Shown: positions 1 through 64,000 of the stretch, one piece after another | Layout: every line of letters begins with the position of its first letter | Numbering within the stretch: the first letter of the stretch is position 1 | Assembly: GCA_024641325.1 (NCBI GenBank) | Contig: JAHEDJ010000007.1 | Coordinates: 3,008 to 67,007, forward strand | Source: a bacterium | GTDB lineage: Bacteria; Actinomycetota; Acidimicrobiia; Spongiisociales; JAHEDJ01 | Length of the DNA stretch: 64,000 nt | Direction: 5' to 3' | The notes under the pieces: model-generated | The model's input: the letters and a program-made list of their open reading frames with translations, nothing else | Told to the model about the DNA's origin: nothing | Database searches by the model: none | Program-made: the position numbers and the translations under genes

Positions 1-480
1 TAGCTTCTCCCGGAAGATCTTCGGGTCGAAGAGATCCTGCACCCTGATCCCCTGGCGGGCGAACTTGTCGGTGTAGGCAGGTCCGATGCCCTTTTTGGTC
101 GTGCCGATCTGACTGCGTCCGAGGAAGCGTTCCATGACGGCATCGAGTTTGCGGTGGTAGGGCATGATCAGGTGAGCGTTGGACGAGATACGGAGCCGGC
201 TCGTGTCGATTCCTTTCCCGGCCAGCATGTCGATCTCGGCCAGCAGAACCCTGGGATCCACCACCATCCCGGAAGCAATCACGGGGATGACCTGCGGATA
301 CATGACCCCGCTGGGGATGAGCGATAGGGCGAGCTTCTGGTCTCCGACGATTATCGTGTGGCCCGCGTTGTTGCCGCCCTGATAGCGAACGACGTAGTCG
401 GCCTTCTCGGAGAAGTAGTCGGTGACCCGACCCTTCCCTTCGTCTCCCCACTGAGCGCCCAGAACTGCCGTGGCGGGCAT
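1..480 (-). CDS. purA: adenylosuccinate synthetase, N-terminal part (runs off window start)
   Basis: Own translation from ATG at 480: [42 protein letters not shown], the PurA signature; absent from the ORF track because it has no stop in the window. Confidence 0.97.
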
Positions 481-575
481 GGATCCTCCTCGTGAGCCGC
501 CGCAGACATCGTAGCGACGTGAACCGAGCGGGCAGATACCCTTGATGCCACGTACACTGTGCTGCTGGAGGGACG

Positions 576-1184
576 ATGCCGAGAATTCGCGCAGGCAACA
601 TCGAAGAACACAAAGAACTGACTCGCGGTCAGATACTGGAAGCAGCTCAAGACCTCTTCAGCGAGCACGGCTATCAGGACACATCACTCGGTGACATCGC
701 CGCCTTCGTCGGTATAGGCCGCACAACTCTCTATGAGTACTTCAAGGACAAGGAAGATCTGCTGGCCTCGCTCGTCGACGAGACACTTCCGGAAGTGTTC
801 AAGGAGATGGCCGAACAACTCGATACGTCCGATTCGTTCCTAGACCAACTCGCCGACCTGGCCGTTCGACTCACGGAGTGGGTTGTTACGGATCCGACGC
901 TGGGGCTGTTGCTCCACAGAGAGGTGCCACGCCTCTCCGACACGACACAGGAACGCATTCGCGTGGCCCACGCGAACCTGTCGAAGGAGTATGCGCGGAT
1001 CTATCGAGGTGGTGTGATGGGTGGTGAGATGCGCGCTCTGCCGTGGGACCTCGCCGGCAGATTCGTCCAGGATGTCGTGATGTCGGCTTCGAAGGTCCTG
1101 CTCGATTCCGAGGATCCACAGAAACGGATGCGCGAAGTCTGCGACGCCATGGTTGACTTTCTCAAGAACGGCATCGGGACCTGA
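576..1184 (+). CDS. TetR/AcrR family transcriptional regulator
   Basis: N-terminal [47 protein letters not shown]. Confidence 0.93.
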
Positions 1185-2386
1185 TGCCGCGCACCGTTTT
1201 TCGCGGTGGTGATCTATTCGATGGAACCGGTGCACCGATCACAAATGCCGACATCGTCGTCGAGGATGGCCGGTTCGTGGAGGTCGGTACGAACCTCGAC
1301 GCAGATGCCGAGATCGACTGCTCGAACAAGACTCTGCTTCCCGGACTCTTCGATGCTCATGTTCATCTGACTCTCAGCCACATCAACCTGTGGAAGCACA
1401 TCCAGACGCCGTTCTCCTACCGGTTCTATGAGGCCATCCACAATCTCGCTGCCACCGTCCGGGCAGGAATATCGACAGTCCGGGACGCAGGTGGCGCCGA
1501 TCTGGGTATGAAAGAAGCTGTGCAGAACGGCTTGGTGCTCGGCCCGCGAATGCAGATCTCGCTGGGGATGCTCAGCCAGACCGGAGGGCACGGGGACGGC
1601 TGGTTGCCATCCGGCGGCGAGGCCGATCTGCTGCCTTCGTATCCGGGGATGCCCTCGACTGTTGTAGATGGCCCCGAGGAGATGCGCCGGGCGGTGCGCG
1701 AGCTCGTGCGAGCCGGTGCGGACGTGATCAAAGTTGCGACATCAGGAGGCGTGCTGTCGCCCCGCGACGAGCCAACCCACGCTCACTTCAGCCCTGAGGA
1801 GCTGGATATGCTCGCAGCTGAGGCCGACGCGGCCGGCATCTGGGTGATGGCTCACGCACAGGCAACCGATGGGATCAAGAACGCCATTCGGGCCGGTATC
1901 CGATCGATCGATCACGGCATCTATCTCGATGAAGAAGCGATTGAAATGATGATCGAGCACGGAACCTACCTCGTTCCGACCTTGGTCGCGCCGAGAGGAG
2001 TGACCCGGGCGGTCGAGGCAGGTGCACAGATTCCAGAGGCATCGATTCGTAAAGCCGAAGAGGTCGTGGAGGTACACAAGGAATCTTTCCGCCGTGCCGT
2101 GCAGGCGGGGGTGAAGATCGCAATGGGCACGGACTCCGGCGTCACTCCCCACGGAGAGAATCTGAAGGAACTGACGCTCATGGTCGAAGGGGGAATGACA
2201 CCACTCGAGGCCCTGACCGCGACGACGAGGACCGCCGCCGAGCTGATGGGATTGGACACCAATCTCGGCACCGTGGAAACCGGCAAGCTGGCCGATCTCG
2301 TGATCGTGGAGGGCAATCCATTCGACTTCGATACCCTCGGGGGCCGTGTCGAGCAAGTCTGGATGGCCGGATCCCGGGTGGTTTGA
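1184..2386 (+). CDS. metal-dependent amidohydrolase (prolidase-like/Xaa-Pro dipeptidase subgroup)
   Basis: DAHVH, IKVATSGG, AHAQ, SIDHG and GTDSG metal-binding motifs; start overlaps the TetR stop. Confidence 0.88.
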   Translation: MPRTVFRGGDLFDGTGAPITNADIVVEDGRFVEVGTNLDADAEIDCSNKTLLPGLFDAHVHLTLSHINLWKHIQTPFSYRFYEAIHNLAATVRAGISTVRDAGGADLGMKEAVQNGLVLGPRMQISLGMLSQTGGHGDGWLPSGGEADLLPSYPGMPSTVVDGPEEMRRAVRELVRAGADVIKVATSGGVLSPRDEPTHAHFSPEELDMLAAEADAAGIWVMAHAQATDGIKNAIRAGIRSIDHGIYLDEEAIEMMIEHGTYLVPTLVAPRGVTRAVEAGAQIPEASIRKAEEVVEVHKESFRRAVQAGVKIAMGTDSGVTPHGENLKELTLMVEGGMTPLEALTATTRTAAELMGLDTNLGTVETGKLADLVIVEGNPFDFDTLGGRVEQVWMAGSRVV

Positions 2387-2389
2387 GGA

Positions 2390-3604
2390 GTGGTACATCA
2401 AAGGCAACGAGCTCCACGGCCACTGCGGTTGAAGGCGCGCAAGCCGTCGAGAAGGAGGCCGCCCAGGTGGTTGACCTGGATCGAGCCGATCACTCCCATA
2501 TTCCTCTCTCTCCACGGCGCCGTGTTCATGGTGGAATCGGGCGAGACGGATCCGGCCAAATGGGCGCTGGTCGTACTGACCGCGTTCGTGGGAGTTGCAG
2601 GGTTGGCGGGCTGGCGAACCGAACAAGCCATCCGCGTGCGCGCTTTTGGTCTGCTGCTGATCACCTGGGTGCTTTTGATCCTCGCGGGAGGTGTTCAGGC
2701 CTTCTTTACCCTCTGGTACTTCATGTTGGCGCCGGTATATGCGCTGGCCCTCGGCGGTCGGATCGCCTTTGTCTATCCAGTGGTGATCAGTCTCGTATAT
2801 CCGGCGCTCACGCTCATCACGGACGGAGTACTGCCCGCTTCGGTTCTCTGGGGGCGAACCGGCGTCATCGCCGGAACGGGCCTGATCGTTGCTGCGATTT
2901 CCCTCGAGCGCCGCCTCGCCTCGGAGGACGCAATGGGAACGAAGGATGAGTTCGTAGCATCCGTCTCCCACGAGTTGCGCACCCCCCTCACGGCAGTAGT
3001 GGGGTTGTCCGCTGAGCTCAAGGACCGGGTGAGTGACTTGACTACCGCAGAGGTCGCCGAGTTCGCCGGCATGGTGCACCGTCAGTCGATAGAGGTCGTC
3101 AACATCGTCGAGGACTTGTTGGTTGCGGCTCGAGCAGAAGCCGGCATGGTCAGCATCAAGATTGAGGCCGTCGATCTGCGTGCCGAGGTCGATGTAGTCG
3201 CACGAGAAGTTGCGCAACTCAACCCGGCCGTACCGTTCGAGATCGTGGTGAGAGGCGGGGCTCTCATCGGCTCGGGCGACCCCGTTCGCGTTCGTCAGAT
3301 CTTGAGGAACGTCATGACAAATGCCGCTCGATACGGCGGCGAGCAAATCGCGGTGCGCCTGTTCGGCGAACCTCCCATGGCGGTTGTTGAGATCGCCGAC
3401 AATGGACCGGGTGTCCAGGCGGATGATCGGGAAGTGATCTTCGAACCCTACGGCCGCGCTCATGTCGAATCAACGCAGCCGAGTTCGATCGGTCTCGGGT
3501 TGGCCGTTTCACGGACACTGGCCCGGCTCATGAGCGGAGAGCTTTCCTATCACAGGGCTGATGGGTGGAGCATCTTCCGGTTCGAGGTGCCGGGGACCGA
3601 TTGA
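2390..3604 (+). CDS. membrane sensor histidine kinase
   Basis: About 5-6 hydrophobic segments, H-box FVASVSHELRTPLT, N-box NVMTNAARY, G1 DNGPG, G2 GLGL. Confidence 0.9.
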   Translation: MVHQRQRAPRPLRLKARKPSRRRPPRWLTWIEPITPIFLSLHGAVFMVESGETDPAKWALVVLTAFVGVAGLAGWRTEQAIRVRAFGLLLITWVLLILAGGVQAFFTLWYFMLAPVYALALGGRIAFVYPVVISLVYPALTLITDGVLPASVLWGRTGVIAGTGLIVAAISLERRLASEDAMGTKDEFVASVSHELRTPLTAVVGLSAELKDRVSDLTTAEVAEFAGMVHRQSIEVVNIVEDLLVAARAEAGMVSIKIEAVDLRAEVDVVAREVAQLNPAVPFEIVVRGGALIGSGDPVRVRQILRNVMTNAARYGGEQIAVRLFGEPPMAVVEIADNGPGVQADDREVIFEPYGRAHVESTQPSSIGLGLAVSRTLARLMSGELSYHRADGWSIFRFEVPGTD

Positions 3605-3724
3605 TGGCGTTCTGGCAGCCGTCGGGCTGTTTTCCAGGACACATCACCTGGACTAGATCAGCGGTTTCGATGGGACTCTCCTCGATTTGCTCTTCCTCCA
3701 GTCCGCTAGCTTGGGCGGCAGATC

Positions 3725-5761
3725 ATGACCCGTATCAGCAAGTTCAACGACCGGGAGCTGTCGTGGCTCGACTTCAACTCCCGGGTTCTATCGATCGCCG
3801 AGGATCCTGAGACTCCGCTGCTCGAGCGGATCAAGTTCCTCGCCATCTTTACGACGAACCTCGATGAGTTCTTCGAGATTCGTGTGGCCGGGATTCTCGA
3901 GCAGGTGGCCGCCGGGATCCGGCGACCGGCCCTCGGCGGCATGTATCCGACGGCGCAGTTGAAGGCCGTACGTGCCCGCGTCACGAATCTGTATCAGCGA
4001 GTCGACAAAGCACTGCGTGACGAAATCGTCCCCGGCCTTGCTGCCGCCGGCGTGTTCTTCAGGTCCTGGGATGAGCTGAGCGAGAGCGATCAGGCCTATC
4101 TGACCGTACAGTTCCACTCCCGGGTCTTTCCCGTGGTCACCCCGCTTTCGGTAGATCCCGGCCACCCGTTCCCCTACCTCTCGAACATGTCTCTCAATCT
4201 GGCCGTCACGGTGCGTGATCCGTCGACGAGCGTGGCGCGCTTCGCCAGAGTCAAGGTTCCACCGATCCTGCCGCGGTTTCTCGTCCTGCCGGGTGGTGAC
4301 CAAATCGTTTCCCTCGAAAATGTCATCGCCGCTCATCTCGATGCTCTCTTCCCGGGCATGGAGATCGTGTCGCACGTTGCGTTCCGGGTCACCCGCAATG
4401 CCGACCTGGAGATCGAGGAGGAAGAAGCCGACGATCTCCTCGAGTTCATCGAAAGCGAGCTCAGCCGGCGCCGATTCGGACGCGTCGTTCGACTCGAAGT
4501 CGAGCCGAATATCACCGAAGACGCGCTGAGCCTTCTCGTCAGGGAGCTCAACATTGGCCCTGATCAGGTCTACATGACCGAGGGCCCGCTCGATATGACC
4601 GGCTTCTGGGGCCTCTACGAACTCGACCGCCCGGATCTGAAGTGGGGTTCGTACGTCTGGGTGACTCCCCGGCAGCTGGCATCCAAACCGGGCGAACGGA
4701 TGAACATCTTTGACCGGATCAGGGAAGGCGATATCTTCGTCCAACACCCCTACGATTCTTTTGCGGCGTCAGTCGAGGAACTGGTAACGCAGGCGGCATC
4801 GGACCCGAAGGTACTGGCGATCAAGCAGACTCTGTACCGGACGACCGCCGACTCACCCTCCATGCACTCGCTCATCGCGGCCGCCGAAGCGGGCAAACAG
4901 GTGGTAGCTCTCGTCGAACTCAAAGCCCGTTTCGATGAACAGGCCAACATCGAGTGGGCGCGGCGCCTGGAGGAGTCCAGCGTGCACGTCGTCTACGGCC
5001 TGGTCGGTCTCAAGACTCACACGAAGACGACCCTGGTCGTGAGAGATGATGGTGATGAGATCCGCAGGTACTCGCATGTGGGAACAGGGAACTACCACAA
5101 CAAGACGGCCCGGATCTACGAGGACGTCGGGCTTCTCACCGCAGATCCGGACATCGGCGCAGATCTATCCGATTTGTTCAATTACCTGACCGGATATAGC
5201 AAGCAGGTCGAGTATCGCAAGCTTCTCGTGTCTCCCATGACGCTCCGGAAGCGGATGGTCAAGCTAATCCGCAGGGAAGCCAAGCGCGATGACGGGCACA
5301 TCGTCATGAAGATGAACTCGCTCGTCGATGGCGGCATGATTCGGGAGCTGTACAGGGCTTCACAGGCCGGAACCCGGGTCGACCTGATAGTGCGTGGCAT
5401 TTGCTGTCTGCGCCCCGGTGTCGAAGGGCTCTCTGAAAACATCACCGTGCGTTCGTTGGTGGGCAAATACCTGGAGCATTCCCGCATATACCGATTCGGA
5501 ACCAAAGACCGTGGCTACGAGTACCTCATCGGTTCGGCGGACCTCATGCCGCGCAATCTCGACCGGCGTGTCGAGGTCGTTGGTCCGGTCACCGATCCCT
5601 CACATCAGGATCGTCTCGACGAAGTGTTCGAGATTCTCTTTGCCGACGATGAGCTTGCATGGGAGTTGCAGTCGGATGGAATGTGGCGCAAGATCGAGAC
5701 CGTGCAAGGTCTGAATGCACACAAGCGTCTCCAGAGTCTGGCCATCGAACGTACGAGGTGA
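3725..5761 (+). CDS. ppk1: polyphosphate kinase 1
   Basis: FNDRELSWLDFNSRVL, HPYDSF, ELKARFDE, GTGNY, LEHSRIY, GSADLMPRNLDRRVE. Confidence 0.97.
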   Translation: MTRISKFNDRELSWLDFNSRVLSIAEDPETPLLERIKFLAIFTTNLDEFFEIRVAGILEQVAAGIRRPALGGMYPTAQLKAVRARVTNLYQRVDKALRDEIVPGLAAAGVFFRSWDELSESDQAYLTVQFHSRVFPVVTPLSVDPGHPFPYLSNMSLNLAVTVRDPSTSVARFARVKVPPILPRFLVLPGGDQIVSLENVIAAHLDALFPGMEIVSHVAFRVTRNADLEIEEEEADDLLEFIESELSRRRFGRVVRLEVEPNITEDALSLLVRELNIGPDQVYMTEGPLDMTGFWGLYELDRPDLKWGSYVWVTPRQLASKPGERMNIFDRIREGDIFVQHPYDSFAASVEELVTQAASDPKVLAIKQTLYRTTADSPSMHSLIAAAEAGKQVVALVELKARFDEQANIEWARRLEESSVHVVYGLVGLKTHTKTTLVVRDDGDEIRRYSHVGTGNYHNKTARIYEDVGLLTADPDIGADLSDLFNYLTGYSKQVEYRKLLVSPMTLRKRMVKLIRREAKRDDGHIVMKMNSLVDGGMIRELYRASQAGTRVDLIVRGICCLRPGVEGLSENITVRSLVGKYLEHSRIYRFGTKDRGYEYLIGSADLMPRNLDRRVEVVGPVTDPSHQDRLDEVFEILFADDELAWELQSDGMWRKIETVQGLNAHKRLQSLAIERTR

Positions 5762-5780
5762 ATATGTCGGAGCGCTGGTC

Positions 5781-6659
5781 GTGAGCATCGAACCCGAGCA
5801 GCAACCGACCATTCGCCAGGTCGTACAGACCTCAATCGCCGACACGGTTCGCCGCTATCTGGACAACGCCCCCGCCATTACACGCCACGAGGAGCCGGAG
5901 GGAGTTCATCAGGCCAGGGTGGCCACCAGAAGGCTTCGTTCCGATTTCCGCACATTTCGTCGGTTCCTCGATCAAGACTGGGCAGATCAGCTGCGGCGAG
6001 ACCTCCGGGCGCTCACCGATTTGTTGGGACCTGTGCGCGACCTGGACGTGCTGCACATGCACCTGGCCGGGCTCATTGAACAGGTGCCCGATTCTGAACG
6101 CCGGGCAGCGGAAGCGATCCTCACGGCTCTCGACGCCGAGCGCCGGGATGCCCGCAGCCGCGTTGCCGAGGGTTTCCACGAACCGTGGTATCCGGATTTG
6201 CTGGATCGTCTGATTGAAGCGGGCGAAACTCCGCGGCTCGTTGAAGCAGCGAATCTCCCTGCCGGTCCAATTCTGTTGAAATTGGCTCGTAAGCCCTGGC
6301 GCAGACTTCGCGCGGCGGTGCGTGATCTGCCTGTGGATCCGACGCCGGTCGAGCTGCACCGGATCCGGATCTTGACCAAACGGGCCAGATATGCGGCTGA
6401 AGCAGTGTCACCGGTTGGCGGAGAGGCGGCGGAGGGTTTTGCCTTTTCGCTCTCCGAACTCCAGGACATGCTCGGCGAGCATCAGGACGCGGTGGTGGCG
6501 GGACAGTGGCTGCGCAGGCGAGATTCTTCTCTGGCACTGGCGGCAGGAGAGCTGATCGGCTTCGAGGTCTCCAGGTCCAATCGGGCCGCCGCCGGTTGGC
6601 GGGTAATCTGGGATTCAATCGATAGCGGCGAGCCGGCGGATTGGCTGGAGCCGCAATGA
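5781..6659 (+). CDS. CHAD domain protein (polyphosphate-binding)
   Basis: EGVHQARVATRRLRS, LGPVRDLDV, LHRIRILTKRARY, LQDMLGEHQD; GTG start at 5781 preceded by GGAG; adjacent to ppk1. Confidence 0.9.
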   Translation: MSIEPEQQPTIRQVVQTSIADTVRRYLDNAPAITRHEEPEGVHQARVATRRLRSDFRTFRRFLDQDWADQLRRDLRALTDLLGPVRDLDVLHMHLAGLIEQVPDSERRAAEAILTALDAERRDARSRVAEGFHEPWYPDLLDRLIEAGETPRLVEAANLPAGPILLKLARKPWRRLRAAVRDLPVDPTPVELHRIRILTKRARYAAEAVSPVGGEAAEGFAFSLSELQDMLGEHQDAVVAGQWLRRRDSSLALAAGELIGFEVSRSNRAAAGWRVIWDSIDSGEPADWLEPQ

Positions 6660-6774
6660 CACGCGACGGGCAACCGGCGATTTGCACTCTTGTACCGACA
6701 TGTTGTCGGTTTCCCCCCATCGCCTTCAGCGATCTATGATCGCCCAGTCGATTGACCAGCACCAGTAGGAAGGG

Positions 6775-7524
6775 ATGCCGATGCCGGTGGCGAGGACAAC
6801 GTTGCGGAGTTTCGTGGTCCTTGTATTCGCCCTGCTGCTCGCCGCGAGCCTTGCCTCGATGGCCGGCGCCCAGGATGAGACGACCGAATCGACGTCGGGA
6901 GAGGCACCGGTTCGAGAGGTCAACGAGGCCGGCCAAGCCATCTACGACTCTGTTTGCTTTGCTTGCCATCAACCGAACGGAGAAGGTACGGCCGTCTTCC
7001 CTCCGCTCTATCCGAATCCTCATGTCGATGACGCCGTTTATGTCGAGGATGTGATCAGAAACGGGCGCACCGGAGAGATAGTCGTCAATGGGGTCACCTA
7101 CAACGGCCGCATGCCGGCTCAGAATTTGACCGATGAAGAGATCACGGCAGTGATCGACTACGTCCAGTTCGATCTCGGTCGTCTACCTGTAACTCCGGGC
7201 GAAGTGGTTGGAGAGGACGCCTTTCCCTGGGGCCTCCTCACCTTGTTCGCTCTCGTGTCCGTGCTGGCGGTCGGGATCGCCTACATAATCGTCACACCCG
7301 GCGGCGAGGGCTTCACCTGGGCGAGGGCCTGGTGGTTGGCCGCTGTCGTGTTCTTGTACTTCGCAATCGCAACGGTCTGGCTGCCCGACTATGTGATCAA
7401 CGAGCCTGCGTTGGCGTCGATGCCGGATCTCGTCAGGGATCTAGCCGCCGCCGGTGCGTGGTTCGTCGCGCTGGCCGCGGGTATCTACTCGCTGCGAATC
7501 CTCCAGAAACGCGGCCGGGTCTGA
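6775..7524 (+). CDS. c552-like cytochrome c with signal peptide and C-terminal ~3-TM anchor
   Basis: Signal peptide, CFACH heme motif, FPPL, YNGRM axial Met, hydrophobic C-terminal segments. Confidence 0.88.
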   Translation: MPMPVARTTLRSFVVLVFALLLAASLASMAGAQDETTESTSGEAPVREVNEAGQAIYDSVCFACHQPNGEGTAVFPPLYPNPHVDDAVYVEDVIRNGRTGEIVVNGVTYNGRMPAQNLTDEEITAVIDYVQFDLGRLPVTPGEVVGEDAFPWGLLTLFALVSVLAVGIAYIIVTPGGEGFTWARAWWLAAVVFLYFAIATVWLPDYVINEPALASMPDLVRDLAAAGAWFVALAAGIYSLRILQKRGRV

Positions 7525-7753
7525 GCCATTCGGCGTAGCCGAGTGAAGCACCTGATACCCGGTACCTGGTACCAGGTGCGGAGGCGTCCGCCCCGGACGG
7601 CGACCGTTTCCGACGCCGTGTTGCCATCGTCGTCGATCGTCCTCTATGCTCGCTCGCAGCGCGGAGGGTGAGGATTCTACGACCTGCGAGTCGGGTTGCT
7701 CTCGGTCCCGACTCGCCGTTTGGGCAGTGCACGACCGGTGGAGAGCTATCACC

Positions 7754-7894
7754 ATGGAAGAGATCAAGTCCACTGAGGAGGAGTTCCACCCGAAGGGCAC
7801 GGCCCTCGTTCTCGCGATCTTCGTCCTCGTTCTGATTCTGCTGTGGGGGACCGTGTACCTGATTCTTCTGTCGAGAGGGATGACGACGGTATGA
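7754..7894 (+). CDS. cbaD: ba3-type oxidase small subunit IIa (CbaD-like), 46 aa
   Basis: MEEIKSTEEEFHPKGTALVLAIFVLVLILLWGTVYLILLSRG: single TM with the PKG...W..Y....RG pattern of Thermus CbaD; ATGA overlap with subunit II. Confidence 0.8.
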   Translation: MEEIKSTEEEFHPKGTALVLAIFVLVLILLWGTVYLILLSRGMTTV

Positions 7895-8403
7895 GTGAAG
7901 AAACCCCCGAAGTCTCAGCGGAGACCTCACTTCACATTGATCCGTACGAGAGAAACTGGATGCGCCTAACGGTCGTACTTCTGGTCGTGTTCGCGACGGC
8001 TGTAACGATTGCCGGATTTGCATTGGGTTTCCAGGTTCCCAGCCCCGAAGAACGGGTCGATCCGAGGACGGTTGCCATCGGTGACGGTCCATTCGCGGAT
8101 CCCGGTCTTCGTGAATACCCCGACGGTAGCTACGACCTCTACATCGTCTCTCAGATGTTCTCTTTCAGTCCGAACGAGGTGACGGTGCGCGCCGGATCTG
8201 AAGTGACCTTCTACGTGACCTCGATCGACGTCCAGCATGGTTTCAAACTTCAGAACACCAACGTGAACATGCAGATAGTCCCCGGCCAGGTATCGAAACT
8301 GACGGTGACGTTCGATGAACCCGGAACCTATGACTACATCTGCACCGAGTACTGCGGTAGTGCCCACGCGCAGATGTACGGCACGCTGACGGTCGAGAAG
8401 TGA
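7891..8403 (+). CDS. cbaB: ba3-type cytochrome c oxidase subunit II (CuA)
   Basis: One N-terminal TM with YE motif, DVQHG, CTEYCGSAHAQM CuA ligands; ATG at 7891. Confidence 0.93.
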   Translation: MSEETPEVSAETSLHIDPYERNWMRLTVVLLVVFATAVTIAGFALGFQVPSPEERVDPRTVAIGDGPFADPGLREYPDGSYDLYIVSQMFSFSPNEVTVRAGSEVTFYVTSIDVQHGFKLQNTNVNMQIVPGQVSKLTVTFDEPGTYDYICTEYCGSAHAQMYGTLTVEK

Positions 8404-8419
8404 GCGCGGAGGGACTCAG

Positions 8420-10081
8420 ATGCTGACCACACCCACCTACGAGCTCACGAAGTCGGAGAAGAGCTTCGTTTCGATCCACCTGTTGTTCGCGTTTGTCGCG
8501 CTTGCGATCGGAACGCTGTTCGGACCGCTCCAGGCATTCGAGTTCAGCGGAGTCGACTTCTATCCGCTCCTCGAGCCGGTCATTCAGTCCTATTACCAGG
8601 GCCTCACCCTGCACGGTGTGCTGAACGCGCTGATTTTCACGACGTTCTTCATCACAGGATTCCTCACGCTGACCACCATCTACGGGCTCAAGCGGCCCCT
8701 CAAGTACCCGCTGCTCAACCAGATCGGGTTCTGGACGATGGTCGTCGGACTCGTGATGGCGGCCGTCCCGATTCTGCTCAACCAGGCGAGCGTCCTCTAT
8801 ACGTTCTACCCGCCGCTCAAAGCGAACGTCTTCTTCTACTTTGGACTGACCCTGGTGGTGGTAGGTAGCTGGATCGAAGGCTACGGCTTCATCTTCACGT
8901 GGCGTGAGTGGCGCAAGGAGAATCCGGGCGTTCGCACACCGCTGATGACGTTCGGCGGTCTCATCACGATGGTGATGTGGCAACTCGCCACCCTTGGTGT
9001 GGCGGTTGAGATCTTGACCATGCTGATTCCGTGGGCACTGGGTTGGATCGACGGGGTAGATCCACAGCTGGCCCGAACCTACTTCTGGTTCACCGGCCAT
9101 CCTCTGGTCTATTTCTGGCTATTGCCTGCCTACGTGTCGTGGTACGCCATGCTCCCCAAGCAGGCCGGCGGCAAGCTCTTCAGCGACTCGCTGGCGAGGA
9201 TCGCCTTCTGGCTGTTCCTGCTTCTCTCGGTCCCGCTCGGATTCCACCATCAGTTCGTGGATCCGGGCGTCCCGGCCGGGTGGAAGTACATCCACGCGGT
9301 CCTCACCTACTCGGTCTTCTTCCCGTCGATGATTACCGCGTTCACGGTCATTGCGTCGCTCGAGCGGGCGGGTCGCGCCCGCGGCGGCAAGGGCTGGCTC
9401 GGCTGGATTCCCAAACTGCCGTGGAACGATCCGTCGGTCAGTGCCCAGTTGCTGGCCGGAATCCTGTTCTTCTTCGGCGGGATTGGCGGCATCACCAACG
9501 CCTCATACAACATCAATCTCGTCATCCACAACACCGCCTGGGTTTCGGGTCATTTCCATCTGACGGTGGCGTCGGCCGTGGCGTTGTCCTTCATGGGAAT
9601 TTCCTACTGGCTCGTCCCTTATCTGCGCGGCAAGAGGCTCTGGAGCCGCAAGTGGGCCGTTATTCAAACGTGGCTGTGGTTCGTCGGCATGCTGATCTTC
9701 TCGAACGCCATGCACGTCCTAGGGCTGCTCGGTGCTCCCCGGCGAACGCCACTCGGTGAAGCGCCTTATATCCCTGAGGAATGGAGCGGGCACCTGCTTC
9801 GTACCAGCATCGGAGGAGCGATCCTCATGGTGTCGGCATACATGTTCATCTACAACATCGCCAGGACCTGGTGGTCGAAGAAGCTGAACGCCGGCCCGGG
9901 CGAATTGGTCGAGATTCCAGCCGCCGAGTCGGTGCATCCCGCCCAGCAGACGCCTGCCAAGCTCGACTGGTGGACGCCGTGGCTCATCGGGACGGTAGCC
10001 CTGATTCTCGTTGCCTACGGACCCCAGTTGATCGAGCAGATCGGCAACATCGACCTGTCATCGCCTGGAGTGATGCCTTAG
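8420..10081 (+). CDS. cbaA: ba3-type (B-family) heme-copper oxidase subunit I
   Basis: LTLHG, GHPLVYFWLLPAY (His-Tyr crosslink), GFHHQFVDPG, GHFHLTV. Confidence 0.95.
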   Translation: MLTTPTYELTKSEKSFVSIHLLFAFVALAIGTLFGPLQAFEFSGVDFYPLLEPVIQSYYQGLTLHGVLNALIFTTFFITGFLTLTTIYGLKRPLKYPLLNQIGFWTMVVGLVMAAVPILLNQASVLYTFYPPLKANVFFYFGLTLVVVGSWIEGYGFIFTWREWRKENPGVRTPLMTFGGLITMVMWQLATLGVAVEILTMLIPWALGWIDGVDPQLARTYFWFTGHPLVYFWLLPAYVSWYAMLPKQAGGKLFSDSLARIAFWLFLLLSVPLGFHHQFVDPGVPAGWKYIHAVLTYSVFFPSMITAFTVIASLERAGRARGGKGWLGWIPKLPWNDPSVSAQLLAGILFFFGGIGGITNASYNINLVIHNTAWVSGHFHLTVASAVALSFMGISYWLVPYLRGKRLWSRKWAVIQTWLWFVGMLIFSNAMHVLGLLGAPRRTPLGEAPYIPEEWSGHLLRTSIGGAILMVSAYMFIYNIARTWWSKKLNAGPGELVEIPAAESVHPAQQTPAKLDWWTPWLIGTVALILVAYGPQLIEQIGNIDLSSPGVMP

Positions 10082-10196
10082 GGAGTCGCGAGTCTCCGGA
10101 CCTCCGGGACTACGGGAGCCAATTGCCAATTGCCTTCTGCCTTCTGCTCCCGGTTGTGAGTGAGATCTCATTTCGTCTCGTTACGATCACTCCCTC

Positions 10197-12428
10197 ATGG
10201 ATCCCGAGCGCCTCAACGAACTCCAGCCTGGCGCTGATTGGCAAACCCGCCGGGGTGGGACCGTCAAGCTGTGGCTCAATCGGTTCGAGGCCTGGTCGCT
10301 CATTGTCGAGCGTGCCGTCGGTCGGCTGGTTCGCGAACGGAACCTGAACCCGCTCCATCACACCGGGACGATCACGGTGTTTCTGCTGGTTCTGCTCCTC
10401 GTCACCGGCATCTATCTCACGCTCTTCTACCAATTCGGGTTCGACGCCACCTACGAGGCTGTTGCGGGAATCGAGGCTAATCCGCTGAGCCGGATCGTCC
10501 GGGCCGTGCATCGTTACGCTTCGGCCGCCACGTTGATAACGGCCGTCATCCATGCCTGGCGAACCTTCTTCATGGATCGGTTTCGGGGCGCTCGCTGGCT
10601 GGCCTGGGTTACCGGCGTGGCCTCTGTGACGCTCGTATGGCTGGCCGGCGTCACGGGCTACTGGATGATCTGGGATGTAACGGCCGGTCCTTTGAACCAG
10701 TCCCTGATCGATTTGATTGATTGGATCCCCGGCTCGGATACATTCATCGTCAACACGTTGAACCCGCAGTTTGCCGGATCGGGCTGGGTGTTTCTCGTGC
10801 TGGTCATCACGGCGCACGTGCTGGTGAGTGCGGTCATCGGTCTGATGCTCTGGTATCACCTCAGGCGACTGAACCGGGCCCGCTGGTTGCCTCCTGCACA
10901 CTGGATGTGGATATCCAGCGCCGTGTTGCTGGCGGCCGCCGTGGCTGTGCCGGTCGGGATGCTGCCTGCGCTAGATGTCACCGAACGGGTCGGGACGATC
11001 GACCTGGATATCTGGTTTCTCGCCTACCTTCCGGCGGCGCTGCGCTCGCCCGCTTTGTTGTGGACGGCCGTCGCGACGGTGACGGTCCTTGGAGCTGCGA
11101 TTCCCTGGTTGCTGAGGCGTCGGCTACCCGCGCCCGTCGTTGTAGACCGCCGGCGGTGCACGGGTTGCACTCTCTGTTTCGTCGACTGTCCGTACCAGGC
11201 GATCGCTATGGAAAGGCAGGGGGGTGGCGAACTGTTGGCGATCGTCGATCGACAGAAGTGCGTGTCGTGCGGCATCTGTATCGGTAGTTGTCCACCGTTG
11301 GCCATCTCATTCGACGGAAATCCTCCCGAGGGCAAATGGCCGACAGACGATGAACGCGTCCGGAGCGGAGCTGCGGTCTCCTATCTGTGTGAACGCCACT
11401 TCCAGAAGAGTTCAGTCGGCAGTGATGGAATTGTCGTGCCGGTTACGTGCGTCGGGATGATTCACCCTGATGAGATAGACGCGGTGCTGTCTGCGGGGGC
11501 AAGTCGGGTGCGCCTGATCGGATGCCCGCCGGATGACTGCGCCAACCGGGAGGGCAATGAGTGGACTCAGGCCCGGTTGACCGGGAAGCGGCGTCCGAAG
11601 GCTCCGCAGGGGCTCGATCTCGGCCGGGTCGAATTCGATTGGCGAGCTCCGGGAGATCCGCTCCCCGGCGCCTCCCCGGCCGAATTCCGGGATGTTGTTC
11701 CCGCTGCGCAATGGAAGCGGCTCATGCCGGTTGCGCTGATGTTTGGAGTGTTGCTGGCCGGCCAGCTTCTATTGACCTTTGTTCCGGTGGATGCTTTTGG
11801 TGACGATTCGGCAGTGGTCGAGGTATCGATGAAGCACCGCATCGGAGTGGCGATCGAAGGAATCCCGGATCCGGAGGGACTCTTCGTAGGTAGTGGGACT
11901 CGACTCGAACTACTCATCGATGGACGGGTGGCTCTGGATCGTTCGTACGGCGGGTCGGCCGTAACGGTCTTCGAGCAGGTAGAGATCAGCCCCGGATTGC
12001 ACGAGATCACAGTCGTGGTCGATGATGGAGGGGTCCGGCAGATGGTGGTGTTCGAGGAATCCCGCGTCTTCGGCGCGCGCGAGATCATCTCGATAGCCGT
12101 CAAAGACACGCCGGGCAGTGCCGATCCGGACCGAGGTGAAGAGCTCTTCACCGCCGCTGCCATTCGTGGAGGCGCCGGATGCAGGGTTTGCCATTCGCTC
12201 AGGGAGGGAGACGACGGTGTGGGGCCGTCTCTGGCGGGTGTCGCCACCCGGGCAGCCGGCCGCATTGCGGGCGTGTCGGCCGAGGCCTATCTCCGCCAAT
12301 CCATTCTCGACCCCGACGGGTTCGTGGTTGAGGGGTATAGGCCCGGTCAGATGCGATCCGACATTGCCGAGGAGCTCACGAATGATGAACTCGCCGACCT
12401 GATTGCCTATCTTCTGACCTTGAGGTGA
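10197..12428 (+). CDS. fusion: cytochrome b (N- and C-terminal parts) + 2x[4Fe-4S] ferredoxin + MvhD/FlpD-like Fe-S domain + TM + cytochrome c
   Basis: His pairs VHRY..IHAW and AHVL..YHLR; CTGCTLCFVDCP and CVSCGICIGSCP; YLC..VTCVGM..GCPPDDCANREGN; CRVCH..GQM. Confidence 0.85.
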   Translation: MDPERLNELQPGADWQTRRGGTVKLWLNRFEAWSLIVERAVGRLVRERNLNPLHHTGTITVFLLVLLLVTGIYLTLFYQFGFDATYEAVAGIEANPLSRIVRAVHRYASAATLITAVIHAWRTFFMDRFRGARWLAWVTGVASVTLVWLAGVTGYWMIWDVTAGPLNQSLIDLIDWIPGSDTFIVNTLNPQFAGSGWVFLVLVITAHVLVSAVIGLMLWYHLRRLNRARWLPPAHWMWISSAVLLAAAVAVPVGMLPALDVTERVGTIDLDIWFLAYLPAALRSPALLWTAVATVTVLGAAIPWLLRRRLPAPVVVDRRRCTGCTLCFVDCPYQAIAMERQGGGELLAIVDRQKCVSCGICIGSCPPLAISFDGNPPEGKWPTDDERVRSGAAVSYLCERHFQKSSVGSDGIVVPVTCVGMIHPDEIDAVLSAGASRVRLIGCPPDDCANREGNEWTQARLTGKRRPKAPQGLDLGRVEFDWRAPGDPLPGASPAEFRDVVPAAQWKRLMPVALMFGVLLAGQLLLTFVPVDAFGDDSAVVEVSMKHRIGVAIEGIPDPEGLFVGSGTRLELLIDGRVALDRSYGGSAVTVFEQVEISPGLHEITVVVDDGGVRQMVVFEESRVFGAREIISIAVKDTPGSADPDRGEELFTAAAIRGGAGCRVCHSLREGDDGVGPSLAGVATRAAGRIAGVSAEAYLRQSILDPDGFVVEGYRPGQMRSDIAEELTNDELADLIAYLLTLR

Positions 12429-12433
12429 TCTAA

Positions 12434-12802
12434 ATGAAGCGACTTGTTGTGATGCTGGTCCTTTCGACACTCGTTGCGGCCTGCGGAGGGGAGTCGGGCG
12501 ATGGACCGGAACTGCTGGGACAAGAACTCTTCCATGAGATCGTGGTCGGTGGAAAAGCCGGTTGCGGTTCCTGTCACTCGATCGAGGCGGGCAAAGACGG
12601 CGTTGGTCCGTCATTGGCCGGTGTGGGAACCGCAGCTGCGGGACGGGTGACCGGCCTTGCCGCGGCCGACTATCTCAGGCAGTCGATAACCGAACCGGAC
12701 TCGTTTGTCGTTGAGGGGTTCAACGCAGGTGTCATGCCGAGAGGCTGGGAACTCAGTGATGAGCAGATCGAGTCACTGGTGGACTACCTGCTGGGCCTGT
12801 AG
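12434..12802 (+). CDS. cytochrome c lipoprotein
   Basis: Lipobox LVAAC, CGSCH, GVM axial Met; paralogous to the C-terminal domain of the upstream fusion. Confidence 0.9.
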   Translation: MKRLVVMLVLSTLVAACGGESGDGPELLGQELFHEIVVGGKAGCGSCHSIEAGKDGVGPSLAGVGTAAAGRVTGLAAADYLRQSITEPDSFVVEGFNAGVMPRGWELSDEQIESLVDYLLGL

Positions 12803-12897
12803 CGGACCGACGATAGGCAGTTGGCGATTGGCGATTGGCCCACGGGTTCACTCACCGCTTGACCAACGAAAGGAAGCGTGTCGGGCAGAACCCAGAA

Positions 12898-12942
12898 CCG
12901 AGCGACGCCCAGATCGATTCGTTGGTGGAGTACCTGACGGGT
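12898..12942 (+). pseudogene. relic of a cytochrome c 3-prime end
   Basis: Encodes PSDAQIDSLVEYLTG versus LSDEQIESLVDYLLG at 12752-12796; no start or heme motif. Confidence 0.55.
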
Positions 12943-12981
12943 GGGGGACGGGTGAAACCCAGAACCTAGAACTGCTACCAG

Positions 12982-13410
12982 CTACCTGCCTACCGGGTAG
13001 GCCGTCTCTCGCCATTCGCCGTCGTTGCCATCCACCATCTTCGAGCCGTAGAGTTCACCTTCGACGGTGACGGTGAACGAAGCGGTGCCTGCAACTTCGA
13101 GTGCTGCCTGATCTGATGTTTGCCAGTCGATCTCGAGCGTGTTGCCGTTCAGGTGTCCGGTGCCCTCCTGGAATGCTTCGGTGACGATCCACTGGAGTTC
13201 GTAGGTGCGTGGGTTGGGCCCGGGTGTGATTTCGAGCCGCCCTGTGTATTCCTGGCCGTGCGGGTCTATGCCGTTGAGAACGTAGCCGCCCACGATGGTG
13301 CCGATCAACCCGGGTGGGGCGTCTGCTGCATGCATGAGCGGATCACTATCTCCGCAGGCGGAGGCGAAGAGGGTAAGGGTGATGAGGAGCCAGGTGAGCC
13401 GAAGCAGCAT
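12982..13410 (-). CDS. hypothetical lipoprotein (predicted beta-rich)
   Basis: From ATG 13410: MLLRLTWLLITLTLFASAC lipobox, followed by alternating beta-strand-like segments. Confidence 0.7.
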   Translation of the reverse strand: MLLRLTWLLITLTLFASACGDSDPLMHAADAPPGLIGTIVGGYVLNGIDPHGQEYTGRLEITPGPNPRTYELQWIVTEAFQEGTGHLNGNTLEIDWQTSDQAALEVAGTASFTVTVEGELYGSKMVDGNDGEWRETAYPVGR

Positions 13411-13641
13411 GGGCCCAAGAATCGCTCGTATCTCGACCGCATGCGAATTGCGAACCGCGAATCGCGATCTGCCATCCTGTGAATGCCGGGGCGAACCACG
13501 TGCCGATCGCGGCCTGCGATGCGAGAGCGGGAAGCTAATCGCCAATTGTCAGTAGCCATCAACCGGCGGCTCCACTCTGATTTCGGGCCTCGCAACCATG
13601 CCTACCATTAGCGGCCCGGACGCCTTCCGGTAGGAGATTCG

Positions 13642-14364
13642 ATGGCGATCTCAGTCGATTCGCCTGAGACAACCGAGGAACCGCGCCTCTCTCGGCGAGG
13701 ACGGCGATGGCTGATCGCCGTCGCCGTCGTGGCTGCGCTCGTGGTTGCATCCGTCTTCGCATTCGTTACTTTCCAGCCCATTCAGGTATTGCCCCGGGTT
13801 CGCCTGGCGCCCGGGTTCAGCCTCATCGATTCGGAAAGCCGGACGCTGACGAGTGAAGATCTGCGAGGCCGTTTCGTCCTTTACACGTTCAGCTACTCAT
13901 CCTGCGAGAACTGCGGCTCGATCGACGAGACGATGCTCGAGATCCAGGAAGGCCTTGCTACGGCAGACCTCCGTGGTCTCCCCGTGCGGCTGGTGACGAT
14001 TTCGATTGATCCGGATGACACCCCTGAGACGCTGGCGGCTTACGCGGATTCGACAGGGGCTGATTCGTCCGTCTGGACGTTTGCGGCCGTGGAGGATGAC
14101 CGTTTCCTCGCCGATGTCGTCGCCGGCGGCTTCAACACTTATTACGCCGCCGAGGACGACGGATCCATCAGTCTCGATCGGAGCTTCGTGCTCGTTGACA
14201 ATGCCGGAATCATTCGCAACGAGTACAAATATCAGACCCAGACTTCCGATGCAGAGCGGATTCTTCGCCACCTCGGCGTTCTCGCCGAGGAAGTTGAGAA
14301 CAGCAAGGGCGCCGCCAGCCTCGCGTATGAAGCCGCTCACCTGTTCCTCTGCTACGCCCCATGA
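13642..14364 (+). CDS. atypical SCO-family/thioredoxin-fold protein
   Basis: N-terminal TM, APGFSLID, LRGRFVLYTFSYSSCENC, VTISIDPDDT, FVLVD; CxxC replaces CxxxC. Confidence 0.8.
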   Translation: MAISVDSPETTEEPRLSRRGRRWLIAVAVVAALVVASVFAFVTFQPIQVLPRVRLAPGFSLIDSESRTLTSEDLRGRFVLYTFSYSSCENCGSIDETMLEIQEGLATADLRGLPVRLVTISIDPDDTPETLAAYADSTGADSSVWTFAAVEDDRFLADVVAGGFNTYYAAEDDGSISLDRSFVLVDNAGIIRNEYKYQTQTSDAERILRHLGVLAEEVENSKGAASLAYEAAHLFLCYAP

Positions 14365-15005
14365 CAGAGTCACCGTTCTCCGAGGAACTAGCTCCTTCCC
14401 GCTCCAGGCCTCCATGGCAATATGCCCTGGTGGCCGTGCCGCTCCTGGTAGCCGGCCTCGTCTTCTGGTGGGGGTACAACCGTGCCCAGCCGCATCAGTT
14501 CAGCGGTGCAGTTATTCAGGGGCTGACCGCAGCTCCTGATTTCTCGCTCTCTTCGGACTCGGGCCCCGTTTCTTTGAGTGATCACCGCGGCAAGCTGGTG
14601 GTTCTGTACTTCGGCTACACGTTTTGTCCGGATGTCTGTCCTACCACTTTGCAGGATGTCGCCGACGCGATCGAGATCCTCGACGACGATGATGCGAAAG
14701 ATGTCCAGTTGATCTTTGTGACGGTCGATCCGGTCCGGGATACCGCAGAACGCCTTGGTGAGTACGTGCGTCACTTCGACGAGAGCTTCCTCGGGGTAAC
14801 CGGCACCGAAGAGGAGATCGGGTCGGTCGCCACCCTCTACGGGATCTACTACCGCGCCGGGGAAGGGTCGGAGGCGACCGGTTATCTGATGGAACATACG
14901 GCCACGTTGCTCGTGATTGATCGTGAAGGAAACCTGAAGGAAGTCATTCCGTTCGGGGTCGATTCGGAGGGCATCGCTGCCGATTTCGAATACATGCTGC
15001 GATAG
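14361..15005 (+). CDS. SCO1/SenC copper chaperone
   Basis: YFGYTFCPDVCP, VTVDPVRDT, MEHTATLLVID. Confidence 0.93.
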   Translation: MTESPFSEELAPSRSRPPWQYALVAVPLLVAGLVFWWGYNRAQPHQFSGAVIQGLTAAPDFSLSSDSGPVSLSDHRGKLVVLYFGYTFCPDVCPTTLQDVADAIEILDDDDAKDVQLIFVTVDPVRDTAERLGEYVRHFDESFLGVTGTEEEIGSVATLYGIYYRAGEGSEATGYLMEHTATLLVIDREGNLKEVIPFGVDSEGIAADFEYMLR

Positions 15006-15018
15006 AACAGGAGAGATC

Positions 15019-15453
15019 ATGAGGCGAATATGGGCGGCATTAGCGGCGGCCGTACTGCTCGCAGCGGCCGGATGTGCCGGTGGCGCTGATATCGAGGTTA
15101 CGGATGCCTGGGGTAGGCCGTCGCCTTCCGCGGCATCAAACGGCGCTTTGTACATGATGATCGCCAACAACACCGACTCGGTCGATCACCTGGTTGCGGT
15201 GTCTTCCTCTGCCTGCGGCGTTGCCGAACTCCATGAATCGATCATGAGCGACGGAGTCATGAGTATGAGTCCGGTTGGATCCGCCGGTATTGAGATCCCC
15301 GCGGGAGGCGAAGCGACCCTAGAGGTTGGTGGGTTACACGTTATGTGTATCGACAAGCAAGCAGACTTCATCGCAGGTGATACCTACGAAGTTACCCTCG
15401 AGTTCGATAAGGCGGGATCGCTCACCGTCGATGTGGAGATCAGAGAGGGTTAG
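15019..15453 (+). CDS. PCuAC copper chaperone lipoprotein
   Basis: Lipobox AAGC, DAWGRP, ELHES..M..M, GGLHVM. Confidence 0.9.
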   Translation: MRRIWAALAAAVLLAAAGCAGGADIEVTDAWGRPSPSAASNGALYMMIANNTDSVDHLVAVSSSACGVAELHESIMSDGVMSMSPVGSAGIEIPAGGEATLEVGGLHVMCIDKQADFIAGDTYEVTLEFDKAGSLTVDVEIREG

Positions 15454-15566
15454 GAGGCGCCCATCGGCACTCCTAGCGAGCGCGGCAAGCGCTGGAGGTA
15501 GGGGGACTCCTGCCGGAGCGCGAAGCAAGTCGTGCTTAGTCCTTCATTCGTTGTACGTTGTACGCC

Positions 15567-15962
15567 ATGGTTCCTGGAGTCCTTTTCATATGCGTCCACA
15601 ACGCCGGTCGGAGCCAGATGGCCGCCGCGTTTCTCCGTCACTACGCCGGTGACCGGGTGGTCGTCCGGTCGGCAGGTTCGATGCCGGCTTCGGAGGTGAA
15701 TCCGGCTGTTGTCGAGGCGATGAGTGAGCTCGGCATCGAGCTGAGTGACGCCGTACCCAAGGAGTTGAGCGATGGAGCGGTGCTGGCTTCCGATGTTGTG
15801 ATCACGATGGGTTGCGGCGACGCCTGTCCTATCTATCCGGGCAGGCGGTACCTCGATTGGGAACTCGAAGACCCGGCCGGCAAGACCACGGAAGAGATCC
15901 GCCCGATCCGCGACGAGATCAGTCGGCGGGTTGCGGCTCTCATCGAGGAGTTGGTCGAGTAG
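15567..15962 (+). CDS. arsC: arsenate reductase (LMW-PTP fold)
   Basis: LFICVHNAGRSQMA P-loop, VITMGCGDACP, WELEDP. Confidence 0.9.
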   Translation: MVPGVLFICVHNAGRSQMAAAFLRHYAGDRVVVRSAGSMPASEVNPAVVEAMSELGIELSDAVPKELSDGAVLASDVVITMGCGDACPIYPGRRYLDWELEDPAGKTTEEIRPIRDEISRRVAALIEELVE

Positions 15963-16019
15963 CCGCCCTGGCCCGGCCAATTGTCTTCGGGAACGGGAGT
16001 TCGCCGCGCGAAACTCCAA

Positions 16020-16046
16020 TTTGATTGGCGCTCAGCGCCAATCAAA
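16020..16046. repeat. perfect 27-bp palindrome (13-bp arms, 1-nt centre)
   Basis: tttgattggcgct-c-agcgccaatcaaa. Confidence 0.85.
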
Positions 16047-16047
16047 C

Positions 16048-16069
16048 GTTCATATTCCGTTCACCTTGT
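16048..16069 (+). promoter_or_regulatory. PHO-box-like 11-nt direct repeats upstream of pstS
   Basis: GTTCAtattcc GTTCAccttgt, plus GTTAAccc at 16082; resembles the actinobacterial PhoP GTTCAY repeat unit. Confidence 0.6.
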
Positions 16070-16179
16070 CGTCTGATCGCGGTTAACCCACTTCCCTACC
16101 GTTGAGGCCGGAGCTCGGACGGCTCCGCGGGAGGCTGCACTCTTTCCTCCCGCTCATGAGTTCGAACATGGAGTTCAAG

Positions 16180-17220
16180 ATGTTTACGAATATGCGCAAA
16201 CTGGTGGCGCTGCTCGCTGCCTTTGCGGTCATCGCGACCGCCTGCGGGGATTCGACCGAAGACACAACGCCTACGACGACTGCGGGAGCAACTGCCGGGA
16301 CTACCGCTCCGGTCGCGTCGGGAGATGGGATGCTTCCGATGGTCGATCCGCTCGACGTAGCGGGTGATATTGCCGCGGCGGGGTCGTCGACTGTGTTCCC
16401 GCTGGCTGAGGCGATGGCGGCGCGGTTCGAGAATGAGGGATATTCGGGTCAGATCACCATCGACAGCATCGGATCCGGCGCCGGGTTCGAACGATTCTGT
16501 GTCGAGGGCGAGTCGGACATTTCGAATGCGTCCCGTCCGATCAAAGAGGGAGAGATCGAGTCTTGTCGGGTTATCGATCGGGACCCGATCGAGATCCGTT
16601 TGGGAACCGATGCTCTGGCGGTGACGGTGTCACCGGGCAACACGTTCGTCACCGACATAACGCTCGAGGAGTTGGCAGTTTTGTTCTCGACGGCGGAGAC
16701 CTGGCAGGACGTGCGGTCCGACTGGCCGGCAAACCCGGTGGCCCGGTTCATTCCCGGTACCGACTCGGGTACGTTCGACTACTTCGTGGAAGAGATCTTC
16801 GACGAGGACGAGGGTCCGATCCTGGCTGCTGTGGATACGCAAAAGTCCGAGGATGACAACGTGTTGGTCCAGGGCATCACGGCCGACGGCTGTGACCCCG
16901 GCGACGTGTCGACGACCTGTGCGGTTGGGTTCTTCGGATATGCCTACTACGCCGAAAACTCAGACGCGCTGAATGTTCTGGCTGTGGAGGGAGTTGAGGC
17001 AACCGCCGATGCAGTGGATGCCGGCGAATACCCGCTGGCCCGGCCTTTGTTCATGTACACGACCGCCGGCATCATCGCCGAGAAGCCTCAGGTGGGGGCG
17101 TTTCTCAACTTCGTGCTCACCTACGTGAACGAGGAGATCATGGAAGTCGGCTACTTTCCGGCGCCTGCTTCCGACCTCGATGCAGCCAGAAGTGCACTCG
17201 CCGAAGCCCTCGGGGGCTGA
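16180..17220 (+). CDS. pstS: phosphate ABC transporter substrate-binding lipoprotein
   Basis: Lipobox IATAC, AGSSTVFP, GSGAG, SGTFDYF, YPLARPLF; ATG 16180 after GGAG. Confidence 0.93.
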   Translation: MFTNMRKLVALLAAFAVIATACGDSTEDTTPTTTAGATAGTTAPVASGDGMLPMVDPLDVAGDIAAAGSSTVFPLAEAMAARFENEGYSGQITIDSIGSGAGFERFCVEGESDISNASRPIKEGEIESCRVIDRDPIEIRLGTDALAVTVSPGNTFVTDITLEELAVLFSTAETWQDVRSDWPANPVARFIPGTDSGTFDYFVEEIFDEDEGPILAAVDTQKSEDDNVLVQGITADGCDPGDVSTTCAVGFFGYAYYAENSDALNVLAVEGVEATADAVDAGEYPLARPLFMYTTAGIIAEKPQVGAFLNFVLTYVNEEIMEVGYFPAPASDLDAARSALAEALGG

Positions 17221-17282
17221 CACGATGACCGCGACGGATGACGAGGCCCCCACTCCTCATCCGTCCGGTTTTGAGAAGGACT

Positions 17283-18248
17283 ATGAATCCGAGCGCCGCT
17301 GCGACGGTTGAAGCAATCGATCTGACACGAAAACCGCGACCCCTGGAGGTACTCGTCCAGGGGTCGATGTTCCTTGCCGGCATGATCTCAATCCTCACGA
17401 CTATCGGCATCGTCTTCGTACTGGGCCGAGAGGCGCTGTTGTTCTTTCAGACGGATGAGGTCACCCTCGGGGAGTTCTTTGGATCGACCACCTGGGAGCC
17501 GCAAATCCTTGAGTTCGGGATCTGGCCGCTGGTCCGCTCGACGATGATGGTTAGCCTCATCGCCGTCCTGGTGGCAGTTCCTCTTGGTTTGGCGACCGCC
17601 ATCTACTTGAGCGAATACGCCTCGGAGCGTGCCCGGGGGATTCTCAAGCCGATTCTCGAGGTACTCGCCGGCATCCCGACCGTCGTTTACGGCTACTTCG
17701 CTTTGACGTTCATGACCCCGATGCTGCGATCGATTTTCGGAGTGTCGATCGTTGAGATTTTCAACGTGGCGTCTGCAGGCATCGTGGTTGGGATCCTGAT
17801 CATCCCTCTGGTCTCTTCGATGAGTGAGGATGCGCTCCACGCCGTGCCGCTGTCGCTGCGCGAAGCGGCCTATGGACTTGGTGCAACCAAGCTGGAGGTT
17901 TCGCTGCGCATCGTTCTGCCGGCCGCATTGTCGGGGGTTACCGCCGCATTCGTCGTGTCCGTTTCGCGGGCCATTGGTGAGACCATGGTCGTCGCCATCG
18001 CCGCCGGGGCCTCGCCGCGCAATTGGAATCTCGGCAAGGACGGCGTTCTTACCACGATTCTCAACCCCTTCATCTCCGGCGAGACGATGACCGGACACAT
18101 CGTGCGGATCTCGGGCGGTGACCTCAGCTACAACTCGATCGACTACAACAGCGTGTTCGCCATTGGCCTGATGCTGTTCCTGATGACTCTTGGACTGAAC
18201 CTACTCAGCCGCCGGTTCGTTGCCAGGTTCAGAGAGGTTTACGAGTGA
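17283..18248 (+). CDS. pstC: phosphate ABC permease
   Basis: [36 protein letters not shown]. Confidence 0.95.
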
Positions 18249-19600
18249 GCGCCGGCGCGTTTCCTAAGGGCGCCCAACTCGAGGCGCAGATCAACAGGCG
18301 ACGCCGACAAGGCGTCTACCTGCGCTTGTCCTTCCTCGGCTCGCTCATGCTCGCCATTCTGGCTCTGCTAACACTTCTCGCCAACATCATCAACAGCGCG
18401 TTCGGTCTGGTGGCTCTCGAGAATGCCGTGTCTCCGGCGGCGCTCGTCGAGGAGATCGGACTCGATCCTGCCGGGAGCGCTTTGTCCGATCTCTCAAAAG
18501 ACGATCTCCTTCTGGTACTCGAGGGGAATATCAACAACAACGTCGGCCGGCGTCTCGAGCGCGAGCAGCGCTTCTACTCCGACAGTCTCGTTTTCGAGAC
18601 GCAGACGAAATGGGATGAGATCTGTGCACGAGAGGTCGACCGGCCGGCCGGGTGTAGCGGCGACGTGCGCGGTCGCGACGATGTGTACGCCCTCGTTGTC
18701 GAGCAGATCGTCCAGCCGAAGGCTCTGGAGACCTGGTCGCTGATCGACTCGGTGTTGCATCGCTCTGAGATCGAGGCTGCAGCCGCCGTCTCATATCCCG
18801 ACGCCGACCTCGTTTTCCGTTCCTGGTTGTCGATGGACTTCGTCACCAGCCCGCAATCCCCAAAGGCCGAGGTGGCCGGAGTGCGGACCGCCGTCCTGGG
18901 CTCGCTCTGGATCGTGTTGGTTACGATCGTGTTCTCGTTTCCGGTGGGCGTCGCCGCGGCCGTCTACCTGGAGGAATATGCACGGGACACCCGCTTGAAC
19001 CGTCTCATCCAGACCAACATCAACAATCTGGCCGGCGTGCCGTCGATCATCTACGGCATGCTCGGTCTGGCAATCTTCGTTCGGGTTCTCGAGACCTTCA
19101 CGAGCGGTGCATTTCTCGGCGCGGTCGACGGTGGCGTGACGGCCAACGGCAGAACGGTAGTGTCGGCGGGACTCACCCTCGGATTGCTGATCCTGCCGAT
19201 CATCATCATCAACGCACAAGAGGCGATTCGGGCCGTCCCACAGTCTCTTCGCTCGGCCGGAATGGCGCTCGGCGCAACCCAGTGGCAGACAATCAGGGCG
19301 CACGTGCTCCCGAACGCCGTTCCCGGCATTCTGACCGGTGCGATTCTCGCCGTCGCCCGCGCATTGGGAGAGACGGCACCCCTCGTCGTTGTCGGCGCTT
19401 CGACCTTCATAACCACCGACCCGAGCGGCCCGTTCGCCAAGTTCACCGCCCTTCCGATTCAGATCTTTCAGTGGACGTCAAGACCCCAGGACGAGTTCCG
19501 CAATATCGCCGCCGCGGCGATCATCGTTCTCCTGATCATGCTCCTGGCATTGAACGCCACGGCAATCGTCCTTCGCAACCGGTACGCAAGGAGAGTCTGA
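18245..19600 (+). CDS. pstA: phosphate ABC permease with extended N-terminal extracytoplasmic loop
   Basis: [35 protein letters not shown]. Confidence 0.95.
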
Positions 19601-20431
19601 ATGTCCGACAAGCAAGCGTTCGTGAGGACCACGGTCTCGGCCTCTGCGAGCCCCGACGAGCAGACTCTCACGTCGGCGGTGGAGACCCGTTCCCTGAACG
19701 TGTTCTACGGCTCCTTCCGGGCGGTCAAAGATGTTGATTTGACCGTCTACGACAACGAGATCACTGCGTTGATCGGATCGTCGGGCTGCGGCAAAAGCAC
19801 CCTGCTCAGATCGTTCAACCGGATGAACGATCTCGTGGCCGGGGCCAGGGTGGACGGTGAGGTCCTCTATCACGATCGGAACATCTACGACTCCGACGTG
19901 GATCCGGTGGAGGTGCGCCGCAGAATCGGGATGGTGTTCCAGAAGCCGAACCCGTTTCCTAAAAGCATCTACGACAACGTTGCCTGGGGTGCCAAGGTCA
20001 ACGGCTACCGGGGCAATGTGGATGCCCTGGTCGAAGAGGCACTCGGACAGGCGGCCCTGTGGGACGAGGTGAAAGACAAACTCGACCAGAGCGGATACTC
20101 GCTCTCGGGCGGCCAGCAGCAACGGCTCTGTATCGCGCGAACGATCGCAGTGAAGCCCGAGATCATCTTGATGGACGAGCCGACCTCGGCACTCGACCCC
20201 GTCGCTACCCTGCGGATCGAAGAACTCATCCAAGAATTGAAGACGAAGTACACGATCGTCATAGTGACGCACAATATGCAGCAGGCAGCCCGCGCTTCAG
20301 ACTTCACGGCCTTCCTCAACATGGATGAGGATCGGGCAGGCAGAGTCGTAGAGTTTGGCAAGACCGGGGACATCTTCACGAGACCCGAACACGAGGAAAC
20401 GGAGAACTACATCACAGGGCGGTTCGGATGA
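19601..20431 (+). CDS. pstB: phosphate ABC ATP-binding protein
   Basis: [47 protein letters not shown]. Confidence 0.97.
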
Positions 20432-21111
20432 TTCAAGCCAGGCGTCATTTCCACGAAGAACTCGATCATCTGGTCGGGCAACTCACCTCGATGGCCCAAC
20501 TGGCCGAAGGTGCCGTCGGCAAAGCCGTGCAGGCTTTGCTCGCCGGCGACGTCGATCTGGCCGATCTCGTCGTAGCAGAAGACCAAGCAGTCGATGATCT
20601 CTACCTGGCGATTCACCAGGAATGGCTCGAGACGATGGCGCTGCAGACGCCGGTGGCGGTTGATTTGCGGCTGATGTCGGTGGTGCTTCACTTGGTCGTT
20701 ACCCTGGAGAGGATGGGCGATCAGGCAACGAACATTGCCAAGATCGTCCGCTCGATCGAAGGACTACCTCAGGAACCGATGATCTTGGAACATCTGCGCG
20801 AGATGGGGGACCTCGTTCAGCCGATGGTCGTTACGGCGATGGACGCGTTCGTCCGGAGGGATCTCGGCATGGCCATGCGATTACCCGAGATGGACGAACC
20901 GGTAAACCGGCTCAACCGCAGCATGGCGAGGGAGATCGCCAACTGCGGACGTGACCTCGATCTACTCGAGTGGGCGGTGCCGATGTTGATGGTTGCTCGA
21001 GCCTTAGAGCGAGTAGGTGATCAGGCCGTTGACATCGGCGAGCAAGTTGCCTTCTTGCTCACCGGCGAGTTTCAGGAGTTTACCCGTCCCGACACCGATG
21101 ATGGCCACTGA
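20428..21111 (+). CDS. phoU: phosphate signalling protein PhoU
   Basis: [41 protein letters not shown]. Confidence 0.93.
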
Positions 21112-21799
21112 CAGGGCTCCGATCGTGCTCGTTGTCGAAGACGAGGAGGCTTTGGCCGAGTCCGTCCGGTACAACCTCGAGCGAGAGGGCTACGCCGTCG
21201 AGGTAGTGACCAACGGCATGTCTGCTGTGCGGCGATTCCGGGCCGCTCACCACGATCTGGTCTTACTTGACCTGATGCTGCCGGGGATGTCCGGACTGGA
21301 CGTATGCAAAGCCCTCAGGGCGGAATCGGTGGTTCCAATCATCATGGTTTCGGCAAAGGACGCGGAAGCAGATGTGGTAGCGGGCCTCGAACTCGGGGCC
21401 GACGACTACGTAACGAAACCGTTTTCCATGCGCGAGTTGGTGGGCCGCGTACGTGCCAATCTCCGGCGTGCATCCTTTGGAGCTGCCCCCGACGCGGAGG
21501 TCCTGGAGAGCGCTGCTCTGCGCCTAGATCTGAGCCGGCATGAGTTGACCGTCCGCGGGGGGCCTGTTGAACTCCGTCCCAAGGAGTTTGAGCTGTTGGA
21601 GGCGCTCATGCGTCGAAGTGGAAGGCTGGCGACCCGGGAAGCACTCATCGAGGAGGTTTGGGGACCGGGCTACTTCGGTGACACGAAGACTCTCGACGTG
21701 CACATCAAACGGGTTAGGCAGAAGGTAGAGGAAGACCCGCACAATCCACGCCTGATCGTCACCGTGCGCGGGCTGGGGTACAAGTTCGTTGACGGATGA
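21101..21799 (+). CDS. OmpR/PhoB-family response regulator (RegX3-like)
   Basis: VLVVEDE, DLVLLDLMLPG, GADDYVTKPF, KTLDVHIKRVRQK. Confidence 0.93.
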   Translation: MATDRAPIVLVVEDEEALAESVRYNLEREGYAVEVVTNGMSAVRRFRAAHHDLVLLDLMLPGMSGLDVCKALRAESVVPIIMVSAKDAEADVVAGLELGADDYVTKPFSMRELVGRVRANLRRASFGAAPDAEVLESAALRLDLSRHELTVRGGPVELRPKEFELLEALMRRSGRLATREALIEEVWGPGYFGDTKTLDVHIKRVRQKVEEDPHNPRLIVTVRGLGYKFVDG

Positions 21800-23498
21800 C
21801 TCGATGAGAACCAACCCCGGCCTGGCTCGGCGCCTGCTCACCTGGTACGCGTTGATCGTGATTGCCCTTCTGGTGGTGCTCGGGTTCATCATCAATGAGC
21901 AGACCAGCCGGGTGCTTCTCGACGAACTCACCGACTCGCTCGTTGAAGAAGCGCTGACGGTTAAATATGCTCTCCAGGGGTCCCCTGATGTTCAGGCAGA
22001 TACGGTTGCTCTCGGAGACCAGATCGGAAGTCGTATCACCGTGATCGCCGTCGATGGCACGGTCTTGGCGGACTCCGTGCGGGATCCGGTGACCATGGAG
22101 AACCACGCGGCCCGGCCGGAGGTGGTTGCGGCACTGACCGGCAGCGTCGGCGTGGACTCGCGGCTCAGCGAGACGGTTGGCATCTCGTTCCGGTATGTGG
22201 CGATACCCGAGGTTGGTGGTCTCGTGTACCGGATGTCGGTGCCTTTGACCGACGTTGAGGGTTCTCTCAGCCGTCTGCGGTTTGCGATCGTGGGGAGTGG
22301 GCTGTTCGTAGTGTTGCTCGGGGTAGGGGCCGTCTGGTTGACTGCACAACGTATCTCACGCCCACTCGTGGAGATGACGAGGGCGGTCGTGTCGATCGCC
22401 GATGGTGATCTCGGCACACGAATGCCGGACGCCAACCTGGCGGAGTCGACGCAACTAGCTCGGGCGGTCGACCAGATGGCGGATGAACTTGAGCGCCGGA
22501 TCGTGGAAGCCGGAAAGGCGAGCAATCTGCGTGATCGCGTGCTGTCTACCCTCGACGAAGCGGTCCTGGTCATCGGACGAAACGGTGTCATCGCCTACGC
22601 GAACCAGCCGGCCCGAGGGTTGTTCGGCGATCTCGGCGATGTCAGTGGGCTGACTCCTCCGGCCTTGCGAGATGCGGTCGACGCCGCCTTGGCGAGCAGT
22701 GCTCGACATGACGTCGATTTCGCACGTGGGAGGCCGAAGACCGAGTTCTCGGTGACCGTCATCCCGATCGAGGGTGAGATGGTGGTCGCGGTCGTGCGCG
22801 ATGTCACGGAGTCCAAACGAGTTGAAGCCATGCGAAGGGACTTCGTTGCAGATGCCTCTCACGAGTTGAAGACGCCCGTGGCTGCAATCAGTGCCGGCAC
22901 CGAAACGATTCTGCGCGCCATTGAGGATGGCGATCAGGACGCGGTCGTCCGCTTTGCCGGGCAGGTCGATCGGACGGCCGCCAGGCTCGCCCGGCTCGTT
23001 TCCGATCTTCTCGATCTCTCCCGTCTGGAGTCGGAACCACCCGAAGTGGAGCTCCTGTCGATCGAGCACCTCGTTGCCGAAGAGGTGCGGCTGGCGACGC
23101 CCGAAGCGGAACAGCGCTCTATCGCTCTCACAATGCACACCGATCCGGTGACCGTCGCGGTGAACCGGCGTGAACTGGGGCTGGCGGTGAGAAACCTCCT
23201 CGCCAACGCGCTCCGCTTCACCGAGAGCAATGGCTCGGTGAGCGTCGAAGTTGGCATGGATGGTGAGTGGGCTGTGGTGGTTGTCACAGACACCGGACTG
23301 GGGATTCCGATCCGTGATCTGCCGCGCATATTCGAGCGGTTCTACCGTGTCGACCTGGCACGCTCACGCGCTACAGGAGGCACGGGTCTCGGGTTGGCCA
23401 TCGTGAAGCACGTAGTCGACCGCCATGGAGGTTCTGTGGACGTGGAGAGCGAACTCGGGAGGGGCTCGAAATTCACGATTCGGCTACCACGCCCGTGA
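21789..23498 (+). CDS. PhoR/SenX3-like sensor histidine kinase (2 TM, HAMP, PAS-like)
   Basis: ADASHELKTP, NLLANALRF, DTGLGIP, FERFYRVD, GGTGLGL. Confidence 0.93.
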   Translation: MTDDSMRTNPGLARRLLTWYALIVIALLVVLGFIINEQTSRVLLDELTDSLVEEALTVKYALQGSPDVQADTVALGDQIGSRITVIAVDGTVLADSVRDPVTMENHAARPEVVAALTGSVGVDSRLSETVGISFRYVAIPEVGGLVYRMSVPLTDVEGSLSRLRFAIVGSGLFVVLLGVGAVWLTAQRISRPLVEMTRAVVSIADGDLGTRMPDANLAESTQLARAVDQMADELERRIVEAGKASNLRDRVLSTLDEAVLVIGRNGVIAYANQPARGLFGDLGDVSGLTPPALRDAVDAALASSARHDVDFARGRPKTEFSVTVIPIEGEMVVAVVRDVTESKRVEAMRRDFVADASHELKTPVAAISAGTETILRAIEDGDQDAVVRFAGQVDRTAARLARLVSDLLDLSRLESEPPEVELLSIEHLVAEEVRLATPEAEQRSIALTMHTDPVTVAVNRRELGLAVRNLLANALRFTESNGSVSVEVGMDGEWAVVVVTDTGLGIPIRDLPRIFERFYRVDLARSRATGGTGLGLAIVKHVVDRHGGSVDVESELGRGSKFTIRLPRP

Positions 23499-23558
23499 TG
23501 TGAAGTCTTTGCTGCCCCGCAATGGCGGCGCCGGGTTTGGCCTGGTCCGGATCGACGG

Positions 23559-24233
23559 CTACCAGCGATCTGCTTTGTCCTCGTCGTAGTAATCGAGGCG
23601 GTCGAGGGGCATCACCAGCGAGGTGAGCACGTTCATCGAGTGCGCCGTGATTCGCTTTAAGTAGCGATAGAGCAGCGCGATTGGTACCGCGGTGGCGGCT
23701 GGTGCGTCGGAGTTGATCTGGGTGATAACCAGGTTGTCGTACTCGACCAGATTCTCGTCTTCCGCCTGGAGGATCAGGTGGGCAGCCTCGGCATCGCGTT
23801 CGCCGAAGATACGGGCCGTTTCCGCGATGAGGCGGGATACCTGATCGCGGTGTTTGATCAGTCTGTCGAGGTCCGGGGTGGAGGAAAGGTCAACCCCTGC
23901 TGCGGCCAGGTCGAAGATGTTCTTGGCGTAGTCGCCGATTCGTTCGGCGTCCTTCACGATGCTCATCGAGACGAGCACCATCGGAATGTCCGCCTGGGCT
24001 CCCCTTACGCTTGCGTGCACCACGAGCTCCCGGCGGACCTCACGTTCGGCCTTGTTCACCTGCCGGTCGGTCTTCTTGATGTCCTTCTTGACGAGGCCGG
24101 GGTCTGTGCCCCCGAGCAGCGCGTTAATCGCCGCGTCGAAGGTGTGACGGCAGTCGACCAGCATCTGCTGGATCGTCTTCTCGATCTGCTCGAGCTCTTT
24201 GTCGGCGCCACCCCGAAAGAATTCCATCACCAT
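23559..24233 (-). CDS. PhoU-domain protein
   Basis: TDRQVNKAEREVRRE, KDAERIGDYAKNI, KRITAH; downstream of the Na/Pi cotransporter. Confidence 0.85.
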   Translation of the reverse strand: MVMEFFRGGADKELEQIEKTIQQMLVDCRHTFDAAINALLGGTDPGLVKKDIKKTDRQVNKAEREVRRELVVHASVRGAQADIPMVLVSMSIVKDAERIGDYAKNIFDLAAAGVDLSSTPDLDRLIKHRDQVSRLIAETARIFGERDAEAAHLILQAEDENLVEYDNLVITQINSDAPAATAVPIALLYRYLKRITAHSMNVLTSLVMPLDRLDYYDEDKADRW

Positions 24234-24242
24234 TATTGCTCC

Positions 24243-25418
24243 TCAGTTCAGTATCAGTATGCCCAATAGCGGCACGACGATGAAGCCTCCGACCACATAG
24301 ACCAGCACAGCCGACTTCCGGACTTCTGCAACGGATGCCAGCTTCTGCGCGAGGTATAGGGGGATGCGTCTTATCGCCGGGATCGGGTAGAACACGGCAA
24401 TTCCGGCCACATTGAAGAGCGTGTGGGTCAGCGCGATGACGAGCGCGGCCGGTGAGTCGGCTGCCAGGGAGGCAAGAAGGGCGGTTACTGTGGTGCCGAC
24501 GTTGGCGCCAAGAGTGACCGGGAAACCATTCTCGAGGGTCAGAACCCCGGCGGCGATCATTGGCACCAGCACCGAAGTTGTGATCGACGATGACTGTACG
24601 GCCACAGTCATCAGCAATCCGATAATGATGGCCGGAATGCCGCCTCCTCTCGATAACACCGCATTCATCGATCGCTCTATCCGGCCGGCCATGACCAGAC
24701 GCATGTTCTTGGTTATGAAGGCGAGAGCCAGGAAGATCAACGTCAGCCCGAGTATCAGCAGGGCAATACCCATGGCGGTCTCGTCTTCCGTAATCCTCTC
24801 GAACAGAGACTCGAACCACGACACAGGGGCTTTGACGGCCGACTTGATAGGGCTGTCCGGGTTCTCGAACTGGAGGGACGTGTTAGCTCCGAGGAGGTCT
24901 GCCAGCCATTCGGCACTCTTGGAAAGGAACTTGGTGGCCAACTCGAGGGGAAGGAAGAGCGCGACAGCCAGAATATTGAAGAAGTCGTGCATCGTGGCAC
25001 CGGCAAAGGCTCGCTTGAACTCGGCGCTGCGTCTCAGGAATCCGAGAGAAGCCAGCGTGTTGGTCACCGTTGTGCCGATATTCGCTCCCATGATCATCGG
25101 AACCGCGAACGGAATCGATAGTGTTCCTGCTCCTACCAGCCCCACGATGGTCGACGTCGAGACTGACGAGGACTGAACCAGCACTGTGGCGAGAATCCCG
25201 ACAAACAAGCCGGCCAGAGGGTTGGAGACCCTCTCGAAGAGGGTGTCCGTGAAGTCGGAGCCGAACGACTTGATCCCCGATTCGAGCGCTTTCACGCCGA
25301 CCAGAAAAAGGTATAGGAGAGTGAATACGTAGACGAAACGTACCCAGGTGGGTACGTTCCACGATCGGCGACCTTCAGCGCTGCTCAAAGCCTCTTGCTC
25401 CGGAGATGCAGCCCCCAT
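24243..25418 (-). CDS. Na+/phosphate cotransporter (NptA/NaPi-II family)
   Basis: Repeated QSSS motifs (VQSSSVSTS, VQSSSITTS), GANIGTT, GANVGTT. Confidence 0.93.
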   Translation of the reverse strand: MGAASPEQEALSSAEGRRSWNVPTWVRFVYVFTLLYLFLVGVKALESGIKSFGSDFTDTLFERVSNPLAGLFVGILATVLVQSSSVSTSTIVGLVGAGTLSIPFAVPMIMGANIGTTVTNTLASLGFLRRSAEFKRAFAGATMHDFFNILAVALFLPLELATKFLSKSAEWLADLLGANTSLQFENPDSPIKSAVKAPVSWFESLFERITEDETAMGIALLILGLTLIFLALAFITKNMRLVMAGRIERSMNAVLSRGGGIPAIIIGLLMTVAVQSSSITTSVLVPMIAAGVLTLENGFPVTLGANVGTTVTALLASLAADSPAALVIALTHTLFNVAGIAVFYPIPAIRRIPLYLAQKLASVAEVRKSAVLVYVVGGFIVVPLLGILILN

Positions 25419-25508
25419 TCACGATCCGTTAGATTAGTCGTGCATTCAGCCCACTCATCCAAGTTGAGCGGACCCGACGGATGGAGCCCACCGGAGAATT
25501 CGGCTCGC

Positions 25509-26255
25509 CTAGTCCTCTTGGGCGACCGCACGGAGGAACTTACGAGTGCGCTCGTGCTGTGGGTTGTCGATGATTTGGGCGGGTGGCCCTTGTTCAACGA
25601 TCACCCCGCCGTCCATGAAGACGATGCGATCCGCAACCTGGCGGGCGAATTCCATCTCGTGGGTGACGGCCATCATCGTCATCCCTTCGTCGGCCAGGAC
25701 GCGCATCGCATCGAGCACTTCACCGACGAGTTCGGGGTCGAGAGCACTCGTAACCTCATCGAACAGCATCATGTCGGGATCCATCGATAATGCTCTAGCT
25801 ATGGCCACCCGCTGCTTCTGACCACCCGACAGTAGGCCGGGGTACCTCTCGATCATGTTGAGAAGGCCGACCCGTTCGAGATTCTTCCTGGCGACTGCTT
25901 CGCTCTCCTCATCAGATCGTTTGAGGACCTTTCGTTGCGCAATTGTGAGGTTCTCTAGCACGGTCAGGTGGGGGAAGAGGTTGAAGAGCTGAAACACCAT
26001 GCCGATCTTTCGGCGCACCTTGTCGACGTCACAGTCGGGGTCGAGGATGTTGAAACCCTCTATCTTGATTTCGCCGGAATCCGGGGTCTCGAGCAGATTC
26101 ACGCAGCGAAGCAAGGTCGACTTGCCGGAACCGGACGGCCCGATGACTGCGACCACTTCTCCTTGAGCAACGGAGAAGTCGATTCCCTTCAGCACTTCGA
26201 GAGGCCCAAAGGACTTGAAGAGGTTGCGGATCTCGATCGCCGGAACGGAACTCAT
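25509..26255 (-). CDS. polar amino acid ABC ATP-binding protein
   Basis: From ATG 26255 MSSVPAIEIRNL; [32 protein letters not shown]. Confidence 0.93.
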   Translation of the reverse strand: MSSVPAIEIRNLFKSFGPLEVLKGIDFSVAQGEVVAVIGPSGSGKSTLLRCVNLLETPDSGEIKIEGFNILDPDCDVDKVRRKIGMVFQLFNLFPHLTVLENLTIAQRKVLKRSDEESEAVARKNLERVGLLNMIERYPGLLSGGQKQRVAIARALSMDPDMMLFDEVTSALDPELVGEVLDAMRVLADEGMTMMAVTHEMEFARQVADRIVFMDGGVIVEQGPPAQIIDNPQHERTRKFLRAVAQED

Positions 26256-27049
26256 ACCCGACCCGTCTTCGTCTCGAGACGTCTGGCAACTTGTGTGAGC
26301 GGAATAGTGAGGGCGAGGTATACCAATCCGGCCACAATGAGAGGAGTCGCATTGGCGTTGGAGATGACCCCTTCTCGTGCAAAGCGGGTCAACTCCTTGG
26401 TTGAGGCGGTCACGCCGAGCACTGAGATCAGGGACGTGTCCTTGATGAGTATGACGAATTCGTTGGTCAGCGGCGGAATGATCGTGCGCAGCGCTTGGGG
26501 GAGGACGATCCACCGCATAGTCTGGCTCTTCGAGAGACCGAGGGAGCGGCCCGCTTCGTTCTGGCCGGGTGGAACCGATTCGATGCCTGCCCGGATCGTC
26601 TCCGCCATGTAGGCGCCTGTTACGAGGGCGAGCGCTATGACGCCACGCCAAAAGATCGGCATCTGGCGGAAACCCGCGATACCTATCGGTAGTCCGAGTC
26701 CGATCAGGATGATCGTCAAGAGAAGAGGCAAACCTCGGAGAACTTCAATGTAGACGGTAGAGACGATTCGAAACACTCTGATCTTCGAGATCCGCATGAG
26801 AGCCATCGTCATCGCAATCACAAATCCACCGGTGAACCCGACCGCGGTGAAGATCAGGGTGTTGCGGGCAGCCAGCAGGATGATGTCGGGGAAGAGACTG
26901 GCTGCCACATCGGGGTTCGCCAGTGTCTTCTGGAGGTTGGGCCAGTCGGCGATGAATGCGAGTAGAGCAATCAGCGCGATGGAGGTCGCGTAGATCGTCC
27001 AACGGATCCTCGTTTGCCTCTGCTTCTTGGCTAATCCACCGGAAAACAT
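26252..27049 (-). CDS. polar amino acid ABC permease
   Basis: YIEVLRGLP, AETIRAGIESV, LIKDTSL. Confidence 0.93.
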   Translation of the reverse strand: MFSGGLAKKQRQTRIRWTIYATSIALIALLAFIADWPNLQKTLANPDVAASLFPDIILLAARNTLIFTAVGFTGGFVIAMTMALMRISKIRVFRIVSTVYIEVLRGLPLLLTIILIGLGLPIGIAGFRQMPIFWRGVIALALVTGAYMAETIRAGIESVPPGQNEAGRSLGLSKSQTMRWIVLPQALRTIIPPLTNEFVILIKDTSLISVLGVTASTKELTRFAREGVISNANATPLIVAGLVYLALTIPLTQVARRLETKTGRV

Positions 27050-27080
27050 TAAGGAGCACCCTACACGGGTGCTCCTTAAT
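27048..27080 (-). promoter_or_regulatory. 14-bp perfect stem-loop between the binding-protein and permease genes, containing SD, anti-SD and the permease ATG
   Basis: attaaggagcaccc-tacac-gggtgctccttaat. Confidence 0.75.
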
Positions 27081-27101
27081 CGTGTCGGGCAGAGCGGCGG
27101 T

Positions 27102-27860
27102 TTAGCTGCTCGTACCGAAGTACTTCACGAAGATCTCGTCGTATCCGCCGTCGTCGCGCATCTCTGCGAGAGCTGTGTTTATGTCATCTATAAGGTCGGT
27201 GTTGTCGAGCGACGCCGCGAACCCATATTGCTCGCCCGTTGGGAACTTGGCTGTAACCACGAAGGCGTCGTCCTGGGTGGACCGATATCCATTCACGGGG
27301 AGGTCTTGAAGAATGGCATCGATGTCACCGCTCGCCAATGAGAGGAACATTCCTGCCGCTTCATCGAAGCTGACGATTTCCACACCATCCGGAGCGTTCT
27401 CTTCGGCGTAGATCTCTCCGGTGGTTCCAACCTGGACCCCGACCTTCTTCCCGACGAGGGAATCGAGGTCTGTGAGCGATCCGGCGTCGGCCGCTCGAAC
27501 CAACAACGACTGATCTGCGTCGAAGTATGGATCGGCGAATAACGCTTGCGCAGCGCGTTCATCGGTGATGGTCATTGCTGCAACGACCACGTCACAAGTA
27601 CCGGCATCCGGTTGGAGCCAGATACCTTCGAACGGCTGCACGGTGGGCTCCATCTCGAGGCCCATCCGACTCGCAACTTCGGCGATCATGTCCATGTCGA
27701 ATCCGGTTAGCGTTCCATCTTCTGCATAGATTTCAAACGGCTCGTAGGGCGCATCGGTGCATACCGTCAACGTTCCCTCTGCGAGTGTGCTCGCGCCCCC
27801 CCCACAGGCGACAAGCAGCATGGCCAAGACCACAAAGGTGATCAACAGGCGTTTCGTCAT
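27102..27860 (-). CDS. polar amino acid ABC substrate-binding lipoprotein (SBP family 3)
   Basis: Lipobox LVAC, YEPFE, GFDMD, TITDER, GVQVGTTG. Confidence 0.93.
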   Translation of the reverse strand: MTKRLLITFVVLAMLLVACGGGASTLAEGTLTVCTDAPYEPFEIYAEDGTLTGFDMDMIAEVASRMGLEMEPTVQPFEGIWLQPDAGTCDVVVAAMTITDERAAQALFADPYFDADQSLLVRAADAGSLTDLDSLVGKKVGVQVGTTGEIYAEENAPDGVEIVSFDEAAGMFLSLASGDIDAILQDLPVNGYRSTQDDAFVVTAKFPTGEQYGFAASLDNTDLIDDINTALAEMRDDGGYDEIFVKYFGTSS

Positions 27861-27973
27861 CGCTTCCTCCTAGGTTTGTTGCTTGGACGCCATCGCATCC
27901 ACCCTGCCAATCTACCGGCATCAACCGCCGCGTACCGAACCGGGCAGCAAACCAGCGTGGCTATTGTGCCGAT

Positions 27974-28834
27974 ATGCAAATTCAGAGGTACGGCGCGCAA
28001 TCGATGGTTCTTCCACTTGAACACGTGTTGCTCAAGCGACCCGGGCAACCTTTCGGTGATGCGTTCGACAATCCCGCGCTCGGCTATCTCCATCCCGTCG
28101 ATCTCCCCGAAGCGCAGCGTGAACACGATGCCTTTGTTGCCTTGCTCGAATCACTCGGCGTCACCGTTCACCTGCTCGAGGCCGAAACGGGAAGCCCCGA
28201 CCTCATCTACGCCTACGACCCGATGCTTGTGACCGACCGTGGCGTGATCTCGCTGCGATCAGGCAAACCCAATCGTGTCGGTGAAGAGGAGCCGATGGAA
28301 GCCTGGGCGAATGCATCAGGGATTCCGACGCTCGGGCGCATTGAAGCTCCCGGCACGGTGGATGGCGGTGACACGTTCTGGCTGACACCCGACATCTTTT
28401 GTATTGGTCGTTCCCTGCGAACCAATAGGGCCGGTGCACAACAACTCGCCGAGATAGTCGGCGGTCGTGTCGAGATCTTCGACGTCCCCTACGGCAACGG
28501 CCCGGATGAGTGCCTGCACCTTCTGAGCGTGATATCTCCCGTTGCCGAGAATGCTGCCGCCGTGTATCTCCCCTTGATGCCCGCCGGGCTCTGGGAACTC
28601 CTCGTGGAGAACGACATCAAGATGATCCCCATTCCGGACGAGGAGTTCGAAAGCCAGGGATGCAACTTGCTGACCATCCGGCCGGGTGTCGTTGTGATGG
28701 TGGAGGGCAATCCAAAGACCCAAGTTGCTCTCGAGGAAGCGGGCATCGAGGTGCATACCTTCTCCGGCAAGCAGATCTGTGTCAACGGGAGCGGTGGACC
28801 TACCTGTCTGACCCGTCCGGTCTTGCGCGGCTGA
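27974..28834 (+). CDS. amidinotransferase/dimethylarginine dimethylaminohydrolase superfamily enzyme
   Basis: YAYDP, DGGD, CLHLLS, GGPTCLT (Asp-His-Cys triad). Confidence 0.87.
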   Translation: MQIQRYGAQSMVLPLEHVLLKRPGQPFGDAFDNPALGYLHPVDLPEAQREHDAFVALLESLGVTVHLLEAETGSPDLIYAYDPMLVTDRGVISLRSGKPNRVGEEEPMEAWANASGIPTLGRIEAPGTVDGGDTFWLTPDIFCIGRSLRTNRAGAQQLAEIVGGRVEIFDVPYGNGPDECLHLLSVISPVAENAAAVYLPLMPAGLWELLVENDIKMIPIPDEEFESQGCNLLTIRPGVVVMVEGNPKTQVALEEAGIEVHTFSGKQICVNGSGGPTCLTRPVLRG

Positions 28835-30099
28835 TGTCCGGCCTTTCCGCGCGGGAGCAAGAGCTTGTCGCGGCGATCGACGAGGGCCGGCTGGCAAGCG
28901 AGTTGAAGGCACTAGTCCAGATCCGCTCTATTACAGGATCTGAGGACGAGGCGCAGAACGCTTGCGCAGACTTGATGGGCGAGGCCGGTTTGGCCGTACG
29001 ACGAATCGAAACCGATCCGATCGCTCTCCAGTCCGATCCCGATTGGCCTGGACAGGAGATGGAGCGTTCGACTCTACCGGTCGTAGAAGGAAGCCTCGGG
29101 GATCACGCCGGCAAGCGCATCTTGCTCGTGGGACACGTCGATGTGGTGCCGCCCGGGGATCCCGTCAAGTGGACGAAACCCATCTGGGACGGACTGGTTG
29201 AAGACGGCAACCTCTTCGGTCGCGGGTCTGTCGACATGAAGGGTGGAGTGGTCTCGATCATTGCCGCGGTGCGGGCCCTCAACGAGAGCGGCCTGACGGG
29301 CAGGCTCGAGGGCTCCGTCGCGGTGGCGACGGTACCTTCCGAAGAGGACGGCGGACAGGGAATGCTGGCGGCGATTCGTGCCGGCGTGACCGGTGATGCG
29401 GCTGTGATTACCGAGCCGACCCGGTTGGATATCGCAGTTGCCCATGCAGGCTCTATTACGTTCCGCCTTGGGATTCCGGGCCGTGCTGCGCATGCTTCGA
29501 TGCGACGGGAAGGCGTGTCGGCGCTTCACAAGCTAGGACTGTTGCTCGAAGCGCTCGACCAGGACGAGGCATCCCGGAACGCGGCCGTGGTCGACCGGCG
29601 TATGAGTTCGCTAGGACTCCCGTATCCGACCATTGTCGGGAAGGTCCGCGGCGGCGACTGGGCGTCCACCGTGATGGACCACCTCGTTGTGGACGGGCGG
29701 TATGGAGTGAAGCTAGGCCAGACAACTGGCGAAGCTGAAGAAGACCTGCGGGAATGCCTCCAGGTCACCTGGGACCGGGACGAGTTTCTCCAGAACTATC
29801 CGCTGGACCTCGAGATAACGGGAGGCAAGTTCGCGTCATCCTCGATCCCGGACGGTCACAGCCTTCCACAGACGCTCCGCTCCGTTGTCACCGATTCTCT
29901 CGGGAAGGAATCACAGCTTATCGGGGTACCTTACGGAGCCGATATGCGCCTGCTGATTCAGCATGCCGGAGTTCCAACCGTCATGTTTGGCCCGGGGGAT
30001 GTTGCGGTTGCCCATTCGGCCGATGAGCATGTGCCCCTCGCGGATGTCGCCGATTGTGCCAGGGCACTGGCGGTCTACCTGCTGAGGGAACTCAGCTAG
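28834..30099 (+). CDS. M20 ArgE/DapE-family deacylase
   Basis: GHVDVVP, GRGSVDMKGG, EEDGG, AHSADE; ATG 28834 overlaps the upstream stop. Confidence 0.88.
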   Translation: MSGLSAREQELVAAIDEGRLASELKALVQIRSITGSEDEAQNACADLMGEAGLAVRRIETDPIALQSDPDWPGQEMERSTLPVVEGSLGDHAGKRILLVGHVDVVPPGDPVKWTKPIWDGLVEDGNLFGRGSVDMKGGVVSIIAAVRALNESGLTGRLEGSVAVATVPSEEDGGQGMLAAIRAGVTGDAAVITEPTRLDIAVAHAGSITFRLGIPGRAAHASMRREGVSALHKLGLLLEALDQDEASRNAAVVDRRMSSLGLPYPTIVGKVRGGDWASTVMDHLVVDGRYGVKLGQTTGEAEEDLRECLQVTWDRDEFLQNYPLDLEITGGKFASSSIPDGHSLPQTLRSVVTDSLGKESQLIGVPYGADMRLLIQHAGVPTVMFGPGDVAVAHSADEHVPLADVADCARALAVYLLRELS

Positions 30100-30242
30100 A
30101 ACGCTGCGCAGGGTATTCTCCCCCAACCCCCAGCGGGGAGCTGGTCTCGCCGGCAGGCGAGAGCGAACTCCGAACTACACCGGATGCTCAAGTTCCTCGG
30201 GCGGCTTCCGATACCTGTGTGTTGGCACCAATGGAGGTAGAA

Positions 30243-31460
30243 GTGGGTACCGGCACGTTCCACCGCTGCGCCGCGGGCGCGGCGGCTCTTCTCATTGCAG
30301 TGAGCTTCACCGTCGTACCGGTTCCGCCGGCGTCGGGAGCAGAGCTCTATCCGATGATCTTTCCAGTATTGGGGCCGAACCACTACACGGATACTTTCGA
30401 CGCGGCAAGGTCCGGCGGTCGCACTCATCAAGCGACGGACATCATGGCCGACAAGATGATTCCCGTCGTAGCTGCTGCGTCCGGCACCGTCGGCTGGATG
30501 CAGGATGTTGTCGGCGGAAGCTGCTGTGCCATGGCTCTCCACCACGATGACGGATGGTCGAGCTGGTACATCCATCTGAACAACGACACACCGGGAACCG
30601 ACGACGGTCTCGGCTTCGGGTTCGCGGAAGGCATCACGTCGGGCGTGCACGTGGCGGCCGGCCAGCTCATCGGATGGGTGGGTGACAGCGGCAATGCCGA
30701 GCAGGTTGGGTCGCATCTGCACTTTGAGTTGCACCGCCCCGACGACACCAGGTTCAACCCCTACGAAAGCCTGCTCGCCGCGACGGTCGTAAGTCAGCCG
30801 ATCGTCGGAAACGATCAGGACGGTGACGGCGTCGATGATCCGCTCGATAACTGTCCTGCCGTTCCGAACCCTCATCAGTCGGATTCGGACGGGAATGGTA
30901 TCGGCGACAAATGTGACCCATGGGCGGACGTTCCGATCGATTACTGGGCCCGCGCCTCCATTGACACTCTCTTTGGGGAGGGGATAACGGTCGGGTGCTC
31001 GACCGATCCGCTTCGCTTCTGCCCCGAGGGCGCTTTGACCAGAGCCGAGATGGCGACGTTCCTTCTGCGCGCGGTAGGTGGAACACCCGCGACACCCAGC
31101 GGGTATTTTGCCGATGCCCCGGCCGGCAGTTGGTACTTACCCTTCATCGAATCGCTCTACGACCTCGGTATCACAGAGGGCTGTGATACCAACCCACTCA
31201 CCTTCTGCCCGGAAGAACAGGTCAGCCGCGCTCACATCACGACCTTCCTGATCCGGTCGATTGGGGAGAGCCCCGCCGACGCGTATCACGGCTATTTCAC
31301 CGATGTCCCCGAGGGCGCCTGGTACACACCGTTCGTCGAGCGCCTATTCGAGCTCGGGATCGTCGGCGGGTCCGACGACGGGACGTTCGGGCCGAACGAG
31401 ATAATCACGAGGGCCGAAATGGCGGTTCTGGTGGACACAGCGTTGGTGTCGGGCCGCTAG
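30243..31460 (+). CDS. secreted M23 peptidase + thrombospondin type-3-like repeat + 3 SLH domains
   Basis: HQATD, YIHL, HLHFE; DQDGDGVDDPLDNCP..DSDGNGIGDKCD; TRAEMA/SRAHIT/TRAEMA SLH repeats. Confidence 0.87.
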   Translation: MGTGTFHRCAAGAAALLIAVSFTVVPVPPASGAELYPMIFPVLGPNHYTDTFDAARSGGRTHQATDIMADKMIPVVAAASGTVGWMQDVVGGSCCAMALHHDDGWSSWYIHLNNDTPGTDDGLGFGFAEGITSGVHVAAGQLIGWVGDSGNAEQVGSHLHFELHRPDDTRFNPYESLLAATVVSQPIVGNDQDGDGVDDPLDNCPAVPNPHQSDSDGNGIGDKCDPWADVPIDYWARASIDTLFGEGITVGCSTDPLRFCPEGALTRAEMATFLLRAVGGTPATPSGYFADAPAGSWYLPFIESLYDLGITEGCDTNPLTFCPEEQVSRAHITTFLIRSIGESPADAYHGYFTDVPEGAWYTPFVERLFELGIVGGSDDGTFGPNEIITRAEMAVLVDTALVSGR

Positions 31461-31513
31461 CTGCGCCCGCCGGCCAACGGCCACTGGCCAGAGGCCCATC
31501 GCGAATCGCGACT

Positions 31514-33382
31514 TCATCCTCCCGCCACGAACTCCAACACCGTGGCCGCAATCGACTCCGCGTCGAGGCCGACCGACTTCAGGACATCTGCTGCAGATCC
31601 CGGCGGCAAGAAAGAATCAGGCAAGCCGAGTACACGGATTCGGTCGGCTAGACCATGGGGACTCACCGCCTCGAGCACTCCGGCGCCGAAACCGCCGCTG
31701 ACGACGTTGTCTTCAAGGGTTACGACCAGTGGATACGAGCGCACCCAATCGAGCAAACGCTCGTCCATTGGCTTGACCCAGCGGGCATTGACTACGCCGG
31801 CCGACACGCCCTTCTGGCCCAGCGTTGATGCCGCCTTCTGTGCGTGTTCGACCATGCGGCCGGTGGCCAGCATCAGAACCTGCGAACCGGAATCTATCTC
31901 TTCCCACACTCCGATCTCGATCGGATCGACCGGCAGTGAAGGAACGCTTCCGGCCCCGTTCTTGGGAAACCTTATGGCCATTGGACCATCGTGCCGGATT
32001 CCGGCAGCGACCATCGCACACAGCTCGTATGCATCTGACGGTGCGCCGATGGTCATTCCCGGAATCATCCGCAGGAAGGACAAGTCGAACGCTCCGTGGT
32101 GGGACGGGCCGTCCGGGCCCGTTACACCGGCTCTGTCCAGCAGGAAGGTCACCGGCAGGTTGTGCAGGGCCACGTCCATCATCAGCTCATCGAAAGCCCG
32201 CTGCATGAAGGTTGAGTAGAGAGCGACAACAGGCCGTTTGCCGCTCATCGCCAGTCCCGCTGCCAGCGCGACGGCATGCTGCTCCGTTATGCCGGTATCA
32301 ATGACTCGATCGGGGAACTCGTCCGCCATTTCACTCAGACCTGTCGGAGAGATCATGGCCGCACTTATCGCGATGATGTCTTCGTTCTTCCTGGCTTCAT
32401 GCAACACCGCCCCGGCGGCGATGTTCGTCATCTTCAGCTCCGAACTGGTCGGCTTCCCCGATTCGACGTCGAAAGTTCCCACTCCGTGCAACTTCTCGAC
32501 CTCGTCGTTGATGGCCGGCTCATAGCCGCGCCCTTTCTCGGTGATCACGTGAACGATGGCGGGCTCACCCATGTCCTTGGCGTGTTCAAAAGCTTCCTCC
32601 AGCGCTTCGAAGTCATGACCGTCGAGCGTGCCAGAGTATTTCAGTCCCAGAACATCGAAGAAAGTGGCAGGCTCCACAAGCTGCTTGAAACCCTCCTTGA
32701 CCCGGAAGGCCAGTTCATCGGCCGTATCGCCCACGATCGGAAGGCTGCGGAGTATTCGTCCCATCAGCTTCTTGGCGTGCTCGTAGCGCGGGTCGAATCG
32801 CAGATGAGCGAGCGCGGCGAGCCCACCCACCGTTGGTGCATAAGAACGCCCGTTGTCGTTGACGACGATGATCAAGTTTGGCGGTTTGGAGACGGCGATG
32901 TGGTTGAGAGCCTCGTAGGCGACGCCGCCGGTCAACGCCCCGTCTCCGATCACGGCGATCGTGTAGCGCCCGTTGCCTTCCGCCGCGTTGGCGATGGCAT
33001 TGCCGAGGCCGTAGCTGAGCGCCACGGAGGCGTGGCTGTTCTCGACGAAGTCGTGCTCGCTCTCCGTGCGGCTCGGATACCCGGCCATCCCCCCGAAGCT
33101 TCGCAGTGTGTCGAACCCATCCTGGCGGCCGGTAACGATCTTGTGGACGTACGCCTGGTGTCCGACATCCCAGTAGATCCGGTCGGTGGGGCTGTCGAAT
33201 ACACGGTGAAGGGCGAGTGTCAACTCAACGATGCCGAGATTCGGTGAAAGGTGGCCGCCGGTCCGTGAGATCTTTTCGATCATGAACTCGCGAATTTCCG
33301 AAGCCAGTTGCTCGAGTTCGTCTCGACCGAGAGCCCGCAGATCGGCGGGTTCCTTTATCTGGTTGAGGAGTTCTGAGGTCAC
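31514..33382 (-). CDS. dxs: 1-deoxy-D-xylulose-5-phosphate synthase
   Basis: GGHLSPNLG, WDVGHQAY, IGDGALTGG, GITEQHAV, DRAGVTGPDGPSHHG. Confidence 0.96.
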   Translation of the reverse strand: MTSELLNQIKEPADLRALGRDELEQLASEIREFMIEKISRTGGHLSPNLGIVELTLALHRVFDSPTDRIYWDVGHQAYVHKIVTGRQDGFDTLRSFGGMAGYPSRTESEHDFVENSHASVALSYGLGNAIANAAEGNGRYTIAVIGDGALTGGVAYEALNHIAVSKPPNLIIVVNDNGRSYAPTVGGLAALAHLRFDPRYEHAKKLMGRILRSLPIVGDTADELAFRVKEGFKQLVEPATFFDVLGLKYSGTLDGHDFEALEEAFEHAKDMGEPAIVHVITEKGRGYEPAINDEVEKLHGVGTFDVESGKPTSSELKMTNIAAGAVLHEARKNEDIIAISAAMISPTGLSEMADEFPDRVIDTGITEQHAVALAAGLAMSGKRPVVALYSTFMQRAFDELMMDVALHNLPVTFLLDRAGVTGPDGPSHHGAFDLSFLRMIPGMTIGAPSDAYELCAMVAAGIRHDGPMAIRFPKNGAGSVPSLPVDPIEIGVWEEIDSGSQVLMLATGRMVEHAQKAASTLGQKGVSAGVVNARWVKPMDERLLDWVRSYPLVVTLEDNVVSGGFGAGVLEAVSPHGLADRIRVLGLPDSFLPPGSAADVLKSVGLDAESIAATVLEFVAGG

Positions 33383-33600
33383 GCTTCACTACCTGTTGGG
33401 AGGCAAAGATTTCGTCGGCCGTTCCGCCCGGATCACGGCTTGGAATGAGGGCCACAGCCTAGCGTGGCAACGGGTCTCTGGTCACCTCGCACTTGGAATA
33501 GGTCCCACTTTCGGTTGAAGCGGCCGCCAAAGCGAGTCTATGGTGGAAGCCAATATCGGGGAGGACTACTCACCCGAGTTCCCTTTGTGGGAGGAGCGGA

Positions 33601-34743
33601 ATGAATCTCAAGAAACTGATCGCGTTACTGGCGGTGTTTGCTCTCATCCTGGCGGCTTGTGATGCCGGCGGTGGTGGCGACGATGAAACAACGCCAACGA
33701 CTGCAGCCACGGACGACGGCGGCGGCACCGATGACGGCGGCGGCACCGACGACGGCGGCGGCGATACTGGGGCGCAGACCGGTGGCAACCTCCTCGAGGA
33801 AGTCATCGCACGCGGCACGCTCAACTGCGGCGTGAACGAGACCTTGCCTGGCTTCGGCTCGAAGGACGAGGCCGGTGCTTTTGTCGGGTTCGACGTCGAT
33901 CTATGCCGGGCAGTAGCCGCGGCAGTGTTGGGCGACTCCGAAGCTGTTGAATACACGGCTCTGACGGCCGCGCAGCGCTTCGAGGCATTGTCCTCGGGCT
34001 CAATCGACATGCTCAGCCGTAACACGACTTGGACTCAGAGCCGTGACGGCGAGCTGGGTGTGGACTTCGCTCCGACAACGTACTACGACGGCCAGCAGGT
34101 CATGGCTCGCTCGGCAGACGGATTCGACAGCGGTTCGGGTTTGTCCGATCTGGCCGGTGCCGTTGTGTGCACGAACGCCGGTACGACGACCGAGAAGAAC
34201 ATCACCGAAGCCATGCAGGCAGCTGGTGCGGACTTCACGCTGACCACCTTCGAGGACTTCAACATCGTGTTGGAGAACTTCAAGAGCGGCGCCTGCGACG
34301 CGGTCACGACCGACGGTTCTGGTCTCATCTCGAGGAAGTCCACCGATGAGCCGGCTCCCGGCGACTGGGTGATCTTCCCTGCTGTGCCGATCTCCAAGGA
34401 GCCACTCGGTCCCGGCGTCGCCCAGGGTGACGCGAAGTGGGCCGATGCGGTCAACTGGACGATGTACGCATTGATCATCGCCGAAGAGCAGGGGATCACC
34501 TCTGCCAACGTCGACGACATGCTGGCCAACCCGCCGAATGGTGAGGTTCAGCGTCTGCTCGGTGGCGAGGAAGAGAAGCAGACGGCCATGGGCCTGCCTG
34601 CCGATGCTTTCTACAACGTCATCAAGCAGGTCGGAAACTACGGTGAGATCTTCGACACGCACCTCTCGGTGCTGGGGCTCGAACGTGGCCTCAACGCCCT
34701 GTGGAGTGACGGTGGCCTGCTCTACGCACCACCGGCGAGGTAA
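33601..34743 (+). CDS. aapJ: general L-amino acid ABC substrate-binding lipoprotein (AapJ/BztA)
   Basis: CGVN..LPGF, GFDVDLCRAVAAA, RNTTWT..RD, ISKEPLGP, VGNYGE. Confidence 0.9.
   Translation: MNLKKLIALLAVFALILAACDAGGGGDDETTPTTAATDDGGGTDDGGGTDDGGGDTGAQTGGNLLEEVIARGTLNCGVNETLPGFGSKDEAGAFVGFDVDLCRAVAAAVLGDSEAVEYTALTAAQRFEALSSGSIDMLSRNTTWTQSRDGELGVDFAPTTYYDGQQVMARSADGFDSGSGLSDLAGAVVCTNAGTTTEKNITEAMQAAGADFTLTTFEDFNIVLENFKSGACDAVTTDGSGLISRKSTDEPAPGDWVIFPAVPISKEPLGPGVAQGDAKWADAVNWTMYALIIAEEQGITSANVDDMLANPPNGEVQRLLGGEEEKQTAMGLPADAFYNVIKQVGNYGEIFDTHLSVLGLERGLNALWSDGGLLYAPPAR
33709..33762 (+). repeat. in-frame 18-bp tandem repeat x3 (TDDGGG)
   Basis: acggacgacggcggcggc accgatgacggcggcggc accgacgacggcggcggc. 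Confidence 0.9.
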
Positions 34744-34758
34744 TAACTAGAGGAAATC

Positions 34759-34786
34759 GTGAGGGGGCGCGCGAGCGCCCCCTCAC
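34759..34786 (+). terminator. GC-rich hairpin with GCGA tetraloop after aapJ (mRNA stabiliser or partial terminator)
   Basis: gtgagggggcgc-gcga-gcgccccctcac. Confidence 0.7.
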
Positions 34787-34813
34787 CAGAACCAACACAC
34801 TCGGAGGAGTTAC

Positions 34814-36340
34814 TTGACGCAGACGGCCGCTCCGAAAGCAGCTCACGAGCGACCCCCATTCTGGCGGGACGCAACAGTTCTGAAGTGGGCTGCTCAGATT
34901 GCCGTTCTCCTCGGACTCGTCTTTGTAGCGGTAATCGCCGCTCGCAGCGCAGCCAGGAACCTCGAGGCCCAGGGGCTCACCTTCTCATGGCGGTTCCTGA
35001 GCGATCCTCCAGGAATTCAACTCTCAGAAGGCTTTGCGACCCTGCCCGATTCGGGGCTTGAAGCAATCCTGGTCGGCGTCGTCAACATGTTGCGGGTCAC
35101 CGCCTCCGGTGTTGTGGCCGCCACGATCCTCGGGGTCGTAATAGGTATTGCCAGGCTCTCTTCCAACTGGTTGGTGAACAAATCTTCGACCGTCTACGTC
35201 GAGACGATTCGCAACATTCCACTCTTGCTCCAGATTGTGTTCTGGGCTGCGGTTTTCGTCTCTTTCCCCAGTCTGGAGTCGGAGGGTTCGGGTCCCATCG
35301 AGGGGTGGCTGTACGCCACGAACAAGGGCCTGTCGATTCCGTGGTTCTTCCCGCGTGAGGCGTTCTGGCAATGGGCCGTCTTCCTACTTGCCGGTGCGAT
35401 CGCCGCCCGGTTTGTGTTCAGGTGGCGGATCAAGGTCCTGGAGGAAACCGGGCACGACGCCCATGCCGTGGGGTATTCGCTCGCCGCCTTTCTGGCGTTC
35501 GCCTTCGTCGGCTGGTTTGCGCACCCCCTCGCCGGAGCGATTGGATGGATCTTCGGCGGCCTGGCATGGCTGTTCGGCAGCATACCGGTGCTGCTAATGC
35601 AGATCGTTTTGGCGGCTCTGGCAGTTGGCCTGGCCGCCTGGTGGATCAAACGATTCCTCGACTCGTTGCGGAGCCCGGCCGGCCTGGCGCGGCTCACCGA
35701 CGATGACATCTTCCGTATGGGTCTCGCCGGCGCGATGGGTCTGGTGGCGGCCGTCGTCTTCTTCTTGGTCCCGGGGATCACCGAAGGCATCAACCTCGGA
35801 CTCGAGCGCCTATTCGAATTCTGGGATACCAAATTCGACTTTCTTAGAACCGGCACCGTGCTCGAATTCGGACGCCCCACCGTGGAAACACCGGGACGCT
35901 TTGCCGGCTTCGGGTTGACCGGCATGACGATGAGTGGCCCCTTCTTCGGTGTGTGGATGGGCGTAACGCTCTACACGGCGGCGTTCATTGCTGAGATCGT
36001 GCGCGGTGGCATCTTGGCCGTCGCCAAGGGACAAACTGAGGCCGGACTGGCGCTGGGCCTCAAGCGGGGCCAGCTGTTGCGGATGATCGTCCTGCCGCAG
36101 GCATTTCGCATCATCCTCCCGCCGATGGGCAACCAGTACCTCAATCTGGCCAAGAACACATCTCTCGGAATCGCGGTGGGATACGCCGAGGTAGTCGCAG
36201 TCGGGCAGACCCTCTTCAATCAGACCGGTGCAACGATTCAAGTCATCCTGATCTGGATGGGTTTCTATCTGCTGGTCAGCTTGATTCTTTCCGCCATTGT
36301 CAACTGGTACAACCGTCGAGTCGCACTGGTGGAGCGCTAA
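34814..36340 (+). CDS. aapQ: amino acid ABC permease (AapQ-like, elongated)
   Basis: VETIRNIPLLLQ, AEIVRGGILAV, NLAKNTSLG. Confidence 0.85.
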   Translation: MTQTAAPKAAHERPPFWRDATVLKWAAQIAVLLGLVFVAVIAARSAARNLEAQGLTFSWRFLSDPPGIQLSEGFATLPDSGLEAILVGVVNMLRVTASGVVAATILGVVIGIARLSSNWLVNKSSTVYVETIRNIPLLLQIVFWAAVFVSFPSLESEGSGPIEGWLYATNKGLSIPWFFPREAFWQWAVFLLAGAIAARFVFRWRIKVLEETGHDAHAVGYSLAAFLAFAFVGWFAHPLAGAIGWIFGGLAWLFGSIPVLLMQIVLAALAVGLAAWWIKRFLDSLRSPAGLARLTDDDIFRMGLAGAMGLVAAVVFFLVPGITEGINLGLERLFEFWDTKFDFLRTGTVLEFGRPTVETPGRFAGFGLTGMTMSGPFFGVWMGVTLYTAAFIAEIVRGGILAVAKGQTEAGLALGLKRGQLLRMIVLPQAFRIILPPMGNQYLNLAKNTSLGIAVGYAEVVAVGQTLFNQTGATIQVILIWMGFYLLVSLILSAIVNWYNRRVALVER

Positions 36341-38088
36341 TGACCGACCCGATCGTCAACGAAGTACAGGAGTCCGAGAGCGCTCCCGAGAAGCCGTCGG
36401 CCGGCGCGATTCGTTGGGCGAAGGAGAACCTCTTCTCGTCGGTAATCAACTCGATCCTCTCGCTCTTGATGCTCGCCATCATCGTGCTCTTCGTAAGAGG
36501 ACTATTGAGTTATCTGTTCTCCGAGGAGCGGCTGTGGAACGTCATCCCGCGGAACATGAAGCTCTATTGGACCGAGGCATACCCGGTGGCCGAGATGACC
36601 CGGACCTGGGTTTCGCTCGGGGTTGTCGTTGTTCTCACCGGACTCAGCCTGGCGGTTTGGAGGGTCGGTGGCAGAACCTCTCCTCGTCAGTTCGGGCGTA
36701 CTCTCACCTCACTGGGTATTGCCGGCCTCGTGCTCGCCATCCTCGCTGACGCGTCGGCAGGAATCCGGATCGGCGCGGCAGTGGTTGGCGCCGTTCTGAT
36801 CCTGGCCGGACAAGCCGTTCGTCTGATGGCAGGCCCCGGTTTCAAAGAAGAAACGATCCACATTCGCAGCATCCTGCTCGGTGTCCTGGCGATCATCGGG
36901 GGCATCGTCTGGATTCTGCCTATCGAGTCGGGTACCAAGGTCAGCTTGAGCATCCAGGGTGTTCTGCTGGTGGTTTCCTATCTATTGGGTGGGTTGATAA
37001 CGAGTCGGGTATCCGGCGGGCTTGCACGAGGCGCTCTCGTTGGATTGTGGATGCTGTCGCTGCCGGTCATCTATCTGGTCATCCAGCGGGCCCCGGTTGT
37101 TGCCGACGTGCCGCTGATGTCGGTGTTCCTGCCATCGGTGGTCGGTTTCATAGTTGTCGGCGGAGCCTTTCTGTGGTGGGCAGGATCCGGTAAGGCTGGA
37201 GAGCCGGGACGCCTTGCTGCCGGTGTCGTTGTACTGGCCGCCCTGGGGTCATGGGCGGTCTCCCTGCCGATGCTCGTGCGGTTCCTCCTTCTCGGTCTGG
37301 CAACGTTCGCCCTCGCTGCACCAACTTTCGGGGGAACCTCGAAAGCGCAGAAGAACATCGTCGTTGCCTGGTCGGCCGGGGTTTTGCTCACGGCCTACTT
37401 CATGGCGATGATGCAGGCGGATACCGGCCTCGAGGGACTCCAGGGAGAGTTCATCGGCGGCCTCAACCTGACCTTCCTACTCGCTCTCGCCGGTCTGGCG
37501 ATCTCTTTCCCGATCGGCATCATGCTCGCCCTCGGCCGTACCTCATCCATGCCCATCTTCCGATTGCTGAGCACCGGCTACATCGAGACGGTCCGCGGGG
37601 TTCCTCTCATTACCGTGCTCTTCTTCGCCAACCTGGTGATCAACCGGTTCCTTCCGCGTGAAGTGGAACTGGACGATGTTGTGAAGGCGATCGTGGCCGT
37701 CGCGCTCTTCTCGGCGGCCTACCTGGCCGAGAACGTCCGTGGTGGCCTTCAGTCGATTCCAAAAGGCCAGTACGAGGCGGCCAAGGCGATGGGTTTGTCG
37801 ACCGTGCAGACGACGGTCTTCATCACCCTTCCGCAGGCTTTGCGGTCGGTCATCCCTGCACTGGTCGGCCAGGTCATTTCGCTGTTCAAAGACACGTCGC
37901 TCGTGGCGATCATCGGCTTGGCCGACTTCCTGCGGGTGGCTCGCGACATCGTGCCTAATCAGCCGGCGTCGCTCGGAAGCCTCCGGGAGAGCCTGCTCTT
38001 TGCGATGGTGATCTACTGGATCTTCACATTCAATGTCAGTCGCGCCAGCCTGAGGCTGGAGCGAAAGCTCGGCGTCGGCGAGCGGTAA
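36340..38088 (+). CDS. aapM: amino acid ABC permease (AapM-like, elongated)
   Basis: WAKENLFSS, IETVRGVPLIT, AENVRGGLQSIPKGQYEAA, KDTSLV. Confidence 0.85.
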   Translation: MTDPIVNEVQESESAPEKPSAGAIRWAKENLFSSVINSILSLLMLAIIVLFVRGLLSYLFSEERLWNVIPRNMKLYWTEAYPVAEMTRTWVSLGVVVVLTGLSLAVWRVGGRTSPRQFGRTLTSLGIAGLVLAILADASAGIRIGAAVVGAVLILAGQAVRLMAGPGFKEETIHIRSILLGVLAIIGGIVWILPIESGTKVSLSIQGVLLVVSYLLGGLITSRVSGGLARGALVGLWMLSLPVIYLVIQRAPVVADVPLMSVFLPSVVGFIVVGGAFLWWAGSGKAGEPGRLAAGVVVLAALGSWAVSLPMLVRFLLLGLATFALAAPTFGGTSKAQKNIVVAWSAGVLLTAYFMAMMQADTGLEGLQGEFIGGLNLTFLLALAGLAISFPIGIMLALGRTSSMPIFRLLSTGYIETVRGVPLITVLFFANLVINRFLPREVELDDVVKAIVAVALFSAAYLAENVRGGLQSIPKGQYEAAKAMGLSTVQTTVFITLPQALRSVIPALVGQVISLFKDTSLVAIIGLADFLRVARDIVPNQPASLGSLRESLLFAMVIYWIFTFNVSRASLRLERKLGVGER

Positions 38089-38100
38089 GCGGAGGTAAAT

Positions 38101-38841
38101 GTGCCAGGCGATAAAGACATCATCATCAGCGAGGGCGTCAAGAAGTGGTTTGGGGACTTCCAGGCCCTCAAAGGTGTTGACCTCCGGGTCAAAGAAGGTG
38201 AAGTTGTCGTCATCATCGGTCCGTCCGGGTCTGGCAAGTCAACTTTCATTCGCTGCATCAACCGTCTCGAGGTTCACCAAGAGGGCCGCATCGTCGTCGA
38301 TGATGTGGAGCTGACCAACGATCTGCGCAATATCGAGAAAATACGCTCCGACGTCGGCATGGTGTTCCAGCAATTCAATCTGTTCCCACACCTGACCGTC
38401 ATGCAGAACATCACTCTTGCCCCCATCTGGGTTCGCAAGCACACGAGAGCCGACGCGGAAGCGACCGCGATGGCCTTGCTGGAACGGGTCGGCATCCCCG
38501 AACAGGCAGAAAAGTTCCCCGGCCAGCTCTCCGGCGGCCAGCAACAGCGTGTGGCGATCGCCCGTTCGTTGGCGATGGAACCCCGGATCATGCTCTTCGA
38601 CGAGCCGACCTCCGCGCTCGATCCCGAGATGATCAAGGAGGTTCTGGACGTCATGAAGGAGCTCGCTCAGTCGGGTATGACGATGCTCGTCGTCACCCAT
38701 GAGATGGGATTCGCCAAGGAAGTCGCCGACCGGGTTCTGTTCTTCGACTACGGCGCCATCGTCGAAGCCGGTACGCCCGAGCACTTTTTCACGAGCCCCG
38801 AGCACGACCGAACGAAGCTGTTCCTGAGCCAGATTCTCTGA
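38101..38841 (+). CDS. aapP: amino acid ABC ATP-binding protein
   Basis: [34 protein letters not shown]. Confidence 0.92.
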
Positions 38842-38909
38842 GCACGCGGGCAGTTGCCGTTTTCCGGGATGGCGGTATCCGATCGCATGGCCGCCCGATA
38901 ACACGCCGA

Positions 38910-40568
38910 TCAGCCGGTTTGTCTCAGGTCGCGCCGATCGAACAGCACGGCCGATAGCGCCACCAATCCCACGAACAAACTGGTCAAGACTGCCCCGTGG
39001 CCCCAATGCATACCGTTCAACAGCGGGTCGCTCGTCAGGTAGTAGTAGAACGGTGTCCATTTGGCCAGGCCTGCCAGGCTCTCGCTGAACGGCAGGAAGG
39101 CGTGGAGCACGAACAGGACCAGTGCTAGTCCGACTGTGCCGAAAGCGGCGAAACGGGGCCGTCCCGTTCCGGCACTCAAGGCCAACGACAAGGCGCCGAA
39201 CACCATCCCGAGGAGCGTCACCAGCAGGCAGATGGCCGCGATGTTGCCCATGCTCATTCCCAAGCCCCCGATGAGCGACCCGAGAGCAACCCCGGAGAAA
39301 GTGGCGAAACCGACGATCGCGGCGCCGATCACGATCGAAACAGTCTTCTCGTACACGATCTTCGATCGCTTGATTGGATTGGCGAGCAGCAGGCCCATAG
39401 TGCGGTTCGCTTCTTCTCCGGCCAGCGCCCGTGCCCCGATGGCGATCGTGACCACCATGACTGCGATCGGCGCCATCAGGCCGAACGTTTCTATCTGGTA
39501 GAACCCTTCAGGAGTTCCCAGATCTCCTCCGCCGAACAGGCTGAGGAGTCCCTCGGGGAGGGATTTCCCCATATCGATGAGGAACTCGTCGACCCAGTTG
39601 TACATCGGACCGATCAGGATGCCCATGATCAGGAACTCCACGTAGGACACGACTATGAGCAATCCCTGGTGCTCGGTGAGGGTCTTGATCCAGATTCGTG
39701 AAACCCGTGCCGATCCTGCGAGGCGATCAGCGACCTTCTTGGTCATGGGGTTTGCTCGCAGGCGGTCGATCAGCGAAACGCCGGTGCTTTGTCCTCGAAG
39801 GTCACGCCGGTTCAACCCCACGACGGCCGCCAGTGCGAGCACCGCAATTCCGGCGAACAGAACACCGATGTGGCCCCAGTCGACCCCGTTCAGAACTGGT
39901 TCGGTGGCCGAGTAGTAATACCACGGGAAGACTTTCGCGACGCTTTCGAGACCTTTGATGAGGGGGAACAGTCCGACTCCGATGAAAGAGAGAACCATGA
40001 CTCCGGCCGCAACACCGGACGCCAGTCCGGTCCTGCCGGTCCAGGCGCCGATGGCCATCGCCAGGAATCCGTGAAAGATCGATATGACAAACATGTGCCA
40101 TGCGAGGGCTGCGATGTGCATGCCGCCGATCTGAACGTCCAGCAGGGCCGGGGTTGCCTCACCGAATGCCCAGAGAATCAGAGCACCGACTCCCGTGAGC
40201 CCTATCAAGGAAGCCGCCTTCGACGCGAGAACGTGGGTCCGGCTCTTGGGATTCCCGAGGAGCAGGCCCATCGTGCCGTTGCGTTCTTCGCCGGCGATCG
40301 ATGCCGATCCCATCGAAAGGGCCAGCGCGGCGAGTGTGAGTGCCCCGTACGAGGCATAGATGGCGCCGTAGGCGAGACCCCCTGCATCTGTGTCTTCAGC
40401 GATCCCCATCAGTGCTCGAACCGCCTCCGGCATGCTCGTGTACAGGGAGAGATCGATGTTGCGATATGCCGACATGCCCATTAGAAGGAGCAGGCCAATG
40501 CTCACTGCCCCGATAGCGATCCCCTTCCATCTGTCGAGGAGGTTCTTGGTGAGGACGGTTGCCAGCAT
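38910..40568 (-). CDS. ABC-2-type exporter permease with two tandem permease domains
   Basis: GEERNGTMGLLLGNP..K and GEEANRTMGLLLANP..K, plus two PWYYY/PFYYY motifs. Confidence 0.85.
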   Translation of the reverse strand: MLATVLTKNLLDRWKGIAIGAVSIGLLLLMGMSAYRNIDLSLYTSMPEAVRALMGIAEDTDAGGLAYGAIYASYGALTLAALALSMGSASIAGEERNGTMGLLLGNPKSRTHVLASKAASLIGLTGVGALILWAFGEATPALLDVQIGGMHIAALAWHMFVISIFHGFLAMAIGAWTGRTGLASGVAAGVMVLSFIGVGLFPLIKGLESVAKVFPWYYYSATEPVLNGVDWGHIGVLFAGIAVLALAAVVGLNRRDLRGQSTGVSLIDRLRANPMTKKVADRLAGSARVSRIWIKTLTEHQGLLIVVSYVEFLIMGILIGPMYNWVDEFLIDMGKSLPEGLLSLFGGGDLGTPEGFYQIETFGLMAPIAVMVVTIAIGARALAGEEANRTMGLLLANPIKRSKIVYEKTVSIVIGAAIVGFATFSGVALGSLIGGLGMSMGNIAAICLLVTLLGMVFGALSLALSAGTGRPRFAAFGTVGLALVLFVLHAFLPFSESLAGLAKWTPFYYYLTSDPLLNGMHWGHGAVLTSLFVGLVALSAVLFDRRDLRQTG

Positions 40569-41476
40569 CAGGCCGTGACCTCCTCATCGCGGTAGTAGGT
40601 GAGGAAGATCTCTTCGAGGTCGGCTTCCTGGGTGGTGATGTCCAGAACGTGGAATTGCTCGGTGACGACCTTGAGCAACGTCTCCATCTGTCCGTCGAAG
40701 GAGAGGGTCGCGTGCTCATTCTGCGTGCTGACCTCGCGTACGCCGGGGAGACCTTCGAAGGCGGATCCGTCGATCGGACTGTCGAAGAAGATGCTCACCG
40801 TACGGATCGCTTTCGACCGTAGGCCGGCCACGTCTTCGACCGCGATCAGCTTGCCGTGGCGGATGATGCCGACACGGTTGGCTACTCGTTGCACCTCCGA
40901 CAGCGTGTGGCTGGAGAGAAACACCGTGCGGCCCTCTGCAGCGACCTCACGCATCATCTTCTGGAACTCTCGCTGCACCAGAGGATCGAGACCGGAACTG
41001 GGCTCGTCCATGATCAGAAGATCCGGCCGGTTCATAAAGGCCTGGATCAAACCGACCTTCTGCCGGTTACCCGAGGAGAGGTCCCCCACCTTCTTGTCGA
41101 GATCGGCATCGAGCCTGTCGGCCAGGGCCTCGACGTACGACCACTCAACCCCGCCGCGCAGGTTGGCGAAGTAGGTGAGGGTGTCTCGGCCGGTGAGGTT
41201 GGGGTACATGGCCAGATCACCCGGCACGTAGCCGATATGACGTCGGATCTCCACCGACTGCTCGTGCGTGTCCATGCCGAGAATCGATGCCCGTCCTGCC
41301 GTCGGCCGGATTTCGTCGAGGATCGTGCGGATCATCGTTGTTTTGCCTGCCCCATTTGGGCCTAGAAATCCGAAGATTTCGCCGGGCCGGATGTCCAGAT
41401 CGAGATCGACGAGAGCCTTCACCTCTCCGTAATGCTTCGTGAGTCCCTCGGTGTGGATGGCGATCTGCTCAGTCAT
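40568..41476 (-). CDS. ABC exporter ATP-binding protein
   Basis: GPNGAGKTT, LSSGNRQK, MDEPSSGLDP. Confidence 0.93.
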   Translation of the reverse strand: MTEQIAIHTEGLTKHYGEVKALVDLDLDIRPGEIFGFLGPNGAGKTTMIRTILDEIRPTAGRASILGMDTHEQSVEIRRHIGYVPGDLAMYPNLTGRDTLTYFANLRGGVEWSYVEALADRLDADLDKKVGDLSSGNRQKVGLIQAFMNRPDLLIMDEPSSGLDPLVQREFQKMMREVAAEGRTVFLSSHTLSEVQRVANRVGIIRHGKLIAVEDVAGLRSKAIRTVSIFFDSPIDGSAFEGLPGVREVSTQNEHATLSFDGQMETLLKVVTEQFHVLDITTQEADLEEIFLTYYRDEEVTA

Positions 41477-42135
41477 GCGGGTTCCTTTGCATCATTGGAG
41501 GCGTCGGCGAATGCCTCGGCCCATAGGCTCTTTGTGACGTCGGTAATGATTCCGCCGAGGACATCCATTGCAGGCAGCACGTAGGCAGCGGCGGACTCGG
41601 GATCTCGAGAGAAGTCGGCGGTGATATCCACGCCGAGCAGACGCTCCATGTGCTGGTGGAGAACGATGCCCCCGAGTGACCAGAGCGTGAGAAGGGCGGC
41701 TCGCTGGCGAGGAATGTCGCTGGGGGTTAGTAGACCGGCTGCGACGCCCGTCTCCATGTAGCCGATTGCGTCGTTCACCAACTCGTCGACCAGATCGTCG
41801 ACATGAGGAGACCCATCCACGATCGTTCGTGCTAGATAGCGAAGGAGAGGCGCTCCGCCGACGGTGGACCGCAGCGCCGCTAGGGGGTCGATGCCGGCCC
41901 CTTGTGCCATCGCGCTGCCTTTCTGTTCGCGGATTCGGGCAGCGACGTACTCGTCGCAGGCGACTCGGAGGGCGTCCTTCGACCCGAAGTGATGAATCAC
42001 CAAACCGGCAGAGACGCCGGCGGCAGCTGCGATGGTGCGGAGACTGGTGGAATCTATGCCCTCGGCGGCGAAACACTCCATGGCCGCATCGCGGATGCGG
42101 GCTTTGGCCGTGCGGTCATCGACGCCTGAACGCAT
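41473..42135 (-). CDS. TetR family regulator, probably leaderless
   Basis: ARIRDAAMECFA..SLRTIAAAAGVSAGLVIHHFGSKDAL; TAGATT -10-like box 7 nt before ATG 42135. Confidence 0.9.
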   Translation of the reverse strand: MRSGVDDRTAKARIRDAAMECFAAEGIDSTSLRTIAAAAGVSAGLVIHHFGSKDALRVACDEYVAARIREQKGSAMAQGAGIDPLAALRSTVGGAPLLRYLARTIVDGSPHVDDLVDELVNDAIGYMETGVAAGLLTPSDIPRQRAALLTLWSLGGIVLHQHMERLLGVDITADFSRDPESAAAYVLPAMDVLGGIITDVTKSLWAEAFADASNDAKEPA

Positions 42136-42160
42136 GTTCAATAATCTAAACGCACGTTCT
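42127..42160. promoter_or_regulatory. candidate tandem TetR operators over the start codon and -10 box
   Basis: tgaac-gcat-gttca (42127-42140) and taaac-gcac-gttct (42147-42160). Confidence 0.55.
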
Positions 42161-42260
42161 GTCTCGCGCAAACCGCCGAACCGTTCTGGCGTCGATTCTT
42201 CCACTTCTGTTGGGAGCCGTTGAAGTCAGAACAGGACTGGTGTTGGTCTAGCCTCTCCGT

Positions 42261-42788
42261 GTGTTCCGGCGTGTTGGACTGATTGTGGTGCTGGCTCTCG
42301 CGGCGTGTTCGGGTGAGGCCGGATCGTCGACGGCCGTTACCACTCCAGATACCACGCCGGCCACTTCAACTACGCCGCATACCAGTACGACAACGCTGCC
42401 GACCCTCGAGTCGTGTGCAGACATCCCGTACCGACCGCTGGTAGTGCCCGATCGAGCAGCGGGTTTGGAGACGGATCCAGCCGATCTGGGCGATGATCCG
42501 TACTCCACCATCCCCGGAACGACCATTCGTCTCTGGGTCGATACGGACTCCGAACCCGTCATGGCGCTTGTGCGAGGGGCGTTGCCCCCGGAACCATGGG
42601 CGGGCCCGACCGCCCGTGTCGAGGTGTTGCGCGAAGCCGCCGCGCTCGGTCCGTTGCAAGACGGTGTGTGGGCGGTGGCCTGGTTTGAGAGTGAGGATCG
42701 CTGCGATCTCTACACGCTCGTCCTCTATCCGCCGACGTCTGCCGAGGAGGCGCTCTCGGTGGCGGAATCGCTGATACCGGACAGATGA
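42261..42788 (+). CDS. hypothetical lipoprotein with T/P-rich linker
   Basis: Lipobox LAAC, TTPDTTPATSTT linker. Confidence 0.7.
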   Translation: MFRRVGLIVVLALAACSGEAGSSTAVTTPDTTPATSTTPHTSTTTLPTLESCADIPYRPLVVPDRAAGLETDPADLGDDPYSTIPGTTIRLWVDTDSEPVMALVRGALPPEPWAGPTARVEVLREAAALGPLQDGVWAVAWFESEDRCDLYTLVLYPPTSAEEALSVAESLIPDR

Positions 42789-42798
42789 GGACGCGGCC

Positions 42799-42824
42799 GG
42801 GCCGGTGGCGAAAACCACCGGCCC
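42799..42824. terminator. hairpin between convergent genes
   Basis: gggccggtgg-cgaaaa-ccaccggccc. Confidence 0.7.
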
Positions 42825-42852
42825 AACACTCTATCTGCCCACGAGTACGTGG

Positions 42853-43848
42853 CTACATGGGTTCGCGGGGAGCGGGTTCCTCGCCGGGTTCGAACACCGG
42901 GTTGCTTGCCGTAACCCGGGTCGCCTTCGCCGCGCCCGTCGGTTCGACATCGATGAACAAGTCGCGCAGAGCGCCGAGGCTTCCGAGAATGCCCGAAGTC
43001 TCCAACGGCAGGAATATCTTCGTTGCCTGCCCGTCTGCGATTCCCTGCAACGCCTCCAGGTAGCGGATGGCGATCAGGTCCGGTGTCGGGTCGCCCGTGT
43101 GGATGGCGCCGAACACACGCTCGATGGCCTGTCCTTCACCTTCGGCGACCGTGAGCTTCTGGTATTTGTCGGCGTCGGCCACACGCTTGATGGCCTCTGC
43201 TTCACCTTCGGCCCTCAGGATCTGCGCTTCCTTCACACCCTCTGCTTTGAGGATGGCGGACCGCTTCTGACCTTCGGCCTCCGTGACGATCGCACGCCGG
43301 TCGCGCTCTGCCTTCATCTGGCGGTGCATGGCGTCGGTGACATCCGGTGGCGGCTCGATCCGCTGGATCTCGACACGGACCACGCGGGTTCCCCACTTGT
43401 CGGTCGCCTCGTCGAGGATCGCCCGCAACGTCGTGTTGATCAACTCACGCGAAGTCAGCGCCTCGTCGAGTTGCAGATCACCGATGACGTTACGGAGGTT
43501 CGTCTGTGCAAGCTTGATGACCGCCTGGGCGAAGTTCTGCACGTTGTACTGAAGCTTCACCGGATCGGTTGCCTCGTAATAGATGACCGCGTCGACGGTG
43601 ACGACCACGTTGTCCTTGGTGATGACCTCTTGCGGCGGAACGTCGATGACCCGTTCACGCATGTCGACCTTCGTCATGCGCTTCACGAATGGCATAACCC
43701 AGCGCAGGCCTTCTCCTACCGTTCGCTCGTACCTACCCAGGAACTCGATGAGCCCCTGTTCGAACGGGCGAACCACCTTGAGGCCCATCGCGGCGATCAC
43801 GATCGCCATCAACGCGAGGACGATCAGTAATCCAATCAATGCCTCCAT
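42853..43848 (-). CDS. SPFH/band-7 (stomatin/QmcA-like) protein
   Basis: [29 protein letters not shown] repeats. Confidence 0.93.
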
Positions 43849-43942
43849 GTCTTCTCCCTTTCTCCTGTTGCTTGTCCTGGTTCTTCAAAGCTCGGCTGCT
43901 ACAAGTTGGGCACCGCGGGTGCCTCCTCGATCTTCGTTCGGG

Positions 43943-44746
43943 TCATGCCGGATCGTCCGCGGTCACTACGAGGCGGGACCCGGTGATACGAATCACCCTG
44001 ACGGGTGTGCCCTCCTCGATGATCTCGCCCTCGGTTGTGGCTCGCCACTTCTCCGACTCCATCCGCACCATGCCCGTGCTGGCTACGGGGTCGATTGTCT
44101 CGAGGACTATGGCCTTGGCGTGGAGGTAGCGGTTGCTGCCTACCGGAGTCGGCTCGTGGTCGTCTTGATGGTGCACGAACCGTCGCACGAAGAACAGTGA
44201 GAGGATCGACACGACGAAGAACGTGATCCATTGAGCTGCCGGCCCGGCCTCGAACCAGGCGAGCAGGCCTGCCGCTGCCGCCCCGATGCCGAATGGCAGC
44301 AGGAAGAATCCTGCCGTGAACATCTCGCCGATCAACATAACGACGGCGAGGATCGTCCAGACCCAGCGCCATACCTCAAAGTCCATGCCTTCGTCTCCTT
44401 TCCCAATCCAGTACCCAAAAACCGTCACTGCCGCGACCGAAACTATGTAGATCAAGAACGCCATTCGTGCGTTCCTCCGGCGTTCAGCCGTGCCGCTCTT
44501 GACTTCTTGCCATGTCGGCAGATCTCCGGATGCACGGCTGCGCTGCTCCGCTGCCCAGGCCTCCGCGAAGGCCGCAATGTCGGGCCCCATCACCATGATG
44601 GGAGTCTTGCCCTCGCTCGCAGCCTCGTTGAGGTGTTGTTCCAGCTCGATCCGCATCTCGTTCGCTGTATGTCGCGGCACACGTGTCTGTAACCAATAGC
44701 GTTCGCAGTCGGCGGCCATTTCGGTCACTGATCTATCGGTCGACAC
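43943..44746 (-). CDS. HAAS/DUF1129-like N-terminal domain fused to a NfeD/YbbJ-like C-terminal domain
   Basis: ELEQHLNEAASEG..GPDIAAFAEAW; then MDFEVWRWVW..GEMFTAGFFLLPFG..GMVRMESEKWRA..VRVIRITGSRLVV. Confidence 0.8.
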   Translation of the reverse strand: MSTDRSVTEMAADCERYWLQTRVPRHTANEMRIELEQHLNEAASEGKTPIMVMGPDIAAFAEAWAAEQRSRASGDLPTWQEVKSGTAERRRNARMAFLIYIVSVAAVTVFGYWIGKGDEGMDFEVWRWVWTILAVVMLIGEMFTAGFFLLPFGIGAAAAGLLAWFEAGPAAQWITFFVVSILSLFFVRRFVHHQDDHEPTPVGSNRYLHAKAIVLETIDPVASTGMVRMESEKWRATTEGEIIEEGTPVRVIRITGSRLVVTADDPA

Positions 44747-45077
44747 GTGCACCTCCATCCAGAACTCGACTCACGCCTTCCGCCAATTCCAGCCACTCGC
44801 CCTCCCAAACGGCGAGGCGTTCTTCGCCATCCGGAAGGATTCTGTAGTACTTCCTTCTCGGCCCCTCGGTCGACGCCACCAGATAGCCCTCGATGAGCTC
44901 CTGTCGCTGGAGCCTGCTGAGCAGCGGGTAGATGCTGCCTTCGCTGGCCAGCGACAGTCCGCGCTCATGCAGTTTCCGGACCATCTCGTAGCCGTAGCTC
45001 GGTTCCTCGGCGATGATTGCCAGCAGGCACATATCGAGCACGCCCTTGAGGAGCTGTGAGCTACGTTCGACGCTCAT
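44733..45077 (-). CDS. PadR family transcriptional regulator
   Basis: LLKGVLDMCLL, YGYEMV, EGSIYPLLSRL, RRKYY. Confidence 0.93.
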   Translation of the reverse strand: MSVERSSQLLKGVLDMCLLAIIAEEPSYGYEMVRKLHERGLSLASEGSIYPLLSRLQRQELIEGYLVASTEGPRRKYYRILPDGEERLAVWEGEWLELAEGVSRVLDGGARVDR

Positions 45078-45088
45078 TTCTTCACTAC

Positions 45089-45128
45089 CATGCAATGCAG
45101 CATAGCAAACATTACCTTGCAGTGCAAG
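45089..45128. promoter_or_regulatory. candidate PadR operators
   Basis: cttgca-g-tgcaag (45116-45128) and degenerate catgca-a-tgcagc (45089-45101) immediately upstream of padR. Confidence 0.5.
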
Positions 45129-45167
45129 ATAGCTAGCGGAGCGTCGTTTGGTCCTCAACCGCCGATA

Positions 45168-45201
45168 GTTGAAGCGCCGACCCGAGGGCCGGCGCTTCAA
45201 C
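45168..45201 (-). terminator. hairpin downstream of the protease gene
   Basis: gttgaagcgccg-N10-cggcgcttcaac. Confidence 0.65.
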
Positions 45202-45224
45202 CTGTTACCTGTTGCCTGTGACCT

Positions 45225-46817
45225 CTAGAAGTCCATGATGGCGACGAACGTGGCCAGCGCTTGATCGAGGGCGTCGAGGTCCGCGTCGGTCACGACCTGC
45301 ATCTGGACCAGCATGACGAACGACCCGTCTGCCGGCTGGGCGGCAACGTTGACGATCGACGAGTCGGTTCCGCCGCACGATTCCCACACGTCCCACAGAC
45401 CAACGTAGAGGCCGTCATCGTAGGCCTCCCTGCCTCCGTCGATGCAGGCATCGGGGAAGCCGTGATAGTCGAGCATATCGTCGAGACTCCACGAATCGCC
45501 GAGGCTCGGGGAGGCTCCGAAGAAGATGCCCGGCGTCGTCCACGTACCGAAATAGCCGTCGAGATCTGTAGAAGCGACCACCTGGATGCCAACGTCAGTT
45601 CCCTCGAGGTTCCAAGCACCGGAGACGATGTCTGTCCAGGATGACGGAACGTCAACATAGAGCGAACCCGTGTCGTCGGAGATCTCCATGTAGTCGCCGT
45701 AGTCGACACCTGAATCGACTATGTCGTCATCGAGTTCCGTCCCGAATGAGAATGAAACCTGGAGCTCTTCGTCCGAGTTGAGGGTCCCTTCGAGGAACTC
45801 GCCAGTGTCGGGTCGATAGATCTCGATCGCGAGCGGGTCGCTGGCATCGTGCGAGCGCAAGATGTCGCAGTAGTCGGACATCGTCCCATCGGTTGCCAGG
45901 ACGAGGCCCTCGAGCAGGGTCACGACGTCGCCACCCTTGATTCCTGCGATCTGGGCGGGTGAGCCCGACTCGACCGATGCAACCCAGATACCGGAGAACC
46001 CGTCACCGACGAAGGCCTGGCCGTTGATCCCGAGCGACGTGACGTCTTCACCAGAAACGAGGCGATCAAGGACTCGCTCCGCCTCTCCGCGACCGATTGC
46101 GTAGGACTGCCCGGCCGAGTCGCCGGCATAGGTGACCGCCACGACCTTCCCGTCAGCGGTGACCACCGGCCCGCCGGAGTTGCCCGGCAGGATGTCGGCC
46201 GAGTGCTCGATAACGCTGTCCACGGACGACCAGGTGGTCTCTCCGCCCGCGTCTTCCTTTGAGACGATTCCGTCGAGGATGGTGTACTCCTCGGTTCCGA
46301 GCGGAAAACCGATGGCGTAGATGTCCATTCCGGCGACGACGTCGCCGTCGAACCACTCGACATAGGGATACCCGTCCCCGTCGATGTCGATTACCGCGAG
46401 ATCAGAGCATTCGGAGACGCCGAGCACCCGGGCGTTGCGGGGATCGGTTTCGCCGCCCACGTAGACCTGGAGGAACGCAGCCCCGGTGACCACGTGGTTG
46501 TTGGTGACCGCGATGCCGGTCGGGTCGATGATGAATCCAGAACCGCTGCCGGCCGCATTGAGCTGAGTTCCGTAGTCCGGGTCGACGAACGTGCCTTGGG
46601 CGACGATACGAATCGTGGCTCCCTTGACGTCCGGAAGCGATGCGACCGCTCCACTCTCGGGCTGGGTTGGAGGTGTGGTCTCGGCAACGGTGGCCTCGGT
46701 GGCTTCGGTGCTGGGGCTACTGGTAGTGGTGGTCTCTTCGCTACCGCCGCCACAGGCGGCCAGGATCAGCGAGACAATCGTCACGAAGACGATTCCACGG
46801 ACGGCTTTGATGCTCAT
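45225..46817 (-). CDS. S1C (HtrA-like) serine protease lipoprotein with PDZ and an acidic C-terminal domain
   Basis: Lipobox LAAC, GSGSGFII, TNNHVV, DLAVI, PGNSGGP, PDZ-like SGSPAQIAGIKGGDVV. Confidence 0.88.
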   Translation of the reverse strand: MSIKAVRGIVFVTIVSLILAACGGGSEETTTTSSPSTEATEATVAETTPPTQPESGAVASLPDVKGATIRIVAQGTFVDPDYGTQLNAAGSGSGFIIDPTGIAVTNNHVVTGAAFLQVYVGGETDPRNARVLGVSECSDLAVIDIDGDGYPYVEWFDGDVVAGMDIYAIGFPLGTEEYTILDGIVSKEDAGGETTWSSVDSVIEHSADILPGNSGGPVVTADGKVVAVTYAGDSAGQSYAIGRGEAERVLDRLVSGEDVTSLGINGQAFVGDGFSGIWVASVESGSPAQIAGIKGGDVVTLLEGLVLATDGTMSDYCDILRSHDASDPLAIEIYRPDTGEFLEGTLNSDEELQVSFSFGTELDDDIVDSGVDYGDYMEISDDTGSLYVDVPSSWTDIVSGAWNLEGTDVGIQVVASTDLDGYFGTWTTPGIFFGASPSLGDSWSLDDMLDYHGFPDACIDGGREAYDDGLYVGLWDVWESCGGTDSSIVNVAAQPADGSFVMLVQMQVVTDADLDALDQALATFVAIMDF

Positions 46818-47015
46818 TGCGGCCTTCCCTATCGACTTTCGTATGCTCCTGCCGGTCGGAACCGCCAAGGTCAAGTCCCCCAGCCAATCCTAGGTATCGG
46901 TCGATCATCGCCCGCGCTTTACGAACCTGATTGTGCTCGGTTCCGCTGGTTCGATCCGTTTCCTATCCGGAAATCCATGCCAAGAGCGTCGGCCTTGTGC
47001 CAGGCTGATGTATTC

Positions 47016-48023
47016 ATGCCGACTGTCGACGTCCTAGAGCTCCGCAAAGTCTTCAAGGTGCCGGTTCGCGAAACCGGTCTCCGTAACTCGCTGCGCTCCC
47101 TGTTCCGCCGTGAACACCGAATGGTCCATGCCGTCCGGGGTGTCTCGTTTTCGTTGGAGCCCGGGGAGATCGTCGGGTTCCTCGGGCCTAACGGCGCCGG
47201 GAAGACCACGACGCTCAAGATGCTGTCGGGCCTTCTGTATCCGGATGGGGGAGAAGCTCACGTGCTCGGATTCCGGCCCGAGCGACGCGAGGCGGAGTTC
47301 CTGCGGCGGGTGGCCTTGATCATGGGCAATCGCAATAGCCTCCAATGGGACCTGCCGGTGGCGGACTCGCTGGAACTGCGGCGGGCGATCTACGAGGTGG
47401 ATCGTGTCGACTTCGAGGTGCGCAAGGCCGCTTACACGGAGATGCTCGATGTCGGGGAGCTTCTCACGAAACCGGTTCGGAACCTGTCGCTCGGTGAACG
47501 GATGAAGGTCGAAATCCTCGCTTCGCTGGTGCCGCACCCGCAGGTGCTCTTTCTCGACGAGCCGACCATCGGCCTCGACATCACCATGCAGAAGCGGATC
47601 AGAGAGTTCGTCGCGACGTACGCGGCCGACACCGGTGCCAGCGTCCTGCTCACCAGCCACTACATGGCCGACGTCACTGCCCTGGCCGAGCGGGTGATAG
47701 TCATCCACCACGGCAATATTCTGTTCGATGGCAATCTGGCCGGGTTGTCGGATCGATTCACCGCCCACAAGACGATCGTGGTGGCCGTGGCGGGAGAGCT
47801 CGGCCCGCTGGCTCATTTGGGCCGGGTTGTCGAGCAGAATTCATTCAAAGCCATTCTTGAAGTCTCCCGCGATGAGATTGCGACGGTGGCCGCCCGTTTG
47901 CTGGCCGACTACTCGGTGACAGACCTGTCGATTGAAGATCCGCCGATCGAGGACGTTATCGAACAGGCCTTTGCGATCGGCGAGGCGCAGGAAGCCGAGG
48001 AGGCGGGAGAAGCGCACCCGTGA
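47016..48023 (+). CDS. ABC transporter ATP-binding protein
   Basis: From ATG 47016; GPNGAGKTT, LSLGERMK, FLDEPTIGLD. Confidence 0.93.
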   Translation: MPTVDVLELRKVFKVPVRETGLRNSLRSLFRREHRMVHAVRGVSFSLEPGEIVGFLGPNGAGKTTTLKMLSGLLYPDGGEAHVLGFRPERREAEFLRRVALIMGNRNSLQWDLPVADSLELRRAIYEVDRVDFEVRKAAYTEMLDVGELLTKPVRNLSLGERMKVEILASLVPHPQVLFLDEPTIGLDITMQKRIREFVATYAADTGASVLLTSHYMADVTALAERVIVIHHGNILFDGNLAGLSDRFTAHKTIVVAVAGELGPLAHLGRVVEQNSFKAILEVSRDEIATVAARLLADYSVTDLSIEDPPIEDVIEQAFAIGEAQEAEEAGEAHP

Positions 48024-48820
48024 GGAAACTGATCGCCGTCTACGCGGCGGAGATGAAGTTCGCGGTTTCCAATCAAATGCAGTACCGGTGGGCAGCGTTC
48101 TTCCAGCTGACCGGTTTCCTGATCGAACCGGTGGTGTACCTCGTCGTATGGCGGACGGTGGCCGAGTCGGGCGGCCCGATCGGTGGCTACGGAGTCGCCG
48201 AGTTCACGTCGTACTACATCGTCTGGACCCTCGTCCGGAACATGAACCTGGCACTGGCGCCGGGATCCTGGGACTATTGGATCCAATCGGGGCGTATTTC
48301 GAACGATCTCATGCATCCTGTTCCGATCTTCCACCGGCAGCTGGCTGCCTTTGCAGGTTTCAAGTTCGTCTGGATTCTTCTGTGGTTTCCGGTGGCGGCC
48401 GGCCTCTCGCTCATCTTCAAGCCGGACTTGAGTCCGACACTGCTGCAAGGCCTGGTGTTCTTCGTAGCGATCTGGCTCGGCTATGTCATCCGCTTCTCGA
48501 TCCTCTTCTTGATGGGGCTCGTGAGCTTCTGGACGACGCGGGCTCAAGCCTTGATTGAGATCGTGATCGGGGCCGAGTTGTTGCTTTCCGGGCGGCTTGT
48601 ACCGCTGGCGGTTATGCCCGACTGGGTGGAACGACTGGCCGGATGGTTGCCGTTTCAATGGACGTTCCAGTATCCGATTGAGGTCCTGATCGGCCGCCTC
48701 AGCGACCGGGATGTGTTCGTCGGCTTCGGGCTGCAGTTCCTTTGGATAGGACTCCTCACCGGCAGCGTCGTCTTGGTTTGGCGAAGAGCGATCAAGCGGT
48801 ATACGGCGGTCGGATCATGA
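48020..48820 (+). CDS. ABC-2 family permease (DUF990-like)
   Basis: MQYRWAAF, SGRISNDLMHP, LSGRLVPL, LPFQW. Confidence 0.85.
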   Translation: MRKLIAVYAAEMKFAVSNQMQYRWAAFFQLTGFLIEPVVYLVVWRTVAESGGPIGGYGVAEFTSYYIVWTLVRNMNLALAPGSWDYWIQSGRISNDLMHPVPIFHRQLAAFAGFKFVWILLWFPVAAGLSLIFKPDLSPTLLQGLVFFVAIWLGYVIRFSILFLMGLVSFWTTRAQALIEIVIGAELLLSGRLVPLAVMPDWVERLAGWLPFQWTFQYPIEVLIGRLSDRDVFVGFGLQFLWIGLLTGSVVLVWRRAIKRYTAVGS

Positions 48821-49602
48821 ACGGGATCCGGCTGGCGATCATGCACTGGAAGGTTGGCGCTATGCACGAAGTCCAGTACCGCGTCAATTTCTTCCTTCAG
48901 CTGATCGACTCTGTTATCCGGTTGGCGACCGGACTGATAGCGATCTGGCTTGTCTTCTCGCATACGGACGACCTGGCGGGTTGGAGCCGTCATGAACTCC
49001 TGGTAGTGATGGGGATCCACATCCTGTTGTCGGGGATCAACCGCACTTTTGTCGAACCGAACGTGTTCCAGTTCATCTATACGATCGGGGAGGGGGAGTT
49101 CGACTACGTGCTTGCCCGACCGGTGGATTCGCAACTTCTGGTCAGCGTACGCAACTTGCGGTTTTGGCAGTTGGTCGATGTCGTTGTCGGAGTCGTTGTG
49201 ATCGGCTGGGCGGTGTCCGGGATCGTCGAGACGACTTCGTTGCCGGAGGTGCTGGCTTTTCTCGTCGCCGTTTCGTGCGGAGCCGTGATCCTCTATTGCA
49301 TGTGGATGGTGGTCGCCGCAGCGGCCTTCAAGTGGATCCGCGTCGACGACACCGTTCAGTTGCTCAACGGCCTTTTTCAGGCCGGGCGCTGGCCGGTCAC
49401 CATCTACCCGGGATGGCTTCGTTTGACGCTGACGTTCGTCGTGCCGCTGGCGTTCGCCATCACCGTTCCCGCCGAGAGCCTGGCTTCCAAACTGAGCGGA
49501 GGGATGCTCGTGTTGACCGTCATAGTGACGGGTGTGATGCTCTTGATCACGCGGGTGGCCTGGCAGCGTGGCGTCCGCAACTACTCAGGTGCCTCGGCAT
49601 GA
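48817..49602 (+). CDS. ABC-2 family permease (DUF990-like)
   Basis: QYRVNFF, GEFDYVLARPVDSQ, GRWPVTIYPGW; ATG 48817. Confidence 0.85.
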   Translation: MNGIRLAIMHWKVGAMHEVQYRVNFFLQLIDSVIRLATGLIAIWLVFSHTDDLAGWSRHELLVVMGIHILLSGINRTFVEPNVFQFIYTIGEGEFDYVLARPVDSQLLVSVRNLRFWQLVDVVVGVVVIGWAVSGIVETTSLPEVLAFLVAVSCGAVILYCMWMVVAAAAFKWIRVDDTVQLLNGLFQAGRWPVTIYPGWLRLTLTFVVPLAFAITVPAESLASKLSGGMLVLTVIVTGVMLLITRVAWQRGVRNYSGASA

Positions 49603-49627
49603 AACTCGCGACTAGGAGAACTCGCGA

Positions 49628-52195
49628 CTAGGAAAACTCCAACCCATCCGGGCCGGCATCGACCTTTATGGTGTCTCCATCCGCGGATGCGCCCTCCAGG
49701 ATTCTGATTGCGACCGGGTCGCCGATCGCTTTCTGCACGAGTCGTTTCAAAGGACGAGCGCCGAAGCTCGGGTCGTAGCCGTGCTCGGCCAGCCAATCGA
49801 GGGCTGCGTCTGTCAGTTCGAGGCCGATTCGTCTTTCCTCCAGGCGATCCTTCAGGTGTCCGATCTGGATTTCGGCGATTTCGCGGAGCTGCTCCCTGGT
49901 TAGACGGTGGAATACGATCATCTCGTCGACCCTGTTGATGAACTCCGGCCGGAAGCTCTGATGCACGACTTCGAGGACTCGCTTCTCCGTTACGTCGCCC
50001 GGCAAGTCGGGATCAATCAGTTCTGAGCCGAGGTTGGAGGTCATCACCAACACGACGTTTGTGAAGTCGACCGTTCGGCCCTGACCGTCGGTCAGCCGTC
50101 CGTCGTCTAGCAGCTGGAGCAGGACGTTGAAGACGTCACTGTGCGCCTTCTCGATTTCGTCGAGGAGTATGACGGAGTACGGGCGCCGGCGCACGGCTTC
50201 GGTGAGCTGGCCTCCCTCTTCGTAGCCGACATATCCAGGGGGAGCGCCGATCAGTCGGCTGACCGTGTGCTTCTCCATGTATTCAGACATGTCGATCCGG
50301 ACCATTGCCCGCTCATCATCGAAGAGAAACTTCGCGAGGGCTCTTGCCAGTTCTGTCTTGCCGACCCCTGTCGGGCCGAGGAACACGAAAGAGCCGATCG
50401 GACGATCGGGGTCGGAGAGGTGGGCGCGGCTGCGTCGAATGGCGTTCGAAACGGCGGCCACGGCATCGTCCTGTCCGATGACGCGCCTGTGGAGGTGCTC
50501 TTCGAGTCGGATCAGTTTCTGGATCTCGCCTTCCATAAGTCGCGAGACCGGCACGCCGGTCCAGCGACTGACGACCTCGGCAACGTCGTTCTCTGTCACC
50601 TCTTCCGACAGCATCCGGGTGTCGCTCTGGAGATCATCCAGGGCGGCCTGGCGAGCTTCCAACGCAGTATCCAGTTCGCGCAAGCGGCCGTACCGGAGCT
50701 CGGCCGCCCTCTCGAGATCGCTTTCGCGCTCGGCCAAGCCTGCTTCTGTTCGTGCGGCCTCGATCTGCTGCTTGAGAGAGCGGATCTCCTCGATCGACTC
50801 TTTCTCACGATTCCAATGCGCTTTCAGCCGGTCACTTTCTTCGGTGAGGTTGGCGAGTTCTTCTTCAATGGTGGCGAGGCGCTGCAGTGAGGCGGCGTCC
50901 TCTTCTTTCTGGAGGGCGGCCCGCTCGATCTCGAGTTGTCTGATTCGCCGCTCCAGATTGTCGATCTCCTCCGGCAGGGAATCGATCTCGATCCGCAGGC
51001 GCGAAGCTGCCTCGTCGATGAGGTCGATGGCTTTGTCCGGGAGATGGCGAGCCGTTATGTAGCGGTCCGACAGGACGGAGGCCGCCACTATTGCCGCGTC
51101 GGTGATGCGGACGCCGTGGTGGACCTCGTAGCGCTCCTTGAGGCCCCGCAAGATTCCGACCGTATCCTCGACCGAAGGTGGTTCGACCATGACCGGCTGG
51201 AAGCGTCGTTCGAGCGCCGCGTCCTTCTCGACGTATTTGCGGAACTCGTCGAGTGTGGTGGCGCCGATCATGCGTAGTTCGCCTCTTGCCAGCATCGGCT
51301 TCAGCATGTTGGAGGCATCCATCGACCCTTCGGCTGCCCCGGCGCCGACGATGGTGTGCATCTCGTCGATGAATGTGATGATGCCGCCCTCGGCGGCGGT
51401 GATCTCGGCCAGGACTGCTTTGAGCCGCTCCTCGAATTCGCCGCGGTACTTGGCGCCGGCGACCATCGAGCTGAGGTCCAGGGCAACGATCCGTTTGGTC
51501 TTGAGACCCTCGGGGACGTCACCGTCGGCGATTCGTTGGGCGAGGCCTTCGACGATGGCCGTCTTCCCGACGCCCGGTTCGCCGATCAGCACCGGGTTGT
51601 TCTTCGTGCGGCGGGAGAGAACCTGGATGACCCGCCGGATCTCATCATCACGACCGATCACCGGATCGAGTTTCTGTGCGCGGGCCGCCGTGGTGAGGTC
51701 GCGGCCGTATTGCTCGAGCGCGTTAAAGGCGGCCTCGGGATCGGCGGATGTGACGCGCTGGCTGCCCCGGATTTCTGTCAGGGCGGTGAGCATCGCGTCG
51801 CGGGTGGCACCGAGACCTCGCAGGATATTCCCGACCACCTCTTCGGAAGCGGCCATTGCCAGCAGCAGATGTTCGACGCTGAGGTAGTCATCCTTGAAAC
51901 TGAGGCGCTGTTCGTCTGCCTCCTCGAAGAGCCGAAGAGAAGAGACCGAAAGATGAGGCTCTTCTCCTCCGTATACGCTCGGTAGGCCTGAGAGGATGGC
52001 GTCTACGTCGTTCTTTAGTTCGGCCGGCGATGCGCCAACTCGATCTAGCAGCGGGTAGACCAGTCCATCGGTCTGACTCAGCAGTGCACGTAGGATGTGC
52101 GCCGGTTCGACATACTGGTGATTGTGCGATGCGGCCGCGCTTCGACCATCGAGGATGCTTCGTTGGGTTGCGTTGGTGAGTCGTTCGAAGTCCAT
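49628..52195 (-). CDS. clpB: ATP-dependent chaperone ClpB
   Basis: Two AAA+ domains ([16 protein letters not shown]), middle coiled coil, adjacent to the dnaK region. Confidence 0.97.
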
Positions 52196-52291
52196 GGGTA
52201 ATCTCTCGAATCAGTGAACCGTAGGCTGAACGCCAATATTCCATAAAATCTAAGTCTTATCATATCAGATCTGTCTGGAGAGAGGACCGCG

Positions 52292-52774
52292 ATGAAGGGC
52301 AAAACACCGGCTGAATCCGCATCCACTGTAACCCTGGTCATGCAACTCATTCACGCCAATTCGGCGGGTTTCATCCATGGTGGGGAGATCATGAAGCTGG
52401 TCGACACAACGGCCGGCGTCGCGTCCATGCGGCACTCCAACGGTCGGGTGGTCACGGTTGAGGTCGACTCGCTCACCTTCCTCGCTCCGGTTCACATCGG
52501 CGATCTCGTGACGCTCGATGCCGTGGTCACACAGGCCTGGCGATCGTCGATGGAGGTCGAAGTCCGGGTTAAGCGAGAAGACCCGCGGACCGGCGATCAA
52601 GAGCAAACGACGACCGCCTACCTGACCATGGTGGCCGTTGACGAGGACGGTCGACCGGTGAGAGTCCCCGAAGTGCTGGCCGAGACACAGGACGATATCC
52701 GCCGGCAACGAGAGGCGAATCTCAGGCGCGAGGAGCGCATCCGGATTCGAGCAAGACTGGAGTCCGAAGCCTAA
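52292..52774 (+). CDS. hot-dog fold acyl-CoA thioesterase
   Basis: HANSAGFIHGGEIMKLVD, FLAPVHIGDLV, MVAVDEDGRP. Confidence 0.9.
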   Translation: MKGKTPAESASTVTLVMQLIHANSAGFIHGGEIMKLVDTTAGVASMRHSNGRVVTVEVDSLTFLAPVHIGDLVTLDAVVTQAWRSSMEVEVRVKREDPRTGDQEQTTTAYLTMVAVDEDGRPVRVPEVLAETQDDIRRQREANLRREERIRIRARLESEA

Positions 52775-52852
52775 GGCGAATTGCGAATCGCGAATTGCGC
52801 GAATCGCGAACCGACGTACCGACATAGCGCGGACACGTAGCCCGAGGCCCTA

Positions 52853-53242
52853 TCAGGTGAGCATCAGCTCCAGACGCCGGTTGACGGCGTCGAGGACGGC
52901 CCGAGCGGTTGCCTTGGCCGGGTCGTTCTCTCTGATCACCGCGCTGCCGACCAGGGAGTCGAGCGAGCCTTCGATTCGAACCTCGGCGATTGCCACGCGC
53001 GCGGTTCCAAGATCGGTAGTTGCGACACCACTCAGATCGAGCCGGGTGCCGTCGCCGATGATTCTCTCTACTGCGCGGAGAGCTGCCTCACCGACGAGCC
53101 TGGGCCGGGCGCCACCATCGGAAGAGCCAATCGATTCTCCGTCGTATGGGACGTCATTCCAGGCAAGCACGATACGCACTCGAGCTTCATTGTCGGTCAC
53201 CTGCTCATCGAGCATGGCCAGGGCGGGACGCTGGAATCTCAT
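52853..53242 (-). CDS. hypothetical protein, possible LeuA allosteric-domain-like fold
   Basis: Beta/alpha pattern ending VGSAVIRENDPAKATARAVLDAVNRR. Confidence 0.6.
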   Translation of the reverse strand: MRFQRPALAMLDEQVTDNEARVRIVLAWNDVPYDGESIGSSDGGARPRLVGEAALRAVERIIGDGTRLDLSGVATTDLGTARVAIAEVRIEGSLDSLVGSAVIRENDPAKATARAVLDAVNRRLELMLT

Positions 53243-53279
53243 GACTGCAACGGTAGCGCGTCTGAGGCTTGCCGGCCGA

Positions 53280-54746
53280 TCATGCAGACACCGTTCTTTC
53301 TTCCGCCCATCGTCTGAGGGCCGAGATTTCCTCAGAGCGGGCGATCGATAATGGAACCGTGGCCTTCATCTCGGAGGCGATGTCGCCACCGTCCATCACC
53401 TGATCCTTGGCAAAGGCCCGGTAGAGCGCGCCGACGACGGCTGCTTCGATTTCCGCTCCGGAGAATCCGACGGACATTTCGGCGAGTTCATCGAGATCGA
53501 AAGTGTCTGGATCGCGGCCCCGTTCTGAGATATGGACGGCGAGAATCGCCCGGCGGGCGGTTGTATCCGGGAGGTCCACGAAGAAGGTCTCATCGAATCG
53601 ACCTTTGCGGAGAAGCTCGGGGGGGAGGCCGGACACATCATTGGCGGTGGCGACCAGGAACACTCCGTCCGGCCGATCCTGCATCCAGCGCAGGAACGTT
53701 CCCAGGAGCCGGCGGCTCACCCCGCCGTCGCCGTCTCCGGAAGTGGCGAGGCCTTTCTCGATTTCGTCGATCCACAGCACGATCGGTGCCATGGCATCCA
53801 CCGAGTCGAGTGCGCGGGCGAGCCGTTGCTCGGACTCCCCGATGTACTTGCCGTAGAGCCGTGAAGGATCCAGAAGGACCAGTGGCAGGCCCCAGGCAGA
53901 GGCAATCGTCTTGGCGATCAGCGATTTCCCACATCCGGGCACACCGGTGAGAAGCACCCCGCGCGGGTGGTCGATTCCCAGGGCCGTCGTGCCGGCGTCC
54001 CGGGCTCGACCCCTGATGGCCAGCCATTGCTTGAGAGACGCCATTCCTCCGACTCCATCGAAGCCTTCGGCCCGGACGTCGACGAGTTCGAGAATCCCAT
54101 CGGCGGTGAACATGGCCGCTTTGGCGACCCGGATCTTCAGAAGGTCGGATGAATCGACGATTCCATCATCGGAGGCGGCCCGGTGGAGTAATCGGTCGGC
54201 TTCGGAAAGTGTGAGGCCGGACACGGCTTCAACCAGACCCTCGACAGCCTCCCGCGGCAAGTCCACCCGGACGCCTGCTCGTCGGAAGGTGTTGAGGGTT
54301 CGATCGACGAGGGCGGCCATTTCAGGGCGGCCGGGGGGTCGAAGTTGCCACACGTGGGCGATCGTGTCTAGCTCGGCAGGGACATCATGGTCCGGACCGG
54401 TGAGGATGAGCGTTTGCCCGGGAACAGCCTCCTGGCAGATCTCTTTGAGGCGCCGGACGACCATGTCGTCGCGCAGAATCGTGTGAGCATCGGCAAAGAC
54501 GAATACTGAAGGTGACTTGATATCGGCCACGAAGGAGAGCGCATGGTGGGGATCGACCGTTCCGTACATGGGTTCCCCGCCGTCCCGCGTAAGACCGCGA
54601 GTCGCGGACCACACCCAGAGCGGGCTCTTCAGCTCGGCCGCCAATCCGCGCACGATGCCCAGGAATCTCGGTTCCTCATGAGACTCAACGAGAAGCAGAG
54701 GAAACTGAGACGCGAGCAGAACTCGAAGATCGGCGACACTGTCCAT
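53280..54746 (-). CDS. AAA+ ATPase (Ycf46-like)
   Basis: GVPGCGKS, LWIDEIEK, PPELLRKGRFDE, GFSGAEIE. Confidence 0.88.
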   Translation of the reverse strand: MDSVADLRVLLASQFPLLLVESHEEPRFLGIVRGLAAELKSPLWVWSATRGLTRDGGEPMYGTVDPHHALSFVADIKSPSVFVFADAHTILRDDMVVRRLKEICQEAVPGQTLILTGPDHDVPAELDTIAHVWQLRPPGRPEMAALVDRTLNTFRRAGVRVDLPREAVEGLVEAVSGLTLSEADRLLHRAASDDGIVDSSDLLKIRVAKAAMFTADGILELVDVRAEGFDGVGGMASLKQWLAIRGRARDAGTTALGIDHPRGVLLTGVPGCGKSLIAKTIASAWGLPLVLLDPSRLYGKYIGESEQRLARALDSVDAMAPIVLWIDEIEKGLATSGDGDGGVSRRLLGTFLRWMQDRPDGVFLVATANDVSGLPPELLRKGRFDETFFVDLPDTTARRAILAVHISERGRDPDTFDLDELAEMSVGFSGAEIEAAVVGALYRAFAKDQVMDGGDIASEMKATVPLSIARSEEISALRRWAEERTVSA

Positions 54747-54787
54747 GCCAGCCATTATCGGCAGCCGAACCTCTCTCCTCGAGCAGA

Positions 54788-55210
54788 ATGGTGTTTGTGC
54801 AACGCTTTGAGATATTGCCACATACCGCCGACGTGGCGGTCGCCATCTACGGCGAGTCCCTGGCCGACCTCTTTGTGAATGCCGGCTCGGCCCTGTTCGA
54901 GCTCATGTTCGAAATGGGGGCGGCGCCCGTCGGTGAGCCGATCCGGGTCGAGGCGGCGGGTGATGGCATCGAAGAGCTGCTCGTGGCCTGGTTGTCGGAG
55001 TTGCTGTTCGTCTTTGAGGTTAAAGGAATCGCCCTGTCCGGGTTCGAGGTGACAGTGACCAATGGTGGTGCAGTGGTTGGGTCGGCGAATCCAACGCCGA
55101 CCGCCGAATTGGTCTTGACGGGTGCACCGATCAAGGCGGTGACATACCACGACCTGGCGGTTCGTCTGGTTGGCGGGGTCTGGACTGCGATCGTGGTCTT
55201 CGACGTTTGA
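54788..55210 (+). CDS. archease
   Basis: HTADV N-terminal motif, IKAVTYH, VVFDV C-terminus. Confidence 0.92.
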   Translation: MVFVQRFEILPHTADVAVAIYGESLADLFVNAGSALFELMFEMGAAPVGEPIRVEAAGDGIEELLVAWLSELLFVFEVKGIALSGFEVTVTNGGAVVGSANPTPTAELVLTGAPIKAVTYHDLAVRLVGGVWTAIVVFDV

Positions 55211-55331
55211 GGTGCCGTCTACCCCTCATTCGGGCCGTCTCCCCATTGCAATCCTTTTCCCTGCTTTCTGATCACAGGAAGTCGCTGGTAACTAGCCTGA
55301 CATATGAGTAGCTATTGGAGGGAGTTCCACC

Positions 55332-55712
55332 TTGTTCAAGGAGTTCAAAGAGTTCGCGATGAGGCCGACGCTCATCGAGATCGCCGTCGGTCTGGTAATG
55401 GCCGTGGCGTTGGGCGCGCTGGTCAACTCGCTGGTCGAGCACGTCGTGATGCCGATCGTCGGCATCATCTTCGGTGAGCCGAGTTTCGATTCGGCCCTGA
55501 TTCTCACGATCAACGACTCGCAGATCAGGTTCGGTTCGTTCCTGACTGCCATCGTCTCGTTCCTGTCCGTCGCCGCCGCCGTGTTCTTCTTCATCATCAA
55601 GCCCTACAAGGCCTATTTGGCGAGGAAGGAAGCACCTGCAGAAGAGCCCGAAGCCGAGCCTGAGGACCTCGTCCTGCTGCGTGAGATCCGCGACGCGCTG
55701 CGGATCCGCTAG
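55332..55712 (+). CDS. mscL: large-conductance mechanosensitive channel
   Basis: MFKEFKEFAMR, AVGLVMA, LLREIRDAL. Confidence 0.95.
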   Translation: MFKEFKEFAMRPTLIEIAVGLVMAVALGALVNSLVEHVVMPIVGIIFGEPSFDSALILTINDSQIRFGSFLTAIVSFLSVAAAVFFFIIKPYKAYLARKEAPAEEPEAEPEDLVLLREIRDALRIR

Positions 55713-55731
55713 ACATAACAAAGACGTTCGA

Positions 55732-55757
55732 GGGGCCGGCGGAAATCCGCCGGCCCC
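55732..55757 (+). terminator. hairpin after mscL
   Basis: ggggccggcgga-aa-tccgccggcccc. Confidence 0.7.
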
Positions 55758-55775
55758 GGCGCGTACGCTTGGACT

Positions 55776-57200
55776 ATGACGCTGGTTCGGTCCTCGGATA
55801 TTGTCTGGGACATACCACGCCTGCACGGCATGCGGGTGCCCGGTAGGTTGTTCGCTTCCGAGCCACTGATGCTCAAGGCCCGGGAGGATCGTGCGATTCA
55901 ACAGGTTGAGAACGTGGCTCACCTTCCGGGCATAGTCGGCTACTCGATGGCGATGCCGGATATCCACTGGGGTTATGGGTTCCCGATCGGGGGAGTGGCT
56001 GCCACGGATGTCGAGAACGGCGGCGTCGTCTCACCGGGCGGTGTCGGGTTCGACATTTGCTGTGGTGTACGTCTGCTCGCCTCGTCGTTCGGTGAAGAGG
56101 ATTTTGCCGGTCGCCGTCGCGAACTGATGGCCGAGCTGGATCGGCGCATTCCGCGCGGGCTGGGTAAGGGGTCGATCGCGGATTCGAGTCTGGTGCGACG
56201 GACGTTGATCGGCGGGGCGGCCACAGTGTTGGAGGCTGGCTACGGCCGGCCGGCCGATTTAGATCGATGTGAAGAGCATGGGACGTCGGCCGGAGCCGAT
56301 GTCGCGGCGATCAGCGCCCGCGCTCTCGAGCGGGGCGGTTCCCAGCTCGGATCTCTCGGGTCGGGCAATCACTTCCTCGAGGTTCAGGTGGTCGATCAGG
56401 TCCTGGACGGCGAAGCGGCGGCCGTGTTCGGTCTGTCGAAAGGCATGGTGGTCGTGATGATCCATTGCGGCAGTCGCGGCCTCGGCCATCAGACCTGCAC
56501 CGACCAGCTCAAGCTGATGGGGTCGGCGATGAGCCGATATGGGATCGAAGTGCCGGACCGGCAGCTCGCTTGCGTGCCGGTGCGGTCGCCTGAGGGGGAG
56601 AGATACCTCGCCGCCATGGCGGCGGCGTCCAACTTCGCCTGGGCGAACCGGCACGTGCTGGCCCATGAGGCCCGCAAGGCGTTTGCCGCTGCCTTCGGCG
56701 TCTCGATGGAACGAACCGGCATGCAGTTGGTATACGACGTGGCGCACAACCTCGCCAAGGTCGAGCGGCATGAGGTGGGGGGAGCGGAGCGGTTGCTGTG
56801 CGTCCACCGCAAGGGAGCGACCCGGGCTTTCGGCCCTGGCCACCCGGACCTGCCCGAGGATCTCCGTCGGGTCGGCCAGCCGGTGCTGGTGCCCGGGAGC
56901 ATGGGAACCGCCTCCTGGGTGTTGCGCGGCGTTCCCGACAACCCGGCGTTCGCCTCGGCCGCCCACGGGGCCGGCCGATTGATGAGCCGCAAGAAGGCCA
57001 AGCAGCAGGAGACGGGCCGTGCGGTGATGGACGGCCTCGAGGCCGGCGGCATCTCCGTCCGCCCCGGCTCGGTGGGCCTCCTCAGCGAGGAGGCCCCGTA
57101 TGCCTACAAGGACGTCGACGAGGTGGCCCGGGTCTGCGAGGTAGCGGGCCTCGCACAAAGGGTCGCACGGTTGCGGCCGCTGGGAGTAGTCAAGGGATAG
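55776..57200 (+). CDS. rtcB: RNA-splicing/repair ligase RtcB
   Basis: PDIHWGYGFPIGG, GFDICCG, GSGNHF, HCGSRG, HRKGA, HGAGR, EEAPYAYK. Confidence 0.96.
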   Translation: MTLVRSSDIVWDIPRLHGMRVPGRLFASEPLMLKAREDRAIQQVENVAHLPGIVGYSMAMPDIHWGYGFPIGGVAATDVENGGVVSPGGVGFDICCGVRLLASSFGEEDFAGRRRELMAELDRRIPRGLGKGSIADSSLVRRTLIGGAATVLEAGYGRPADLDRCEEHGTSAGADVAAISARALERGGSQLGSLGSGNHFLEVQVVDQVLDGEAAAVFGLSKGMVVVMIHCGSRGLGHQTCTDQLKLMGSAMSRYGIEVPDRQLACVPVRSPEGERYLAAMAAASNFAWANRHVLAHEARKAFAAAFGVSMERTGMQLVYDVAHNLAKVERHEVGGAERLLCVHRKGATRAFGPGHPDLPEDLRRVGQPVLVPGSMGTASWVLRGVPDNPAFASAAHGAGRLMSRKKAKQQETGRAVMDGLEAGGISVRPGSVGLLSEEAPYAYKDVDEVARVCEVAGLAQRVARLRPLGVVKG

Positions 57201-57207
57201 GTCGGGT

Positions 57208-57321
57208 TTCTCGGCAATACTGTCGTTCCCCACGCGCATCTACATTGCCGAAAAGATGAGCACAGGATTCTCAGCAATATTGTCGTTTCCCACGCGCAAC
57301 TACATTGCTGAGAAAATGGGC
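57208..57321. repeat. two tandem ~54-bp palindromic units with 60-bp period
   Basis: ttctcggcaat..attgccgaaaa and ttctcagcaat..attgctgagaa around near-identical 25-nt loops. Confidence 0.85.
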
Positions 57322-57324
57322 GGA

Positions 57325-57723
57325 TTAGTCCTGCGTTCTCCGCACATCGGGGAGGACCTGGCGGCGCAGCACAATCTCCGACCGGTAGCTGCGGTGCACC
57401 TGGCGGATTTCCTGCTCGGCGTTCTCGTGAGCTTCCCGCACGCGTTCCTGCAGTTGATCGACCTTGGCGCGCAGGCTCAGCAGAAGGTTTTCGAGTTCGA
57501 GAACGCGCCTCACACCTTCGAGGTTGAGTCCCTCCTCGGTCAGTTCCTGGATGAGCGACAGCCGTTCGAGGTCCGCCTGTGAGTAGCGGCGAGTGCCACC
57601 CGGTGTGCGGTAGGGCTCGATCAAACCGCGGCGTTCATAGATCCGCAGAGTTTGAGGATGGACGCCTGCGAGTTCGGCTGCCACCGAAATCACATATACG
57701 GCTTGTTCTCTTTTGCTCGCCAT
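57325..57723 (-). CDS. hspR: MerR-family heat-shock repressor HspR
   Basis: YVISVAAELAGVHPQTLRIYERRGLI..GGTRRYS; last gene of the dnaK operon. Confidence 0.93.
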   Translation of the reverse strand: MASKREQAVYVISVAAELAGVHPQTLRIYERRGLIEPYRTPGGTRRYSQADLERLSLIQELTEEGLNLEGVRRVLELENLLLSLRAKVDQLQERVREAHENAEQEIRQVHRSYRSEIVLRRQVLPDVRRTQD

Positions 57724-57726
57724 TGC

Positions 57727-58857
57727 CTATACCTCTAGATGGGCGCGGGGACTCTCTTGTTCAAACTCCTCGGCGTACTGCTCGAGCAGTTTCTTGGCCG
57801 CCCGCGGCAGCTTCTGTGGAACTGCGACCTCCACCGTAACCAGAAGGTCGCCGGTCTTGCCTCGTGTACGCGGTACGCCCCTGCCGCGCACGCGAAAAGT
57901 CTTACCGCTGCGTGTTCCCGCGGGGACTTTGAGCTTCACCGGACCGTTCAGCGTGGGAACGTCGATCGCGGTGCCGAGGGTGGCTTCGGTGAACGTGACG
58001 GGTACCCGCAACGTGAGGTTCTGGCCGTTGCGCCGGAAGAGCGGATGCTTGGCAACGTGAACCCTGACGATGAGGTCTCCATGCGGTCCGCCATTGCGTC
58101 CCGGCGCACCTTTGCCGCGCAGTCGAATCGCCGAAGCGTCGGCCACGCCGGACGGAATCTTGACTTTGATGGTTCGCGACCGGACCTCTGTGCCACGGCC
58201 GCGGCACGTAGAACAAGGTTGTTCGATGAGTTTGCCCGTTCCCCGGCACTGGGGGCACGGTTGTGAAATCGAGAAGAAGCCCTGACTCTGGGCAACCGTT
58301 CCGGCGCCACGGCAGGTGGGACACACCTGGACCGGCGTCCCGGGTTCTCCGCCGGAGCCTCCGCAGTGCCGACAAGTCGCTTCACCTTCGATCGCTACCG
58401 ACGTGGTCACGCCGTGAAACGCATCCTCGAAGGACAGGTGGAGTTCGGCACGAAAGTCGGCGCCGCGGCTTGGCCCGGTATTTCCGCCGCCACTGCGGCC
58501 GAATCCGAACAGGTCGCCGAGTCCGCCTGCACCGCCGAGCAGATCCCCTAGATCCTCCACACGGAACTGCTGTCCTGCGCCACCGAACGGACTTCCGCCT
58601 CCGAAACCCTGGAATCCACCCGAATCGACCATTTGCCTTATCTGGTCGTACTCGGCCCGATGTTCCTCGTTGGACAGAGTGGCGTAGGCCTCAGAGACGT
58701 CTTTGAAGCGATCCTCTGCCGTCGGGTCGTCCGGGTTGGCATCCGGGTGCAGCCGCTGGGCCAGCTTGCGGTAGGCGCGCTTGATTTCCTCCTGCGACGA
58801 GTCTTTCGACACGCCGAGGACCTTGTAGAAATCCTTGTCGACCCAGTCCTTATTCAT
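57727..58857 (-). CDS. dnaJ: chaperone DnaJ
   Basis: HPD J-domain, four CxxCxGxG repeats. Confidence 0.97.
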   Translation of the reverse strand: MNKDWVDKDFYKVLGVSKDSSQEEIKRAYRKLAQRLHPDANPDDPTAEDRFKDVSEAYATLSNEEHRAEYDQIRQMVDSGGFQGFGGGSPFGGAGQQFRVEDLGDLLGGAGGLGDLFGFGRSGGGNTGPSRGADFRAELHLSFEDAFHGVTTSVAIEGEATCRHCGGSGGEPGTPVQVCPTCRGAGTVAQSQGFFSISQPCPQCRGTGKLIEQPCSTCRGRGTEVRSRTIKVKIPSGVADASAIRLRGKGAPGRNGGPHGDLIVRVHVAKHPLFRRNGQNLTLRVPVTFTEATLGTAIDVPTLNGPVKLKVPAGTRSGKTFRVRGRGVPRTRGKTGDLLVTVEVAVPQKLPRAAKKLLEQYAEEFEQESPRAHLEV

Positions 58858-59440
58858 GGTTCACCGCGACAAGTGCCGCCCGGATGACCTTCCCTTTCAG
58901 CGTGTAGCCCTTGCGCATTTCGGTAGATACGACGATCGCGTCGGTGCCGTCACCGGACGCCATGACCGCCTCATGAATCTCCGGGTTGAAAGCCTCCCCG
59001 GTAGCGGGGATAACCTCGAGTCCCTCGGCCTTCAGCACTTCTAGCAACTGCTCGCGAGTGCCAAGCATTCCGCCGAGCAGTTTCTGCTCGGTCGGGCTCG
59101 TGACCTCGATGGCGAGTGCCGCATCGAAAGTATCGAGCACCGGAAGCATTCGTTCGACTACTCGCTCCGAGGCGCGTTCGATTGAGAGCGTCATGTCCCG
59201 CTGGGTCCGTTTGCGGTAGTTGTCGAACTCGGCGGCCAGGCGCTGCAGGTCGTCGAGAAGTGCGGATGCGTCGGCCTGAGCCTGGGCAATCGCGCCGAGG
59301 AGCATCTGCTCGCGCTCTGCAGGATCGTCCGGAAGTATCAGGCCGAGTGCAGCCGGATCAATCGGCTCGAGATCATGGATCTCTATGATCTCCGCCTCGA
59401 CGGGCCACTGCTCGGCTGCTTCTTGTTCGTTGTTGCTCAT
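58850..59440 (-). CDS. grpE: nucleotide exchange factor GrpE
   Basis: AEFDNYRKR, FNPEIHEAV, GYTLKGKVIRAALVAV. Confidence 0.95.
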   Translation of the reverse strand: MSNNEQEAAEQWPVEAEIIEIHDLEPIDPAALGLILPDDPAEREQMLLGAIAQAQADASALLDDLQRLAAEFDNYRKRTQRDMTLSIERASERVVERMLPVLDTFDAALAIEVTSPTEQKLLGGMLGTREQLLEVLKAEGLEVIPATGEAFNPEIHEAVMASGDGTDAIVVSTEMRKGYTLKGKVIRAALVAVNHE

Positions 59441-59468
59441 CTCAGTGGCGTGGCCGACGTTACGTCGG

Positions 59469-61307
59469 TCACGCCTCCTCGCCTTCGTCGATGATCTCGG
59501 CCTCGACGATGTCCTCGTCTGAGTCATCGTCGGTTTCCTCTCCGTCGGCCGCGCTCTGCTCCTGTGCTGCTTGCGCATACAGGCGTTGAGCGAGAGCCTG
59601 GGAGGCAGTGAGAACTGCTTCGATCTGGTTGCGGATCTCCTCCGCGGTCGATGTTTCGTTTTCGGCGACCGTCTTCAGCTCGGCGAGGGCCGACTCGATG
59701 CTCGATTTCTCGTCCTCCAGCAGCTGTTCTTCCTGCTCCTTGAGGAGCTTGCTGGTCTGGTGGGCGATCTGATCGGCCTGGTTGCGAGCTTCGGCGAGTT
59801 CGCGCTTCTGGCGATCCTCTTCGGCGTAGGCCTCGGCGTCCTCGACCATTCGCGCGATGTCCTGGTCGGCCAGCGCCGTGCCCCCGGTGATGGTCATTGC
59901 CTGTTCCTTACCGGTGCCCAGGTCTTTGGCGTTCACATGCACGATGCCGTTGGCATCGATGTCGAATGTGACCTCGATCTGCGGCATGCCCATCGGGGCC
60001 GGCGGAATACCGGTGAGCCGGAACTTACCGAGGCTCTTGTTGTCCGGTGCCATCTGACGCTCACCCTGGAGGACGTGAATCTCGACCTCAGGCTGGTTGT
60101 CATCGGCGGTGGTGAAGGTCTCGGAGCGACGGGTGGGGATCGTGGTGTTGCGCTCGATCATCTTGGTCATGATCGAGCCCTTGGTCTCGATGCCTAGGGT
60201 CAGGGGAGTGACGTCGAGCAGAAGGATGTCCTTCACGTCTCCCTTGAGCACTCCGGCTTGGATGGCTGCTCCGGCGGCGACTACCTCATCGGGATTGACT
60301 CCCTTATGGGCCTCTTTGCCGCCGGTCAGTTCCTTGACCAGTTCCTGTACGGCCGGCATGCGGGTGGACCCTCCGACGAGCACGATGTCGTTGATGCCGG
60401 ACATCGCCACACCTGAGTCCTTGACCGCCTGAAGGAAAGGAGCCTTCGTGCGCTCGAGGAGATGCTCGGTCAGCTTCTGGAACTCGGAGCGAGTCAGCTT
60501 CTTCTGCAGGTGCAGGGGACCCTCGGCGGTCGCGGTGATGAACGGCAGGTTCACCTCGGTCTCGGTCACGGACGAAAGCTCGATCTTGGCCTTCTCGGCC
60601 GCTTCCTTGAGGCGCTGCATGGCCATACGGTCCTGTGAGAGGTCGACGCCTGATTCGTTCTTGAACTCGGTGACGAGCCAGTTCATGACTGCGTCATCCC
60701 AGTCGTCGCCACCGAGGTGGGTGTCGCCGGCGGTTGACTTGACCTCGAAGACACCCTCACCGATCTCAAGCACGGAAACGTCGAACGTGCCGCCACCGAG
60801 GTCGTAGACGAGGATCGTGTGGTCGTGTTCCTTGTCGAGGCCGTAGGCCAGGGATGAGGCGGTCGGCTCGTTGATGATCCGGAGCACGTTGAGACCGGCG
60901 ATCTCCCCGGCTTCCTTGGTGGCCTGCCGCTGGGCGTCGTCGAAATAGGCGGGCACGGTGATCACGGCCTCGGTGACCGACTCCCCGAGGAACGCCTCGG
61001 CGTCACGCTTCATCTTCATGAGGATCCGGGCCGAGATTTCCTGGGCGGTCAACTTCTTGCCGTTGATCTCAACGAACCAGTTCGAGTCGCCCATGTGCCG
61101 CTTGACCGAGCGGATGGTGCGGTCCGGGTTCGTGATCGCCTGACGCTTGGCCACCTCACCGACGAGCACATCGTCGTCTTTGAAGGCGACGACGGACGGC
61201 GTGGTGCGCCCGCCTTCGGCGTTGGGAACAATCGTTGGTTCTCCGCCCTCGAGGACGGAGATGACGCTATTGGTAGTACCGAGGTCGATACCTACTGCTT
61301 TGGCCAT
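59469..61307 (-). CDS. dnaK: chaperone DnaK
   Basis: [29 protein letters not shown]. Confidence 0.98.
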
Positions 61308-61361
61308 GGGGCTCTCCTCTGCTTCGAATACTCAAGTTCTCAGTGACTACGTACAGTATAA

Positions 61362-61382
61362 CCTGAGTCGACCCTTGTCATA
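61362..61382 (-). promoter_or_regulatory. degenerate HAIR-like (HspR) site next to a TATACT -10 box upstream of dnaK
   Basis: Minus strand TATGACA-N7-ACTCAGG followed by TATACT; extra CTTGAGT half-site at 61330-61336. Confidence 0.4.
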
Positions 61383-61495
61383 TTTCCTCTTTTTTGAATT
61401 TCTCTCAAATCAATGCTCATACAACCGTTTTCGCGCGGCAAATTGCCCCTATATGGTCTGATTGCCGCGCGAGAATGGACTATTAGGAGGTCTTG

Positions 61496-61846
61496 ATGCA
61501 GATCAACGGGCTCAACGTCGTGTTCTTCTGGGTCCGCGACGTAGACCAGGCACTGACCTGGTACAAGAACGTTCTCGGCTTGGAGACCGGGCCACGCCAC
61601 GGGGACTGGCAGGAGTTCCACATGTCCGGCGAAACGAGGTTTGCAATTCACGGTGGTCGGCCGGAAGCCGGTCCACCGACGGCTGTAGCCGCATTCGGAG
61701 TACCGGACCTTGCAGAGGCGATGGCGGAGATGGCCGAGGCCGGCGCCACTCCAATCGACGAGATCACCGACACCGGCGTAGCGCGCTTCGTGACATACAC
61801 CGACCCGGACGGCAACCAGGTGCAGCTCCTCGAAGAGACCGCCTAG
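61496..61846 (+). CDS. VOC/glyoxalase family protein
   Basis: VRDVDQALTWYKNVLG, FGVPDL, YTDPDGNQVQL. Confidence 0.88.
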   Translation: MQINGLNVVFFWVRDVDQALTWYKNVLGLETGPRHGDWQEFHMSGETRFAIHGGRPEAGPPTAVAAFGVPDLAEAMAEMAEAGATPIDEITDTGVARFVTYTDPDGNQVQLLEETA

Positions 61847-61962
61847 GTTTCTCATCAATCGGGTGGCGTACCGGCCCATACGTAGCATTGTGCAGAAAAC
61901 GGCGGTACGGACACTGTCGAACGACTCTGGCGTGAACCCGCGCCCCGTCACACGATGTAGGA

Positions 61963-62859
61963 ATGCTGTCGGTCGATGGTGTGACCAAGCGATTCGGTGA
62001 TCTAGTGGCACTCGATGATTGCTCGCTCACCGTCGAACGGGGCGACATCCTCGGGTTTCTCGGGCCGAACGGGGCCGGGAAGACGACAACGATGCGGATC
62101 ATTCTCGGCCTCATCGACCCGGATGTGGGTGCGGTGTCGTGGGACGATCATCCGATCGACGCCGCCGCCCGACTCCGATTCGGTTACATGCCGGAAGAGC
62201 GGGGCCTCTATCCGCGTATGCCACTGCATGATCAGCTCGTCTACCACGGGCGTCTGCACGGGATGGCAAAGGTCGCGGCCATCGCCGAGGCAACCCGGTT
62301 GCTCGAGATGCTCGGTCTCGAGGATCGGAGCGACGCCAAGATCGAAGAACTGTCGCACGGGAATCAGCAGCGGGCTCAGCTGGCCGTGGCGCTGATGCAC
62401 GACCCAGAGTTGTTGGTCCTCGACGAACCATTCGCCGGCCTCGATCCAATAGGTGTGGATGCTCTTTCGAATGTCCTCACCGAGCGGGCTTTGACCGGCA
62501 CTGCCGTCTTGTTCTCGAGTCACCAACTCGATCTAGTTGAGGACATGTGCCGACAGGTCGTGATCATCAACGAGGGCACAGTGGTATTGGCAGGCGAGGT
62601 CGACGAGCTGCGACACTCATCGCCGCGCCGCTACCTCGACGTCGTCCTCGAGGGGTGTCGCGCGGACTGGGTCGACGGGCTGGAGGGAGTCGAGCTCGTC
62701 GCTCACAATGGCAGTCGCTTCCGGCTGTTGGTGGACGACCGGATGCGAGTATCCGATGTGGCCACCTGGGCCGAGCAGGCCGGCAGTCTCCGCGAGTTCA
62801 GCTTCACTCCGCCGGATTTGTCGGAGGTGTTCCGCGAATCGGTGAGACGGAACGAATGA
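61963..62859 (+). CDS. ABC ATP-binding protein (NatA-like)
   Basis: GPNGAGKTT, GYMPEERGLY, LSHGNQQR, LDEPFAGLDP. Confidence 0.92.
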   Translation: MLSVDGVTKRFGDLVALDDCSLTVERGDILGFLGPNGAGKTTTMRIILGLIDPDVGAVSWDDHPIDAAARLRFGYMPEERGLYPRMPLHDQLVYHGRLHGMAKVAAIAEATRLLEMLGLEDRSDAKIEELSHGNQQRAQLAVALMHDPELLVLDEPFAGLDPIGVDALSNVLTERALTGTAVLFSSHQLDLVEDMCRQVVIINEGTVVLAGEVDELRHSSPRRYLDVVLEGCRADWVDGLEGVELVAHNGSRFRLLVDDRMRVSDVATWAEQAGSLREFSFTPPDLSEVFRESVRRNE

Positions 62860-64000
62860 GCAGCTGGAAGACGCTCTGGTTGGTCGGTTCCCGCGAGTGG
62901 CGGTCGCGTCGCAAGGCTTTCGCGATTTCCACGTTGATCCTGGTGCTGGTGGTCAGCGGCGGCCTGACCGCCATCGGCCTGACATCTGGAGGCTCGGATG
63001 GACCCGTGACCTACCGCATTGGCTCCGTCGGGTCGACGGTCGCGGTCGAAGCACTGATCAATGTCTATGCGCCGCCCGGTTTTAGGGCCGATGTGACGGC
63101 GTTCTCATCTGTGGAAGAGATCGAACGGCGGATGGAGGAGGGTGAACTCGAGTTCGGGATTGCGAGCGACACAGAGATCCTCTCCTATCCCGGGCGTTCC
63201 AAAGCGATGCTCCAGGCGATCTCCGCAGCCCTGTCGGATAGGCAGATCCGTCAGCAAGCCGAAGCTCTGGGAGTGGCTACTGCGGACCTGAACACCATGC
63301 TCGATACCACCGTGACGGTCCGGGAGGTGGTTGAGCCGGCTGAGTCGTTCTCCGCGGACTCAGCGCTGGCCGCCGCCAGCCTCTTCTTGACCTTCATGGG
63401 GATTCTGGCCTACGGACAGTGGGTGGCGTACGGCGTTGTCGAGGAGAAGGCCGGGCGGGTGGTGGAGGTGGTGCTGTCCGCCGTGACGCCCCGCCAGCTT
63501 CTGACGGCCAAGGTGGTGTCGATCGGCCTCCTCGGCTTCAGCCAGCTCATGATCGTCGGGTTCCTGGTGTTGCTCCTGGGGGGCCTCCTCGGCGTCGTCG
63601 ACCTTCCCGATGCCACAGGTGGGGCTTTCGTCATCATCGTCGGATGGTTCCTGCTCGGATACGCCTTCTATGCGGCCGGCTACGCGGCTTCGGGTGCGCT
63701 GGTTCGGTCTGCGCAGGATGCCTCAGACGCGGTGGGCGGATTCAATGTGCTGCTGATGGTCGGGTACTTCACGGCGGTCTCCTCCCTCATCGCAGAAAGG
63801 GACACCTTGGTCACGCAGATTGCGTCGTTCGTTCCGATCACCGCGCCGCTGACGATGCCGATGCGGATGGTGCGCGGTGATGTCGGTCTTTGGGAGGGGG
63901 TCGCTGCCGTGGCGATCATGCTGATTGCCACCTATGGAATGATCCGCCTGGGTGCCCGCGTGTTCCGGAGAGGCATCATCCGGGTCGGCATGAAACTCAA
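62856..64000 (+). CDS. ABC-2 permease (NatB-like), runs off window end
   Basis: Own translation from ATG 62856: MSSWKTLWLVGSREW.., VVEEKAGRVVEVVLS, GKVVSIG-like AKVVSIG, PITAPLTMP. Confidence 0.88.
   Translation, partial: MSSWKTLWLVGSREWRSRRKAFAISTLILVLVVSGGLTAIGLTSGGSDGPVTYRIGSVGSTVAVEALINVYAPPGFRADVTAFSSVEEIERRMEEGELEFGIASDTEILSYPGRSKAMLQAISAALSDRQIRQQAEALGVATADLNTMLDTTVTVREVVEPAESFSADSALAAASLFLTFMGILAYGQWVAYGVVEEKAGRVVEVVLSAVTPRQLLTAKVVSIGLLGFSQLMIVGFLVLLLGGLLGVVDLPDATGGAFVIIVGWFLLGYAFYAAGYAASGALVRSAQDASDAVGGFNVLLMVGYFTAVSSLIAERDTLVTQIASFVPITAPLTMPMRMVRGDVGLWEGVAAVAIMLIATYGMIRLGARVFRRGIIRVGMKL

Follow-up and report, generated by a model that had tools for sequence, protein, structure and literature searches.

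The locus occupies positions 6775-15453 of a 64-kb stretch of DNA (the window, which was searched throughout) from an uncultured sediment Acidimicrobiia bacterium and encodes, in this order and all on the plus strand, a c552-like cytochrome c, cbaD, cbaB, cbaA, a large fusion protein, a lipoprotein cytochrome c, a SCO-like protein, a SCO protein and PCuAC. Each of these genes, listed in an initial annotation of the region, was confirmed at its position and strand; the description of the cluster as co-oriented holds for them but not for a conserved lipoprotein gene on the minus strand (12982-13410), which had been overlooked. The cluster contains exactly three CxxCH motifs. A motif scan of the window found no Rieske signature, and tblastn found no homologues of cytochrome b, ctaA or ctaB elsewhere in it, bearing out the earlier statement that Rieske, ctaA/ctaB and qcr genes are missing from the cluster; NuoF-like, GltD-like and cydAB homologues were also not found elsewhere in the window by tblastn.

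The first gene (6775-7524, 249 aa) codes for a membrane-anchored, c552-like monohaem cytochrome c (Pfam Cytochrom_C, E 5e-12) with a signal peptide, one CxxCH motif (CFACH) and C-terminal transmembrane (TM) helices as anchor. Its matches in the PDB are the cytochrome c domains of Cu-nitrite reductases and, weakly, Thermus c552 (E 6e-7), and the homologue found in Acidimicrobiia relatives is the leading gene of a divergent operon for a Rieske protein and cytochrome b. It is separated from cbaD by 230 nt with an inverted repeat (7548-7579) and a promoter-like site (7621-7650), and is probably, judging from the sequence, a transcription unit of its own. cbaD (7754-7894, 46 aa, one TM helix), which codes for subunit IIa of a ba3 oxidase, scores 21.2 bits with CoxIIa, just above the Pfam cut-off of 20.7 bits, and is kept in 39 of 40 fully flanked related loci. 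It overlaps, through an ATGA, with cbaB (7891-8403, 170 aa, Pfam COX2 and Cupredoxin), the gene for subunit II with its CuA centre, whose motif reads CTEYCGSAHAQM. cbaA (8420-10081, 553 aa, COX1 E 8e-96) codes for subunit I of a B-family haem-copper O2 reductase and matches subunit I of Thermus thermophilus ba3 (511 bits, E 4e-152), with GHPLVYFWLLP aligned.

The fusion gene (10197-12428, plus strand) codes for a protein of 743 aa, with Pfam matches to Cytochrome_B, Fer4, FlpD and Cytochrom_C, in which a cytochrome b is followed by 2x[4Fe-4S], an MvhD-type [2Fe-2S], TM helix 7, an Ig-like domain and a cytochrome c. Residues 1-308 (10197-11120) form a six-helix dihaem cytochrome b (helices A-F) with H105/H207 as ligands of haem bL, H119/H221 as ligands of haem bH and D271-I-W-F as ef-loop motif. 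The top PDB sequence matches of this part are to cytochrome b6 (E 4e-20), about 310 residues of the fusion align by Foldseek to full-length cytochrome b (actinobacterial QcrB among them), and across 120 homologues the haem b His and their Arg partners vary little or not at all. The cytoplasmic 2x[4Fe-4S] ferredoxin domain (residues 313-371; 11133-11309; Pfam Fer4 families) has the ligands C321/324/327/331 and C355/358/361/365, of which seven are invariant and C361 is conserved in at least 90% of the same 120 homologues, all eight being invariant in the wider family. The MvhD/FlpD-like [2Fe-2S] domain (residues 397-488; 11385-11660; C398, C418, C443 and C448; Pfam FlpD, E 1e-9) matches MvhD chains in the PDB (E 1e-8 and 5e-7). 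Residues 503-637 (11703-12107) comprise the seventh TM helix and a periplasmic Ig-like beta-sandwich without Cys, in which H547 and H602 (PGxH) are conserved, the PGxH His being invariant throughout the wider family; AF2 models covering this region have pLDDT values of 90 and 88, and Foldseek on the Ig-like domain gave generic Ig/FnIII-like matches only (E at least 5e-3). The protein ends in a periplasmic class I cytochrome c (residues 644-743; 12126-12428; C662xxC665H666 and M719; Pfam Cytochrom_C, E 3e-8) that matches the cytochrome c domain of caa3 oxidase subunit II in the PDB (E 1e-10). In the 120 homologues, little or no variation is seen at the 12 Fe-S Cys, the CxxCH and the axial Met, and exactly one CxxCH is present in each of the 81 full-length relatives. 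The predicted topology, drawn from hydropathy, the positive-inside rule and an AF2 model (pLDDT 90.4, pTM 0.86), has seven membrane crossings, with the Fe-S domains on the cytoplasmic side and haem c on the outer side.

Starting 5 nt past the fusion stop, with a GAGGTGA ribosome-binding site ahead, a second gene (12434-12802, 122 aa) codes for a lipoprotein monohaem cytochrome c, a paralogue of the fusion's own cytochrome c domain (53% identity to residues 647-742) that is found downstream of the fusion in 34 of 75 loci. Between it and the SCO genes lies the minus-strand gene mentioned above, which codes for a conserved small lipoprotein of 142 aa; it is LIC10280-like (NCBIfam LIC10280_fam, E 2.5e-11, under the cut-off), shares 66% identity with its homologue at related locus L083 and clusters with genes located within 600 nt of the fusion 3' end in 44 loci. 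Of the "two SCO proteins" described initially, the second (14361-15005, Pfam SCO1-SenC 136 bits) is a canonical SCO1/SenC copper chaperone with a CPDVCP motif, whereas the first (13642-14364, partial match to SCO1-SenC, E 6e-13) is non-canonical, with a CxxC (C88, C91) and a C-terminal H233..C237 and without the CxxxC/His copper site; its C88, C91, H210, H233 and C237 are conserved in at least 90% of 58 homologues. The last gene (15019-15453, Pfam PCuAC 110 bits) codes for a PCuAC copper chaperone lipoprotein. The SCO pair is kept in 39/40 fully flanked loci and PCuAC in 11/40.

Metatranscriptomes from an estuary and from the same sample contain contigs 95-100% identical to the cluster over all its genes, including a same-sample contig, 100% identical, that covers 7732-7931 (cbaD) and another RNA contig that runs from the fusion into the small cytochrome c; these contigs are short, come from mixed communities and do not span the cbaA-fusion junction. 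The fusion family is found in 510 species genomes, and its ba3-linked subfamily in Acidimicrobiia and Anaerolineae. Co-conservation with B-family oxidases, set beforehand as the test on which the proposed link could fail, was found: of 67 related loci whose flanks were long enough, 64 have a cbaA that shares the strand of the fusion gene and stops under 400 nt upstream of it, all 40 fully flanked loci contain both cbaA and cbaB, and the patristic distances of the fusion and CbaA are correlated (mirror-tree, r = 0.86). In other phyla, relatives without the cytochrome c are encoded in haem-copper oxidase operons with the order COX2-COX1-(CtaB)-SCO-fusion, COX1 being present in 23 of 27 well-flanked loci; some of these relatives have a NuoF-like NADH flavoprotein gene next to them. 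The islands holding fusion relatives also carry cytochrome bd, an Rrf2 regulator and an SQR-like flavoprotein.

The fusion is a genuine partner of the oxidase, transcribed in the environment, conserved widely and biochemically uncharacterised; its sequence and gene neighbourhood suggest that it is probably a private electron supplier of ba3-type oxidases. Our preferred reading, to which we give a little less than an even chance, is that these genes specify a ba3 (B-family) cytochrome c oxidase, a dedicated protein for electron input to it and the factors that insert its copper, and that a cytoplasmic donor feeds the input protein via the MvhD-like domain. An NAD(P)H- or ferredoxin-linked cytoplasmic partner would dock on this domain, and electrons would pass from the [2Fe-2S] through the 2x[4Fe-4S] to haem bH and across the membrane to haem bL; from there, probably via menaquinone in a degenerate Qo-like pocket, they would reach the fused haem c and the small lipoprotein cytochrome c, and then CuA, haem b and haem a3-CuB, where O2 would be reduced. 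Menaquinol may be a further electron source, entering through this pocket from the p side. The CuA centre would be matured by the CxxC SCO-like protein, SCO and PCuAC. This module would not need a Rieske protein and would act alongside, not in place of, any cellular Rieske/cytochrome b complex, as a low-oxygen respiratory or O2-scavenging branch. The path from the fusion through haem c to CuA had been proposed in the initial annotation and fits the topology (cytoplasmic Fe-S, two b haems and an outward haem c beside CuA); the microaerobic branch also proposed there is consistent with the cytochrome bd and the Rrf2 regulator in the relatives' islands, which fit a low-oxygen role. The input of ferredoxin-level electrons and the passage through three haem c domains in series, likewise part of that proposal, are conjectural.

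A cytoplasmic donor is supported by the flavoproteins encoded beside some relatives: a NuoF-like NADH/FMN flavoprotein directly 3' of the fusion in four loci (L085, L090, L091 and L093), and a GltD-like NAD(P)H flavoprotein adjoining the cluster in 10 of the 40 ba3-type loci, with a separate Rieske/cytochrome b module on its other side. Further support comes from the ferredoxin and MvhD region, whose residues 314-484 are aligned by the NCBIfam HdrA2 model and correspond collinearly to the HdrA2 C-terminus, since in the Mvh-Hdr structures the same clusters bring electrons inward from the donor enzyme. The resemblance of the fused cytochrome c to the caa3 subunit II domain, which feeds CuA, argues for a role as donor to CuA. 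Furthermore, the Qo Trp, 96% conserved in cytochrome b (Kao & Hunte 2014, PMC4122944), is gone in the ba3-linked subfamily, where the motif is D-(L/I)-(F/W), a loss that also favours this reading. Against this reading, no cytoplasmic partner is encoded in the cluster or in the window, and most loci lack the NuoF-like and GltD-like neighbours. These modules are, in addition, reversible.

The acidic D271 of the ef loop, which is invariant, and the conservation of the cd loop speak for a retained quinol/quinone site, so that menaquinol could be the main or sole donor. The fusion could then be a Rieske-less menaquinol oxidase with a low-potential outlet, performing a Q-cycle-like, oxidase-driven bifurcation without a Qi site, in which menaquinol would be oxidised at the Qo-like site, the first electron going to the fused haem c and ba3 and the second through bL, bH, 2x[4Fe-4S] and [2Fe-2S] to a cytoplasmic acceptor (NAD(P)+ via a flavoprotein partner, ferredoxin or a disulfide). 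We consider this rather unlikely, although D271 stands where PEWY has its glutamate, a clear P-x-D-W-F/Y motif, which Kao & Hunte class as the Qo motif PDWF (PMC4122944), persists in the wider family, and the cd-loop GYW(L/M)IWD is conserved as in b6. The NuoF-like and GltD-like neighbours also resemble those proposed to reduce NAD(P)+ in the Rieske/cytochrome b complexes of anammox bacteria (PMC12954380), and the relatives' islands are quinone-centred (cytochrome bd, SQR-like flavoprotein). However, a Rieske-type proton-coupled high-potential acceptor is not present, the periplasmic beta-sandwich has no cluster ligands and the ba3-linked subfamily lacks the Qo Trp; inward transfer of the second electron, against the membrane potential, to a low-potential acceptor would be energetically costly, and reverse electron flow is not obviously needed by heterotrophic Acidimicrobiia and Anaerolineae.

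It is improbable that the fusion is a disguised Rieske-dependent b6c-type complex, borrowing its Rieske protein from elsewhere and carrying the Fe-S insert as an accessory. Its helices A-F superpose on cytochrome b, and the succession of a b6-like core, two further helices, a last helix and a cytochrome c is the QcrB + QcrC order of Bacillus Qcr, in which QcrC is a subunit IV-cytochrome c fusion. Rieske genes are located within 10 kb in 10/40 relatives, but they sit directly beside the cluster in complete Rieske/cytochrome b/multihaem c modules with their own cytochrome b and cytochrome c. The initial view of the system as self-contained and Rieske-free stands only for the cluster and the window and not for these 10 relatives, whose modules indicate that the fusion is not simply a complex III replacement. 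Moreover, the Qo motif of the fusion is degenerate, and no Rieske gene was found in 30/40 fully flanked loci, among the clusters that recur across the wider family's 83 loci or in the window; Kao & Hunte likewise report none in the PDWF-FeS clusters (PMC4122944). Most improbable is an assembly or repair reductase (reducing Cu(II) or thiols for CuA/CuB maturation), CcoG-like in function, for although the fusion is always encoded with SCO proteins, directly follows CtaB and SCO amid assembly genes in the wider family, shares with CcoG the layout of TM helices, 2x[4Fe-4S] and Ig-like domain known for that protein and has conserved His in its Ig-like domain, a Pfam search gave no FixG_C or CcoG match, all six cofactor sites are strongly conserved, and a dihaem cytochrome b with a Qo-like motif and an oxidase-donor-like cytochrome c goes far beyond the needs of such an enzyme.

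Among known systems, the fusion resembles cytochrome b6f and the Bacillus-type b6c in its b6-like four-helix dihaem core (the best PDB sequence match) and, as in b6c, in the further helices and C-terminal class I cytochrome c on the p side; in contrast to them, it has no Rieske subunit, lies on one chain and holds, in the cytoplasmic loop that precedes the last helix, an insert of about 200 residues with the Fe-S domains, and the haem ci-binding Cys35 of b6 is replaced by His55 (Tyr in the wider family). The oxidase is like T. thermophilus ba3 in its subunits I (the 511-bit match), II (CuA) and IIa and in the c552-like cytochrome c encoded nearby, although Thermus c552 is reduced by a Rieske bc complex and we know of no cytochrome b/Fe-S fusion in the Thermus cba locus. 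The 2x[4Fe-4S] followed by an MvhD-type [2Fe-2S], with the same ligands, is found in MvhD and the C-terminal ferredoxin domain of HdrA/HdrA2, but in Mvh-Hdr, which is soluble, the wire leads to a bifurcating FAD, whereas that of the fusion, which has no HdrA flavin domain, joins a membrane cytochrome b. As in the anammox Rieske/cytochrome b complexes, an NAD(P)H-type Fe-S flavoprotein may be associated (the GltD-like neighbour of 10/40 relatives), although those complexes retain the Rieske subunit and the GltD-like gene is absent from the window. CcoG (FixG/RdxB), the cupric reductase of cbb3 assembly, is also a membrane protein with cytoplasmic 2x[4Fe-4S] and an Ig-like domain encoded with oxidase genes, but it lacks cytochrome b, MvhD and cytochrome c domains and gave no sequence match to the fusion. 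The closest architecture is the "PDWF-FeS clade" (cytochrome b + 4Fe-4S + MvhD domain, with an acidic Qo-motif variant), named by Kao & Hunte (2014, Genome Biol Evol, PMC4122944), so the module cannot be called undescribed in this respect, as it initially was, although in the part of that paper considered here the clade is given neither a function nor a link to haem-copper oxidases. Beyond that clade's parts, the fusion has a seventh helix, an Ig-like domain and a cytochrome c of its own; it lacks the motif Trp (D-I-W-F), and its genomic link is to ba3 oxidases.

The fusion gene (10197-12428, + strand), which codes for a 743-aa protein, is a fixed part of a ba3 oxidase operon, because it is conserved together with the oxidase genes across the related loci. 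Relatives are present in 510 genomes (in a scan with one genome per species), and a word-indexed search returned more than 700 homologues of full length that share its four Pfam domains; these carry the labels Acidimicrobiia, Anaerolineales or Chloroflexi and the product name "hydrogenase iron-sulfur subunit". The ba3-linked set comprises 83 loci (relatives are numbered as L loci); 67 of these extend 2 kb or more upstream, and 40 extend 8 kb or more in both directions. In 64 of these 67 loci, cbaA has the same orientation as the fusion gene and ends less than 400 nt 5' of it; the 40 fully flanked loci contain cbaA and cbaB (40/40), cbaD (39/40), SCO (39/40), the small cytochrome c (16/40), PCuAC (11/40) and ctaA (4/40). 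Patristic distances in the fusion and CbaA trees are correlated (r = 0.86), and each of the 81 full-length relatives (81/81) carries exactly one CxxCH motif. The co-conservation with B-family oxidases anticipated by the initial annotation is, therefore, borne out, and the obligate genomic pairing of fusion and oxidase is established, as are the cofactor sites and the topology of the protein.

The gene order in the window, obtained from the ORF listing and Pfam/NCBIfam scans, begins with a membrane-anchored monohaem cytochrome c of 249 aa (6775-7524), followed by cbaD (7754-7894), cbaB (7891-8403), cbaA (8420-10081), the fusion gene, a small lipoprotein cytochrome c of 122 aa (12434-12802), a SCO-like gene (13642-14364), SCO (14361-15005) and PCuAC (15019-15453), all of them on the + strand. 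The cluster contains exactly three CxxCH motifs. The - strand carries the gene for a conserved LIC10280-like lipoprotein of 142 aa (12982-13410), missed by the initial annotation, which in 44 loci out of 83 lies no more than 600 nt from the 3' end of the fusion gene, in either orientation. Its product is Gly-rich, has no conserved metal ligands and belongs to no Pfam family, and it may act in the module as an additional subunit or an accessory protein. Also overlooked were the 230 nt between the first cytochrome c and cbaD, which contain a GC-rich inverted repeat (GCACCTG...CAGGTGC, 7548-7579) directly 3' of the cytochrome c stop and a promoter-like site (7621-7650) between this repeat and cbaD. 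The spacer between cbaA and the fusion gene (10081-10196) contains short tandem repeats (gccaatt gccaatt and gccttct gccttct) and no clear terminator; there is no obvious Shine-Dalgarno sequence at the fusion start, in contrast to the GAGGTGA that precedes the small cytochrome c.

The cluster is transcribed in nature. Every gene of the cluster is covered by contigs of 95-99% identity from three estuary metatranscriptomes, and one such contig runs from the fusion into the small cytochrome c. A metatranscriptome of the same sample as this sequence provides a 100%-identical contig over cbaD/cbaB. No clean contig crosses the cbaA-fusion junction in the metatranscriptome data examined, so these contigs do not prove a single transcript running from cbaA into the fusion. 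Phosphate genes are found on either side of the respiratory cluster: a ppk and CHAD gene unrelated to it at the 5' side (3725-6659, + strand), and pstS with the pst permease genes at the 3' side (16102 to about 21800, + strand; order listed as pstSCAB-phoU). The same flanks are retained in two close relatives, L001 and L083, and in the latter the pst genes run on into pstB, phoU and a two-component pair. The remainder of the 64-kb window is composed of housekeeping genes; a motif and homology search found no Rieske, cytochrome b, NuoF-like, GltD-like or cydAB genes elsewhere in it, and no homologue of the haem A(s) supply genes ctaA/ctaB.

The oxidase genes are what the initial annotation had taken them to be, and its gene inventory is confirmed. 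CbaA aligns over residues 13-545 with subunit I of the Thermus thermophilus ba3 oxidase (511 bits, E 4e-152) and contains the His-Tyr motif GHPLVYFWLLP (GHPIVYFWLLP in T. thermophilus), which identifies it as a B-family (ba3-type) haem-copper O2 reductase by subunit I homology and GHPxVY. CbaB is a CuA-type subunit II, with the CuA site CTEYCGSAHAQM and a Pfam COX2 match, and CbaD is a small subunit IIa (CoxIIa, 21.2 bits for a cut-off of 20.7). The product of 14361-15005 is a canonical SCO protein with CPDVCP as its CxxxC motif and the distal His (SCO1/SenC, 136 bits), whereas its paralogue (13642-14364) has C88-E-N-C91 in place of CxxxC and falls outside this definition. The conserved residues of this first paralogue, whose deviating motif the initial annotation overlooked, are C88, C91, H210, H233 and C237, the last three near the C-terminus; it is paired with the canonical SCO in 39 of 40 related loci, and its role may be to reduce thiols or to handle copper in another way.

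The AlphaFold model of the fusion, built with 120 homologues in the alignment, is confident, with a pLDDT of 90.4 and a pTM of 0.86. Residues 1-308 constitute a cytochrome b, for which cytochrome b6 gives the top sequence matches among solved structures (E 4e-20). The six helices A to F are all present, since Foldseek matches about 310 residues with full-length cytochrome b, actinobacterial QcrB among them. Haem bL is coordinated by H105 and H207 and haem bH by H119 and H221; all four His are invariant or at least 90% conserved, and so are the Arg residues that pair with the propionates, R102 and R122, as in a dihaem cytochrome b. A haem ci site like that of b6f was rejected, since the equivalent of Cys35 is His55 in this protein and Tyr in the wider family, and the cytochrome b part, therefore, contains only two b haems. 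Helix F is followed by a 2x[4Fe-4S] ferredoxin domain (seven of its eight Cys are invariant and C361 is at least 90% conserved) and by an MvhD/FlpD-type [2Fe-2S] domain with C398, C418, C443 and C448 invariant (FlpD, E 1e-9; MvhD chains in the PDB, E 1e-8), both being collinear with the C-terminus of HdrA2. A seventh TM helix and a beta-sandwich follow. The possibility that the latter is a degenerate Rieske or cupredoxin domain was discarded, because it contains no Cys and Foldseek returns only generic Ig/FnIII-like matches (E >= 5e-3). The C-terminal end is a class I cytochrome c similar to the cytochrome c domain of subunit II of caa3 oxidases. By hydropathy and the positive-inside rule, the Fe-S domains are cytoplasmic, and the Ig-like domain and the cytochrome c face outwards. 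We take this layout to be that of a b6c-type QcrB plus QcrC whose last cytoplasmic loop contains an inserted Fe-S module.

The ba3-linked proteins belong to a wider family of 354 clusters (exhaustive HMMER search, E <= 1e-30), many of whose members are proteins of 650-720 aa with the cytochrome b, ferredoxin, MvhD, TM helix and beta-sandwich but without the cytochrome c. These relatives are labelled Deltaproteobacteria, Nitrospirota or Nitrospinota, and HMMER links them to the window fusion with E values from 1e-56 to 1e-120. Three context look-ups and a metagenome scan yielded 83 loci of this type, usually arranged as COX2-COX1-(CtaB)-SCO-fusion-(hemerythrin). Of the 27 that are well flanked, 23 contain COX1, 23 contain SCO and 10 contain the cd1 nitrite reductase NirS; the haem-copper linkage is thus family-wide. 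Clusters with hemerythrin, NirS and a second short COX1 include L100, L107, L119, L120, L127, L130, L141, L165 and others. A representative neighbouring COX1 has GHSSQQ where GHPxVY is expected and lacks the HPxVY tyrosine, suggesting that these neighbours may be NO-reductase-type enzymes derived from the B-family. In four loci (L085, L090, L091 and L093), a NuoF-like NADH/FMN protein (Complex1_51K, SLBB and NADH_4Fe-4S) is encoded directly 3' of the cytochrome c-less fusion, within the haem-copper oxidase operon, and in two of them (L085, 4583-10049; L090, 6452 to about 11400) it lies between two fusion paralogues. This protein is a candidate cytoplasmic partner of the fusion, and NAD(P)H flavoproteins recur as neighbours across the family.

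The working scheme that we consider most likely, though tentative when taken as a whole path, is that the fusion feeds electrons from the cytoplasm to the ba3 oxidase. An NAD(P)H- or ferredoxin-linked cytoplasmic partner would reduce the MvhD-type cluster, and electrons would cross the membrane through the two [4Fe-4S] clusters to haem bH and haem bL. From there, probably with a menaquinone in the degenerate Qo-like pocket as a relay, they would reach the fused haem c and the small cytochrome c, and finally CuA. The ef loop of the fusion, D271-I-W-F-L-A-Y-L-P, is the counterpart of E-W-Y-F-L-F-A-Y in bc1. In the Qo motif P(E/D)W(Y/F), which reads L-D271-I-W-F in the fusion, the Asp is invariant and the usually conserved Trp is I or L in the ba3-linked subfamily, while the cytochrome c-less relatives have D-W-F/Y. 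Oxidation of menaquinol at this Qo-like site, with the Fe-S wire working as a low-potential outlet, is an alternative that we regard as rather unlikely.

The initial annotation described the module as self-contained and Rieske-free. This holds for the cluster and the window, in which neither a CxH...CxCH motif nor a Rieske homologue was found, and 30 of the 40 fully flanked loci also lack a Rieske subunit. It does not hold for the other 10 of these 40 relatives, where a second complete module adjoins the cluster, composed of a GltD-like NAD(P)H Fe-S flavoprotein of 620 aa that heads it, a split cytochrome b, a Rieske protein and a multihaem cytochrome c. It is downstream and co-oriented in Chloroflexota and upstream and divergent in Acidimicrobiia, where the homologue of the first cytochrome c of the window is its first gene. 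Examples of the module are found in L081 (13660-18801), L006, L054, L032 and L022 and, in divergent orientation, in L011, L014, L017 and L071. This GltD-headed module recalls the Rieske/cytochrome b complexes of anammox bacteria, which are proposed to reduce NAD(P)+ (PMC12954380). In these relatives the fusion, therefore, co-exists with a canonical Rieske/cytochrome b complex. An ordinary complex completed by a Rieske protein borrowed from elsewhere appears improbable. Other Chloroflexota loci add further respiratory genes: those of the Villigracilaceae type have an Rrf2-family regulator before the oxidase-fusion operon and an SQR-like flavoprotein and cydAB after it (L004, 5047-5490; L040, 13084-14523; L047, 15252-16637; L030, 5272-6165), a neighbourhood that looks like a low-oxygen respiratory island.

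A CcoG-like assembly role is less probable still, as the fusion has no FixG_C or CcoG Pfam match at E <= 0.01 and Foldseek gives only generic Ig-like matches for its periplasmic domain. The hydrogenase subunit of the public annotation was rejected, since no hydrogenase genes were found in any of about 160 loci, and the name "hydrogenase iron-sulfur subunit" misleads metabolic reconstructions.

By domain content (Cytochrome_B, Fer4 and FlpD in one chain, and no Rieske in the cluster), the fusion belongs to the "PDWF-FeS clade" of Kao & Hunte 2014 (PMC4122944), an assignment by architecture; this clade was described as cytochrome b fused to 4Fe-4S and MvhD domains without a Rieske gene, and whole cytochrome b units were suggested there to be parts of other complexes. 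The claim that the module is undescribed has, thus, to be narrowed, because its architecture has been on record since 2014. Full-text searches gave, besides this, only a domain-table entry and no functional description. No paper was found that tests the function of the family, links it to haem-copper oxidases or describes the cytochrome c-bearing subfamily. The architecture is known though uncharacterized, and what is new here is its cytochrome c-bearing, ba3-linked variant.

Among Anaerolineae and Acidimicrobiia, at least 510 species-level genomes carry the family, and its cytochrome c-less relatives lie beside other haem-copper enzymes in several more phyla. Haem-copper oxidases usually receive electrons from quinol directly, from Rieske/cytochrome b complexes or from alternative complex III; given its broad distribution beside these enzymes, we, therefore, regard the fusion as a widespread candidate for an additional route, which might lead from cytoplasmic NAD(P)H or ferredoxin straight to the reduction of O2 (or NO). 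Its carriers include many bacteria that abound in sediment and wastewater and are described as fermenters, yet contain oxidase genes; the fusion-oxidase module may account for their use or scavenging of oxygen traces. The fusion would also offer a natural test case of quinol chemistry at a Qo-type site in the absence of a Rieske protein, and it resembles the "membrane-anchored dehydrogenase" that has been proposed as the ancestor of bc complexes. A bolder proposal, which we consider unlikely as a whole, would make the fusion a third kind of "complex III", Rieske-independent, energy-converting and hard-wired to haem-copper oxidases. Its NAD(P)H- or ferredoxin-fed Fe-S wire would inject electrons on the n side of the b6-type cytochrome b and its Qo-like menaquinone site would relay them to the fused haem c or CuA, either coupling the reductant directly to O2 with Q-cycle-like proton translocation or, in reverse, bifurcating menaquinol electrons between the oxidase and a low-potential cytoplasmic acceptor.

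Follow-up and report, generated by a model that had tools for sequence, protein, structure and literature searches.

The gene at positions 10197–12428 encodes a protein of 743 residues with seven transmembrane (TM) helices, and the question it raises is which donors and acceptors are joined when a cytochrome b, two [4Fe-4S] clusters, an MvhD-like domain and a cytochrome c are carried on a single chain. The gene was analysed together with the 64,000 nucleotides surrounding it (the window); all features described below lie on the plus strand. The architecture, first put forward in an earlier note on this DNA, holds: every Pfam match, those of the Fe-S and MvhD domains included, exceeds its curated cut-off. 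That several genes were joined by sequencing error – raised in that note as a possible flaw – is ruled out, because contigs from two other sediment samples cover 10197–12428 with three substitutions and no gaps, leaving the reading frame intact, and because hundreds of full-length homologues exist (at least 734). Relatives are encoded in 512 species genomes and form 354 clusters at 50% identity (E≤1e-30). Transcripts of coxB, cox1 and the fusion gene are present in three estuary metatranscriptomes, one contig of which (12157–12496) bridges the junction between the fusion gene and the small cytochrome c gene that follows. Invariance of residues was assessed over 37 full-length homologues (42–79% identity), with a separate comparison with distant relatives.

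The operon is an aerobic respiratory one. In the Acidimicrobiia clade the cluster opens with the gene for a cytochrome c with C-terminal membrane helices (6775–7524; Pfam Cytochrom_C, 5.3e-12); its counterpart lies upstream on the same strand in related loci L004 and L007, and on the opposite strand in L017, L020, L023, L077 and L086. It is followed by genes for a ba3-type oxidase: subunit IIa (7754–7894; 46 aa, Pfam CoxIIa, 21.2 bits against a cut-off of 20.7), for which a gene of 43–46 aa is called at the equivalent place in L001–L004; subunit II (7843–8403; Pfam COX2 / Cupredoxin_1); and haem-copper oxidase subunit I (8420–10081; Pfam COX1, 7.9e-96). The gene for subunit IIa is nested in a longer listed ORF. 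Subunit II carries the CuA motif CTEYCGSAHAQM, and the oxidase thus takes its electrons from a cytochrome c donor. No convincing terminator was found between cox1 and the fusion gene. Five nucleotides after the fusion stop codon begins the gene for a small cytochrome c whose signal is of the lipoprotein type (…LVAAC; 12434–12802, identified by Pfam), a paralogue of the fused cytochrome c domain (53% identity by tblastn). Further downstream (13642–15453) are two SCO1/SenC genes and PCuAC (Pfam matches, with the same clusters in related loci), which encode copper-delivery factors for CuA. The HdrA/QmoB-type anaerobic setting that had been suggested for the protein is therefore misleading: the gene adjoins those of a haem-copper oxidase.

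The same architecture and neighbourhood recur elsewhere. Among the 63 related loci with enough upstream DNA (MAGs from two phyla, Chloroflexota and Acidimicrobiia), all but one (62/63) have COX1 directly upstream on the same strand. This near-obligate linkage, absent from the earlier note, is the decisive context for the protein. Relatives that do not have the cytochrome c (~30% identity) – among them those of Magnetococcales, Nitrospinae and Nitrospira, which share the core and read xDWF(Y) in the loop – lie beside a haem-copper oxidase in five of seven informative loci; a magnetococcal relative of 507 aa has no adjoining oxidase, and this counts against reading the protein as an input to the oxidase. 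In one relative a hemerythrin gene comes next.

The company of SCO1 (with which the fusion gene is always clustered) and PCuAC (often) could be read as pointing to maintenance of the oxidase: cytoplasmic electrons would keep copper, or the thiols of CuA/SCO, reduced on the outside, or else the protein, attached to the oxidase, would sense O2 or redox state, for which the hemerythrin gene after one relative might be cited. We regard such a role as highly improbable: the CuA oxidase itself accounts for SCO1 and PCuAC, the paralogous cytochrome c and CuA fit an ordinary electron-donor chain, and the shuttles known to supply reductant to thiols or copper are far simpler than a protein with seven cofactors and a quinone site.

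The membrane part is a cytochrome b of six helices (A–F; residues 48–307, positions 10338–11117), recognised by Pfam, by sequence and by fold. Residues 48–226 match Pfam Cytochrome_B / Cytochrom_B_N_2 (PF00033, 38.6 bits; PF13631, 42.1 bits; cut-offs ~27), the closest sequence match is cytochrome b6 (1q90_B, 5.8e-12), and Foldseek aligns 290–325 columns with QcrB and mitochondrial cytochrome b at a probability of 1.00. The four histidines, in which the spacing of cytochrome b haem ligands (H-x13-H, twice) had been noticed at the outset, are H105/H119 and H207/H221: all are invariant in the 37 homologues and are kept in distant relatives (H221 in at least 90%). By assignment, H105/H207 hold the P-side haem and H119/H221 the N-side haem. 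In the ef loop, the PEWY position has an invariant D271 (LDIWFL in the fusion protein; clade consensus IDxFFL; xDWFYL in distant relatives): the acidic and aromatic residues are kept while the proline is lost. Judged from this alignment, the P-side quinol-site motif is retained in a degenerate form. According to a survey of cytochromes b, the PDWY/PDWF pattern is that of menaquinol users (PMC4122944), and the acidic residue at the PEWY position, together with xDWFYL in distant relatives, fits this pattern. In helix A, H55-T-G-T stands where the CxGG motif for covalent haem cn would align; outside the protein's own clade H55 is not invariant, which rules it out as a universal cofactor ligand.

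Helix F is followed by a ferredoxin domain with two [4Fe-4S] motifs (residues 314–371, positions 11136–11309; Pfam Fer4, twice, and Fer4_7, above cut-off). The two CxxCxxCxxxC(P) motifs that had been recognised from the letters alone, C321-x2-C324-x2-C327-x3-C331-P and C355-x2-C358-x2-C361-x3-C365, are invariant in the 37 homologues, and all eight cysteines are unchanged even in relatives at 23% identity. Next comes an MvhD/FlpD-like domain (residues 392–485, positions 11370–11651; Pfam FlpD, 1.2e-9), of which residues 413–485 are covered by PF02662 (38.6 bits against a cut-off of 22.3); the two domains together match the C-terminus of HdrA2 (NF040770, residues 572–750, 5.8e-14). Profile, alignment and invariance agree with the claim of an MvhD-like domain with four cysteines: C398, C418, C443 and C448 are invariant, distant relatives included, the last three fall on the VMCSG, GC and DC motifs when the domain is aligned to the solved MvhD chains 9sw2_D and 5odc_D, and Foldseek matches the domain to 8rvu_F. 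The four cysteines are the candidate ligands of a centre presumed to be a [2Fe-2S] cluster. A histidine in place of the second CxxC cysteine (CERH) had also been pointed out; H401 is indeed invariant within the clade, but it is not conserved in distant relatives, which keep the four cysteines, and as the ligand of a Cys3His centre it is ruled out for the family as a whole.

Hydropathy and the positive-inside rule predict seven TM helices, with the Fe-S/MvhD part in the cytoplasm and the C-terminal part outside; an AF2 model (pLDDT 83, pTM 0.78) has the same helices. The placement of the Fe-S domains and haem c on opposite sides of the membrane, proposed before, is thus what hydropathy, charge bias and the AF2 helices predict. 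The one further TM helix expected after the Fe-S part is seen at residues 503–528 (positions 11703–11780; 503–527 in the AF2 model) and is predicted to bring the chain back to the outside. There the extracytoplasmic domain that had been anticipated takes the form, in the model, of a seven-stranded beta-sandwich (residues 529–641, positions 11781–12119; pLDDT 90.5). It contains no cysteine, and its only fold matches are generic (Ig/FnIII/CARDB-like), none of them at E≤1e-3; a cupredoxin, a substitute for Rieske or a metal site is ruled out on these grounds, and its H547 is clade-specific and so no universal cofactor ligand. The domain is kept in most relatives without cytochrome c and is probably a spacer or docking domain. 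The chain ends in a class I cytochrome c (residues 642–743, positions 12120–12428; Pfam Cytochrom_C, 3.4e-8; PF00034 over residues 646–742, 35.1 bits against a cut-off of 21.3). Its C662-R-V-C665-H666 is invariant and M719 is present in at least 90% of the 37 homologues, in line with the CxxCH..M pattern first seen in the letters; M719 is the likely sixth ligand of haem c. A sequence match (1w2l, 3.1e-5) likens the domain to the cytochrome c part of caa3 subunit II.

The fused cytochrome c is restricted to one clade of the family: what is conserved universally is the cytochrome b, the 2x[4Fe-4S] domain and the four-Cys MvhD domain. This favours a reading in which the protein is a wire from inside to outside, the membrane anchor of a dehydrogenase that would feed the oxidase directly. 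A cytoplasmic donor, perhaps reduced ferredoxin or else a flavoprotein dehydrogenase encoded elsewhere, could dock on the MvhD/ferredoxin module, and electrons would run from [2Fe-2S] through 2x[4Fe-4S], the inner and the outer b haem to haem c and the oxidase; alternatively they would end on P-side menaquinone, as in the di-haem succinate:menaquinone reductases. With the [4Fe-4S] pair closest to the membrane and the [2Fe-2S] distal and last, the clusters are ordered much as in the wires of membrane-bound dehydrogenases, and electron transfer with flavoproteins is the only role known for MvhD (PMC12350162). Genes for GltD-like NAD(P)H/Fe-S flavoproteins do recur near the fusion gene in 13 loci, plus L006 and L089, but they are part of separate Rieske/cytochrome b clusters with a cytochrome b of their own, which tells against them as the partner. 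No conserved cytoplasmic partner gene for the Fe-S chain was found in the operon or near related loci, and no gene for an HdrA-type flavoprotein, hydrogenase or formate dehydrogenase is present in the window cluster or in conserved neighbourhoods. Furthermore, outward electron flow would dissipate the membrane potential, and helices E and F with the PEWY-like loop are kept family-wide, which argues for a working P-side quinone site over a bare wire. We hold this reading to be possible, although doubtful.

If quinol is oxidised at such a site, the question becomes whether a Rieske protein takes part. No Rieske motif is present in the 64-kb window, and in 62 related loci the conserved operon is likewise without a Rieske gene: within these bounds, the genes agree with the Rieske independence proposed previously. 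Nevertheless, another part of the genome might supply the Rieske subunit of a conventional Rieske/cytochrome b complex, with the fused haem c playing the part of cytochrome c1 and the Fe-S/MvhD domains that of an accessory N-side subunit, as has been proposed for anammox-type complexes. The fold of the cytochrome b and its PEWY-like loop are compatible with this; 13 related loci have a Rieske gene no more than 10 kb away; the direct neighbours of the cytochrome c-less relative L006 are genes for a Rieske protein and for a dihaem cytochrome c; and cytochrome b complexes with both Rieske and a cytoplasmic Fe-S/NAD(P) subunit exist (PMC5600118). The neighbouring Rieske genes, however, are paired with a cytochrome b and a subunit IV of their own, and those cytochromes b are only 26–29% identical to the fusion protein. 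In clusters of the related PDWF-FeS clade, too, Kao & Hunte found no Rieske protein (PMC4122944). We consider a Rieske protein acting in trans improbable. Since Chloroflexota carriers possess genuine Rieske/cytochrome b complexes as well, in some cases only 3–8 kb from the fusion gene, the fusion protein is not simply "the" complex III of these bacteria.

The explanation that we favour, and to which we would give an even chance on the present comparisons, is that the protein serves the ba3 oxidase as a dedicated input module, oxidising menaquinol independently of Rieske, and that its b haems are wired also to the cytoplasmic Fe-S chain. This reading draws on the domains, their invariant cofactor ligands and topology, and the cytochrome b fold of ~300 residues; on the acidic residue at the PEWY position, the linkage to COX1 and the oxidase-adjacent relatives without cytochrome c; on the CuA motif, the caa3-like fused cytochrome c, the adjacent paralogous cytochrome c and the transcripts; and on the lack of Rieske in window and conserved operon, and likewise in the PDWF-FeS clusters (PMC4122944). 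Menaquinol would be oxidised without a Rieske protein at an outer, Qo-like pocket: the first electron would pass to the fused haem c, the lipoprotein cytochrome c, CuA and finally O2, while the second would enter the outer b haem and cross the membrane to the inner one. There, instead of a Qi site or alongside one, the inner haem would be wired to the cytoplasmic Fe-S chain, which would be either an N-side outlet to some acceptor or an inlet that primes quinone reduction. Fusion module and oxidase would together constitute a quinol-to-O2 supercomplex, functionally comparable to SoxABCD or ACIII-caa3 but based on cytochrome b. Besides the magnetococcal relative and the genuine Rieske/cytochrome b complexes of Chloroflexota carriers, three points tell against this reading: a haem c fixed by the quinol site could accept both electrons, leaving the b haems and the Fe-S chain idle; the Fe-S chain has no conserved partner gene nearby; and the fused cytochrome c is clade-specific.

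A stronger version, which we think rather unlikely, is that the fusion protein hard-wires quinone-based electron bifurcation to the reduction of O2. Of the electrons given up by menaquinol at the outer site, one would pass "downhill" by haem c to the ba3 oxidase and so drive the second, via the two b haems and across the membrane, into the cytoplasmic 2x[4Fe-4S] + [2Fe-2S] chain, which would reduce a soluble cytoplasmic acceptor rather than quinone at a Qi site. Run in reverse, the same wire would amount to a built-in version of the input from ferredoxin to Qi in b6f complexes. That input has long been debated.

The core fusion is not new. The PDWF-FeS clade (Kao & Hunte 2014, PMC4122944), with named proteins from M. 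magneticum and T. parva, comprises a cytochrome b with Qo-motif region fused to 4Fe-4S and MvhD (methyl-viologen-reducing hydrogenase delta) domains, in clusters without a Rieske protein; it is listed in a phylogeny, and no function is proposed for it there. Strain AMB-1 of M. magneticum has the core type. Thus, of the possibility that the architecture was already characterised, the core was on record in 2014 but not, in that text, what it does. Likened by architecture, the fusion protein has this core and Rieske-free cluster in common with the clade, and adds the seventh helix, the beta-sandwich, the fused cytochrome c and the oxidase linkage, none of which figures in the passages on that clade; its own motif is LDIW. 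Full-text searches of the literature open without subscription brought up no functional study of the family: only a table entry and the 2014 clade note.

With Rieske/cytochrome b complexes (bc1, b6f and actinobacterial bcc) the protein shares a bundle of four helices and two haems, in which helices B and D each carry H-x13-H, helices E and F with a PEWY-like loop, and an outward c-type haem on one helix, like cytochrome c1; it differs in having no Rieske gene in the operon, no helices G and H, HTGT for CxGG, and cytoplasmic Fe-S domains fused after helix F. Cytochrome b homologues (SoxC/SoxG) form the quinol-oxidising part of haem-copper oxidase supercomplexes in the Sulfolobus SoxABCD and SoxM systems, and SoxC is not known to have a Rieske partner. 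Here too a cytochrome b homologue is encoded with a haem-copper oxidase; the Sox systems, however, are archaeal, with haem A in the b-type protein and neither Fe-S/MvhD domains nor cytochrome c, and the SoxC model NF041076 matches residues 64–222 (2.4e-11) far below its cut-off. Alternative complex III (ACIII; ActABCDEF), whose genes often accompany those of caa3 oxidases, is a quinol:cytochrome c oxidoreductase that is coupled to an oxidase and needs no Rieske protein. It combines multihaem cytochromes and periplasmic Fe-S clusters with a membrane subunit of the NrfD type: the likeness would be functional, if our preferred reading holds, and not one of homology (no ActB, ActC/F or ActA family is among the Pfam matches of the nine cluster proteins). 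Geobacter CbcBA and CbcL are Rieske-less inner-membrane quinol oxidoreductases of b-type and c-type make-up; a di-haem b-type membrane protein with an outward c-type haem and no Rieske is common to both, but the Geobacter proteins have multihaem c, extracellular acceptors, no cytoplasmic Fe-S domains and no oxidase linkage.

The cytoplasmic side has parallels of its own. Anammox-type ("subfamily G") cytochrome b complexes contain a cytoplasmic NAD(P)/Fe-S oxidoreductase subunit, so that there, too, the N side of a cytochrome b is linked to Fe-S centres in the cytoplasm (PMC5600118); clusters of this type are those beside the fusion operon in 13 loci. They differ in possessing Rieske, subunit IV, multihaem c subunits and a separate flavoprotein, whereas in the fusion protein the Fe-S part belongs to the same chain and lacks any flavin or NAD(P) domain, and the operon is without a Rieske gene. 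The C-terminal module of HdrA2/QmoB has the same tandem of 2x[4Fe-4S] and MvhD, the latter as electron connector (PMC12350162). A further point of comparison is QmoC, a protein with haem b and Fe-S. The fusion protein, however, has no HdrA flavin domain and no HdrB/C, and it is encoded in an aerobic oxidase operon; its membrane part is bc-type, not NarI/HdrE-type.

Quinol is held to reach terminal oxidases by Rieske/cytochrome b complexes, by alternative complex III, or directly in quinol oxidases. If Rieske-free input is true, the family would be a fourth such route, based on cytochrome b and reaching the cytoplasm through three Fe-S centres. Genome surveys probably score its members as "bc complex" or "hydrogenase iron-sulfur subunit", and its carriers include dominant groups of sediments, wastewater and groundwater (Anaerolineae, Acidimicrobiia, Nitrospinota). 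Bifurcation, in either direction, would if true make the family a class of respiratory complex not seen before, coupled to an oxidase and spread widely among Chloroflexota, Acidimicrobiia, Nitrospinota and others. For the origin of the Q cycle, the family would offer a living case of a complete, Qo-bearing cytochrome b joined to a cytoplasmic Fe-S wire: an arrangement of the kind proposed for the ancestors of bc complexes.

The earlier note had read the 743-residue ORF at 10197-12428 (plus strand; hereafter the fusion) as a single chain of cytochrome b, two [4Fe-4S] motifs, an MvhD-like domain and a cytochrome c. In Pfam, the Cytochrome_B match covers residues 48-226, the pair of Fer4 motifs 314-371, FlpD (MvhD) 413-485 and Cytochrom_C 646-742, each above its curated cut-off; NCBIfam matches the ferredoxin and MvhD tandem to the C-terminus of HdrA2. 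Across 37 full-length homologues (42-79% identity) the four haem histidines claimed in that note (H105/H119 and H207/H221, each H-x13-H), all eight ferredoxin cysteines, C398/C418/C443/C448 of the MvhD domain and the CxxCH of the cytochrome c domain are invariant, and M719 is nearly so. The MvhD assignment itself stands. The His of its CERH motif is confined to the fusion's own clade, so that the centre would most simply be a four-Cys site.

Seven helices are predicted from hydropathy and the positive-inside rule. Lys/Arg residues abound at the N-terminus, in the B-C and D-E loops and just past helix F, and thus the Fe-S and MvhD domains are predicted to be cytoplasmic and the C-terminal part to lie outside, which puts the Fe-S domains and haem c on opposite sides of the membrane. 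An AF2 model (pLDDT 83, pTM 0.78) has helices that agree with hydropathy; the further transmembrane helix (residues 503-528), the extracytoplasmic domain (529-641) and the CxxCH..M cytochrome c are each present. In Foldseek the alignment to full-length cytochromes b runs over about 300 residues, so helices E and F are more than add-on helices and belong to the cytochrome b fold. The outer domain is a generic seven-stranded beta-sandwich with no Cys and no significant structural match; we take it to be a putative spacer or docking domain.

The possibility that the ORF joins several genes through sequencing errors can be set aside: in contigs from two further sediment samples it shows three substitutions and no gaps, and in relatives of ~95% identity a compensating +1/-1 pair preserves the frame, a sign of selection for an intact ORF. 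In related strains from two other metagenomes, this pair consists of one inserted and one deleted base, separated by a few bases and occurring in either order, in the beta-sandwich region (11879-11887). The fusion is also expressed, allowing for the DNA carry-over possible in such libraries: contigs in three estuary metatranscriptomes match coxB, cox1 and various stretches of the fusion at 90-99% identity, and one contig crosses its stop codon into the adjoining small cytochrome c gene.

The fusion lies within an oxidase cluster, all on the plus strand: a membrane-anchored cytochrome c (6775-7524), subunit IIa (46 aa; 7754-7894), subunit II with a CuA motif (7843-8403), subunit I (8420-10081), the fusion, a small cytochrome c with a lipoprotein-type signal (12434-12802) and, beyond one minus-strand ORF, two SCO1 genes and PCuAC (13642-15453). 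With a subunit IIa present, the oxidase is recognisable as ba3-like; the gene for this subunit is nested in the 3' part of a listed 82-aa ORF (7646-7894), and automatic gene callers could overlook or lengthen it. No convincing terminator was found in the gap between cox1 and the fusion. The SCO1 genes overlap by 4 nt, the first (13642-14364) scoring 49 bits against 136 for the second, and loci L004 and L007 keep the same order. The fused cytochrome c domain (12120-12428) resembles that of caa3 subunit II and is a paralogue of the small cytochrome c (53% identity), whose gene begins 5 nt past the fusion's stop codon. The arrangement looks like a tandem domain duplication; by our own criteria a downstream small cytochrome c could be recognised in only 35 of 77 related loci.

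A search of other genomes shows that the architecture recurs. A word-indexed search gave at least 734 full-length relatives, and an exhaustive HMMER search 354 clusters at 50% identity (E<=1e-30). When each species was represented by one genome, 512 genomes had a relative; the 80 top-ranking ones are all MAGs, from Anaerolineae, Caldilineae, other Chloroflexota, and Acidimicrobiia or other Actinomycetota. Window proteins were compared against these loci, 63 of which include 2.6 kb or more of upstream DNA; in 62 of the 63 the gene immediately upstream, on the same strand, encodes oxidase subunit I, usually accompanied by subunits II and IIa and SCO1. Many relatives (in Nitrospinae, Nitrospira, Gammaproteobacteria and Magnetococcales) have no cytochrome c domain and keep cytochrome b, 2x[4Fe-4S] and MvhD, usually with the seventh helix and beta-sandwich. 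Haem-copper oxidase genes adjoin five of the seven informative loci of this kind; one has a Rieske gene and a dihaem cytochrome c as neighbours, and one, a short magnetococcal form, has no oxidase nearby. The cytochrome b/Fe-S core is therefore what the family conserves, with a haem-copper oxidase as its conserved partner and the fused cytochrome c an addition within the fusion's own clade.

The magnetococcal form (507 aa; L090:8001-9524) comprises cytochrome b, Fer4 and FlpD only, without seventh helix or outer domain; its gene and an isc Fe-S assembly cluster point away from each other, and next after the gene comes one for a 169-aa protein without family match. A 656-aa cytochrome c-less relative (L092:8001-13078) lies directly upstream of an A-type-looking cluster (short COX2, COX1, COX3, COX4_pro), and the family's oxidase linkage thus extends beyond ba3-type enzymes. 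A hemerythrin gene (L091:10092-10481), which may encode an O2-binding accessory, starts 10 nt after a 693-aa relative in a COX1-SCO1-fusion cluster.

No Rieske motif occurs within the 64-kb window and no Rieske gene in the conserved oxidase-fusion operon of related loci. Thirteen related loci, from both Chloroflexota and Actinomycetota MAGs, hold a separate, complete Rieske/cytochrome b cluster within 10 kb, about 3-9 kb off (L001:13660-18801, L002:13314-18592, L011, L012, L017, L020, L023, L028, L038, L042, L060, L070 and L077). Each comprises a GltD-like Fe-S flavoprotein (620-687 aa; Pyr_redox_2 and Fer4), a b6-like cytochrome b, a subunit-IV-like protein (APWY loop), a Rieske protein and a multihaem cytochrome c, resembling anammox-type Rieske/cytochrome b complexes with an NAD(P) subunit. 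These clusters bring their own cytochrome b, only 26-29% identical to the fusion. The fusion thus co-exists with true Rieske complexes and does not replace them, and it is improbable that a Rieske protein is lent to it in trans.

The loop preceding helix F carries an invariant Asp (LDIWFL in the window; the clade reads IDxFFL and distant relatives xDWFYL) and aligns with the Qo motif PEWY/PDWY/PDWF. We regard it as a degenerate form of that motif which has nevertheless been kept; Kao & Hunte (PMC4122944) associate Asp at this position with menaquinol-using systems. Where b6 cytochromes have the haem-cn Cys, the fusion has a clade-specific His55. In 2014 Kao & Hunte coined the name 'PDWF-FeS clade' for fusions of cytochrome b with 4Fe-4S and MvhD domains and noted a cluster without a Rieske protein, so the core fusion was already on record, as a sequence observation only. 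The appendix of one paper lists a protein from Chloroflexi that combines b6, DMSOR-beta-like and FlpD domains. Full-text literature searches yielded no functional study of the family; the core architecture had been noted, but not characterised. Dibrova et al. (2017) use cytochrome b complexes that have cytoplasmic Fe-S/NAD(P) subunits to model how bc complexes arose; the passages searched do not name the family.

For the fusion, the cofactor-binding residues, the predicted topology, the oxidase linkage, transcription and a Rieske-free operon are established. The description given in the earlier note is confirmed, and its reading of a Rieske-independent quinone oxidoreductase is supported in part. 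We put at about an even chance that it is the oxidase's own menaquinol-oxidising input module. Menaquinol would be oxidised at the outer pocket, one electron passing to haem c and on through the lipoprotein cytochrome c to CuA and the other crossing the membrane on the b haems, with the cytoplasmic clusters acting as N-side outlet or inlet. Half as probable, in our judgement, is the main rival, in which electrons would enter the Fe-S chain from a cytoplasmic donor and travel outward over the b haems to haem c or a P-side quinone; a role in assembly or sensing seems very improbable. The family merits experiment for the part that its Fe-S chain may play. We class the fusion as a cytochrome bc-type respiratory module, from a family that is widespread and tightly oxidase-linked.
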